Assembly: GCA_951406725.2 (NCBI GenBank)
Contig: OX597825.1
Location: forward strand, 70,308,001 to 70,372,000
DNA: 64,000 nucleotides
Source: Octopus vulgaris
Taxonomy: Eukaryota
Direction: 5' to 3'
In this document: positions 1-64,000 of the stretch, one piece after another
Layout of the letters: every line of letters starts with the position of its first letter
Numbering within the stretch: position 1 is the first letter of the stretch
Program-made: the position numbers and the translations under genes
The notes under the pieces: model-generated
The model's input: the letters and a program-made list of their open reading frames with translations, nothing else
What the model was told of the DNA's origin: nothing
Databases searched by the model: none

Positions 1-411
1 GAGGGAAGATTTACGAATTCAAACGTCTATGTAGGTTTAGCTTTTGCTCACTTTCTTCAAATATTTTGATGTCGCATGGTCAGAAGGTTTGAGGTACGTA
101 GCATTTGATAAATCTTTTTCAATGGAAAGCTGTGCTGAAGAAGGATGTGAAATATATATGCAATGTATATGAAATATATATCAAAAATATATATGAAATA
201 TATATTCAATATGTTTATAATCCAGAAACATGATGTTCACAGATAACCACCAGACTTCGTTTTCGTTATCTATTCCTTCTGTTTTGCGTATGTGAATTAC
301 AGGGTTTGTCGTGCCCGGAGTCCAACTTTGATAGAAATAAGCATTCTTGACTGCTATTTCTATTTTTTCGGTATGCGGTCAAGCAACCTGTTTGCCTGTC
401 CCTTTTTCTTA
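1..411 (+). mobile_element. PLE pseudo-LTR/retrozyme-like fragment, distant relative of the 593-bp unit at 27788-30138
   Basis: Carries HHR; 332-411 shares agaaata..cttgactgctatttcta..ttcggtatgYggt..gcaa..ttgcc..ccttt with the 593-bp unit; ends in (TA)n. Confidence 0.6.
130..242 (+). ncRNA. Type I hammerhead ribozyme motif with long AT-rich stem II insert
   Basis: ctgtg-CTGAAGA-aggat...atcca-GAAA-catgatg-TT-cacag: stem I ctgtg/cacag, stem II ggat/atcc (first pair mismatched), stem III acat/atgt with 1-nt loop. Confidence 0.7.
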
Positions 412-417
412 TATACA

Positions 418-456
<39 letters not shown>

Positions 457-527
457 CATATATATATACACATATGTATATATATATATATACATATATA
501 TACTTATATATGTATACATATAAATAC

Positions 528-559
<32 letters not shown>

Positions 560-762
560 GCAGATAGATAGATAGATAGATAGATAGATATATAGATACA
601 TACATACATACATACATACATACATACATACATACATACATACATACGTACACACATGCATACCTGCATATATTTATGTATAAGCACACACAGACACACA
701 CACAAACATGCGATCACACACGCATGTATGTATGTATATCTATATCTATTTTCTCTACTTTT

Positions 763-798
<36 letters not shown>

Positions 799-904
799 AC
801 ATATATAAACAAATATATATATATTATATATATATATATATACATATATTATATATATTATTATATATGTATTATATATATGGGTATATATATAAATATA
901 TATT

Positions 905-945
<41 letters not shown>

Positions 946-1042
946 ATACATACATATATATAGAGAGAGAGAAAGAGAGGCAGATAGATAGACAGACAGA
1001 CAGACAGTCAGTCAGACAGACAGACAGACAGACAGACAGATT

Positions 1043-1134
<92 letters not shown>

Positions 1135-1150
1135 TACATATACATATATA
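412..1150. repeat. Compound microsatellite (TA, GA, GATA, CATA, GACA)
   Basis: Directly visible. Confidence 0.95.
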
Positions 1151-1458
1151 TTTATATATCTAGTTGAAATTTACAGAAAAGCAAAAGAAGAAGACAGGTA
1201 TTTGAACAACAAGCAGGTGTCTTAGTTTGACGCTCAGCCGGTAAACACCAACATGATTGCGAGAACTCAACATACTGAGCGGGACAGGACTCTGTGTATG
1301 CATGCACCTGATTCAACCCAGACTGCACTGATCGATACAACACAATTGGATGCACAATATCCCACCCATGAAGGACAGTCGCAGGAGGGGTCGAAACGCT
1401 CGTCGAACTAAAGAAAGACTAATGCCACCTTCTGCTTCATTCATCAACTATATGTATG

Positions 1459-1510
<52 letters not shown>

Positions 1511-1513
<3 letters not shown>

Positions 1514-1764
1514 TGAAGCATAGTTGCCACTTAAATGTGGCTAACCCTTAAGGGTGGATGCTACTGTGGGGTGCAGCCCCAGGTGGACACCTCCTCCAGC
1601 TGGCTATTGACACACTTTCTGTATTTGCAAAGAGAAGCCATCCTTCCCATCTTCAGAAAGTGTAACAATAGCCAGCCGGAGGAGGTGTCCACCTGGGGCT
1701 ACAAGCTACAGTAGCATCCGCCCTTAAGGGTTAGCCACATTTAAGTGGCAAATATACTTCACGA
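1511..1764. mobile_element. Fold-back element, ~110-bp inverted arms; family also at 3895-4075 and 42231-42571
   Basis: 1511-1621 is the imperfect reverse complement of 1654-1764. Confidence 0.8.
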
Positions 1765-1910
1765 TGCCGTGCAGCTTCTGTTTATACCTCGCTCACAGAT
1801 TTATTGTGTGTGTGTGTGTGTGTATAAGAGGCAATAGGACAATAAAAACCAAGGCAGGACTTGCATCTCAAGTCATTTAGAATATTTAATTAGGATAAGG
1901 TGAATTTGAA

Positions 1911-1986
1911 GTCTTACAGCTGTTTCTGGGATATCCCAAGCGTTAGTCTAGCATGTCCGTACATTGGGTATTCCGTCATCAGAGAC
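1911..1986 (-). ncRNA. Type I hammerhead ribozyme motif
   Basis: Minus strand: gtct-CTGATGA-cggaatacccaa...ttgggatatccca-GAAA-cagctg-TA-agac; palindromic stem III. Confidence 0.75.
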
Positions 1987-2260
1987 AAGGTGAGTATGTA
2001 TAAAAGCTCTAGACAGGAAAATTCACTGTTTATAAGAAATAAAATAGTAGATAGAAAGTTAAAGAGAATACAGAGAGAGAGAGAGAGAGAGAGAGCGTTT
2101 GTGTATTTTTGACATGCATGTGTTTGTATATGAATTTTAGAGAAGTTAATTGTATATGAGAATGTGTGTGTATGTGAGTTTGTGTGTGTGCGCGCACACT
2201 TCTGCACAAAGAAAAGGGGAGAGTAAGAGAGAGAAAGGGAGAGAGAGAGAGAGAGAGAGG

Positions 2261-2310
<50 letters not shown>

Positions 2311-2316
2311 TCGATC

Positions 2317-2397
<81 letters not shown>

Positions 2398-2424
2398 TTG
2401 GGAAGAGACAGAATGAAAGTGGGA

Positions 2425-2483
<59 letters not shown>

Positions 2484-3682
2484 TGAGAGAGAGAGAGGGG
2501 GAGATATATAGAGATACTGAGACCAAACAGAAGAAATGAAGAATCTGGGAAACAATGGAAAGCATGGGAAATAGAGGCATCGATAAGAGTGCAAGAATAA
2601 AGAGATAGGGAGAGAGGGAGAAGGAGAAGGAGGAGGAAGGGGAGAAACAGAGGGAGTCCGAAGTAAGTAAATTATATTTACTTTATTTGTTGTATTTTTA
2701 TATCGTTTGAAATGGCTCGGGAAAATATGTCTGGTATGCAATTTCAATAAGATACCTCAAAATAACATTAAAAACAAAGAAAGTTTGAGGAAAAAATACA
2801 TCAACAAAAATAGCAAAGCCAAAATAGAACACATTTCACTGGTCGCCATTCTAGTTTCAAGTATTCTGACACCAAGATAAGTCACGTGTCATCACACTGA
2901 GCTGTCAGCGCCACCTAGGTATCTAAAGGAGCTATGAGTAATAAAATAGAAAAGTAGAAAAGATAAAACATTTGAAGTTGTTAACACGGGAAGCCCTATT
3001 CAGTTGATAGATTGATTGATTGATCAACATCGCAGACGGTAATAGCTATTACTATAATACATCCAACGAGGAAGCTTCTAAGGAAGTGTTCAACCTGCCA
3101 GAAAAAACAACTAATGTTTTCTTCATATTATACTCTGAGTGTCTAACAAGTAGGCCTCTGAACCGGAGCTAAACTTGCAAGACTAAGCAAACAAAATCGC
3201 TTTCAAAAACACCATGGAGATCCGACAATGGAGTTTATTGTGTGATCGTTCGACTTGTTAGTTAAAGTAGTTAGGATCTCCTTCAAATTACACTCTTTCG
3301 GTCCAACTGAGAAGCTTATACGCAGTTATTCGACTTTCCAGGAAAAACAGACAAAAAATTTAATTATGCTTTTTGGCTGTAACTGATATATATATATATT
3401 TTTTGTTATTTAACTAAATAAGTCTATAAGACAAATCACGTGATCACGTGACCGACCAGGCTATCAGATGTTGCTACACATCACTGGTCACAATGCGCTT
3501 CGCATTGTTTTTTAGCCTTCAAATGATGCCACCCCGCTGGCTAAGCGAGCAGGCCAATAAGACAAATACCGTAATTAATTTGGCTTTTTGCAATGTAACT
3601 TCGTTGATTATGAAACACATGGCTATTCTAATTTAATAGTACTTCTGGTGCTAATAATGCATACACACATACACGCGCACAT

Positions 3683-3732
<50 letters not shown>

Positions 3733-3821
3733 ATGATGTGAACGTGTATATGTGTTGGGATGCAATGTGTGTGTTCGTACAACCATGTATGAGTATGTTT
3801 CACTTCTTTTATTTGTATGTA

Positions 3822-3860
<39 letters not shown>

Positions 3861-3894
3861 CTTAGAGCGTGTTATAAACAGTAGCTGCAACACA

Positions 3895-4075
3895 TCGTGA
3901 CGTATATTTGCCATTTAAATATGGCTAATCCCTAAGTTTGTAGTCCCAGGAGGACACCTCCTCCAGCTGGCTATAGACACACTTTCTGTGCCCTATCAGT
4001 ATTTGCAAAGGGAAGCCATCCTTCCCGTCTTCAACTTATGATACACACGGAGTCGAGTTTCTGGGTATTGACATA
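3895..4075. mobile_element. Single-arm copy of the 1511/42231 fold-back family
   Basis: Shares ggacacctcctccagctggctat..cacactttctgt..atttgcaaag..agccatccttccc. Confidence 0.7.
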
Positions 4076-4356
4076 TTTCATTTGCCGGTTTCATTTTTTC
4101 GATTGCGGCCACGCTGGGGCATTACCTTGAAAAAAAATTTCTTTTTAATTAATCGAATCTACCCCATTATTTATTTGCGCCTAACATGCATTCTCTCAAT
4201 CGCTTTCTGGACAAAACTCAAAGTTAGAGCGACGCAGACAAATCTACACCGGTTGTCAAATGCTGAGTCAGACACACAAGTGCGCGCCGACACCACACAT
4301 ACAAACACAAACACACAAACAAGCGTGTGCACGGGAGGCTTCGTTGTATTAGAAAA

Positions 4357-4752
4357 TCTTTATATATAAAAGTCAAGTTATGTGTCTGTCTCCTACGATT
4401 TAGATTCCTAACTACTCCCACATTTTGCGGTGCAGTTTAACCAAAACCGGGTATCTTATAGTCGTGGTTCATATCGAGCCCTTCTCGGTATTAGCGCGCG
4501 ACTACGATGAGTGAACGATTAAAAAAAAATGTTACCATCATTTTTTCCATTTCAATGCATTTTTTTCGCTATTATATAAGGGAAGTAACTCTCTAAAAAT
4601 GTCTACGATGAGTCAACGATTTTTTAAAAAATTACCATCATTTTTTTCCATTTTTAATGCATTTTTTTGCTATTTTTTGGCTATAACTCTCTAAAAATGC
4701 TTATATAATTATTTCCCTTACAAACCCGAGCAACGCCGGGTGATACTGGTAG
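4357..4752 (+). mobile_element. Non-autonomous Helitron-like element
   Basis: a|TCtttatatataaaa 5' end, 3' hairpin cccgagcaacgccggg followed by GTAG|t (CTAG-like), no TSD; internal ~100-bp tandem duplication at 4502-4700. Confidence 0.65.
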
Positions 4753-4775
4753 TCATATATAAACGATTGAATATA

Positions 4776-5191
4776 TTTCTTTATTGCCGACAAGGGGCTA
4801 AACATAGAGTGGACAAACAAGGACAGACAAAGGGATTAAGTCGATTACATCGACCCCCAGTGCGTAATTGGTACTTTATTTATCGACCGCGAAAGGATGA
4901 AAGGCAAAGTCGACCTCGGCGGAATTTGAACTCAGAACGTAAAGACAGACGAAATACCTATTTCTTTACTACCCACAAGGGGCTAAACACAGAGAGGACA
5001 AACACGGACAGACAAACGGATTAAGTCGATTGCCTTGATCCCAGTGCGTAACTGGTACTTTATTTATCGACCCCGAAAGGATGAAAGGCAAAGTCGACCT
5101 CGGCGGAATTTGAACTCAGGACGTAACGACAGACGAAATACCGCTAAGCATTTCGCCCGGCGCGCTAACGTTTTTGCCAGCTCGCCGCCTT
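4776..5191 (-). mobile_element. SINE family B (tRNA-like head, Meta-domain-like core), duplicated core+tail
   Basis: Reverse complement of ggcggcgagctggca...gagttcaaattcc (B box)...gcctttcatcctttcggggtcgataaa; many copies in window. Confidence 0.85.
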
Positions 5192-5554
5192 ATCATATAT
5201 AAACTATTATATATGTTCGTTCGTCGGGGCGACCAGGACTGTCTAGTCATCCTTATAGATTACTGATGACTTGCGTAATGACTTTGTTTAAAATTTAAAA
5301 AAAAAAGAGTTGTACACTGTCGACTTTATTCTCTTGCCCGTGAACATATTCAATCCAGTGGCAAGACCCATTCAAGACGACTAGGATGGACACGGATACA
5401 GTAGATGACCAAGATGTCTTGCGTGCCTTCTCTTTCTCGCTGAATTCCACAATATATTTATTGCCCACAGGGATATAACCATTGAGGGGACAAACAAGGA
5501 CAGACAAAGGGTATTTATTTGACTCCAAATTTGCCATCAAGATGTAAGACAAGA

Positions 5555-5725
5555 TACTGTGATAGCCTGGGCTTCAGAGGCCCACAGCTCTTTAATATCC
5601 TCCCGAAGAACCTGAGAGACCTGCATGGGGTGCAGATGTCATTAAAATAAAACAGGATCTCTTCCTGCGGTGCACCAGCATGGCCACAGCTCGTGAGCTG
5701 AAACTAGATAAAATAAAATAAAATA
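5555..5725 (+). mobile_element. CR1-group-like LINE 3' fragment
   Basis: Translates SLGFRGPQLFNILPKNLRDL; ends gcggtgcaccagcatggccacag..ctgaaac..(taaaa)n. Confidence 0.55.
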
Positions 5726-5800
5726 GAAAAACATACATATATACATACATACAGATACACAATATACGCACACAGCCGCATATATAAAAGTATATATATT

Positions 5801-6214
5801 CTTTTACTTGTTTCAGTCATTTGATTGCGGCCATGCTGGAGCCTTTCGTCGAACAAATCGACCCCGGGACTTATTCTTTGTAAGCCTAATACTTATTCTA
5901 TCGGTCTCTTTTGCTTAACCGCTAGTTTACGGGGACGTAAACACACCAACATCGGTTGTCAAGCGCTGTTGGGTGGGCAAACACAGACACACAAACATAA
6001 ACATACACATACACACACACACATACACATACACACACACATATATATATACGACAGGCTTCTTTCAGTTTCCATCTATCAAATCCACTCACAAGGCTTT
6101 GGTCGGCCCGAGGCTATAGTAGAAGGCACTTGCCCAAGGTGCCACGCAGTGGGACTGAAACCGGAACCATGTGGTTGGTAAGCAAGCTAGTTACCACACA
6201 GCCACTCCCGCGCC

Positions 6215-6215
<1 letters not shown>
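5801..6215 (-). mobile_element. SINE family A (tRNA-derived, CORE-like; resembles octopus OR-type SINEs)
   Basis: Head ggcgc.ggagtggctgtgtggtaa, accttgggcaagtg CORE-like motif, internal (TA)/(TG) tract, gtaaaaga tail. Confidence 0.85.
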
Positions 6216-6262
<47 letters not shown>

Positions 6263-6266
<4 letters not shown>

Positions 6267-6752
6267 TGAGATAGGGGTTGTAAATGCAACCCTCCATGGG
6301 ATAACATATATCCAATATACTGCTAGTGAAGTACCCAACAAAGTTAATACATAAATGTTAAGAATTGCGATGCAATTAATTCATTTACTGTATTATATGG
6401 GCAAAGGTAAAATGTTCTACCACAAATTAATAATGCAAAATAAGAAAATGGAGAAATACATCTAAATCAATTATCAACTACCAGATAATACCCAATCACA
6501 TAATTTATTAAACCACTACATATGAACATTAAGGTCAAACATAATAATATAGAACAAAACAGTGTACATGAAGGAGTAATATGATACAATATGTACAGTA
6601 TGTATAAGAGAATATAAATAAATATAAATATAAATATAAACTACATCTTACAGCTGTTTCGGCCATGCAGATATGGGTGTCTCATTTTGCTCATATTAGC
6701 CATGTGTGATAGGTCAATACTTTGTTGTGTTAAGTACCTTACAACTTCACTT

Positions 6753-6758
<6 letters not shown>
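6263..6758 (-). mobile_element. PLE pLTR-like fragment between (TA)n tracts with the 3' half of an HHR; second copy at 24661-25299
   Basis: Minus strand ggcc-GAAA-cagctg-TA at ~6649-6664; highly similar to 24837-25295. Confidence 0.6.
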
Positions 6759-6798
<40 letters not shown>

Positions 6799-6801
<3 letters not shown>

Positions 6802-7217
6802 CGCAGGAGTGGCTGTGTGGCAAGTAGCTTGCTTACCAACCACATGGTTCAGAGTTCATTCCCACTGTGTGGCACCTTGGGCAAGTGTCTTCTACAATAA
6901 CCTCGGGCCAGCCAAAGCCTTGTTAGTGGATTTGTTAGACGGAAACTGAAAGAAGCCCGTCGTAAATATATATATGTGTCTTTGTGTCTGTGTGCGTGTG
7001 TGTGTGTGTGTGTATCTTTGTGTGTCTGTGTCAGTCCCCCGCCCCCAATATCGCTTGACAACCGATGCTGGTGTGTTCGGCAAGAGAGACCGATAGAATA
7101 AGTACTGGGCTTACAAAAGAATAAGTCCCGGGGTCGAGTTGCTCGATTAAAGGCGGTGCTCCAGTATGGCCGCAGTCAAATGACTGAAACAAGTAAAAGA
7201 GTAAAAAAGTAAAAGAG
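6799..7217 (+). mobile_element. SINE family A
   Basis: Full head, core and gtaaaaga tail. Confidence 0.85.
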
Positions 7218-7827
7218 TATATGTATATATAAACACACACAGATATGTGTGTTTGTGTGTTAGATGGATAGATAAATAGATAGCGAAAGAAATAGAGAGA
7301 GATGCGAAGAGAGATAAGGTACCATTTATTTGGATACAGAGATAGAGACAGAGGAAGAGAGAGTATAAGAACGGGACTCACATGCCGAAACCTTATACGT
7401 ACAGCCATAGACAAAAAATGCATGTACAGTAAAGTGCAAAGAAAACTAGTAACATTCTGTGTCAGCAAACAGAAATACAAATAATCTGAAACGTTTCGAT
7501 AATGTTTTCTAGTAGCGAGGAAGTAGAGAAGTCAAAAGTTTCACACGAAACCCATCGCCAGAGAAAACGGATGACGGAGAGAAGGGATAAAGAGAAAGAA
7601 GTCAAGTGGTTTGTGTGCGTGAGTGTGTGTGTGTACGTTTGTGTGTGTGTGTACATATTGATTTTGATATTGATATATTAGTGTGGCTTCCTATTATGTG
7701 CGCTTGAGTATAGACTAACGGCGCGACAGCTTGGGTAAGTGCCTTCTTCTATAACCCCGAGCCGGCCAAAGCCTAGTGAGTGAATTTAGTAGATCGAAAC
7801 TGAAAGCACGTTGGGCATATATATATA

Positions 7828-7918
<91 letters not shown>

Positions 7919-7920
7919 AT

Positions 7921-8140
7921 AGGGAGAGTTCACGAAAAAAACAAAAGACGGAGACAGGTGGTGTACAAAACAAACAGATGTATTAGTATAACGCTCAGGA
8001 ATTGAAAATGTCTTTTACGTTTCGAGCCTACGCTCTTCTACAGAAAGAGACACAGAAAAAAAACAAGGAGAGGGGAAAAAATGTGTGTAGTGGCTACCGA
8101 TCTATCATGGCGACTGCCGGACAGAAGGGTCTAGGGGTTG
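7921..8140 (-). mobile_element. ~200-bp HHR-variant element (family also at 11650-11851, 14001-14175; distant 1157-1237, 55487-55680)
   Basis: Shared sequence; motif tcttt-CTGTAGA-A-gagc-gtag-gctc-GAAA-cg-TA-aaaga at 8011-8048 (-). Confidence 0.7.
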
Positions 8141-8160
8141 AGAGAGAGAGAGAGAGAGAG

Positions 8161-8730
8161 AGACGCAGGAGTGGCTGTGTGGTAAGTAGCTTGCTTAAAA
8201 GTCCCGACCTAGCACCATCAAGGTGCTTGAGTGAGGCATTGTGCCTGGTCGGGTGACGGCGGGGCGAAAAAATTAAGAGGCTTAGTGCCAAGTATTGTGT
8301 ATCAACATTAAAGTAAGATGTTTAATGCCTCGGCCTGTTGTTTTGCTTTGTGTTTTGAGTTTATTATTTGTAAGAGGCTCAGAGCCTCAATTTATGATGA
8401 ACTATTATTGTTTTTACTGTGTAAAAAAAAAATTATGTTTTAGAGATGCAAAAAATCGGCGTGCGTCTTTTGTCTCCTCCCTTCAATATCATCCTTTTTC
8501 ATCACTCATCTCATCAATGTTTTTGTCCAGTCCGCAAGCTACTCCCTCTGTGTTATGCCTTTATGGCAGAATTTTGAAATAAAATAGCTTGCTTATCAAC
8601 CACATGGTCCCGTGTTCAATCCCACTGCGTGGCACCTTGGGCAAGTGTCTTCTACTATAGCATCGGGCCGACCAAAGAATTGTAGATTTGTGAGTGAATT
8701 TGGTGTACGAAAACTGAAAGAAGTTTGTCG
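8161..8730 (+). mobile_element. SINE family A 5' part interrupted by a retroposon 3' fragment (8198-8584)
   Basis: 11-bp TSD tagcttgctta at 8187-8197 and 8585-8595; insert ends in aaataaaa. Confidence 0.8.
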
Positions 8731-9498
8731 TATATATATATATATATATATATGAAAAAACAAGTCAAAAATAGAAAATGCTAGGATAATTTTATAGTGA
8801 ATCTTTCAGTACCGGTTTCGGTCATTTTGAGACCTTTTCAACTGTAACGATTAAATATTTAAATTTAGAAAAATTAGAAGAAAAGTTTTTTTAAAAGAAT
8901 ATTTCTGTAGTAGTGTTCAGATATAAGTAGCATTCTGCCTTTCTCTGACTCCCTTGTTTGCACTTGTGTGTTCGAGGTCGTTTTGAGTTCTTGGTAGGAT
9001 AGGTAAAGAATAAGGAGGTTGATGTGGAGAGGGGGTGGGGAAATCTGGGAATGCCTTAATGGTCGTATTTTGAATGGTCAGTGGCTGACAGTAGTCGCAG
9101 TTCAATTCAGGAATTGTTTATGGAATTTGCGTAGGCGTTATACTGAAAGACATTAGTGACAAGGTTAAGGGGTGGAAGGTGGAGAAGTAGAAGAAGAAGA
9201 AGATGACGATGTTGATGATGATGATGATGAAGAAGAAGAAGAAGAAGAAGAAGAAGAAGAAGAAGAAGAAGAAGGAGAAGGAGAAGATGGTGGTGATGAT
9301 GGTGGTGATGATGATGACGACGATGATGATGATAATGATGATGATGAAGAAGAAGAGGAAGAAGAAGAAGAAAAAAACAGAGAAGGGAGAATATGAATGG
9401 GTGTAAGTATAGCTGTGATGGGGCTGATTAGTAATGGATTCTATGGAGTGTAATATTTGTGTGTGTATATATTTCTTTTATTCTAAAGTTGAGGTATA

Positions 9499-9891
9499 TT
9501 AATTGTTTGTCGTAGACCCGTTAAGAAGTGGCTTGTATTTTGTAATAAAGAGATTTTCTTTACTTATTCGTTGTCTCGAGGTTGTATCGTCCCTAAATTG
9601 GTAGAGGGGGAAAATTCTGAAGTTTGGTGTTTTTTTGTTGGCGCAAGTATCTATGTGTTGGCTAAAAGCTATTTTTCTGTTTTGGGGAATTTTTATCTGG
9701 GATCTGTGCAGGGCCATTCGTTTACGCAAACCATTTTTTGTTTGGCCTATGTACTGCTCTTGACACCCGGAGCAGGTTAGTGAGTATATTAGGTTCTCCG
9801 AAGCACATGTGAAGTTGCTTTTCACTGTAAACCGTTGTCCCTGTTTGAAGGAGAACTCTGATCCCTCAATTAGATAGTCGCATATAAACAT
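9499..9891 (-). pseudogene. PLE GIY-YIG endonuclease domain (C-terminal fragment of pol; Neptune-like)
   Basis: FTCASENLIYSLTCSGCQEQYIGQT...RMALHRSQI...KENLFITKYKPLLN; the ATG is created by the inversion junction. Confidence 0.9.
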
Positions 9892-9942
9892 TCTTTTAAA
9901 AAAACTTTTCTTCTAATTTTTCTAAATTTAATTATTTAATCG

Positions 9943-9986
9943 TTACAGTTGAAAAGGTCTCAAAATGACCGAAACCGGTACTGAAA
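9943..9986 (+). ncRNA. Minimal type I hammerhead, U3-A8 variant (sense copy at 8804-8847, -)
   Basis: cag-TTGAAAA-ggtc-tcaaaat-gacc-GAAA-ccgg-TA-ctg. Confidence 0.7.
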
Positions 9987-10070
9987 GATTCACTATAAAA
10001 TTATCCTAGCATTTTCTATTTTTGACTTGTTTTTTCATATATATCAACTCGTGTGTTCCTTTCCACCCTT

Positions 10071-10130
<60 letters not shown>

Positions 10131-10301
10131 GTATATATCTATCGTTACTTTTCATAAAAAGCCTTTACTTTTTTTGATTTCCAATGTGCATTTTCGCTTA
10201 TTTTTCTTCTTACTTTCCCCTTACATTTCCACGTGTAGTTTCTATTATATATATATAATTGTACATATCTATCGTTACTTTTCATAAAAAGGTTTACTTT
10301 T

Positions 10302-10470
10302 TAAATGACGGTCTCACCGTCTGCCAAGCAAATGGGAAGCAGTAATTGAAGTAGATGGTGAATATGCTCCGGAATAATCATTTTAAAGATGTTTTTGTTA
10401 CATGTTGTTATTGTTTTGTTGAATAAAAATTGTTGAAAAACAGCCGCAATAATTATGCACCAACCCAATA
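10302..10470 (+). mobile_element. Mariner 3' end fragment
   Basis: Translates RLPSKWEAVIEVDGEY; TIR-like aattatgcaccaacccaa-TA. Confidence 0.65.
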
Positions 10471-10864
10471 TCTTATACATCAAAATAGAATGGAAAAATT
10501 TGGTATATTTCTTTACAGGATAGGAGTAACAAAGGTATGCATGCTAAAAAGTATGTAGACTCTCTTACTCGTAATTATTTCTTTTACTCAAGAATTTCTG
10601 ATAAGAGATTCTATACATGCTTCTTTTTTTTTTAACTACGTGTATTCCTTTGTAACTCTTAATCTGTAATGACACACGTGTTACATGGAAAGTTAAAATA
10701 TACCAAAATTGTCCCCGTCTTTTGTTTTGATGTGTGATTACTCTGCAAATAGAATTCACCGGAAATCTCAAATGCTCTGTATATATTACCTAAAATAAAA
10801 CATCATAATACATACATTTGATCTATGTGATTAAGCACATGTGCTTTCACGAGGACGTAGCTTG

Positions 10865-10942
<78 letters not shown>

Positions 10943-11080
10943 ATACATAATGTCCGTTTTTATTCATTTATTTGGTTTGTTTATTTGAATCGACTATATA
11001 TATATACATACATATAAATATATACATAGATATATAAACATACATACATACATACACATACATATATATATTTATTTATT

Positions 11081-11120
<40 letters not shown>

Positions 11121-11144
11121 TATACATATATATACATATATATG

Positions 11145-11182
<38 letters not shown>

Positions 11183-11649
11183 CACAGAGAGTAAGGGGGA
11201 GAGAGAGACAGAGAGAGTGACAGACAGATACATACATAGACAAACACATGCAGATACACACACATACAGACACAGACATACACACACATAAGAAAAGTCT
11301 CATTGTTATAAAAGTTGAGTAAATATCCGTTGTTCTAAAAATGGTGCAAAACGAATCAACAAACGTACAAGTCCAAAGTATGTGAAAATAAAATTTAAAG
11401 ATCATGATCGAACCCTCCCCCCTGCTATAACACCAGCAGCGGAAAGTTTCAAGTTGTTTAACCCTTCAATATTCAGACAAATCTGTTAAATGTAACCCGT
11501 ATTTATTATTTATCCACAGTGTTTTAAATTAAACTTGTACCTTCGAAATTTCGATGAAGTGATTGTTAATTTTTAAAGTGACATTAGAGAATCGATTGTG
11601 AAAGGCCGGATCTACCCGATTTGATCTAAAAAACAGGTAGAATATATGG

Positions 11650-11851
11650 TCGCCATGATAGATCGTTAGCCACTACACACATTTTTTCTCTCCTTGTTTC
11701 TCTCCTTGTTTTTTTCTGTGTCCCTTTCTGTAGAAGAGCGTAGGCTCGAAACGTAAAAGACTTTTTTCTATTCCTGAGCGTTATACTAATACATCTGTTT
11801 GTTTTATACACTACCTGTCTTCGTCTTTTGTTTTTTTTCGTAAACTCACCC
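11650..11851 (+). mobile_element. 202-bp HHR-variant retroposon with TSD
   Basis: 12-bp TSD tagaatatatgg (11638-11649, 11852-11863); HHR-like motif at 11724-11760. Confidence 0.8.
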
Positions 11852-11900
11852 TAGAATATATGGGCCTGATATGACCAGCTTAAATGTTAATGGTTTAAAA

Positions 11901-12226
11901 CAGGGGTCGGCGAACCGGGGTAAATTATCCCAGTGGAGTAAAAATGAAATTCTTGTAGGTAATGAGGTCTCATTAGACATAAGTAAAAATATATTTAAAA
12001 AAAACGTGTTCCTTGTTGCAACAGAAAATTTTCTTTTGGCAAGTTTGCATCTGCCCAATGTAATAGACGTGTAAATAGATTCACACAGATTCAATAATAT
12101 AGATTCAATACACTTTTTGAATTCAAAGAATCTACGATTTTCTTCCTTTTAAATCAAGAGAGTAACATCGACGTAAATAGATATGTATTTTGGGGTAACT
12201 TGTTAAAAAGTTCCTCGATTCCCGGC
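11901..12226. mobile_element. Decayed hAT-like MITE
   Basis: caggggtcggcgaac start; degenerate inverted end gttcctcgattcccg. Confidence 0.35.
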
Positions 12227-12496
12227 TTAAAGCTACAGAATCAGTTGAAGACTTATTAAGGTGTCGGAGATGAAAAGATTTCAGTGAATTTTATCCTCTA
12301 CTTGATCCCCCGCAAAGAGAAATGGTATTAAAACCATTGTACATAAGCCTTCGGTATTGGTGGAGCGTAAAGAATGAACCATGCTAGAATCAAACGAATC
12401 TATAAACCCAAATGTCCTTTCTGCTAGAGAATTGAAAAGACGTATCTTTTGATACTTAATTTATCGCAGGTAGTCATCAATAACTTAATTCAATAT

Positions 12497-12866
12497 GGAA
12501 GCGAGTTGGCAGAAACGTTAGCACGCCGAGCGAAATGCTTAGTGGTATTTCGTCTGCCGCTACGTTCTGAGTTCAAATTCCGCCGAGGTCGACTTTGCCT
12601 TTCATCCTTTCGGGCTCGATTAAATAAGTACCAGTTACGCACTGGGATCGTTACAATCGTCTTAATCCGTTTGTCTGTCCTTGTTTAACACCTCTATGTT
12701 TAGCCCCTTGTGGGTAGTAAAGAAATAGGTATTTCCTCTGTCGCTATGTTCTGAGTTCAAATTCCGCCGAGGTTGACTTTGCTTTCATCCTTTCGGAGTC
12801 GATAAATTAAGTATCAATTGCGTACTGGTGTTGATCTAATGGACTGGGCCACTCTTCCAAAATTTC
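12497..12866 (+). mobile_element. SINE family B, duplicated core
   Basis: Matches family consensus. Confidence 0.85.
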
Positions 12867-13971
12867 AGGTTATCCCATAAATAATGCGGTATTTTCCAAT
12901 TGCATGAACTAAAAGTCGGAGAGGGACGGCATAAACTACCTGCATTAATTTGCTATAAAAGCAGGTAGTAATTTTACCTTGTCCTTATTCTCAGTGCAAG
13001 TATATGGGGATCGGACAATAAGCGTAAGCCAGTGTCAACAGTGGTTCCAGAGATTCCTACCCGGAAATTACAGCCTGGAAGATGAGCCTCGTCTTGGAAG
13101 GTCTGTAGAGCTCGATGAGGACGTCCTGCAAACCCTAATGGAACAAAATCTCATCGTAAATGTTGAGGAACTAGCAGAGAAGCTTGGATGTTGTCATTCA
13201 ACCATTCATCGACACCTGCGTATTATCGGAAAAGTCAGCAAATTGGGTCAATGGGTTCCTCACAAACTTTCCAAGTCTAATCGCGCGCAGGGAGTGAATG
13301 TGTACTCTTCTTTACTGTCACGTTTCACGAATGAACCTTTTTTTGGACCGAATAGTGACTGGTGACGAGAAATGGGTTCTCTCTAAAAATGTTAAGCGCC
13401 GAAGAGAGCGGGTAGGGAAAGGAGAGACACCGGCACTCCAGTCTAAAGAAGGTCTTTACACATATAAGGTGTTGTTATATATTTGCTGTGATACGAAAGG
13501 TTTAGTCCGCTTTGAACTTTTAAACCCAAACCAAACGATAACAAAGGAGAGCTAATGGGAGCAGTTTGAGCGGCTTAAGTCAGCGAAAGAAAAACGACCA
13601 TTTTTGGTTTCAAGACAAAAGGTGTTCTTCCATCAGGATAATGCTCAACCACGTACAACAAGGATGACGGGAAACGATGCCCCACCAATCGTATTCGCCT
13701 GACATTGTCCCATCTGATTCACATCTGATTATCACTTATTCTTCAAAATCATTTGGACAGAAAATATATGAATTCTGTAGCTGAGGTCAGAACAGTATTG
13801 GAGGAGTATTTTTCATCACGGACAAGTGAATTTAGGAAGAGGGAGCCTTGCAAGTCTACCAGATGGAAGAGCATTGTAGAAAATGAAGGGGAGTATATTT
13901 TAGATTAAAAAAGAAATTTATCTTAATTTTGAAAAATAAAAGTACACAAAAACATCATTATTTATGGGATG

Positions 13972-13976
<5 letters not shown>
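12867..13976 (+). mobile_element. Mariner transposon, internally deleted, frameshifted transposase (~12979-13906)
   Basis: TIRs aggttatcccataaataatg / cattatttatgggatgaccct; motifs LEDEPRLGR, WVPHKL, TGDEKW, HQDNA, YSPDIVPSD. Confidence 0.9.
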
Positions 13977-14002
<26 letters not shown>

Positions 14003-14047
14003 TAGCTACTACACGCATTTTTTTCTCTCCTTGTTTTTTTCTGTGTA

Positions 14048-14085
14048 TCTTTCTGTCGAAGAGCGTAGGCTCGAAACGTAAAAGA
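14048..14085 (+). ncRNA. Hammerhead-like variant (CUGUCGA + extra A) within element 14001-14175
   Basis: tcttt-CTGTCGA-A-gagc-gtag-gctc-GAAA-cg-TA-aaaga. Confidence 0.6.
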
Positions 14086-14191
14086 CTTTTTCTATTCCTG
14101 AGCGCTATACGAATACATTTGTTTGTTTGTACTCCACCTGCCATCGTCTTTTGTTTTTTCGTAAACTTTCCCTTTATATATATATATATAT

Positions 14192-14440
14192 AATATACTT
14201 CATTAAAAAATTGCAAAAATATATCACAAAAACTGTTACTCAGAGTTTCACGTTCTCGTTCGTCGGACAGTTATGTTTAAACATTCTAACCATAAATGTC
14301 CGACGAACGGGTACGTGAAACTCTGAGTAACAGTTTTTGTGATATATTTTTGCTGCATTTTAATAATGCATATTACTCTACCTCGGGTATTCGAGTACTA
14401 TTTTTTCCACCTTGTTTTGCATTTATGTACTTACTCTGGT
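14192..14440. mobile_element. Fold-back element with two divergent minimal hammerheads (14231-14272 -, 14297-14332 +)
   Basis: Arms 14213-14269 / 14297-14353; aactgt-CCGACGA-acg-agaa-cgt-GAAA-ctctgag-TA-acagtt. Confidence 0.75.
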
Positions 14441-14459
14441 ATATATATATACATATATT

Positions 14460-14768
14460 ATCACCGTGATCACCGTGACCGACCAGGCCATCAGATGTTG
14501 CTACACATCGCTGGTCACAATGCGCTTCGCATTGTTTTAGCCTTCAAATGCCGCCACACCGCTGGCTGAGCGAGCAGGCCAACAGAAGAAAGAGGGAGAG
14601 AAAGTTGTGGCGAAAGAGTACAGCAGGGATCGCCAACACCTCCTGCCGGAGACTCGTAGAGTTTTAGGTGTTTTCGCTCAATAAACACCCACAACGCCTG
14701 GTCTGGGAATCGAAACCGCAATCCTGCGACCGCGAGTCCGTTGCCCTAACCACTGGGACATTGCGCCT

Positions 14769-14771
<3 letters not shown>
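14460..14771 (-). mobile_element. SINE family C (tRNA-derived head), tail X; tail-only copy at 3435-3557
   Basis: Head ggaggcgcaatg.cccagtggttaggg...ggtttcgattccc (A/B boxes). Confidence 0.8.
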
Positions 14772-14807
<36 letters not shown>

Positions 14808-14808
14808 C

Positions 14809-14869
<61 letters not shown>

Positions 14870-14992
14870 AATAAAATATATGCATATATATAAACATATA
14901 TGTACGTACCTATGTACATGTACATATACACGCATATATATATATATATATATAAAAAATTCTACAAAATTTTCCTTGCCACCCTATATTGA

Positions 14993-15035
<43 letters not shown>

Positions 15036-15047
15036 ATTTATATATAC

Positions 15048-15078
<31 letters not shown>

Positions 15079-15226
15079 TGTATGCAGGTATATGCCTTCC
15101 TGTCCAGAAAGAAAATGTAACTAGTCTAGACAGGTACAGCTGTGGTGGGAATCGCACAGAAATAGACACACAAATATAAAGACACGCGTACAAGCACACA
15201 CAGATGGAAACACACGCACACACACG

Positions 15227-15274
<48 letters not shown>

Positions 15275-15553
15275 CACACACACATACACACGTGTATTTA
15301 TGAGTAATCAATTAACTATTTTGCCTTGAAATTCTATTAATATTCCTCTGGCTACTACTTCGTTTGATTTGCTAGAAACAGCAACCAATCTACCCCAAAT
15401 TGCACCCAGTCCTCTTAGAAGTTGAAGGATAAGGTATATAATGAAGTGCTAATAACGGTGTGCTTGGAAATAGGTTGAAGTGATTGTGACTAAAATGCTC
15501 TTAGTGATTCAGCTGGACCTGGATCGACCAAAGGTTAAACAACAGTAACACAG

Positions 15554-16120
15554 TGGAGGCGCAAAGGCCCAGTGGTTAGGGCAGCGGACTCGCGGTCGTA
15601 AGAACGCGGTTTCGATTCCCAGACCGGGAATTGTGAGTGTTTATTGAGCAAAAACACCTAAGCTCCACGAAGCTCCGGCGGGGGAGTGTGGTGAACCCCG
15701 CTGTACTCCTTCACCACAACTTTCTCTCATTCTTTCTTCGTACTTCTTCCATAAAGCAGAGGAACCATGGCGTAACCCACTATTTTGTGGTAAACTCGTT
15801 CAGATCCTAGTCTAGATTGCGAATCCTCTATACCCCAGGATGGTTCAGCTCTCCACCCGTTAAAAGCCACCGTTTACGGAATGAGGATAGCAACGTAGCT
15901 TTCGCGCCCGTGCAACCGCCAGTCTATCGCATGTGGTGGGTGGATCTTCAAGTTGCCACACGCATTCTTAGTAGCTTAGAGTAGGCTCGAATTAGAGATT
16001 ATTCATTGTGGCTAATGGCGCGAGTCCTGATTTGAAGAAGAAGAAGAAGAAGAAGAAGAAGAAGAAGAAGAAGAAGAAGAAGAAGAAGAAGAAGAAGAAG
16101 AAGAAGAAGAAGAAGAAGAC
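15554..16120 (+). mobile_element. SINE family C head followed by an unidentified retroposon-like segment ending in (GAA)n
   Basis: Head 15554-15740; tcctgatttgaagaagaag tail. Confidence 0.5.
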
Positions 16121-16342
16121 AACAACAACAACAACAATAATAATGATTTTTTTCTAACTTTGGCACATGGCCAGCAATTTTAAGAGGAGAGGGGAGTGAA
16201 TTATATCGATCCCAGTGTTGAATAAGTACATTATTTTATCAACTCCGAAGGAATGGAGGGCAGAGTAGACCTCACCGGAATTTGAACTCAGAACAAGAAG
16301 ACGGACGAAATGCTGCTAAGCATTTTGCTCGGCGTGCTAACG

Positions 16343-16973
<631 letters not shown>

Positions 16974-17423
16974 TTTTGATTTTGGAATAAGGCCCACAGT
17001 TTTAAGAGCAGGGAGAAGTCGATTGCATCGACCCCAGTGCTACACTGGTACTTATTTTATCGACCCCGAAGGAATGAAAAGTAAAGTTGACCAAGCCGTA
17101 GTTGAACTCAAAACGTAGAACCGGAAGAAATGTAAATGCGCGAAGCATTTTGTACAGCGCCATATTGATTCTGCTAGCTTCTCGCCACTAAGAGCAATAA
17201 CGATGATAGCAACTTTATTTTCCTGTGACACCAACACCTTTTCCGGTTGCATCCACGTCATCTCCGTTACCCTCATTCCCATCAACTGCCAAACATGTAA
17301 GTCACATTAGACGTTGGTATTTAAAGTGTCAACTTTTTGTACAAGCCATAAAACAGCGATAGATTTGTTATGACAAATTTAGACTCAGATGGCGCCCAAG
17401 ATGCGAATATAATAATCATGTAT

Positions 17424-17656
17424 AAGGCGGGCGAGCTGGCAGAAACGTTAGCACGCCAGGCGAAATGCGTAGCCGTGTTTCATCTGCCGTTACGTTCTGA
17501 GTTCAAATTCCGCCGAGGTCGACTTTGCCTTTCATCCTTTCGGGGTCGATAAATTAAGTACCAGTTACGCACTGGGGTCGATATAATCGACTTAATCCCT
17601 TTGTCTGTCCTTGTTTGTCCCCTCTGTGTTTAGCCCCTTGTGAACAGTAAAGAAAT
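17424..17656 (+). mobile_element. SINE family B monomer
   Basis: Head, core, tail once; flanked by ataatcatgt repeats. Confidence 0.85.
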
Positions 17657-18770
17657 GTATAATAATCATGTTTTGCTCCGTTGTTCATCGGACCCATATC
17701 GCTGAGCCGTCATTCGCAAGCGAGTATGAACGTAGTAGTTTGTACTATGCTTTTGCTTTGCTAATTGTTTTATGTGCTTATGTACCGTATATCTTGGTGT
17801 ATAAGTCGACTGTATTTATAACACGACACCAGAATTCGGTTAAGATGCCCTTCTATGTGAGAGAAAGGACAAGTAAGATACGTAGTGAAGTTGAATAACA
17901 CAACGTCCTACATAAATAGAAGTGTGATCAAATACAAGCTGCGGAAGAAAACATAAAAATCAACGGAAAGAGCAAAGATGAAGAGTGAACACTGTTGAAG
18001 ACAACATGGCAATATTTCACTCTTGATGCAGTGGCTGGGAGGTATGTAAGCCAGAGTACGACGCCTCTGTAACTGTTGGAACATCGCCTTCATCGTATGT
18101 AACCAATTTCAGCTTGAAACTAGCTTCCCATTTCCTTCGTTGATCAGTTGGAGCCATGTTGGAGTTTTACGGTCACTAGAAATTAATGCTCACCCAAAGA
18201 AAGCGATATTGCTTATGATGGAGTGACAACTTGAGCCTTTTTAGGAAACCTTGTCCTTAAAAGATTTGAAGTACCGGGAACTATAAGGTTTATTGTGGTT
18301 GGTTAATCACAGAGGGTAAAACCTACAGCTTGCTGGTCACTGTATCTGTCTTAGCCCACAGTCATTAAAGAGTGAGATCGAATCGTGCCGAATGGCTCCC
18401 AATTTGGAGCTACTAAGGGCATGCAGGAAGAAAAGCCCTGCAGCGTCAAGGTTTGAGGGTGTGCCACTCTTCCTCTTCGGACACGAAGAATTTGCCATTA
18501 TGTGTTGTAGTAATGTACCAGATGTGAGAGCCGGACTGCATTGTGATATGGGATATCTGCGTGTGTAACAACAGTGTCTTGTCAGATATAGGAACAATGT
18601 TCCATTAAGGTTTAGGGTACCTGTATATGTAATAGAAGTATATACACCGATGCGAGAACAGTACCAGTGATGTACTTGGTTCAATTAGCTCCCTTCCCTT
18701 ATTATTGCTGGCCTTGTGTGTGCAGAGAGCAGGCAGAAGAATTATAACTGGAGAAAATGAGTTTTAATTC

Positions 18771-19194
18771 TTATTTCTTAATTGCCCACAAGGGGCTAAA
18801 CATAGAGGAGACAAACAAGGACAGACCAAGGGATTAAGTCGATTACATCGACCCCAGTGAGTAACTGGTATTTAATTTATCGACCCTGAAAGGATGAAAA
18901 GCAAAGTCGACCTCGGCGGAATTTGAACTCAGAAAGTAGCGGCAGATGAAATACCTATTTCTTTACTACCTACAAAGGGCTAAACACAGAGGGGACAAAC
19001 AAGGACAGACAAACGGATTATGTCGATGTAATCGACTTAATCCGTTTGTCTGTGCGTAACTGGTACTTATTTAATCGACCCCAAAAGGATGAAAGGCAAA
19101 GTCGACCTCGGCTGAATTTGAACTCAGAACGTAGTGGCAGACGAAATATCGCTGAGCATTTCGCCCGGCGTGCTAACGATTCTGCCAGCTCGCC
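18771..19194 (-). mobile_element. SINE family B dimer
   Basis: TSD-like aaaatgagttttaattct on both sides. Confidence 0.85.
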
Positions 19195-19393
19195 TAAAAA
19201 TGAGTTTTAATTCTACCAAGATCGACGTTGCCTTTCAATCTTTCGGGGTTGATGAAATAAAGTACCAGTCAAATAATGGGTCGATGCTATCGATTTATCC
19301 CTGCCCTCAAAATTGTTAGTCATGTGCCAAAATGAAAAAGAATTATATTTGTTGTCGTCGTCGTCGTCGTTGTTGTTGTTGTTGTCGTTGTCG

Positions 19394-19434
<41 letters not shown>

Positions 19435-19932
19435 GAAGCTGCTGCTACTGTCGTTATTCATCCAAACACACCTATGACTGAAAATATTGCAGCTATGAAC
19501 ATTCTGTCTTTTTAAAATGATCAAAGACTATAGATATCCGCTGTGTCCTTCCCTCCTGTTGGATTTGAAGGAAGTTTGTCTGTTATTTCTTGCACGTCGA
19601 ACGGCAAATAGAGTCTCTCTTCTTGTCCTGGAAAAACCTTCCGTTCAGATAAAGATCCTCAGTGATATCGTAACTAATACCATAATCCAACATCATACTA
19701 TACATAAACATTGAGTTATCGTTGAGAGTATTCAAAACTCAAACCAGTTATGGGCCTTCACCCGGTACGTTTAGCTTAGTTATTTCCCTTGTATCGATCT
19801 CGTATAAGTGTCTATTTTTTTTTTTTTTTTTACTAGGTCATCTTTCTCTAGCGTACACACACATATGTGTGTACGTGTGTGCATTACAAACATACTCTCA
19901 CTTCCATATATCTAACTATCTATTTATCAGTC

Positions 19933-19963
<31 letters not shown>

Positions 19964-20088
19964 TGTTGTTGTTGTTGTTGTGTGTGTGTGTGTGTGTGTG
20001 TGTGCATATATATACATATAGAGAAATGAATACGCGCTATACGTATGTATTTTACACACACACACACACAGAGAAACACGCACATCCC

Positions 20089-20124
<36 letters not shown>

Positions 20125-20373
20125 ATATATATGTATGTATGCATGTATGTATGTATGTATGTATGTATGTATGTATGTATGTATGTATGTATGCGTAAAG
20201 GTGCAGGCGTTGCTATGTGGTAAGACGCTTGCTTCCCAATACATGGTTCCAGGTTCACTCCCACTGCCTAGCACCTTGGGTAAATGTCTTCTGCTATAGC
20301 CTCGAGTCGACCTTGAGAGTGGATTTGGTAGAAAGAAGCTCCTCGTATAAATGTATACATGTATATACAAATG

Positions 20374-20870
<497 letters not shown>

Positions 20871-20890
20871 TAGATAGATAGATAGATAGG

Positions 20891-20935
<45 letters not shown>

Positions 20936-20937
<2 letters not shown>

Positions 20938-21172
20938 GTTTCTTTATTGGCCACACAGGGCTGCACACAGATGGGACAAGTTACAAGGTAGAGCTTTTCT
21001 TTTGGGGGATGAAAAAAACAAAAAAAAACAAAAGAAACAAAAAAAGGGGGTGGCGTAGGTTTTCGATCAAGAGAGATCGTAAAAGGGAAGAAAAGAACAA
21101 AAAAAGAAAAGAAAAGAAAAAAGAAAAAAGAAAAATAAAAAAAAAGAAAAGGAAAAGGGACAAAAGAAAAGA
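20936..21172 (-). mobile_element. LINE-like 3' UTR fragment inserted in (GATA)n
   Basis: Minus strand ends ttgtcccatctgtgtgcagccctgtgtggccaataaagaaa, similar to the SINE B tail. Confidence 0.55.
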
Positions 21173-21173
21173 G

Positions 21174-21254
<81 letters not shown>

Positions 21255-21548
21255 TATTAGATAGATAGATTAGATAGATACGTCTATATGGGTTAGCGGT
21301 TACACAACCATCTAAGGGATAACAAACAACACACACAAATCAGAAGACACTTCCCCCTACAGAGATCGAACGTGGCTTTAGGTAGTAACGAAGCGGATTT
21401 CTTAACCATCTACCCAAGCGTGTGTGTATTTACATGGCTACTGTAGAGGGCGCCACTTTATCTAGGCAGCAGGTAAAGATATATTGCTTTTTATGAGAAA
21501 AAAAAGCTGACAGTATCAACACATATTAATGTACCTTACTTGGTGTGC

Positions 21549-21598
<50 letters not shown>

Positions 21599-21926
21599 TG
21601 TGTTTGCGTGCATGGGTGTATGTGTATGTGCGTGTGAACATGCGAATATGCGTGTGCATATGTGAGTGCGTACTTGCGTGTGTGTATGTATGTGTAGAGT
21701 TTAGAAACTATTTCTCTCGTTCTGTTTCTCTCTCTCTCGCCGTTTTTCTTTCTCTCTCTTTCTTTCTCTCTCTCTCTTGCCCTCTCTCTTTCTTTCTCGC
21801 TCTCTCTCTCTTATCCACTCTCTCTTTCTCATTCACTTTGTACATACGCATATCTATATGTGTGTGTATGTGTGCGTATGCGAGTGTAGAGGGTTGAAAT
21901 TATCTGTCTGTCTGTTTATCTATCTG

Positions 21927-21984
<58 letters not shown>

Positions 21985-22461
21985 ACACACACACACACAC
22001 ACACACACACTTTGTACATAGACATATATGTGTATGTGTGTGTGTGTGAGTACTTGCATGTGTATGCATAGACGCGTGTGTGTGTGTGTCTGTGTGTGTG
22101 TGTACGTGTGTGTGTGAGTGCTTGTATGTGTATGCATAGACGTGTGGATGTGTGTGTGCGTGCGTACATGCGTGTGGATGTGTGTGTGCGTGCGTGTGTA
22201 CCTGGAGCCGATTGGCCAAATTGTTAGAGCAGGGGAAGCAAAATGGTAGTGTTTTAGAGAACGTTTTCGTTCGGTGTTCAAATACGTCCGGAGTCCACTT
22301 TAGTTTCCGTTCATCCGTGTTTTATAAAATATAGCAGCAATCCTTATTTTTTTTCCTTTTTCTTTCCTTTTTTTTTTTTTTTCAACTCCTAACCGATTTC
22401 ATAGAAGTTAGCTTCGCCATGGCACGAGGATTTCAAGCGCGTAACAAAACACTTTAAAGTA

Positions 22462-22681
22462 CAGTAATGCTTCACCATATCGCGGTTCACCTATCGCGGT
22501 TTATCTAAGCTTACGTCGATTCCTCCGTGGTGTTGATTTGCATTAATAATAAAATAAATATATACAAATTATAAGAATAATAAAAAAAAAAAATACAGTA
22601 CAGTATTGTTTCTACTTGGCGGCTCTTCACCTATCGCGGGGGAATCTGGAATGTAACACCCGCGATAGTCGTGGATCAGTG
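22462..22681. mobile_element. pogo/Tigger-like MITE
   Basis: TA-cagta start, repeated atcgcgg subterminal motifs, inverted ccgcgata..cagtg-TA end. Confidence 0.55.
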
Positions 22682-23240
22682 TAATTGTACATATATGATA
22701 CATATATGTTATATATGTATAATACATATATGTTACATATATAGTAATATAAATTATATATATAATATATAATATATATAATAAATTTCTTTTTTTTTTT
22801 CTAGCCATATTTCTCCCCACTATTCCTCGATTTCTCTCTCACGTACACACACATATTTGTGTATGTGTGTGCATTACAAACGTACTCTCACTTCCATATT
22901 ATTATTATCATATATATAATATATACTGATCTCAATCTTTGGCACAGGGCCAGCAATTTCGGGGTGGGGCTAAATTTATTACATCACCCTTAGAGCTCAA
23001 CCTGTATTTATCTTCCGACTCCGAAGAGAATGAAAGCAAAGTCGACCTGGGCGGAATTTGAACTCAGAACACAAAGACGGGCGAAATGTTGCTCAGCATT
23101 TTGTCCGATGGGATAACGACTCTGCCATTTCGCCGCCTTAAATGTATAAAACATATTGGTTTCAAATTTTGGCAGAGGGTCAGCAAGTTCGCATGAGCGG
23201 ATAAGTCCGTTATATCAACCCCAGTGCTCTGCCAGTTCAC

Positions 23241-23553
23241 CGCCTTCGCAGCTTGGTGTGTTCAGCTACCAGCCCAAGCTCCGCTGCTCGTTAGGGGTGA
23301 GAAAAGCAACCTGTCAAGATATCAGTCGCTCTTTGTCAGGTTTACGTTCGAGCCTGTGACAGTGGAGATCTCTGGCGTCCACAGAACCCGGACCATATCC
23401 CTGCTCACCGCTGTCGAGGCAGAGATTGCGATCCTCAAAGTGCAAGCCGCGCCAGAGTGGCTCTTCCAGCGCATCTCCCTCGCCATCCTCCGAGGGCAAC
23501 AACTTTTCCATTTTGTCTGCTGGGGGCTCTGCACACTGTGATAGTCAATAAAA
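23241..23553 (+). pseudogene. CRE-like (restriction-like endonuclease) non-LTR retrotransposon 3' fragment
   Basis: RYQSLFVRFTFEPVTVEISG...WLFQRISLAILRG followed by aataaa. Confidence 0.6.
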
Positions 23554-24037
23554 TATCTATTAAATTTTAAGATTTTCTTATTTCTGTGCGGCCCGATTTC
23601 AAATGATCAGCCCGGTGGTTGGGGCCGCCTGACATACAATACAAGTCAATTACTGGGACCCTATGAAATCGTCGACATTCCTTTTCCACCTTCATATTTA
23701 TAACCAGCCAACCATTTATTCTGTCGGAGTGAATGAAATTTAGGATGATGAATTGACAGTATAGTAAGTAAGTTGAGCTGAAGCATCGCGGTATTTTTTC
23801 CGGCTCTTTACGTTCTGAGTTCAAATCGGTTATGGTCTATTTGTGTTGTACATTTAATACGGTAACGCCCCTCAACCACCATCTGACACCTTGGGCACTT
23901 TCAGTGGAGTTCAGTCGTTTCACACAGCGAAGCCAAGTCTCTGGTTTGAGGATGATTTCCCCCTCCTTTCTCCTTCACCTCCCCCCTCTCTGCTCCCAAC
24001 AAGTTTCAAAACATGGACCTACTTAAGTACCTATCTG

Positions 24038-24083
<46 letters not shown>

Positions 24084-24399
24084 ACTCTATCTATCTCTGA
24101 CAGTGGCATTCTGCCCCACAGAAGTGCTAGTTCGGTATTCTGCACTCAAGCCATAACTGACAGGTCTACTTCGTTGGGCATCTGGACGAAGTCCTCCTTG
24201 AGTTTGTCTGGTTCCCAAAGCATCAAGTGCCGAAAATGAACTTTCTTATTTTCCATTTTAAAGGGTTACATAATTAACACAAGTTATAGGAACATAAACC
24301 TTCTTCCACGAAAAGATAGTTTAAACTGTGCTCTAAATGGAGGTGTAGTGAAATCCTATTTTATGGACTCAACCACGTTCTAAAATAAGTCGAAAGGTA

Positions 24400-24628
24400 A
24401 GCTACTATAAATTGGTACGAACTTTCCGGACAACACAATATTATAGATAACATATGCTCGAAATACGAGAGTTGAAAAACAGTCAACAACTGATGAAGGG
24501 TTGTTCTTTATGTTGTTTGTCTTGTTTTCCATTTGTGTCTTTCGTTGTTCGAAAAATAGTTCATATTCCATGTACTCGCACTTCGTATTTTTTGTTGTAC
24601 ACGTTTCATGACGTCCTGTGCCCACATA

Positions 24629-24633
<5 letters not shown>
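24400..24633 (+). mobile_element. Diverged short family ending cctgtRcccaYatRtgcat + (TA)n (also 27213-27470 +, 55285-55437 -)
   Basis: Shared acaaCTGAWGAaggg..ttcttt.tgttg..tgtc and common 3' terminus. Confidence 0.6.
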
Positions 24634-24660
<27 letters not shown>

Positions 24661-24662
<2 letters not shown>

Positions 24663-25299
24663 AATTAAGAAAATGGAGAAATACATTTAAATCAATTAAC
24701 AACTACCAGATAATACCCAATCACATAATTTATTAAACCACTACATATGAACATTAAGGTCAAACATATTAATATAGAACAAAACAGTGTATATGAAGGA
24801 GGGATATTTTTGTAAGTGTCTCATTTATAACTACATATTGACCTATCACACATGGCTAATATGAGCAAAATGAGACACCCATATCTGCATGGCCGAAACA
24901 GCTGTAAGATGTAGTTTATATTTATATTTATATTTATATTTTTATATTCTCTTATACATACTGTACTTATTGTACCATATTACTCCTTCATATACACTGT
25001 TTTGTTCTATATTAATATGTTTGACCTTAATGTTCATATGTAGTGGTTTAATAAATTATGTGATTGGGTATTATCTGGTAGTTGATAATTGATTTGGATG
25101 TATTTCTCCATTTTCTTATTTTGTATTATTAATTTGTGGTAAAACATTTTACCTTTGCCCATATAATACAGTAAATGAATTAATTGCATCGCAATTCTTA
25201 ACATTTATGTATTAACATTTATGTATTAACTAGCAGTATATTGGATATATGTTATCCCATGGAGGGTTGCATTTACAACCCCTATCTCAATTTGTAACT
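24661..25299 (+). mobile_element. Fold-back copy of the 6263-6758 element
   Basis: 24667-24802 is the inverted repeat of ~24983-25118; HHR half GAAA-cagctg-TA at 24895-24906; (TA)n flanks. Confidence 0.75.
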
Positions 25300-25983
25300 G
25301 TATATATATATATACATATAGATGTATGTACATATACGTATGTATATATGCATATATATATATATAATTTATATTATATATATATATCCACATACACATC
25401 TATGGGGGTGCACATGTGTGTGATTTATTAGTTTTTAACACACTGATAAATGTTTAAGAAACGTGGATGTCTTGTTCTTTACTATTTATTCAGGAACACG
25501 CCACTAAACCAAACCAATGACAGACAGTAGAAAGTATATATGGATATACCTATGTGTGTGTGTGTATGTGTGTGTATGCACACACATATACATACATATA
25601 CATATATACATGTATATAGTCGTATACACACAAACACACATGCACACGTAAACATATATATATATATATATATATATAAAGGAGAGTGACGTGCAGAAAA
25701 CAGATGTGTGTGTTGAATAAAATCCTTACAAAAGTTCCTGATACAGTTACAATATTGGATGACAGATTTTCTTAAATTGGAATGATTAATTATCAAAATT
25801 CTGCGCATACTCCGAAAACTTCCTTGAAAGCAATGTTTATCATTCTGCCTCTTTTTAAAGGTCATTTTTCATAATATACACAGACTTTTCAGAAGTAAAT
25901 AGACAGCCTTATAATCGTTAAAATTTATTTTAAACTGAAATTATATATTCAAATTATTTATTAATTATTATAATGTGAATATC

Positions 25984-26998
25984 TTAATATTTAGTAGACA
26001 TGCCCTTTTCATTTTTCAATGCAAGGATCCTATAAGGCATGCTACTGATCAGATCCCGAATATTCGCTTCAGGAATTTCTTGCCAATTTTCACGCAGTAA
26101 TCTCAAAATATCTGGCTTTGGGAATGTTTTCTTGTTCTTTTTACGAAGTGTCCTCTCCATTATTTCCCAGAGGTATTCAATAGGGCTCATATCTGGTGAC
26201 TGGATTGACCATGGGAGCTTTTTAATGCTATTCTCTTCCAACCAGTTTTGAGTCTTTGAGCCGAGTGTCAAGGAACCCCATCTTCTATAAATAGTTTTCT
26301 TTAATCATTTCACCACTGGAGAAGATTGGAAGGAGTCCTTTCTGCAATATAGGCACATATATTAATTTATGTTTCCCTCACACTCAACCAGCTCTGATCG
26401 ACCATTGCTCCAAATTGCTCCCCAGACCATCGTTGAATAGCCGCCGTGTTTCATTATTGGCTGCAATCTTTTCATGTCAAATTCTTAATCACAGAGTCTC
26501 CAGACCCACACTCGACCACTCACAAAAAATAAAGCAAATCTTGACTCGTCAGAGAATGTAACAGTGTCCCAAAATACTAGTGGCCTCTCCACCATCTCAC
26601 TGGCACAATCTATTCTCCTCTTGAAATTGGCTTGTCGAAGATGTTGCTTTCTTCTTGCCGCTCTGCCATAGTAGGCAAGTATGTGGAGATACCTGACAGC
26701 TGTTCTGGGACTGACATCAACTTGTTCTGCTATGTCAGAGGACTTGCAACGAGGATTATTCTACACACTTCCCTTAACAAAGTGAAGGGGCTTCTCAGAG
26801 AGCCCTGGTCAACCTGGGCGAGGTGATGTGGACTTGTCCTCCTCTCTGATGAATTGCACCATCACTCTATTAAATGTAGAAAGCGGAATCCCCGGGGTTG
26901 CCTGCGATTTTAGGATGATTGAGTCCACCTTCAGATTGACCCACAATATAGCGTCTTTGAAATTTGGACTGTTCCAAGGCTCTTTTTGTCCGGGGCAT
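25984..26998 (-). pseudogene. Tc1-family transposase pseudogene
   Basis: MPRTK..., [52 protein letters not shown]; stops and frameshifts. Confidence 0.9.
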
Positions 26999-27122
26999 GA
27001 TTAAACAGTCACATATAAAAACCTGAAAAATAAAAAAATCAATTAATAAAAAATATAAACCTTTTCAAGTTAAAAATAAACATAAAACAATGTTACATGG
27101 GGTGTCTATTTATTTATATTAA

Positions 27123-27156
<34 letters not shown>

Positions 27157-27175
27157 ATATATGTGTGTGTGTGTG

Positions 27176-27215
<40 letters not shown>

Positions 27216-27568
27216 GGTTAGCTGAGTTAGAAGTTAAATTAACCTTCTAAGGGATAAAATATCCATTTATACTACCGGTATAAAGGCCGAAACGTGGAGT
27301 AGATGAAACAGGGACAACTGAAGAAGGGGAATATTCTTTATGTTGCATGTCTCGTTTCTCTGTTTTTTTTCGTTGTTCGAAAAATGTTCGTTTCTATATT
27401 CTTGCTTTTATGTTTTCGTTTCTCATTGTGTTCAACATTTTTTTTTATGTCCTGTACCCATATATGCATGTATATGTACATATATATGTAGGTATGTACA
27501 TATATGTATGTATATATGCATATATTTATATATTATTTATATTATTATATACATATACATACATACAT

Positions 27569-27671
<103 letters not shown>

Positions 27672-27710
27672 TATATATATATACACACATATATATATAT
27701 ACACACACAC

Positions 27711-27756
<46 letters not shown>

Positions 27757-27787
27757 GTGTATGTATATATATATATATATATATATA

Positions 27788-30137
27788 TAAGCAATAAAGG
27801 GTTTGGCAACGAATTGCCTTACCACATACCGAATTTAGAAATAGCAGTCAAAGAGTTATAGCTATTTCTTCTACTAAAAAGGAGATCTCAGTAAAAACAG
27901 CAATTGGAAGGCAGACACAAACAGGTAAGAGGGAATGAATTGACGGCAATCTATCATACAATTTTAAGTTATCTACGGACGTACGTTTCGAAATCAAGTT
28001 CTTAGGAAAGCATAAGAATTAAATATTAAATAATTCTATCTTACCAAGAACTTCTTTTCTCTTCAGCGTAGAATACTATAATCATAAATGATTATATATT
28101 GAATTTTGAGATACTAGAAGGCATCAACTCAACTCAGTATCAGAGCGAGCTAGAATCCGCAACTAGTATCACCAAATTCAATGTGTGAATGAAGAGATTG
28201 TGTCACCAGCCCCTTCCCACCCGCGTGTAGCCAAAACAAGATGCTGTGGTCATCTACTGAGATAAAATATGGTTATCCGTCATAATGAAGGGTGAAATTA
28301 ATTAATTTGGAATAATTATCAATAACACCAAGTAGTCTTCGGCATGTAAAAGCCTCATTCGAGGAAAATTTAAGTAATACTAAGCAATAAAGGGTTTGGC
28401 AACGAATTGCCTTACCACATACCGAATTTAGAAATAGCAGTCAAAGAGTTATAGCTATTTCTTCTACTAAAAAGGGAGATCTCAGTAAAAACAGCAATTG
28501 GAAGGCAGACACAAACAGGTAAGAGGGAATGAATTGACGGCAATCTATCATACAATTTTAAGTTATCTACGGACGTACGTTTCGAAATCAAGTTCTTAGG
28601 AAAGCATAAGAATTAAATATTAAATAATTCTATCTTACCAAGAACTTCTTTTCTCTTCAGCGTAGAATACTATAATCATAAATGATTATATATTGAATTT
28701 TGAGATACTAGAAGGCATCAACTCAACTCAGTATCAGAGCGAGCTAGAATCCGCAACTAGTATCAGAAGAAATAGCTATAACTCTTTGACTGCTATTTCT
28801 AAATTCGGTATGTGGTAAGGCAATTCGTTGCCAAACCCTTTATTGCTTAGTATTACTTAAATTTTCCTCGAATGAGGCTTTTACATGCCGAAGACTACTT
28901 GGTGTTATTGATAATTATTCCAAATTAATTAATTTCACCCTTCATTATTACGGATAACCATATTTTATCTCAGTAGATGACCACAGCATCTTGTTTTGGC
29001 TACACGCGGGTGGGAAGGGGCTGGTGACACAATCTCTTCATTCACACATTGAATTTGGTGATACTAGTTGCGGATTCTAGCTCGCTCTGATACTGAGTTG
29101 AGTTGATGCCTTCTAGTATCTCAAAATTCAATATATAATCATTTATGATTATAGTATTCTACGCTGAAGAGAAAAGAAGTTCTTGGTAAGATAGAATTAT
29201 TTAATATTTAATTCTTATGCTTTCCTAAGAACTTGATTTCGAAACGTACGTCCGTAGATAACTTAAAATTGTATGATAGATTGCCGTCAATTCATTCCCT
29301 CTTACCTGTTTGTGTCTGCCTTCCAATTGCTGTTTTTACTGAGATCTCCTTTTTAGTAGAAGAAATAGCTATAACTCTTTGACTGCTATTTCTAAATTCG
29401 GTATGTGGTAAGGCAATTCGTTGCCAAACCCTTTATTGCTTAGTATTACTTAAATTTTCCTCGAATGAGGCTTTTACATGCCGAAGACTACTTGGTGTTA
29501 TTGATAATTATTCCAAATTAATTAATTTCACCCTTCATTATGACGGATAACCATATTTTATCTCAGTAGATGACCACAGCATCTTGTTTTGGCTACACGC
29601 GGGTGGAAGGGGCTGGTGACACAATCTCTTCATTCACACATTGAATTTGGTGATACTAGTTGCGGATTCTAGCTCGCTCTGATACTGAGTTGAGTTGATG
29701 CCTTCTAGTATCTCAAAATTCAATATATAATCATTTATGATTATAGTATTCTACGCTGAAGAGAAAAGAAGTTCTTGGTAAGATAGAATTATTTAATATT
29801 TAATTCTTATGCTTTCCTAAGAACTTGATTTCGAAACGTACGTCCGTAGATAACTTAAAATTGTATGATAGATTGCCGTCAATTCATTCCCTCTTACCTG
29901 TTTGTGTCTGCCTTCCAATTGCTGTTTTTACTGAGATCTCCCTTTTTAGTAGAAGAAATAGCTATAACTCTTTGACTGCTATTTCTAAATTCGGTATGTG
30001 GTAAGGCAATTCGTTGCCAAACCCTTTATTGCTTAGTATTACTTAAATTTTCCTCGAATGAGGCTTTTACATGCCGAAGACTACTTGGTGTTATTGATAA
30101 TAATTCCAAATTAATTAATTTCACCCTTCATTATTAC

Positions 30138-30138
<1 letters not shown>
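27788..30138. mobile_element. Tandem + inverted array of a ~593-bp hammerhead-bearing non-coding unit (retrozyme / non-autonomous PLE)
   Basis: Period 593 (27791 to 28384; 28765, 29358, 29951); orientation flips at ~28765; (TA)n on both sides; no ORF >=60 aa. Confidence 0.9.
29158..29258 (+). ncRNA. Type I hammerhead (copies 29750-29850 +, 27972-28072 -, 28566-28666 -)
   Basis: tctacg-CTGAAGA-gaaa.aagttctt...aagaactt.tttc-GAAA-cgtacg-TC-cgtaga; intact core, 6-bp stem I, palindromic stem III, GUC site. Confidence 0.88.
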
Positions 30139-30192
<54 letters not shown>

Positions 30193-30328
30193 TACATATA
30201 TATATACATATATATATACACACACATACATATATATATATACACACATACATATATATACACATATACATATATATATACATATATGAGTGTGTGTATG
30301 TGCGTGTTTGTGTATATATATATATATA

Positions 30329-30517
30329 CAGGATGCGGCAGATGTAACACCCTTTTTGCAATTAATAACTTTTATAGTATACAAATTTATTGCATTACTT
30401 AAAGAAACGAATAATAAACTAATGAAAAAATTGCAGAAGTTTTAGGAAATGAAATATAAACTCGATTAGGAACTAGAAAACTCAAATACAAAATGGCGTT
30501 ACTTCTGCTGAACCCTC
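30329..30517. mobile_element. Tc1/mariner-type MITE
   Basis: Imperfect ~23-bp TIR caggatgcggcagatgtaacacc / ggcgttacttctgctgaaccctc, TA flanks. Confidence 0.6.
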
Positions 30518-30640
30518 TATATAGAAAGAGAGAGAGAAAGGGAGAAGGAAAGGGAGAAGGAAAGGGAGAGACGTACAGAAGGAAAAGGAGAGAGACAGAC
30601 AGGTGTGCGCGCGCATGTGTGTGAGTGAGAGAGAGAGAGG

Positions 30641-30683
<43 letters not shown>

Positions 30684-31333
30684 AAGGGAATTTTGAAAGA
30701 AGTTTCTAGAAATCTAGTTTCTAAACATCGAATGTCTATGGGGATCTTCCAGAATAAAACAGTAATCAAAGGGGGTCCATAGATAAAAGAAATGGTTGAG
30801 AACCCCTGAACTAAACCCTCCAATGCGGTTTCCCCCTTCTCCCGACATGACCACTGTCCCTTAACCGAAGCACTATAAACACAAACGGTATTACAGCGCA
30901 GTCAGCTCCGTTAATATTCTCCTCTAGTATTCTTGTTCAAGGAACAGTTTCAGCGCAAAGTCAAACGTCTGGGAATTATATATCACACATCATAACTCAC
31001 AGTCATGTGAAGCTATTACTTAACCAACGCCCACCCGTTAATTCATTCTGTCATACCCGATTATCCTCCGTTTCATTTTCTGATCTCCTTTCTTGCATTC
31101 ATCTTAATTCTCTCGCTATAGTCTATCTCTTTCTTCCTCGCTCATTTCATTGAAACTCTCCTACACTATCTCTCCTCTCTCTTCCCCCCTCTCTCTCTCT
31201 CTGTTACTTTCGTCCTTTCTCTCTTCTTCCTTTGTCACTGTTTTTCGGTATATAGTTTTCGTTCCAGCCCAGTAATTTTTACTTCCTGTCTTCAACATTC
31301 TGCTCCCTGTGTTGTTCAGGGACCCAGTATGGA

Positions 31334-31379
<46 letters not shown>

Positions 31380-31764
31380 TATGTATATTCATACATAAAT
31401 ATATATAAATATATATATGTATATGTATATATATATATATTTATGTGTGTGTGTGTGTGTTTCTGTATGTGTTTATATATATGTGTATATACATACATAC
31501 ATACATACATACATACATACATACATACATACATGTATATATACATAAGTGTACATGTATGTAAGTATGTATCTACGTATGTATATAAGAACTGGGGTCG
31601 ATTTGTTGGGCTAAAACCTCGAATGCGATGCTCCAGCATGGCCACTGCCCTCAAGGGTTAAGTCGAAGAAATCGACCCCAGTACTTATTCTATCGGGCTC
31701 TTTGCCAACCGCTAAGTGATAGGCACATACACGCACGCGCACACACACACACACACACATACAC

Positions 31765-31803
<39 letters not shown>

Positions 31804-32164
31804 CATACATATTTAATAAATAAAACGTGTCAGAAAGAAGCACACTCTGAAGAATAGAGCAGTAATTGCATCCACAAACCCAACACCTTGTGGACAGTTC
31901 GTCAGACTATATAAGACAAAATATTCAAAATTTGGCTTTGCGGATGCGAAACCTTGCTTTACTCTATGCTCAAGATATGAAATTTTGTTGTATATAGCGT
32001 AGGAGGGGGGACGGATGAAGAGAGAAAGAAAGAAAGAAAGAAGGGGAATAAGGGAGGAGGAGAGAGAGAGAGAAAAGAGACAGATCAAGAGTCGTACCAA
32101 TGTTAGAGAAAATATACTTACGTATAAGGACAAAAGTGTGGATACGGAGCCGCCATTATATATG

Positions 32165-32362
32165 TAAAAAGTAAAAAATATATACAAACTGAGACAAGAA
32201 CGTGAAACACCTAGAAGACGACACAAGAACCACAGGACGGGACATTCGAAGCCCTCATTCATCAGTCAAGAACCGGATCATCTTCGCAATTTCGGCTGAT
32301 TAATCTTGAGATTGCTCCGACCTGGGCAGCCCCCAATGGAAATCTAAGCCAAGCGCATTAGA
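32165..32362 (-). mobile_element. Short (TA)n-associated element with a hammerhead-like motif in reversed strand order; second copy ~48865-49155
   Basis: Two diverged copies share tcagtcaagaaccggatcatc.tcgcaatttcggctgattaatcttgagat. Confidence 0.65.
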
Positions 32363-32481
32363 TATATATATATATATATATATTCATAAATATACACACA
32401 TATACATATACATATATATGTGTTTGTCCCTTTCTCTCTATATATATATATCTATATATGAATGTGTATATCTACGTATGT

Positions 32482-34405
32482 CCTGCGTTTCAAATTAACG
32501 ACGTAACATTTTTTAAAATTTTATCTAAAACTTATTCGTTGGAATTCAACGAAATTTTAACAGAATGATGGCAACGGTTATATGCGCGCGATGTGTAAAA
32601 ATCGCGAGGTTCCGTAAAACAATACAGAAGCTATGGCCATTTTTCGAATTTACGTAAACTTTCACTGTTTCAAATTATTGATGAAGTGTAATTAAAACTT
32701 ATGGAAACAGGAAAATGCCAATTTAATTGTTTGATGTACATAATGAAATGAACACGGAAGAAATAGAAATAAATAAATAAACAGCCTTCAAAAATGATAG
32801 GTGAGCTGTTAGTAAGGATATGAGCGTTTGTTTGAAATAAATTGGAAAAGGCACTGGTCCATGGAACATACTAATTTCTGGATATCCTCTGATGTTATAC
32901 CACGGGATACATCTACAGTTCATCCTTGCTCCTAAATTAGCGTCCTAAATTAGCGTAAACTCGTCGCTTTAGAATACTCCACAAGATTTCTATTGGGTTT
33001 ATGTCGGGGGAACAGGGAGGCCACTTCGTCTTCCGAGGTGCACAAAAGCCTAATTGTTGCAGCTACTCTGTAGTTTGTTTCGCTGAGTGCGAGGGCGTAT
33101 TATCTTGCATGAATATTATGGTTGTCTTGAAGGTGGTCCTTTGCTTTTTTAACCGAGATTCAAGCTGCTCCCTCAGAAATGCTCTGTAAGCACCCGTAGT
33201 AATTTCAACACCGTCAGGTTCTTTCCATGGACCAACCATAATGCTTCCAATAATACCTGCTCAAATCATGATGCCTCCTCCCCCATGTTAGCGTCTCAAG
33301 CGTTGATGACGATCTCGTCCATTTACATACAACCCATCCCTTGTTCATCAAGGGTAGGTAGCAAGAATTTCCTCCGTAAAGAAAAAACTTTCGAAAAGTT
33401 GACCATTGCAAATTTGATCTTCTCCTTCTTCAGAGGAGGCATTTTAACTGATGTCGCTGCTTTACCGATCTTTTTCAGAAGACGACATCGGGTAGTTCTG
33501 GGCACAGCTGTTTCACTAATACGCTTGAATAGTTCTCCACTTGTAAGACCTGGCTTCTTTACAGCTTCACGCTTAATTCGTGACAGAGAACATTGAGAAA
33601 CAGCCTTCGACTGACCCTTGTCGGCTCTCTTACGTATCTTCGCTGGAGCTCTAACAAATTTTTTCACAGTTTTAGATATTTCTAATGCTGATTTACTTTT
33701 TTGTAAGTTCAGAAGAAATAACGGATTTCTCTGAAGCAGTTAAGTTACATTTACGACCCATAATTACACGAATATCAGACCACTCGTCAATAATTTGGAG
33801 CACTGAAAGTTCGTGGAAATCATGCAAACGGCTACAGTTTGTTTACACTTGAGCAAAATCTCACGTTTTTTACACACCACATGCATATAACTGTTGCCAT
33901 GATTCTGTGGAAATTTCATTGAATTCCAGCGGGTAGTTTTTAAATAAAATAAACAAATAAACAAAGGCGCAGGAGTGGCTGTGTGGTAAGTAGCTTGCTA
34001 ACCAACCACATGGTTCCGGGTTCAGTCCCACTGCGTGGCATCTTGGGCAAGTGTCTTCTGCTACAGCCCCGGGCCGACCAATGCCTTGTGAGTGGATTTG
34101 GTAGACGGAAACTGAAAGAAGCCTGTCGTATATATGTATATATATGTATATGTGTGTGTGTTTGTGTGTCTGTGTTTGTCCCCCCAACATCGCTTGACAA
34201 CCGATGCTGGTGTGTTTACGTCCCCGTCACTTAGCGGTTCGGCAAAAGAGACCGATAGAATAAGTACTGAGCTTACAAAGAATAAGTCCCGGGGTCGATT
34301 TGCTCGACTAAAGGCGGTGCTCCAGCATGACCGCAGTCAAATGACTGAAACAAGTAAAAGAGTAAAAGAGTAAATGCTATGCCGTTAATAATTTGAAACG
34401 CAGTG
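32482..34405 (-). mobile_element. Tc1-like transposon with long (~200-bp) IR-DR-type TIRs; decayed transposase ~32850-33762; SINE A (33965-34372) inserted in one TIR
   Basis: ctgcgtttcaaatta / taatttgaaacgcag ends; MGRKCNLT, HGGGGIMI, FMQDNTPSH, WPPCSPDINPIEN. Confidence 0.88.
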
Positions 34406-35387
34406 TAATTATATGAAACGGTTGTTGATTCATTCTAATGTTTCTAGGAGTCTCTTACACGTAAATTAACGTGTCATCAGTCAGACAGTTTCATTAAATA
34501 CAAGCTGCTATTGCTATATTCGGAAAGCTCTGGTAGGCTTAATTTTTATTTGTCAAATCAGGTCATGTGATCGTTGTTGCTGTACATCATTGAGAAAATA
34601 GACTGCTGAACGACAACGATGTAAGCGATCTTTTGATCGTCACCAATGAATGTGGTGCGCATGTGTGTGGGTGTGAGCGCGCACGTATGTAGTAGTAGTA
34701 GTAGTAGTAGTTGCAGCAGTTGTAGTAGAAGTAGTAACAGCAGCAGTAGCAGTAGCAGCAGCAGTAGTAGTAGTAGTCGTAGTAGTAGTAGCAGCAGTAG
34801 TCATAGTAGTAGTCATAGTAGTAGTAGTTGTAGTTATTGTTGTTGTTGTTGTTGTTACTGTTGTTCTAACAGCAGCAGCACACAAAACTGCGAGAACCAA
34901 AATGCAGGTGTAACGATGTAAAGCTGTGTACTCATTTACTCTTAAAACGCTCCAACCACGCTGCAACATGAAAAGCATTCGCTGCGGGATTTTTTTCACG
35001 GTGAAAAAGTTTCTCTGCGTAGGAATCCGTTTGTAAAAGCACTTTCAGCTGAATCGTAATTAACGTCAACGTAGACGTCCGATGTACATGCGTGAAAAAT
35101 AAAGCACGTTGGTAGAGTTAGAATAATTACTAGTGCACTGGGATGCATTGTCGAACCAAATGACAAATGAACGAAACCTTGGTTCGGGTTTAGGTAATCC
35201 TGGCAACCATAAGATTCTATACAATTCTACTGGGATGCGTTCAACTCATATTTCTTTCTTTTTGTTTTTATTCTACAATTTAATCAAAGACTATGTGTGT
35301 GGTGTTGTGACTATGTTTTGACTATGCCTGTATGTTTGGGTGTATAAGTACGTGCGTGTGTGCGTGTGTGTATGTGTGTGTGTGTGT

Positions 35388-35424
<37 letters not shown>

Positions 35425-35614
35425 TGTGTGTGTGTGTGTGTGTGAGTGTGTGTGTGTGTGTGTGTACGTACTTACATTTGCTTTCATTTATACATTCACA
35501 AAATAAACATGCTTCTATTTCTGTTATATACACATCTGCAAATTTCAATGATGTCATCTGATGTGTAAATGACACAAACTCTTTCTCTCTCAACCTCTCT
35601 CTTTCTCTCTCTTA

Positions 35615-35646
<32 letters not shown>

Positions 35647-36411
35647 ATGTGTATGTCATGGCATTTCTTTTTCTGTTTTTATATACCTCTGTATCTCGAG
35701 GGTGGATTCTTATTGCGTAAGTTTAGACCACACCAAGAAGAATTTGTCACACGCGAACTGCAAAACCACAGGATGCTATCTCCTGGTGTCGTACATCTTG
35801 TATCTATCTTCCGACCTCACACACACACACACACACACATATACATACATATATATATATACATACATATACACATACACACACACACACACATATATAC
35901 ATATATATAGATAGATAGGTTTAAGAGACAGAATCACCCTCAAGCAACTCAATCATCATTGAATGACATTATCCACAATAGGTACATAGGACTAAATATT
36001 AAAATTATCAAAATATACATACGCACACACACACACACATATACATACATGCATGCATAATACATATACATATACATACATTATATTTACTGATGTGCGT
36101 ACCGTGTGTTTATGCTTGTATGTACATCTGTCTCTGCGCGTGTTGTCACTTGATGACTTATCAAAAATTAGGTTAAAAACATATAGGAGTTCCTTATATA
36201 TATATATAGTATTATAATCCCTTACAAAACCCTTTTTCCAAATGTCAAGCCCCCAAAATTAGGGGGTTCCTTATACACGACGGTTCTTTATACACATTAA
36301 AATACAGTAGTTGGTGATAATGGAATGATTTCATGCTCTCATGACGCGAATTGCCTCTAAGGTCTTCGGCACTCGGCCGTGCTTTTCTTTGTTTTATATT
36401 GACGTAAAGAT

Positions 36412-36830
36412 ACCTATTTCTTTACTACCCACAAGGGGCTAACTACAGAGATGACAAACAAGGACAGACAAACGGATTAAGTCGATTACATCGACCCCAG
36501 TGCGTAACTGGTACTTAATTTATCGACCCCGAAAGGATGAAAGGCAAAGTCGACCTCGGCGGAATTTGAACTCAGAATGTAGCGGTAGACGAAATACTTA
36601 TTTCTTTATTACCCACAAGGGGCTAAACACAGAGGGAACAAACAAGGACAGACATAGGTATTAAGTCGATTACATCGACCCCAGTTCGTAACTGGTACTT
36701 AATTTATCGACCCCGAAAGGATGAAAGGCAAAGTCGACCTCGGCGGAATTTGAACTCACAACGTAACACAGACGAAATACTGCTAAGCGTTTCGTCCGGC
36801 GTGTTAACGTTTCTGCCAACTCGCCGCCTT
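36412..36830 (-). mobile_element. SINE family B, duplicated core+tail
   Basis: Matches family consensus. Confidence 0.85.
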
Positions 36831-37753
36831 ACTGCTCACTAGTTTGTACAGTTCACCTCACAGTAAAATGCGCGCAAAAAGAAAACGTGCAACATGCTTT
36901 AAATCAGTCACGTGATCAATGAACATTATTTCTCATTAGAACCAAATATTGATCCATTATTGGTTTTCTTTTGTAGAACGAGAGAACAGTATATCGATTT
37001 CGTATAGAACCATTTGAAATAATATTTATCAGAATATTTCTCCGTAACGTTATTAATCCCGAAAGAATGGAAATTAAAGTTGGCCTCAAAGAGATTTAAA
37101 CTCAGAGCGTAAAAAGTTAGACCAGATACCACGATGCATTCTACACAACGCTTTAATAACTCCTCCAATTCTCTACCTTACCAGAGAAATATGTTTAAAG
37201 AATTATTGCCAACAAGACTCAGAAGAAAGATAAAAAGCGGAAATGGTAACGACATTTCGAAATTCTTGTCTCACAGTCTTCTTCCTCTAGTGAAGTCAAA
37301 ACAGTGAGAAATATCAGATTGTCGTTTGTAAATATATAAATTTAATAAATTTCAGCTGACACACCATCGACCGTTTTTTCAATGTCCTACCGGAAACACT
37401 TTCGTGCGTGGTTTTCGCCTTTCAACGGAAGCGATATTCGTATGTTTGAATTTTACGATAGACCGGACGAAACAGAAGTGTTGTTGACAATATTCTGTTA
37501 TGTCCATCTATGTCCTGGGCTCAAATTCCTTCCATCGTGGTCCGACTATGGAAGTTGAAAAAACGAGATTCTATACAAATATTGAAGTTGATTTAATCGA
37601 CTCTGTCCTTACATTAAATTTCATGCTACATACCAATTTTAGAAATATGAAAAAGAAAAAAACACATCACCTATTTTAGAAACATTAAAAGAAATAAGTA
37701 TTACATAGCTCATTAAACTCTGCAATATTTCTTTCTAATATTTAGGCTGTGTT

Positions 37754-38672
37754 AAGGTGGCAAGCTCACAGAATAGTTAGCTAAGGCGGTGAGCTGGCAG
37801 AAACGTTAGCATGCCGGGCGAAATGCTTAGCCGTATTTCGTCTGTCGCTACGTTCTGAGTTCAAATTCCGCCGAGGTCGACTTTGCCTTTCATCCTTTCG
37901 GAGCCGATTAAATAAGTACCAGTTACGCACTGGGGTCGACATAATCGACTTAATCCGTTTGTCTGTCCTTGTTTGTCCCCTCTGTGAGTAGCCCCTTGTG
38001 GGCAGTAAATAAATAAGAATAGTTAGCACACCGGCCAAATACTTAGCGGTATTTCGTCCATCTTTACGTTCTGAGTTCCAATGCTGTCGAGGTGAACTTT
38101 GCCTTTCATCCTTTCGGGGTCAATGAAATAAGTACCAGTTGACCAACGGGGTCGATGAAATCGACTTAATCTCTCCCCAAAATTACTAGCAAAAACTTGA
38201 AACTAATATTTAAGTTGTGTTAAGGCGGCGAGCTGGCAGTATCGCTACCGCGCCGGGCAAAATGCTTGGCAGCATTTCGTCAGTCTTTTCGTTCTGAGTT
38301 CAAATTCCGCCGAGTTTGAGTTTGCTTTTCATCCTTACGGGGCCAATAGAATAAGTACCAGTTGAGTACTGGAACTGATGTAGCCGATTTACATTCTCCC
38401 CGAAATCGCTGTCCCCGTATCAAAATTTGAAACCAATATTTGAGCGCGGGGCGACGACTAACTGGTAAAATCATTAGATAGTCGGAAAAATGACTGCTGA
38501 TATTTCTTCCAGCTCTTTACGTTCTGAGTTCAAATCTCACCGAAACCAACTTCACCTTTTAACTTTTCAGGGTCGATAAAATAAAGAGCCAGTCAAATAC
38601 TGGAGTCGATAGCCTCAACATAACCCTTCACCTCAAAATCTGCAGGCCTTGTGCCTAAATCAGAAATAATTT
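37754..38672 (+). mobile_element. Head-to-tail cluster of SINE B copies of different ages
   Basis: Repeated cgttctgagttcaaat..cctttcatcctt modules. Confidence 0.75.
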
Positions 38673-39487
38673 TAAAGTCGCGAGTATTACATTAAAATCC
38701 GCAGTGGTTTTGCTTCATTCTGCCAGTTTAATAACCATTTATTCTACTAAGCTCCTTCTCTCCTGAGCTTACGTTTGAGACTCAAGTTCTATTTAATCCT
38801 TTAACGCGGTGTTCACGTGGCATCAGGGCATTGGTAAGCCTACGTGAAATATGTCTATGAACCAGCCCTCTTCCTAGTCCTTTGTAACTTAGTAATAGAA
38901 CCATCTGCTACTGTCTGATCTAGAATAGAGCCTTTGACAAGTACTCACTCTCCAGATAAGGAGGACTGGGAGTAATGATGGCTAAGTGGTAAGTTCTTAC
39001 TGCCCAAAACTCATGCGTTCTAGAGTTGGAGCCTCACCACTGGATACGGTGTAATGACTAGTCCAAGACATATGGGGACATCTGGGAAATTCAAAGGAAG
39101 AAGCCAGGAAGACATAGAAAGAAGATACTCGATAGCCTTTCCATCTAGTTTCAGAAAGATCGACCCCTTAATGTGCTAAGTTGTGTGGGAGACAGGATGG
39201 CAGGGATGTCCATGAGTGCTGACGCCTATAAGGCATGACACGTGAAGAAACAAAGAGAGAATGCTGAATAAGATTTCAGATATTGTTTAAAGATCTTGAA
39301 AATATTCAGGATTCTAACTGGATTGTTTGTCGATTTTATGATGAAATAGACTGTGCTAAAAGCTGCCGGTGGTTAGGGGGTTAGGGTGCTCTGTGGATCC
39401 CCAGACGTGCGTGATGGGAACTCCGTAGCCGTAGGCGGGTGGACGGGACACGTGGAACCAAGTCTGAATCACAGCCATGGAGAGAGA

Positions 39488-39524
<37 letters not shown>

Positions 39525-40314
39525 CCTTACGTGCCACCTGGCACGAAGTGTAACGAAGATAATGAAATAAAAAATACAGGTAGTGAGACTAATCCATTAG
39601 AGGAATTTATTGAAATATTCCTGGATCTTGAGAGAAATGCATGGCTCAAACAAATATAACTTCCTTTGTAAATTGAATTACAATGAGCGTAAACAAACAA
39701 ACAAACGAAGTTTGCTTTGGGAGAGTTGAGATGTCTTAGAAAGTTAAAGAAGTGATTTTAAATTCTCAAACGCAGGATAATGCTAATAATATAGCCTGGA
39801 CAGGATAAGCTACCCTTATTTTGCAGAAAAAAGGGTTAGGGGCCGGCTGGAATTGAAGAGATTGAAGAGATTGAAAATTAGCAGCCAAACAGAAAGGATC
39901 CGAATTATTTTTAAATTACAAGTCTTCTGGGAAATTTAGCTTATATGGCACTCTCGTAATTTTGATGAAATTGTTAAAAATGTTGTGTTCTGCTATGTTT
40001 ACAGTCATAAAATTAATGGACTATAATTTTTCATTAGTAATAAAGTACGATCTAAAAGCTTTTACAGCAATAAATATTGTGAGAAAATAAAGGAAGATAA
40101 CATTTTTCGAAATAAGACTTATATCATTCGCTTTTGGTATCATCATAAGGTAAATTATCTCCCTTCGATTTCTTACAATGCATAGTGTTATGTGAAACAT
40201 TCATATGTTGCATACATCGCTCACTAATATTTCTAACACGCTGCAACTTTTTTTATTTCTTAAAATTGATTATTATTACAAATATATTGAATATATGAAT
40301 GTACAAGTTGCACA

Positions 40315-40578
40315 GTGGAGGTGCGTGGCTTAGTGGTTAGGGTGTCAGCACCATGATCGTAAGATTGTGGTTTCGATTCCTGGACCGGACGACGCGTTGT
40401 GTTCTTGAGCAAAACACTTCATTTCACGTTGCCCCAGTCCACTCAGCTGGCAAAAATGAGTAACGCTGCGATGGACTGGCATCCCGTCCAGCTGGGGAAC
40501 ACATACGCTATAGAAACCGGGAAACCAGGCCCATAAGTCTGGCTAGGCTTTAATAAAAGGGGCGCATTTATTTATTAC
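40315..40578 (+). mobile_element. SINE family D, tail Z (second copy 53576-53838 -)
   Basis: tRNA-like head ggaggtgcgtggcttagtggttaggg; 13-bp TSD tacaagttgcaca. Confidence 0.85.
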
Positions 40579-41017
40579 TACAAGTTGCACAAGCACTCTT
40601 CGAGATTTATTCCCCAAAACTCCGAGGTAACCAGACTATTTTAGTGAGTGCGTGATTGGGTGGAGACGATAAAGGTACTGTAAGTCTACGGTAGCTTTCA
40701 TACATAGTGACTAAAAGCCTGTTCCAAATAAGACTAACTTGAGGCTAAACAACAAAATCGGCAACTACTGAACTTCACATACATACACAAGGTTAAATAA
40801 ATACATGAACATGTGAGTATACCTATCCTCTTCTGTATTGTAAGAAAGTTTGGAGTAAGGTATTAAGAGATAAACACTGTAGTAACAAGATTAGTAAACG
40901 GTATGATAAGATGAAATTCGATAATGTTAAAGTATGTATATGCCACACCCAATAAGTAAAATAGCCAGTAGGGGACGGAAAATCCGTACTAGCAATTAAT
41001 TTCACTATCAAGGTCGT

Positions 41018-41705
41018 AAGGAAGACAGCGAGCTGGCAAATTTGTTAACATGTCGGGTGAAATGCTTAGAAACGTTAGCACGCCGGGCGAAATGCTTATT
41101 AGTATTTCGTCTGCCGTAAGGCGGCGAGCTGGCAGAAACGTTAGCACGTCGGACGAATTGCGTAGCCGTATTTCGTCTGCCGTTACGTTCTGAGTTCGAA
41201 TTCCGCCGAGGTCGACTTTGCCTTTCATCCTTTCGGGGTCGATAAATTAAGCACCAGTTACGCACTGGTGTCGATGTAATCGACTTAATACCTATGTCTG
41301 TCCTTGTTTGTCCCCTCTATGTTTAGCCCCTTGTAGGTAACAAAGAAATAGGTATTTCGTCTGCCTCTACGTTCTGAGTTCAAATTCCGCCGAGGTCGAC
41401 TTTGCCTTTCATTCCTTCGGGGTCGATTAAATAAGCACCAGTTACACACTGGGGTCGAAATAATCGACTTAGTCCGTCTGTCTGCCCTTGTTTGTCTCCT
41501 CTGTGTTTAGTCCCTTGTGGGTAGTAAAGAAATAGGTATTTCGGCCATCTTTACGTTCTGAGTTTTAATTCCGCTGAGGTCAAATTTACCTTTAAACCCT
41601 TTCGGGACTTAATAAAATAAGTACCAGTTGAACACTGGGGTCAATTTAATCGACTTAGCCCCTGCTCCAAACCTGCTGGCCTTGTACCAAAAATTTGAAC
41701 CCAGT
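41018..41705 (+). mobile_element. Nested/tandem SINE B cluster
   Basis: Repeated heads and three cores. Confidence 0.8.
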
Positions 41706-42230
41706 ATTAAAGTTGTAAGGGGGACGGGTAGGTGGTGAACCGGAAGTGTTACTACATATCGGATAAACATGTGTTATGGTACTTATTCCGAATCTCTGCG
41801 CACTGAGTTCAAATCCTGCCAAGATCATCTTTGCTTTTTATCCTTCTACGGTCGATAGATATAATACAAGTCGAATACTAAATTCACTTCTTTTCCACAC
41901 CCTCCCACTCACTGTCACCTCCCCCCGTCCTTTCTCTCTAACTGTTAAAATGTAGTTCTTGAAAGAGTGTTATATATATATATAAGGCCAATGACCCCGG
42001 GCGAGAAGAAGTCTGTTGGACTAGAACAAGGGTAGATTTGAGGGCGATTTAAAAGATAAGTTATGGCAGAGTAAAAATGGCGGTGATTAGGAGAGGTCAT
42101 AAAAACTATTAAGAGAAAAAGGAGATAAAAGATAAATGAATCGGCCGTAGGGTGAAAGAAAATTAAAAACAGATAATTAAGTAATAAAAAAATCTCTGAA
42201 CGAGATGTAAACAGTAACTGCACGACAATG

Positions 42231-42571
42231 TGAGGTATACTTGCCATCTCAATATGGCTAACCACTAAGGGTGGGTGTTACTGTAGCTTGTAGCGCCAGG
42301 AGAACATCGTCTCCAGCTGGCTTTAGGCACACTTTCTGTGCCCTTATGGTATTTGCAAAACGGACTGCAATTTCTAGGGTCAATACCGAGAAACTGCAGT
42401 CCGTGCGTATCACTTAGGTTGACGAGGGAGGGATGACACTTCTTTGCAAATACCATAAGGGCACAGAAAGTGTGCCTAAAGCCAGCTGGAGACGATGTTC
42501 TCCTGGGGCTACAAGCTACAGTAACACCCACCCTTAGTGGTTAGCCATATTGAGATGGCTAGTATACCTCA
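42231..42571. mobile_element. Fold-back element, ~129-bp near-perfect arms, with HHR 3' half in the spacer
   Basis: 42231-42359 / 42443-42571; GAAA-ctgcag-TC at 42390-42401 plus its own inverted copy at 42360-42375. Confidence 0.85.
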
Positions 42572-42663
42572 GATAATAAAGTAAAAAGTAAAAATGCAAA
42601 TGAGAACACAAGGAACAATATACGAGTCGATTCAGAGAAGGGTCGGGGTATTAAAATTCCTAT

Positions 42664-43753
42664 AGGTGCAGGAGTGGCTGTGTGAAGGGGATTAATACCT
42701 ATTTCTTTTTCTTTATTGCCCACAAGGGGCTAAACACAGAGAGGACAAACAAGGACAGACATAGGTATTAAGTCGATTACATCGACCCCAGTGCGTAACT
42801 GGTACTTAATTCATCGACCCCGAAAGGATGAAAGGCAACGTTGACCTCGGCGGAATTTGAACTCCGAACGTAACGGCAGACGAAATACCTATTTCTTTAC
42901 TACCCACAAGGGGCTAAACACAGAGAGGACAAACAAGGACAGACATAGGTATTAAGTCGATTACATCGACCCCAGTGCGTAACTGGTACTTAATTTATCG
43001 ACCCCGAAAGGATGAAAGGCAAAGTCGACCTCGGCGGAATTTGAACTCACAACGTAGCAGAGGATTAATACCTCATTCAGTATTTTTTGTAAAAAAAAGA
43101 ACAATGTTTTAGAGAAGCAAAAGTCGGCAGGCGCTTTTCGTCTTCTCTCATCCTCATAAACAACAAGACTCCGCCGGTTACGACGACGAGGGTCCCAGCT
43201 GGTACGATCAACGGAACAGCTTGCTCGTGAAATTAACGTGCAAATGGCTGAGCATTCCACAGACACGTGTACCCTTAACGTAGTTCTCGGGGATAATCAG
43301 CGTGACACAGAGAGTGACAAGGCTGACCCTTTGAAATACAAGTACAACTCATTTTTGCCAGCTGAGTGGACTGGAGCAACGTGAAATAAAGTGTCTTGCT
43401 CAAGGACACAACGCGTCGCCGGGAATCGAACTCACAACCTTACGATCATGAGTCGAATGCCCTAACCACTAAGCCACGCGCCCTCACTCTCATCCTCATA
43501 ATCCTTGTATCATTATCATTCACCTCATTAATGTCCGTGTCCAGCCCGCAAGCTACCTTACTCTATGTACTGCCTTTATGGCAAATTTGATAAAATAAGA
43601 GTAGATTGCTTACGAACCACATGGTTCTGGGTTCAGTCCCACTGCGCGGCACCTTGGGCAAGTGTTTTTTTACTATAGCCTCGGACCGACCAAAACCTTG
43701 TGAGTGGATTTGGTAGACGGAAACTGAAAGAGGCCCGTCGTATATATGTATAA

Positions 43754-43798
<45 letters not shown>

Positions 43799-44160
43799 TG
43801 TGTGTCTGTGTCTGTGTTTGTCCTCCCAATATCACTTGACAACCGATGCTGGTGTGTTTACGTCCCTTTTACTCTTTTACTTGTTTCAGTCATTTGAATG
43901 TGGCTATGCTGGAGCACCGCCGTTAGTCGAGCAAATCGACACCAGGGCTTATTCTTTGTAAGCCTAGTACTTATTCTATCGCTTGACAACCGATGCTGGT
44001 GTGCTTACGTCTCCGTAACTTAGCGGTTCAGCAAAAGACACCGATAGAATAAGTACTAGGCTTACAAAGAATAAGTCCTGGGGGTCGATTTGCTCGACTA
44101 ACGGCGGTGCTCCAGCATGGCCACAGTCAAATGACTGAAACAAGTAAAAGAATAAAAAAG
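42664..44160 (+). mobile_element. Nested composite: SINE A > retroposon 3' fragment > SINE B (42700-43060, -) and SINE D/tail Y (43160-43486, -)
   Basis: TSDs ggattaatacct and ctctcatcctcataa; SINE A head resumes at ~43600. Confidence 0.8.
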
Positions 44161-44344
44161 AGACAAGAAATTAGACAAGAAAGAAAATAGACGAGGAAGA
44201 AGAAGAAGAAGAAGAAGAAGAAGAAGAAGAAGAAGAAGAAGAAGAAGAAGAAGAAAGAAACCAATGATAAATAAGGAGGATGAGGAGGAAAATATACGGG
44301 GGGAAGAAGAGGGTGAGGAGAACAGAGAAGCAAATGACGAGGAA

Positions 44345-44388
<44 letters not shown>

Positions 44389-44728
44389 GGGAGAAGGGGT
44401 GTAGAATGCAAAATAAACGAAGCAGCTAAGTTTCCTTCCACTTATAAACCCCCCTCCCCCTACATCGTCTCAAACTGTTTAGAAAAGATATAAGAAGTGG
44501 GTAGGATAAGAAAGAGATAGATAGATAGATAGAGAGAGAGAGAGGTGGGGAGAGAGAGAAGCATCGTGGGAGTGGAAAGAATGATGCAAAGAAGGAGGGA
44601 GTGAGAGAGTACTATAGCGAGCGAGTGAGTGAGTGAGCAAGGAGAGAGAGAGAGAATGAGAGGTGCGGTATGTAATCACTGAATAACTGTTGCTTGACTT
44701 CACTCACTTACTCACCGTCACCACCACT

Positions 44729-44785
<57 letters not shown>

Positions 44786-44797
44786 GCCGCCGCCACC

Positions 44798-44878
<81 letters not shown>

Positions 44879-47285
44879 GTTGCTGCCACTGCTGCTGCTG
44901 CTACGACTATGGCGACGACGACGGCTACTACTACTACTACTACTAGTTCTGCTAGAAATAACAGTCAAATCTTCCCTTATATCACACTCTGTCAATGGAG
45001 AAAGCGTGTATAGCAACATTGGATATATACTATTATTGAAAGAAGTGGTCTACTCGATCAGGACTGACTAGGACACCAACACCAACATCAACTACTACTA
45101 CTACTACTACTACTACGACTACGACTACTACTACTACGACTACGACTACTACGACTACGACTACTACCGTTATCGCTTCTACTAGTATAAGGCGATGACG
45201 GCTACTTGTAGTTAAGAGAGCCTTGAAGTGGTCTCTCATCCGGCTAGAAATAGTAGCCCAAAATCTCCCTTATTGTACGGTCTGTCGAGAGAGAGAGAGA
45301 AAATGGGAGAAGGATATTGGATGATATAGTCCAAGATACACTATGCATGAAAGAAAAAGGAGAAAAAAGAAAGAAAACAAGCGAACGGGATAGTCGAGGC
45401 TAGAGCGCCTCTGATCAGTGGCTTTTTCTCAATTTCGATCAGGGCTGAACGCAAGCGAAACATCGCCTCCACCACCACCGCAAATCATAGTACCACCACC
45501 ACCACCAGCAACAACAACAGGAACACTACTACTGTTACTACTACCCCAACCTGCTATTATGTTGCCGGATGACAACTTCCACTAACATTCTTTAAGACTG
45601 GTCCCACACTCATACATCGTTGGTTTACACATACATACACAGAGACAGGGAATACATAGTCACATATATATGAATATATTTATATACATAGATACACACT
45701 TCATGGCACATACATCAACGTAAGCCGGAAAATCTTACACACACATTTTTACACACGCATTGAGACACACACTGTTTTAAGTTTCTTTAAAACAAACTAT
45801 CACCATGCGGACGTATATATATCAGGTCTGACAATACATATATATTTTTTTTTTGTGTGTGAACTTCTAAATGAGAAGAATGTAAACGAAGGATGTCTAC
45901 AAATAATAACAACAATATTGACGATATACAAAGTTTTTCTCATCGTCGCTATTGTTATTATTTTTTTCCTCCTGTGTTTTCTGCTCCTACGACAAGAAAG
46001 CGCGTCCTGAACACAAAAAGTTTTATCGATATTCAAGGATTATAAAAGAAAATATCGCTGATTCCTTAATTGATGTTACCGTGGAAATAGGTTTAAAATT
46101 TGTATTCAAACTTCATTTACGATATTTCACGCTTATAATAATATATTTAAATAAATGCACACAAAGAAACACATATATATATATTTATAGGCATACACAT
46201 GTAATATATGCATATATATTTATATATTATGTATGTACATATTTGATTGAAGGCCTTGCATGTATATAAGCGTGTTTGTGTGTATGTATATATGTATGTG
46301 TGTGTATAATTGAACGTATGATTTATAATAATAATAATAATATACATAATTATATTATGTATTCTAGATTAATGAGTGTGAACTTGACAATGTAAAAATT
46401 AGTTTCTGATTGAAATATTTACGCATACACATATACAGACAGACATATATACATTCATACATACCCACGTATATGCATACACACATACATAACACATGAA
46501 ATTTTATATAAGTCTGCGTCCACGCCTGAGTATGTATATATATATATATTTAATATGATATAATATAATGCATATTATAGATAATATACATACTTGCTTA
46601 TGTTAGCACATTGACAAAATGGAATTTCTTGTGATTCACTTTACCATATTGGAGGGAATACTCTTAACCAAACTCTGAAGAAATCAATAACCAAAATATT
46701 TATTGGATGTGTACAACACGTGGAATTTTACACTGCTTATCAACAAAAATAGGGGAATTATGACGTAAGTATGAAGAAGATACCTTTTTTATTATTTTAT
46801 TTTCTATCCTATTTTTCTTTTGTTTTCATTTATGTACCTATTTACATAATCCTGACAGAGGTTGGGAAACTCGCTTCCCAGCCATGCGGTTCTTGGTTCA
46901 ATTCCACTGCTCGGCATTTCGGGCAAGTGTCGTCGCGGCTGTAGATAACCCTGGGCCTTGTGAATGGATTTGGTCGGCGAAAACTGAAAGAAGCCCATCG
47001 TGTATTTATGTGTGTGTATGTATTTTTGTTTGTCCCTACCCACCACCACCAACACTTGACAACCGGGGCTGGCTTGTTTACGTTCCTGTATCAGAAGCGG
47101 TCCAGCAATAGAGGTAGTATTTCGGTATTAGTATATGACGTCAGTCATGGTTGAGTGTGTGTGTTTGACTGTTAAGTTCTGTCGAGTAGAGAAAATAAGA
47201 AAAACACGTTACACACACACACACACATGATGTCATATACTTTTTCCGAAAGATTGCCGCGCGAAAGAGACCGATTGACTCAATA

Positions 47286-47689
47286 CTCTTTTACTTGTTT
47301 CAGTCATTTGACTGTGGCCATGCTGGAGCACCGCCTTTTAGTCGAGCAAATCGACCCCAGGACTTATTCTTTGTAAGCCTAATACTTATTCTATCGGTCT
47401 CTTTTGCCGAACCGCTAAGTTACGAGGACGTAAACACACCAGCATCGATTGTCAAGCGATGTTGGAGGGGGGACAAACACAGACACACAAACACATTCAT
47501 ACATATATACATATATACATATATACGACGGGCTTCTTTCAGTTTCCGTCTACCAAATTCACTCACAAGGCTTTGGTCGGCCCGAGGCTATAGTAGAAGA
47601 CACTTGCCCAAGGTGCCACGCAGTGGGACTGAACCTGGAACCATGTGGTTCGTAAGCAAGCTACTTACCACACAACCACTCCCACGCCT
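47286..47689 (-). mobile_element. SINE family A
   Basis: Full-length match. Confidence 0.85.
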
Positions 47690-48778
47690 ATAGAAACTTA
47701 TTTTTTAAAAAAACAAATCACGGGGCTGATTTGTTCGACAAAATCCTTTAAGGTGGTGTCCCATTATGGCCGCTTGCCATTGACTTTGAAAGAAGGAAAA
47801 GATTTTTTTTTATTTATGAGTAAATTTCGTGGAAAAATTCTCACTCCCCCACTTTTTTCTTTTTAGCGGCGTCGCCCTTGTTTATTGTTGTTGTTCTTGC
47901 TGTTTTGTCATCGCTGTTGTTGTTGTTGTTGTTTTTTTGTTGTCATCGCTGCTGCTGCTGTTTCCTATCTGTGTTCTTGTTTTGACATTCTTAATGCTCG
48001 ATGTTTTAGCCTAGCTATATCTGTTTACACACGCACGAGCACACACACACACACACACACATACAGAGAAACACATACTCACATACACACACACATACAC
48101 ACACACTCACGCCACACACATACACACACACATACACACACACAGACACACACACACAGAAACACATGAACACATACTCACATACACACACACACACACA
48201 GAAACACATATTCACATACACACACACATACACACACACTCACACACACATACACACACATACACACACACAGACACATACACACACAGAGAAACACATG
48301 AGCACATACTCACATACACACACACGCAGAGAAACACACGAACATATACTCACACACATACAACCAGATACACGCACACACAGAAACATATACACACAGA
48401 AAACACACACACCACACACACACATATATATATAAGTACAGACACATGATGTGCGTGTGCATATATGTACATATATCTCCCTCTCTCTTTCTCTCACACA
48501 CACGCACATACGCGCGCAAACACGCATGCACAAACACACACACACATACACACACGCATGTACAAACACATTAAGGATTAATATCTTTTTTTTTACTTCA
48601 GTCATTAGACTGCGGCCATGCTGGGGCAGCGCCGTGGTGAATTTTTAGTCGAATGAATCAACCCTGGTGCATATTTTTTGTTAAGCATGGTACTTAATAT
48701 ATCGGTTTCTCTTGCCAATCCGATAAGCTATAGGGACGTAAACCCACCAACACCGGTTGGCAAGCGGAGTGGGACATA

Positions 48779-48865
<87 letters not shown>

Positions 48866-49281
48866 AAAAAATATATATAAAAATACAAAATGGGTCAAGA
48901 ACGCAAAACACTCAAACAGACGACACAAAAAACGGACGGGTCATTCAAAGCCTCTAATCTTCAGTCAAGAACCGGATCATCCTCGCAATTTCGGCTGATT
49001 AATCTTGAGATCACTCCGATCCGGCCAGCCCCAAGGAAAAACTAAGCATTAGATTTCTTGGAAAAAGGATCAAATGTATACGAAACAAGGACAGAAAAAC
49101 GGACGATGCCTCACGAATATAAATACAAAAAACAATAATAGTAATAACAGGACACGACGGGCTTCATTCAGTTTCCGTCTACCAAATTCAATCTCAAGGA
49201 TTTGGTCGACCCGAGGCTATAGTAGAAGACACTTGACCAAGGTGCCGGGACTGAACCCGGAACCAGAGTAAGCACAGCCAG

Positions 49282-49323
49282 AACTGTCTTTCGAACGGGA
49301 ACGTGAAACTCTGAGTAACAGTC
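49282..49323 (+). ncRNA. Degenerate copy of the 14231-type hammerhead
   Basis: actgt-CTTTCGA-acg-ggaa-cgt-GAAA-ctctgag-TA-acagt; core mutated. Confidence 0.5.
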
Positions 49324-49360
49324 TTTGTAATGTCTTTGCAGCTTTATTAATAAAGTAATA

Positions 49361-49914
49361 TAGGAGTGGCTGTGTGGTAAGCAGCTTGCTAACCAACCAC
49401 ATGGTTCTGGGTTCAGTCCCACTGCGTGGCATCTTGGGCAAGTGTCTTCTGCTATAGCCCTGGGCCGACCAATGCCTTGTGAGTGGATTTGGTAGACGGA
49501 AACTGAAAGAAGCCTGTCGTATATATGCATATATGTATATGTATGTGTGTCTGTGTTTGTCCCCCTAGCATTGCTTGACAACCGATGTTGGTGTGTGTTT
49601 ACGTCCCCGTCACTTAGCGGTTCGGCAAAAGAGACCGATAGAATAAGTACTGGGCTTACAAAGAATAAGTCCCGGGGTCGATTTGCTCGTATGCGTTTAT
49701 GTATGTATGTATGTATGTATGTATATACATACATTTAGGAGTGGCTGTGTGGTAAATAGCTTGCTTACCAACCACATGGTTCCGGGTTCAGTCCCACTGC
49801 GTAGCACGTTGGGCAAGTGTCTTCTACTATAGCCTCGGGCCGACCAAAGCCTTGTGAGTGAATTTGGTAGACGGAAACTGAAAGAAGCCCGTCGTATATA
49901 TGTATATGTATGTA

Positions 49915-49945
<31 letters not shown>

Positions 49946-50133
49946 TTGTCCCTCCAACATCGCTTGACAACTGATGCTGGTGTGTTTACGTCTCCATAAC
50001 CCAGCGGTTCGGCAAAAGAGTCCGACGGAATAAGTACTGGGCTTACAAAGAATAAGTCCTGGGGTCGATTTGCTCGACTAAAGGCGGTGCTCCAGCATGG
50101 CCGCAGTCAAATGACTGAAACAAGTAAAAGAGA
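49361..50133 (+). mobile_element. Two tandem SINE A copies (49361-49688, 49737-50133)
   Basis: Match family consensus. Confidence 0.85.
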
Positions 50134-50418
50134 GTATGTATTTATATGTGTGTATATGTGTGTATGTATGTATGTATGTTTACGTATTTCTGTGTCATTC
50201 CTTATACATAATACACATGCCAAAATTGTTGCTATGTAGGAAGGGCAGAAAACAATGCATATTCTAAATATACATACATATACTCACAGTTTCACAGTGA
50301 GGTGAATAAAATCAAAATAAGCAACAGGATATTTTGATTTTATTCACCATATTTTGAAACTGTACGGATTATTCCGCACTAATTTTTGGCACCTAATTCG
50401 TCTGATTCTCAGTTATTT

Positions 50419-51089
50419 GGTATTCTTTCGATATAACTCGACAAAATCAAAACATTTCACTAATGGTATTTCCGTGGAAGCAAATGACAGTTCGACTCTG
50501 TTTTCTGCTTGGAAATTTGCGGATTTTACATGATGGAAGCACTCCGTCGGTTCCGACGACGAGGGTTCCGGTTGATCCGAATCAACGGAACAGCCTGCTC
50601 GTGAAATTAACGTGTAAGTGGCTGAGCACTCCACAGACACGTGTATCCTTAACGTAGTTCTCGGGGATATTCAGCGTGACGCAGAGAGTGACAAGGCCGG
50701 CCCTTTGAAATACAGGTACAACAGAAACAGGAAGTAAGAGAGAGAGAGAGAGAGTTGTGGTGAAAGAGTACAGCAGGGACCACCACCATCCCCCGCCGGA
50801 GCCTCGTGGAGCTTTTTAGGTGTTTTCGCTCAATAAACACTCACAACGCCCGGTCTGGGAATCGAAACCGCGACTCCGCTGCCCTAACCACTGGGCCACT
50901 GGGCCATTGCGCCTCCACGGATTTTACATACACAAACGAAACAGATAAGAACAAATATGTAAGGCTTATTTTCTTCAAGTTTCAAATGAGACATTGCTGG
51001 CACCGTTTCGTTATATCTATACTCCACAACCCACGGAAATACCCCAAGTGAAATGTTTTGGTTTTGTCGAGTTATATCGAATGAATGCC
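50419..51089. mobile_element. MITE with ~60-bp TIRs and 8-bp TSD (Merlin-like), containing SINE C/tail Y (50532-50917, -)
   Basis: TSD agttattt (50411-50418, 51090-51097), GG...CC termini; SINE TSD cggattttacat. Confidence 0.75.
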
Positions 51090-52384
51090 AGTTATTTTAC
51101 ATATGCACACACAAATGCAACTTCCCCACACATACACACATATAGGCACACGTCTATACACATAGATAAATAGCCACAGCATTATACAAACACATGTGAA
51201 GGCGCATGACACAGTGGTTAGAGCGTCGGGCTCACAATCATGAGGCAGTGAGTTCGATTCCCGGACCGGGCTGTGAGTTGTTCTTGAGCACTTTATTTCA
51301 CGTTGCTCCAGTTCACTCAGCTGTAGAAATGAGTTGCGATGTCACTGATGCCAAGCTGCATCAGCCTTTGCCTTGCCCTTGGATAACATCAATGGTGTTA
51401 AGAGGGGTGGCGAGATGGCAGAATCGTTAGCGCGCCGGGCGAAATCCTTAACGTTATTTCGTCTGTCTTTACGTTCTGAGTTCAAATTCCACCGAGGTCA
51501 GTTTTGTCTTTCATCCTTTCGGGATCGATAAATTAAGTACCAGTGATGTACTGGCATCGATGTAGTCGACTAGGCCCTTCCCCCAAATTTCAGGCTTTGT
51601 GCCTATTGTAGAAAGGTGTTAAGAGGGGTGGCTGATATGCATGAGAGATTGCTGGTCTTCCATAAACAACGTTGCCCCAACTTGTGCTTCTGGGCCCCAT
51701 CGTTATTTTGTTTAGTGTTTGTTAGGTTCACGTGACCCTACTCCTAATCCAGCAATCCTAAGACCAAGATCATAGACGTTCCAGCTTTGACCATTCCATC
51801 TCCGGTTTCTTTTTTATCAGTTATCCTGCATTAAGATAATACCATTATTATATAGGGCACTTTGTCGAACCGCTACGTTACGGCGGTGTAAACAAACCAA
51901 CTCCAGTTGTCAATTGATGGAGAGGCAAACACAAAAACACGTACATGTGTTGTTGTTGTTGCTGCTGCTGCCGCCGCTTCTGCTATTGTTGCTCAGCCTC
52001 AAAGTCAAGCTTTGATCAAGTAGACCTATTATAATCAAAGGCATTGCAATTGTGACTACCATCTTTTTTATTTTCTCTGAAGGAGAAGATATGAATCGAG
52101 TGTGGTTTAGCTACCATTTCTAGTAAGTTTAAACATACTGCATATAGACCCTCTCACATCCCATCATTCGTTAGGTGAATATGCATATCTGGCTCTCTTC
52201 TCGAATTTCATCTCTAGTTTCACAACAGAGGGACGATACCTGTAAACATGTTTTTGTTGCTGAATCTAAGGTCAGAGCTGATCCACTTGTCTGCTGACTC
52301 ACAGAAATAGCCGGTGTTACTGCTTAGCCCCGGGTCAGAATGATTTAGCTACTACTTCTAGTAAGTTTAACACACCACATATAC

Positions 52385-52792
52385 ATTTCTTTATTGCCCA
52401 CAGGTGGCTAAACATAGAGGGAACAAACAAGGAAAGACAAAGGGATTAAGTCGATTACATCGACCCCAGTGCGTAACTGGTACTTATTTAATCGACACCG
52501 AAAGGATGAAAGGCAAAGTCGACCTCGGCGGATTTTGAACTCAGAACATAACAGCAGACGAAATACCTATTTCTCTACTACCCACAAGGGGCTAAACACA
52601 GAGAGGACAAACAAGGACAGACAAACGGATAAAGTCGATTACATCAACCCCAGTGTGTAACTGGTATTTAATTTATCGACCCCGAAAAGATGAAAGGCAG
52701 AGTCGACCTCGGCGGAATTTGAACTCAGAACGTAGCGGCAGACGAAATACGGCTACGCATTTCGCCGGGCGTGCTAACGATTCTGCCAGCTC
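52385..52792 (-). mobile_element. SINE family B dimer
   Basis: Matches family consensus. Confidence 0.85.
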
Positions 52793-54117
52793 AATAGGTG
52801 TTCATGTTAGGTGGATCTCAAGTTCGCCTCTCAGATTTCATCTCCAGTTTCACAGTAGAGGGACGATACTTGTAAGCAGTCCTTTACTCCACAAAGAAAA
52901 TCGATATTATTGTCTAACCCCAGGTCAACCATAATCCAGCAGTCCTCTGGCACGTATGTAATCATTATTCAGTCCCAGGTCAACCCTGATCTAGTCACAT
53001 CACATGCTAGTAGTCGTTGTTTAGTCCCCAGATCAATCCTTATCCAGCAGTCCTCCGGTACGAAGGATGTGGGCCGAACATCGAAGGTGCAACACACAAA
53101 TGAAATTTCCATTTATATCTAGCATGTCTCCATCTAACTAAGGACCATATAGCACACTCTGAGATGTATAAATTAATTGTATGGAGTTATACAGTCTGAC
53201 AGTCTGGACATAGCTTGCTCTATTCAAAGGCTGTATTTCATGAAATACTACACACTCCGACATGCGATGATAATTCGTATGGAGTTCAATGTCATATCCT
53301 GGACGTACAGCACTTTCTTCATTGCTCAGCCAATTTATGTTCTACAGTGTAGAGTACAGTCAGCCATCACACGTGAGCGAGTATGACTTGGTACCATGCA
53401 CCGTGCTTTTGTAAATTGTTTCAGATGCATGTGTCGTAGTGAGTAGGCACAGACACCTTTTCAGCCTCACCTCTCATCCATAACCTAGTGATACATCAGG
53501 GATGTGATAGCTGGAAGGAGATAGATAGTGTGTGTGTGTTCTTGAAGCGATGCTTTTGATACTGTTTTATATGTAATAATAAAAATAAATGCGTCCTGTA
53601 AAAGCCTAGCCAGGCTCATGGGCCCGGTTTCCCGGTTTCAATGGCGTATGTGTTCCCCAGCTGGACGAAACGCCAGTCCATCGCAGCGTTGCTCATTTTT
53701 GCCAGCTGAGTGGACTGGAGCAACGTGAAATGAAGTATATTGCTCAAGAACACAACGCGTCGCCCGGTCCAGGAATCGAAACCACAATCTTACGATCATG
53801 GTGCTGACACCCTAACCACTAAGCCACGTGCCTCCACCTTTTATATGTATGTCTGCAAAAAAAAGGCTTCAATTACATTAGTTCCCGTCGTCGTCGTTGT
53901 TGTTGCTGTTGGTGTTATATTGTTGTTGTTGATGTTGTGGGTTTTTAATTACTTCCTTAATCACCGTTCTGAGTTCAAATCCCACCAAAGGTCAACATGC
54001 TTTTGTTGCATTGTTTCTTTTTATTTTCTTATTTCTAAATTCGGTAAAATAATTATCATTCAAGTAGATACTGTCTTAGTGTCATTGTGTATCAAAATAG
54101 AAAAGGATGGTCATCAA

Positions 54118-54145
54118 GTGGTGGTGGTGGTGGTGTAAGGCGGTG

Positions 54146-54207
<62 letters not shown>

Positions 54208-54525
54208 GACAGTAGTAGTAGTAGTAGTGGTGGTGGTGGTGACAGTAGTAGTAGTAGTGGTGGTGGTGGTGGTGACAGTAGTAGTAGTAGTGGTGGTGGT
54301 GGTGGTGACAGTAGTAGTAGTAGTGGTGGTGGTGGTGGTGGTGACAGTAGTAGTTGTAGTGGTGGTGGTGGTGGTGGTGGTGACAGTAGTAGTAGTAGTA
54401 GTGGTGGTGGTGACAGTAGTAGTAGTAGTAGTGGTGGTGGTGGTGACAGTAGTAGTAGTAGTAGTAGTAGCTGTAGCATTGGTAGTGTTGGTGGTGGTGG
54501 TGGTGGTGGTGGTGGTGGTAGCAGT
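54118..54525. repeat. Higher-order trinucleotide repeat [(GTG)n ACA (GTA)n] x8
   Basis: Directly visible. Confidence 0.9.
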
Positions 54526-54955
54526 AGCTGCTGAGGGCCACTGCTGCGGAAAGGAGAAGCAGTAAGTACTGCAGTAGAGGCTGCGATGAGTTGTATGCAC
54601 AAATTTTCATTGAAACTTGGTTGGAAGTTTGTACTTTAAGCGCTTCCAAACGAAAACTTTAAACACGCACACACATACACATACACATCCTTTCACACGC
54701 ATACACAAGCACTAACAAACATATATACAAACTCATGCAAGCCCATAAAACACACGCATACGCTTACATATACAGGCAGATACACACGCTTCCGTGTATG
54801 TATATATTTGATTTGAAAACCCCACTGGAATGGGAGAAAGCGCTAATTATCTGAATGATATGATCTGAATGATATGATATATATATGTAAAAAATGTAAT
54901 ATATAAATAAATATCTGTAAATATGAACCATCCGATCTTCTGATTACCTCATTTC

Positions 54956-54995
<40 letters not shown>

Positions 54996-55164
54996 AGACG
55001 GGCTTCTTTCAGTTTCCGTCTATCAAATCTACTCATAAGGCTTTGGTCGGCCCGAGGCTATAGTAGAAAACGCTTGCTTAAGGTACCACGCAGTGAGACT
55101 GAACCCGGAACCAGGTGGTTGGGAAGCGAGCTACTTACCACACAGCCAGACACTCCTGCGCTTA

Positions 55165-55239
<75 letters not shown>

Positions 55240-55433
55240 AATAATATATAAATATATGCATATAAACATACATATATATTTATACATGCATATATGGGTA
55301 CAGGACATCAAAAAAATGTAGACAACGAAAACATAAAAACAAAAACATACAAAACTAACTTTTATTTAAACAACGAAAAAACAGAAACGCGACAGGCAAC
55401 ACAAAGAACATACCCCTTCATCAGTTGTCCCCT

Positions 55434-55490
<57 letters not shown>

Positions 55491-55736
55491 ATCCAAACAA
55501 GAAAAAAACAATAACACGTGGACGTGGTACAAGTATTGTATTATCAGACGCACAGGAAAGGAATGAAAGAGGATTTAGCGTTTCGAGCAAAGTTCTTTTT
55601 CAGAAATAGAGTAAAGTCCAAAGGAAGGGAAGTCAGAGGAAGAAAATTGCCAACGATACACATGTGGTTACATTTTGAAATGTATATATATATGTATATA
55701 TATATATGTGTGTGTGTGTATATATGTGTATGTATG

Positions 55737-55805
<69 letters not shown>

Positions 55806-55807
<2 letters not shown>

Positions 55808-56207
55808 CCCTAGGACAGAGTTATTATTGGCGGAGTCATTTCCGAATGTCGGAGGATGGTCCGGAATTTTATGAAGAAATCTGTCCAGCGAACTTTTGAA
55901 TTTTATGGGCTCCGTTTCCGTTTTGGTTTGGTATTAAAGACAGCTGGACCGGTTAAGGCAAAGTAGTTGTGACGTAATGTTGTTATGCGTCCTCCTGAGT
56001 TCGATTTTTTGTAGTGGGTGGATAGCACCGGGGCCAAGTCTCGGACGGATTTTAAAATTGATGCCAACATCATTTGTGCAATATTGATGGAATATTTTCC
56101 ACATCATACAAATGATGTAGCACTTCCGGTGGCGTTGGAGAGAGCAGAGATTGAGTTTTTCGAGTCGACCCCAATAGTCAATGCCTCTCATGCCGTCTAT
56201 CTTTCTT
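55806..56207 (-). pseudogene. CR1/Jockey-group LINE ORF2 C-terminal fragment
   Basis: RKIDGMRGIDYWGRLEKLNLCSLQRHRKCYIICMMWKI. Confidence 0.7.
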
Positions 56208-56248
56208 ATGTATGTATGTATGTATGTATGTATGTATGTATGTATGTA

Positions 56249-56287
<39 letters not shown>

Positions 56288-56528
56288 GTGTGTGTGTACA
56301 GACACAGAATAATTTCCGTGAATTCTAACGGCTTAATTTTCAGTAGTCACGAACGCAAACATACACACAGTAACTGTATATATTTGCATTTCTGAGTGTT
56401 TATATACAGTGTGTGTATATACTTGTGTGTCAATACATGTTTATATGTATGTATGTGTGTATAAACACACACACGCATGCTTATATGCATATAATATATA
56501 GGCCCATGCTTATATGCATATAATATAT

Positions 56529-57412
56529 AGGCGCAGGAGTGGCTGTGTGATAAGTAGCTTGCTAACCAACCACATGGTTCCGGGTTCAGTCCCACTGCGT
56601 GGCATCTTGGGCAAGTGTCTTCTGCTATAGCCCCGGGCCGACCAATGCCTTGTGAGTGGATTTGGTAGACGGAAACTGAAAGAAGCCCGTCGTATATATG
56701 TATATATATGTGTTTGTGTGTCCGTGTTTGTCCCCCTAGCATTGCTTGACAACTGATGCTGGTGTGTTTATGTCCCCGTCACTTGGCGGTTCGACAAAAG
56801 AGACCGATATAATAAGTACTGGGCTTACAAAGAATAAGTCCCGGGGTCGATTTGCTCGACTAAAGGCGGTGCTCCAGCATGGCCGCACTCAAATGACAGA
56901 AACAAGTAAAAGAGTAAAAGAGTATATATATATATATGCATCTGTATTTGTGAGTGAGAATATACGTATGTATACATTCATGTATATATCTTTCGCATGC
57001 ATCTTTTGTCTGTACCTGAGTGTGTGTGTAATTCACACACACACATTCTGAGTTCCAATTCCGCCGAGGTCAACTTTGCTTTTCATCCTCTCGGGGTCGA
57101 TAAATTAAGTTCCAGTCACGCACTGGGGTCGATGTAATCGACTTAATCCCTTTGTCTGTCCTTTTTGTCCCCTCTATGTGTATAGCCCCTTGTGGTCAGT
57201 AAAGAAATAAGAAACATTAAGCACGCCAGGCAAAATGCTTATCGGCATTTCGTCTGTCTTTGCGTTCTGAGTTCAAATTCCACCGAGGTCGACTTTGCCT
57301 ATCATCCTTTCGGGGTCGATAAATTAAGTACCTGTTGTGTACTGGTGTCGATCTAATCGACTCCCCCCTCCCTACCGCAAAATTTCGGTCCTTGTGCCTA
57401 GAGTAGAAAAGA
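56529..57412 (+). mobile_element. SINE A (56529-56922) followed by SINE B modules (57046-57412)
   Basis: Match family consensi. Confidence 0.85.
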
Positions 57413-57453
57413 ATATACTTTCACCGAAAGATTGCCATACACGCACGCGCGCA

Positions 57454-57494
<41 letters not shown>

Positions 57495-57950
57495 CTGGCT
57501 TTCGCACAGCTTCTGTCTCTTAGATTTGCTCACAGACCCATTGGTCATCACGGTGCTACAGTACAAGAAAGTGTACCCACGTTGGCGCGCAGGTAGGACT
57601 GAACCCGAAACCTGTTGGTGTCTAACCGAGATTCTCAAGCATACAGTCATGCCTACGCCCTTCTATATTCATTCATTTATATATTTACATATTTATTTGC
57701 AGACTCACCCCTGCGGCTGTAGACTCACGCCTAGTCTGTTAGAGGTGTGTCTCACCGATCTCCCTTCCCATGTAGGCTTATCGTAAACCATCCTTTAAAG
57801 TGAGTCGCATGCCTGAAGCGCGTAGTGTAGGAATATTATACACACCCACACGCCCAACCCACAAACGGTGTGTGTGTGTGTGTGTGTGTGTGGATATGTT
57901 TCTGCGTGCGTACATGTGTGTGTACTCCGGTTCTGCCCTCACGAATTTTG

Positions 57951-58204
57951 GGTACCACTCAAGGAGAGTGGTCCCGGTGCGCGCACTCGCGTACCCGCGC
58001 GTCCGCGCTAGCTAGTCGTGACTAGTCGATCCTACAACGACTACCTAGCAGAATAGTTTTTTTTGCACAAAGTAAATAATTTTTTTTTTTTAAAAAGTAA
58101 ATAAAACAAAAACACCGAGTAAGGATCGACTAGTCACGACTAGCTAGCGCGGATGCGCGAGTACGCGAGTGCGCGCACCGGGACCACTCTTCTTAAGTAG
58201 TACC
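57951..58204. mobile_element. Merlin-like MITE with ~83-bp GC-rich TIRs
   Basis: GGTAC...GTACC termini, perfect 8-bp TSD gaattttg (57943-57950, 58205-58212). Confidence 0.85.
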
Positions 58205-58713
58205 GAATTTTGATGTATGTACGTCCAGCTTGTATGTTTACGGCAAAACTACTTATTTAACCATAAATATTTTTCACGCACATACACATCCTTCAACCGC
58301 GTTGCGTTGCTGAAAGTCCAGCCGTAACCTGAAGTGTCGTTACGTGGAACATAGTTGCATTACTTTACTTAAACTTAGTTGCATTTCCCTTTACCAAATC
58401 CACTCACAAGGCTTTGGTCGGCCCGAGGCTATAGTAGAAGACACTTGCCCAAGGTGCCACGCAGTAGGAATGAACCCGGAACCATGAGGTTGGTAAGCAA
58501 GCTATTTACCACACAACCACTCCTGCGCCTAAACTTTTTTTTTAATTTCGAAAAATTAAAAAAAATTTTTTTTCTTCATAGTCGAGTGAATTCCCGTGTG
58601 TACAAATTGGCAAAGATTTTCTGAAAATTCCCCTCCTCCCCAAAAATGAAAAATAATTGAGGGGTTGAAACGGTGGGCTCAAAAGCAGAGTTACGCCGTA
58701 TTTTGCTATAGGT

Positions 58714-58932
58714 CGGTGGTTCTCAACTATTTTCTACCTATGGACCCCTTTAATTCCTATCTTACTCGGATGGACCCTCCAAGTCATTCGGAGGAATTGT
58801 ATATATATAAAAAAAAATTAGATATTTTGTGAATTGAAGAAGGGTAACAAATTAATTGCGGATAACTTTTAACAACAAAATCTTATATGGAGCCCTAAGG
58901 GGTCAATGGTGGATCCTGGTTGTGAACCACTG
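58714..58932. mobile_element. hAT-like MITE (a related right end at ~30685-30808)
   Basis: cggtggttctcaac ... gttgtgaaccactg. Confidence 0.6.
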
Positions 58933-59422
58933 CAATTGGTAAAGTTGCGGTCGAACTAATAAAAGTACACATGTGTATGTATGTATGTATGTATGTATGT
59001 ATGTATGTATGTAGGCATGTATGCATGTATGTATGTATGTATGTATGTATGTATGTATGTATGTATGTATGTGTGTGTGTATGCATGTATGTATGCATGT
59101 ATGTATGCATGTATGTATGCATGTATGTATGTGTGCGTATGTATGTATGTATGTATGTATGTATGTATGTGTGTGTGTGTACGTATGTACGTATGTATGT
59201 ATGCATGTAGGTAGGTTGGTTGGTTGGTAGGTAGGTGTATATGTATGCGGAGGGGAAGCGTGCAATGGCGCCTTTGGCTGACTGTATGGAAGGCCAACAA
59301 TGTCAGCACTATACTTAACGTTATCACTTTTGATCATCTACATCTGTATACCATAACATCTTTGTTGTTTTTCTCTCTCTGTCTTTTCTTTCCCTCTCTC
59401 ATCTCTCTCTCCACCACCACCC

Positions 59423-59489
<67 letters not shown>

Positions 59490-60100
59490 TTTACCATCCC
59501 GATTCCACCTCTCATGCACGATTAAAAAAAGTAGGGTTGTATGCAATACAATGTTTTTCGTGCCATTAATTTAGTGTAAGATTTTGTGTTGATTATATTA
59601 ATTTAACCCTAATTTAGCAGTAACATAACACAACAATTAAGACTCATACATTCATGCGTGTTTATATGTACATACATAATTACATGATGGCCGCGACTAG
59701 ATTTCGAACAATGTCATCATCGCTTGATTGTTCTCTTAAACACGAGCTGCACAGATGTGGTCTTACAGTCCTGCTTGGTACCCACTCCCTTTTGCACATA
59801 TGTGGTAATGATGAGTGACTCTTACTGAAGAGTTGCGAGGACTTACCAGTCTGGCTGACACATGCCTTCATTCAATCATTGGATTTTATTGAGTGCTTTC
59901 CCTATACCCGAAGGTGTTAAAATACCCTTTGCCTATACCAGAAGCTGTTAAAAACGAGCTAATCTCATTCCCTAAACAACGTAGGAATTGTATATAAAAA
60001 ATTGTTAATATATTTTGGGGTCGATCTACGTCACTGTTTATGTGGAATTTATGTGTACTTGTAGAAGCAACATTTGTAGAACATAGGAAGAAGGTTAGGA

Positions 60101-60509
60101 ACTCTTTACTCTTTTACTCTTTTACTTGTTTCAGTCATTTGACTGCGGCCATGCTGGAGCACCGCCTTTAGTCGAGCAAATCGACCCCGGGACTTATTCT
60201 TTGTAAGCCCAGTACTTATTCTATCGGTCTCTCTTTTGCCGAACCGCTAAGTGACGGGGACGTAAACACGCCAGCATCAGTTGTCAAGCAATGCTAGGGG
60301 GGACAAACACAGACACACAAACATATACACACATATACATATATATATACATATATACGACAGGCTTCTTTCAGTTTCCGTCTACCAAATCCACTCACAA
60401 GGCTTTGGTCGACCCGAGGCTATAGTAGAAGACACTTGCCCAAGGTGCCACGCAGTGGGACTGAACCCGGACCATGTGGTTGGTAGACAGGCTACTTACC
60501 ACACAGCCT
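60101..60509 (-). mobile_element. SINE family A
   Basis: Near full-length match. Confidence 0.85.
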
Positions 60510-60729
60510 GTAACTTTATTTAAAAAATCGAAAATTAACCTTCTTCCCAACTCTATAAACAAAAACGAAGACGTGAATGATATAAGACCGCCATGAGGTT
60601 TCACAGCTGGCGACATTCCAACAGATTCTATAGTGCCTGCCAGCCAAACTACATTACTGGCTCAAGTAACTGACCACTGGACCTCTATAACGACTATGGT
60701 AAATAGCAGGCACAACCGCAACGATTACT

Positions 60730-60800
<71 letters not shown>

Positions 60801-60807
60801 AGTAGTA

Positions 60808-60872
<65 letters not shown>

Positions 60873-60959
60873 GGTAGTCAGGATTATATGCCAGTGAAAT
60901 GTGCCCTTACGGAAATTTTCCGAGGAAAAATAACTTTGGCTTTGAAGTAATCTCACGAG

Positions 60960-63657
60960 GAGAGAGTATTCTCTACCAAAGTAAGTAAGAAAACACCAGA
61001 TGCAGTATTAAAAGCTGTTAAAGAAATTGGTGATGTGTATTTACATCTTTGTGATGAGTCCACATACTGGCAGATTAACGCCTGCTTATATTCTCTGGCT
61101 GCTACTGTAAAACAGTAAATGAATGATATTCAAAAAGTAAAGGAAACTGAAATAACAAAGAAAGTACCATCATGGGTTTTGAAGACAGAGAAAAAGATAA
61201 CTGATTTACGGAAGACCATAAGTCATGTAATGATGCTTATTGCATGCAAACAAGTAAATCATTATACGTCCCACCAACAGAATGTAAAGAAGAGGATAGA
61301 AATGATAATGCAAACTGATTACTCTCAAGCAGGAGCTAAAAGCTGTCAGTGAAAAACTCCGACATCAAAAGTAAATAACCGAGAGAAGAACAATAAACAA
61401 AAAATCTAATTGCAACCAGGCAGCAGTATACAGAGACATGAGAGGAGGAGCAGTAAACATCACGGAAGCTCCTTTGCGAAAAGACATTGATTCCTTCTGG
61501 AGGAAAATCTGGAGTGAAGAGAAGGAATTTAACCAAGATGCTTTATGGCTGGAAGAAATCCGAAAAAGTTAATACTCCTGGGTTACAGCCAAGACATACA
61601 ACATTGATGGTGAAACTCTTGCAGCTCTGATCCAGAAACTCCAGGATGGAAAAAGTACCTGGAAGAGACTTGACTGTTAGATATTGGTACAAGAAGCTAA
61701 CATTCTACTGATCATATCAATCTGTACCAGTAAGCTTTCATTGGGAACAGTAACATACCAAACTTGTTAGCTCTGGTAGAGACAAAATTGATCCCCAAAT
61801 GCAGAACCACCCACATGGCAAAAAACTACCGACCAGAATTTAATGTATAAGATATGTATAGCATGTTTAAACCTCTTCCTCCAGGACCATTATGAAACCA
61901 ATAACATTATCACAGCAGAACAAGCAGCTGGAAAGAGGGGAGTCTGGGGATGTGCCGAACAATTGCTAATCAACAAAACTGTGATGTCAGAAGTGCGAGA
62001 GCATAGGAGGAACCTAGTTTCAATGTGGCTAGAATACAAGAAAGCCTTTGACTCTGTTCCCCACTCATGGATGTTAGAAACCCTTTAACTTGCTGAAGTT
62101 CCAGTGAGAATAGTCAAGGCTATAGCTGACCTGACTTCATCGTGGGCCACTATCTTGAAATTAAACATGAAAAGTGACTGTATTATCACCGATAGAATAC
62201 AATATCGCAAAGGCATATTCCAAGGAGACAGCCTCTCTGTGATGTTGCTTATATTTTCTGTAAACCCCTTGTCAAACCCTCTTGTCAAAATACGTTTCAC
62301 TAAAGAATATTACAGCCGAATAAAGAAATTTGGACCTCAGAACTCTTTGCATTCAATAAAACAGTAGCCCACAATGTGTTTGCAGTGCCAGTACCCATAC
62401 CAACATTTGGGCTGCTTGATTAGACACTTGATGAGATCCGAGCCATTGATGTGAAAACACGAAAAATACTAACAAGTACACATAATTTCCACATGAACAG
62501 TGACGTAGACCGCCTCTACCTAAAACGGAAACAAGGCGGTAGAGGCTTAACATCGATCCAAAATGCCTTTGAATGTCGCATCATATCCCTTCGGAAACAT
62601 CTTTTAACCACCAATTTTCGAAGTGCGTCTCTTGACCAAGTTTGCATACATGAGGCTGATAACATCATAAGACTTGGAAGGCAGCTCTTTGAGCAACAGT
62701 CTTTGTCTGATAACCTAGAATACATGCCCGAAGAAATCGCACGACTCTATCGCAACACATCAGATGAAAAGATAAGTTTATATGAGTAGAAGACTATGCA
62801 TGGATATGTTAGTAGAAAGCTCCGTGATGATAGTAACATCGATCATCAAAGCAATTTATCAGGACCAATAGCAGGATTACTACCTCCCACTTTGAAGGGC
62901 ATGCATTTGCAATCCAGGAACAGGAAATATCAACCAACTGCCTGATGCACAAAAGGGATAGAGATGCAGGAAAAGCCGTAAAATGTGACAACCGATGCAG
63001 ACTTTGTGGAGTTCATACTGAAGATATCACCCACATCATAAGCAGTTGTCCGAAAATATCATGACGGTATTATCTACCGATGAGACATGGCGTTGTAGCT
63101 AGGATACTCTATAATGAAATCCGTCGGAAGGACAATCCCGAGGACAAAGGAATGAGAATCCACAATATGGTAGAAGCCATAGCCACCCACATTAAAAAGG
63201 AATACTGGTGGAATGTACCAGTGAAGATCTCAATAAAATTTAAGCACAACAGGCCTGATATGATTTGGGATAGAGAAGAGAAACTTTGCGACGTGTTTCT
63301 GCCGATCATTTCCGTAAATCTGCAGTAATCTGTGGAAATTAGCTGCCCAGCTGAAGATCAGTGAAAAAGAGAACACCTATGTTGAACTATTGAGAAATCT
63401 GCAGTTAGTCTATCCAGATTACAAGTTCAGGTTTGTACCTGTAATTATTGGGGCTCCAGGATATGTAACACACTGCCTAAATTCCAATCTTGAGAAAGGA
63501 GAAAGCTAATTCGAAGACTACTGATCCAATCCATCACTGGAACTGTAAAAATCTGTATAACTTTCCAGAAGTTTATCATTTAGATATATATGAACATGTC
63601 TATATATGCAACTATATGCATGAGAATACATAAATAAAACGTACAAATCCGCACATT
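60960..63657 (+). mobile_element. Decayed R4/Dong-clade non-LTR retrotransposon (RT, CCHC, restriction-like endonuclease)
   Basis: WLEYKKAFDSVPHSW, KGIFQGDSLS, DVDRLYLKRKQGGRGL, AIQEQ, CRLC..EDITHIISSC, RH, HNRPD, VPVIIG; many stops and deletions; followed by (CATA)n. 5' boundary approximate. Confidence 0.88.
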
Positions 63658-64000
63658 CATACATACATACATACATACATACATACATACATACATACAT
63701 ACATACAACCATACAGACAGACAGACAGACAGACTGAACATTATCATCTTTAAAATCAACATGAAAGAAATTAAATACCTCCCATAAAGTAGTGAATAAT
63801 GAAAAATCATGTCACAACCTAAAAGCAATTTCTTCGATGGAATCCTCGAATCTATTTCCTGGAATCCTAAACTATCCCTTCGATGTTGGTGGTGATGGTG
63901 ATGGGGGGGGAGAAGAATCCTCCACACTGGACATCCACCCACATCAGGTTAAGTATTGCAGATCAAGATGGTTATTTATATTCGCCCTTGTTATGGTAGT

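What the first reader, a model, noticed from the sequence alone, without database searches (positions are those of the whole stretch)
32250..32315. Hammerhead parts in reversed order (C-B-A): candidate new topology
Seen on minus: gcaa-TC-tcaaga-ttaatc-agcc-GAAA-ttgc-(14 nt)-tcttga-CTGATGA-atgag-ggct. Stem III (attgc/gcaat), stem I (tcttga/tcaaga) and stem II (ggct/agcc) can all form. The second copy (48949-49014) keeps them, with gcaat>gtgat tolerated as G-U pairs and a change at the free N7 (CTGAAGA). Established: types I/II/III are circular permutations of strand order A-B-C, and C-B-A is not one of them. Inference: either a pseudoknotted hammerhead whose 6-nt linker bridges the ends of stems I and II, or one that assembles only across tandem copies. 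Caveats: a 5-nt insert between A9 and stem II is atypical, and a competing helix ccggatc/gatccgg exists.
Basis: partly seen in the sequence, partly recalled or inferred. Interest (0 to 1): 0.75.

Follow-up and report, generated by a model that had tools for sequence, protein, structure and literature searches.

The report
Split-core knotted hammerhead in Naiad-type retroelements
This is a truncated copy of a very abundant jumping repeat whose RNA carries all the catalytic letters of a self-cutting hammerhead in a scrambled, knotted order, with the core likely opened at a spot assumed unbreakable, and the same pattern ends several Naiad jumping genes reported to lack such an RNA; cutting is predicted, not tested.

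Summary
The motif is real (minus strand, both copies). The order C-B-A is not new: it is type SGC, validated by Eckert et al. 2023 in metatranscriptomes. It pairs fully in 78 of 80 copies of three subfamilies and 0 of 85 of four others. An upstream strand pairs and covaries in all seven. The 'competing' helix is conserved and is the stem I-II interaction helix, joined to stem III by a kink-turn signature. So the core is split between A9 and G10.1, with two extra helices in the gap, a form I did not find in print. It sits in a ~760-800-nt non-coding, (TA)n-targeting Penelope-like repeat (roughly 10^4 copies), behind Naiad reverse-transcriptase remnants in this genome, and (read by eye) in 8 of 52 published Naiad 3' ends, from ctenophore to octopus. 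Cleavage is untested and no RNA-end data were available. Nested folding does not favour the fold. The 32.3-kb copy lacks one inserted helix; the 49-kb copy is complete. This scan reported the same reading earlier on other DNA.

The parts
31996..32363 (-). 5'-truncated copy of repeat subfamily A (monomer about 777 nt), flanked by (TA)n; it reads through the element's TA tract into the start of the next monomer
   Evidence: 95-98% identity to the tandem copy in L015; structure of the family
32333..32362 (-). Remnant of inserted hairpin P1: the distal stem-loop is kept; the 5' arm of the lower stem and the whole 5' strand of helix P0 are replaced by (TA)n
32327..32331 (-). Stem II 5' strand (G10.1 at 32331), lying upstream of the cleavage block
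   Evidence: covariation and per-copy counts
32319..32325 (-).
   Evidence: 78-80% of cells paired, double changes at 2 of 5 and 4 of 5 pairs
32310..32318 (-). Kink-turn non-bulged GA (32317-32316), stem III 5' strand (32315-32312), U16.1 and C17; predicted cut 3' of C32310
   Evidence: cut site by analogy with hammerheads
32304..32309 (-). Stem I 3' strand
   Evidence: 97.6-98.3% paired, double changes at 4 of 6 pairs
32286..32298 (-). Block G: stem II 3' strand (32298-32294), GAAA (32293-32290), stem III 3' strand (32289-32286)
32273..32285 (-). Kink-turn 3-nt bulge plus GA (32285-32281) and 3' strand of the interaction helix (32279-32273)
   Evidence: NNN-GA present in 163 of 165 copies
32259..32271 (-). 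Stem I 5' strand (32271-32266) and CUGAUGA core (32265-32259)
32242..32256 (-).
   Evidence: 15-bp helix in complete A copies, flank-folding z -3.7 to -5.1
32149..32170 (-). TA tract where most copies end (about 146 nt 3' of the cut site) and the next monomer begins
32115..32123 (-). Splice-donor-like GUAAGU near the monomer start, present in subfamilies A, B, D and G
   Evidence: function inferred from the PLE 5'-UTR intron described in Craig 2021
48856..49154 (-). 5'-truncated copy of subfamily B with all six helices: P0 5' strand 49062-49076, P1 49031-49061 (7-nt loop deletion), stem II 5' strand 49025-49030, interaction strand 49018-49024, C17 49009, core 48958-48964, P0 3' strand 48942-48957
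   Evidence: the only copy in the window that passes the strict descriptor

Best explanation
This is a 5'-truncated copy of a non-coding Penelope-like repeat whose RNA likely folds into a self-cleaving hammerhead with SGC-like strand order and a core predicted to be split between A9 and G10.1. The strands run 5' to 3': P0, hairpin P1, stem II, interaction helix, kink-turn, stem III, UH (cut), stem I, stem II', GAAA, stem III', kink-turn bulge, interaction helix', stem I', CUGANGA, P0'. The interaction helix and stem III form a kinked hairpin whose loop pairs with the 5' flank (stem II) and with the 3' flank (stem I). P0 and P1 would close the gap between A9 and G10.1 as a four-way junction, so the G12-A9 pair could still stack on stem II. 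In a read-through transcript of tandem units, cleavage would release unit-length RNA whose ends stay held by four helices, which would favour circularisation. A PLE reverse transcriptase acting in trans would prime at (TA)n about 110-180 nt downstream of the cut and copy round the unit, giving the fixed 3' ends, 5' truncations and partial tandems. SHOWN: motif, repeat anatomy, covariation, link of the same fold to Naiad RT. INFERRED: 3D junction, kink-turn, cleavage, circularisation, identity of the mobilising enzyme.
For: Core: 12 of 12 fixed hammerhead positions are invariant across one copy of each of six subfamilies, against 12 of 40 stem and 3 of 17 other columns; N7 takes U, A and G (Fisher p 2e-6, but rows are related). 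Four core helices: 93.2% of cells paired, 14 of 20 pairs with double changes, 0 of 500 shuffles as high, slid controls 17-47% (similar). Upstream stem II pairs in all seven subfamilies. Kink-turn GA in 154 of 165 and NNN-GA in 163 of 165 copies. P1 ends within a few nt of G10.1 in most A, B, C, E and G copies folded, and P0 forms in A, B, D and E. A sequence-unrelated family F has the same wiring (238 exact pattern hits, 0 control) and follows Naiad-type RT on the same strand in 12 of 30 RT loci. By eye, the same wiring with different stems ends 8 of 52 published Naiad consensus tails: one ctenophore, one hydrozoan, three Acropora, one cubozoan, two Octopus. Acropora shows a perfect P0/P1 junction. 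Craig 2021 noted unexplained 'HHR_core/half_core' motifs. SGC connectivity with the same interaction helix cleaves in vitro. PLE-like anatomy: periods 758-795 nt, fixed 3' ends at (TA)n.
Against: No cleavage data. No natural or engineered hammerhead with helices between A9 and G10.1 turned up in my searches, and Eckert 2023 assume block C cannot be interrupted. Nested folding does not give this structure: z -1.8, +0.5 and +1.5, and the 32.3-kb copy is predicted to bury CUGAU in a rod; the program cannot model pseudoknots or kink-turns. The interaction helix is only 78-80% paired and has a mismatch in subfamily A. P0/P1 folding is weak in B and F (z about -0.4 to -1.5, one at +0.1) and P0 was not recovered in most C and G copies. 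The copies were chosen by similarity or by an anchor, so intactness counts are biased upward. The cross-phylum matches were read by eye, not computed. No autonomous element with an A-E/G-type tail was found; the Naiad RT copies seen are broken, while the young intact PLE here is a C-terminal-endonuclease type with no similarity to the monomers. In another PLE, the hammerhead needed protein, was dispensable for insertion in vitro, and showed no RNA-seq ends at the cut.
Confidence: 0.74

Rival explanations
1. Plain type-SGC hammerhead: stem II is formed by the strand 5 nt downstream of CUGANGA.
For: That strand pairs 4/4 in 78 of 80 A, B and E copies. It is the only downstream helix open to the 32.3-kb copy, which has lost the P0 partner. 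SGC-1 carries a 1-nt insert at this place.
Against: 0 of 85 in C, D, F and G; 73-81% paired, no better than shuffles (79 of 500). The strand has its own partner in P0. Eckert's descriptor, strict or relaxed to a 0-2-nt insert, matches 0 of 165 copies. It could still be an alternative fold in A, B and E.
Confidence: 0.07
2. A conserved RNA structure with a hammerhead-derived core that does not cleave alone: a binding or priming platform for the PLE reverse transcriptase, or a ribozyme that works only with protein.
For: The core is interrupted; nested energies are poor; a kink-turn is a protein-binding module (recalled); the Anolis PLE hammerhead is protein-assisted and dispensable in vitro.
Against: Every catalytic position, the free N7 and the UH site are kept across unrelated stem sequences and phyla. 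Other Naiad lineages hold other ribozyme-like motifs at the same place (by eye), as expected for a slot that needs self-cleavage.
Confidence: 0.14
3. A conventional hammerhead that assembles only from two or three tandem copies, or from separate molecules.
For: Partial tandems exist, and minimal PLE hammerheads are described as acting as dimers (title in the reference list; paper not held).
Against: Units are 758-795 nt apart. All partner strands lie within about 150 nt, and the extra helices tie them together inside one unit. Stem III is not palindromic.
Confidence: 0.04
4. Chance arrangement amplified by transposition.
For: Copies within one subfamily are not independent, so abundance alone proves nothing.
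Against: Compensatory changes between seven subfamilies, a sequence-unrelated family with the same wiring, matches in other phyla, and empty controls.
Confidence: 0.01

Closest known systems
Type-SGC hammerhead ribozymes (HRIMA-1 and variants; Eckert et al. 2023, PMC10085705; read main-text parts 1 and 3-6 of 8, supplement parts 1 and 8 of 42)
   Same: Order of the cleavage block, GAAA block and CUGANGA; short linker from stem I to stem II; a helix joining the strand before stem I' to the strand after the stem II 5' strand; full core.
   Different: The stem II 5' strand is detached from A9 and lies upstream, with helices P0 and P1 in the gap; a kink-turn signature joins the interaction helix to stem III; found in animal genomic retroelements, whereas SGC was reported only from metatranscriptomes; cleavage untested.
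Naiad Penelope-like elements and their 'HHR_core / HHR_half_core' motifs (Craig et al. 2021, PMC8557442; read passages, metadata table, last 300-430 nt of 52 of 54 consensus sequences)
   Same: (TA)n targeting, 5' truncation, partial tandems, fixed 3' end; the same split fold ends Naiad_Obim, Naiad_Ovul and six cnidarian or ctenophore Naiads.
   Different: The window's element has no ORF and no detected sequence similarity to the Naiad tail; the paper reports no canonical hammerhead and did not describe the fold.
Non-LTR retrozymes and PLE pLTR type I hammerheads (bioRxiv 10.64898/2026.07.22.740005, read part 1 of 5 and passages; Frangieh 2024, PMC11167929, passages)
   Same: Non-coding tandem units with one hammerhead each, proposed to be non-autonomous PLE derivatives.
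   Different: Those carry type I or minimal type I hammerheads with circular strand order; this one is non-circular and split.
Kink-turn motif, box C/D-like (definition recalled, from no call)
   Same: Canonical stem, 3-nt bulge, tandem G-A/A-G pairs, then U-G or U-U at the 3b-3n position.
   Different: Embedded in a ribozyme scaffold; absent from the coral, hydrozoan and ctenophore versions, which use a bulge or an extra hairpin at this place; protein binding untested.

Membership tests
Hammerhead ribozyme | Core C3 U4 G5 A6 N7 G8 A9, G12 A13 A14 A15, U16 H17 (definition in Perreault 2011) | tested here: met
   CUGANGA 155, GAAA 156 and UH 161 of 165 copies; invariant across six subfamilies
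Hammerhead ribozyme | Stems I, II and III adjacent to the core, with covariation | tested here: met
   using the upstream stem II strand
Hammerhead ribozyme | A9 directly followed (0-2 nt) by N10.1 | tested here: not met
   0 of 150 A-E/G copies and 2 of 15 F copies pair 4/4 with a 0-2-nt insert
Hammerhead ribozyme | Site-specific self-cleavage 3' of H17 | not testable with these tools
   needs in vitro assay or raw RNA reads; only contigs were offered
Rfam hammerhead families (types I-III) | Match to a covariance model | tested here: not met
   no match at gathering score in 7 representative loci; none among the 150 of 200 rows shown for the window
Type-SGC hammerhead | Order S, G, CUGANGA | tested here: met
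Type-SGC hammerhead | Stem I-II interaction helix | tested here: met
   78-80% paired with double changes; weakest of the four helices
Type-SGC hammerhead | Uninterrupted block C (published descriptor) | tested here: not met
   my re-implementation of the descriptor shown matched 0 of 165 copies, strict or relaxed
Penelope-like element, non-autonomous | 5' truncation, partial tandems, fixed 3' end, microsatellite target, no ORF | tested here: met
Naiad clade | N-terminal GIY-YIG, CxC and C-terminal RT in the element or in its mobilising partner | tested here: inconclusive
   family F follows RT remnants matching the published Naiad_Ovul type, but no autonomous partner with an A-E/G tail was found in 50 loci examined
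Kink-turn | 3-nt bulge plus tandem GA/AG next to a canonical stem (recalled definition) | tested here: met
   154 and 163 of 165 copies for the two GA dinucleotides; 3 of 4 columns invariant in the six rows; the bend itself is untested

The most novel reading that the evidence does not exclude
A fourth break point in the hammerhead: an active ribozyme whose 'unbreakable' CUGANGA-stem II block is opened between A9 and G10.1 and rejoined by a four-way junction, braced by a kink-turn, conserved in Naiad retroelements from ctenophores to octopus and in about 10^4 non-autonomous copies here. Naiads would then be the first genomic reservoir of non-circularly permuted hammerheads (split-SGC here, type CSG in nematode Naiads), and the reported absence of hammerheads from the clade would be a search artefact.
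Probability: 0.68. Interest if true: 0.85.

Novelty: new variant of a known kind. Interest (0 to 1): 0.72.

Why it matters
It would extend the hammerhead permutation space beyond the six orders that assume three unbreakable blocks. It would put non-circular hammerheads, so far known from unassigned metatranscriptome or metagenome contigs and one doubtful bacterial case, into animal genomes. It would explain the 'half-core' motifs and apparent lack of ribozymes in Naiads, and it makes the open question of what PLE ribozymes do testable in a clade thought to do without them. The claim is cheap to test with 150-nt transcripts.

Tried and rejected
Rfam: only microsatellite-driven miRNA/snoRNA noise in the window and nothing in 7 loci. 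Sequencing runs: no RNA holder listed on record; all 24 runs are contigs. Laying 4 runs (four species labels were among the holders; A, B, C and D) showed the repeat at high depth but cannot show ends or strand, so there is no evidence on expression, cleavage, splicing or circles. First descriptor was too strict for subfamily A (3 of 30, because of the mismatch in the interaction helix); the per-helix counts replace it, and one search had a one-base offset error for subfamily D that one search corrects. Nested MFE folding cannot represent the structure. Search for an autonomous partner: 30 RT-hit loci plus 20 wider stretches held F-type tails or none; two A-E-type copies in them were separate insertions; the young 753-aa PLE shows no similarity to monomers A, B or G. 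Literature searches without a description of the split fold: 'non-circular permutation'+hammerhead, hammerhead+ribozyme+octopus (24), Naiad+ribozyme (39), hammerhead+type-SGC (50), hammerhead+kink-turn+four-way junction+retrotranspos (76, 0 papers), hammerhead ribozyme+Penelope-like+permut since 2022 (77), hammerhead+'between A9 and' (80, listing only). The library lacks most subscription papers; supplements of bioRxiv preprints were not visible. The paper on dimeric PLE hammerheads was not held.

Full report
OBSERVATION. The window lies in a 2.8-Gb genome, G000. It is octopus-like, which I infer from the near-identity of one repeat family here to the published Naiad_Ovul tail. The motif is part of an abundant repeat: 2159 first-look candidates, of which 40 were scored at 97-100% identity. 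In 600 kb sampled at fixed intervals there were 5 profile hits, 3 of them full length, which gives about 14,000 full copies (95% range 2,900-41,000).

THE ORDER IS KNOWN. Eckert et al. 2023 (PMC10085705; parts 1 and 3-6 read) split the hammerhead into blocks C (CUGANGA), G (GAAA) and S (site). So 'new topology' fails as stated.

THE ELEMENT. Loci with two copies show a non-coding monomer of 758-795 nt in partial tandem, 5'-truncated at variable places and ending at a fixed distance from the cut site in (TA)n: about 146 nt in A, 129 in B, 113 in E. This is the anatomy of Penelope-like elements as described by Craig et al. 2021. These are the best-scoring or first-listed subsets of much larger hit lists, so they are biased towards intact copies.

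WHICH HELICES ARE REAL. Stem I and stem III covary. The strand before GAAA pairs instead with a strand upstream of block S: 4/4 in 136 of 165, at least 3/4 in 165 of 165 (a 2-nt shift was allowed), 96-98% paired with double changes at 3 of 5 pairs. Directly behind that strand lies the 'competing' helix, which covaries (78-80% paired) and joins the same two places as the SGC interaction helix. For the four core helices over 14 copies of seven lineages: 93.2% paired, 14 of 20 pairs with double changes, 0 of 500 shuffles as high, slid controls 17-47%. Relatedness inflates such scores, so the weight rests on the independent families. Twelve of 12 fixed core positions are invariant across six families against 15 of 57 other columns, and N7 is U, A or G.

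THE SPLIT CORE. The stem II 5' strand (G10.1) therefore does not follow A9. What follows A9 pairs with sequence about 50-60 nt upstream of G10.1 (helix P0), and between P0 and G10.1 lies a hairpin (P1) that ends at or within a few nt of G10.1. With the core held unpaired, the flanks fold this way strongly in A (z -3.7 to -5.1), moderately in C, D, E and G (z -1.0 to -3.2, with P0 not recovered in most C and G copies) and weakly in B and F. Eckert's descriptor matches 0 of 165 copies and Rfam none. Between stem III and the interaction helix both strands carry a kink-turn signature (154 and 163 of 165 copies). I took that lead from earlier notes of this scan; the upstream stem II and P0/P1 were in my notebook before that call.

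LINK TO NAIADS. Craig et al. state that Naiads target (TA)n, lack canonical hammerheads, and that some carry an unexplained core or half core. I read by eye the last 300-430 nt of 52 of their 54 Naiad consensus sequences. Eight show the same split wiring with different stem sequences: Bfor (ctenophore; stem I only about 2 bp), Chem-3, Amil, Aacu, Anas, Movir-2, Obim and Ovul. Esco shows a degenerate form. The rest show none in the stretch visible or other motifs. In Acropora, P0 starts right at A9 and P1 ends right at G10.1. The Obim/Ovul type is family F here (238 exact hits, 0 control); it lies downstream of RT remnants (RVT_1, E 1.3e-5, below the curated cut-off) on the same strand in 12 of 30 RT loci.

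MECHANISM (inferred). The interaction helix, kink and stem III form a bent hairpin whose loop pairs with both flanks; P0 and P1 stack on each other and leave the G12-C11.1 strand continuous, so the core geometry could be kept. Cleavage of tandem transcripts would give unit RNAs with ends held together, ready for ligation; priming at (TA)n downstream of the cut and copying round the unit would give the observed insertions. Which enzyme does this is open: the Naiad RT copies seen are broken, A, B and E are young (97-99% identity), and the young intact PLE found has RT plus a C-terminal GIY-YIG (753 aa) and no similarity to the monomers.

AGAINST. No cleavage or RNA-end data. Nested folding gives z -1.8, +0.5 and +1.5 and other folds. 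The Anolis PLE hammerhead needs protein and is dispensable in vitro.

VERDICT. Observation confirmed; interpretation partly supported. It works like a type-SGC hammerhead but fails the uninterrupted-block-C test, so it is a new variant, not a member. Seven literature searches found no description of it. This scan noted the same reading on other DNA; those notes are not independent support. Confidence 0.74, interest 0.72.

Noticed in passing
PMC8557442 File S5, 3' ends of Naiad-1,-2,-3_Nbra, Hcon, Hpol, Asuum: By eye, six nematode Naiads end in a clean type-CSG hammerhead (C block, S block, G block, plus a long interaction helix). Eckert 2023 had only two CSG sequences, from metagenomes.
   Followed up: partly
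PMC8557442 File S5, 3' ends of Mgal, Bpla, Mphi, Scon, Mmer: A shared motif that resembles a circularly permuted twister ribozyme by eye (comparison with the twister rows and recall); not tested.
   Followed up: no
PMC8557442 File S5, 3' ends of CGi, Sglo, Olur, Tgra, Pmar, Skow-1/2, Pfla-1/2: Another motif conserved between oysters and hemichordates at the same position; a candidate ribozyme of unassigned class.
   Followed up: no
PMC8557442 File S5, 3' ends of Ptep, Smim, Dst-1, Dst-2, Parc: Arthropod Naiads carry CUGANGA in yet another arrangement that I did not resolve; Parc has an HDV-like looking tail (recall).
   Followed up: no
L276-L285 (e.g. L277:3294-5552 minus): Young PLE family with an open frame of 753 aa (RT plus C-terminal GIY-YIG), ending at (TA)n; its 3' UTR has a degenerate minimal hammerhead-like motif with a palindromic stem III by eye. 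Candidate mobiliser of the young non-autonomous families.
   Followed up: partly
monomer bodies, L015:1960-2140, L067, L052, L103, L232: Short blocks conserved between families at about 44% mean identity: a CACGTGAC E-box-like site and two small hairpins with GNRA-like loops; possible internal promoter and RT-recognition signals.
   Followed up: partly
window 27788-30149: Nested near-perfect inverted repeats (arms up to 678 nt, 99-100% complementary); a recent foldback rearrangement or an assembly artefact.
   Followed up: no
window 4774-5142, 36410-36781, 41168-41658, 42708-43056, 52385-52750: A 184-bp unit present as dimers or trimers at five dispersed places; another tandem-unit mobile repeat.
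   Followed up: no
L043, L076, L054, L071: Inverted, 5'-truncated copies next to each other, as described for PLE insertions; different subfamilies often insert side by side in one (TA)n tract.
   Followed up: no
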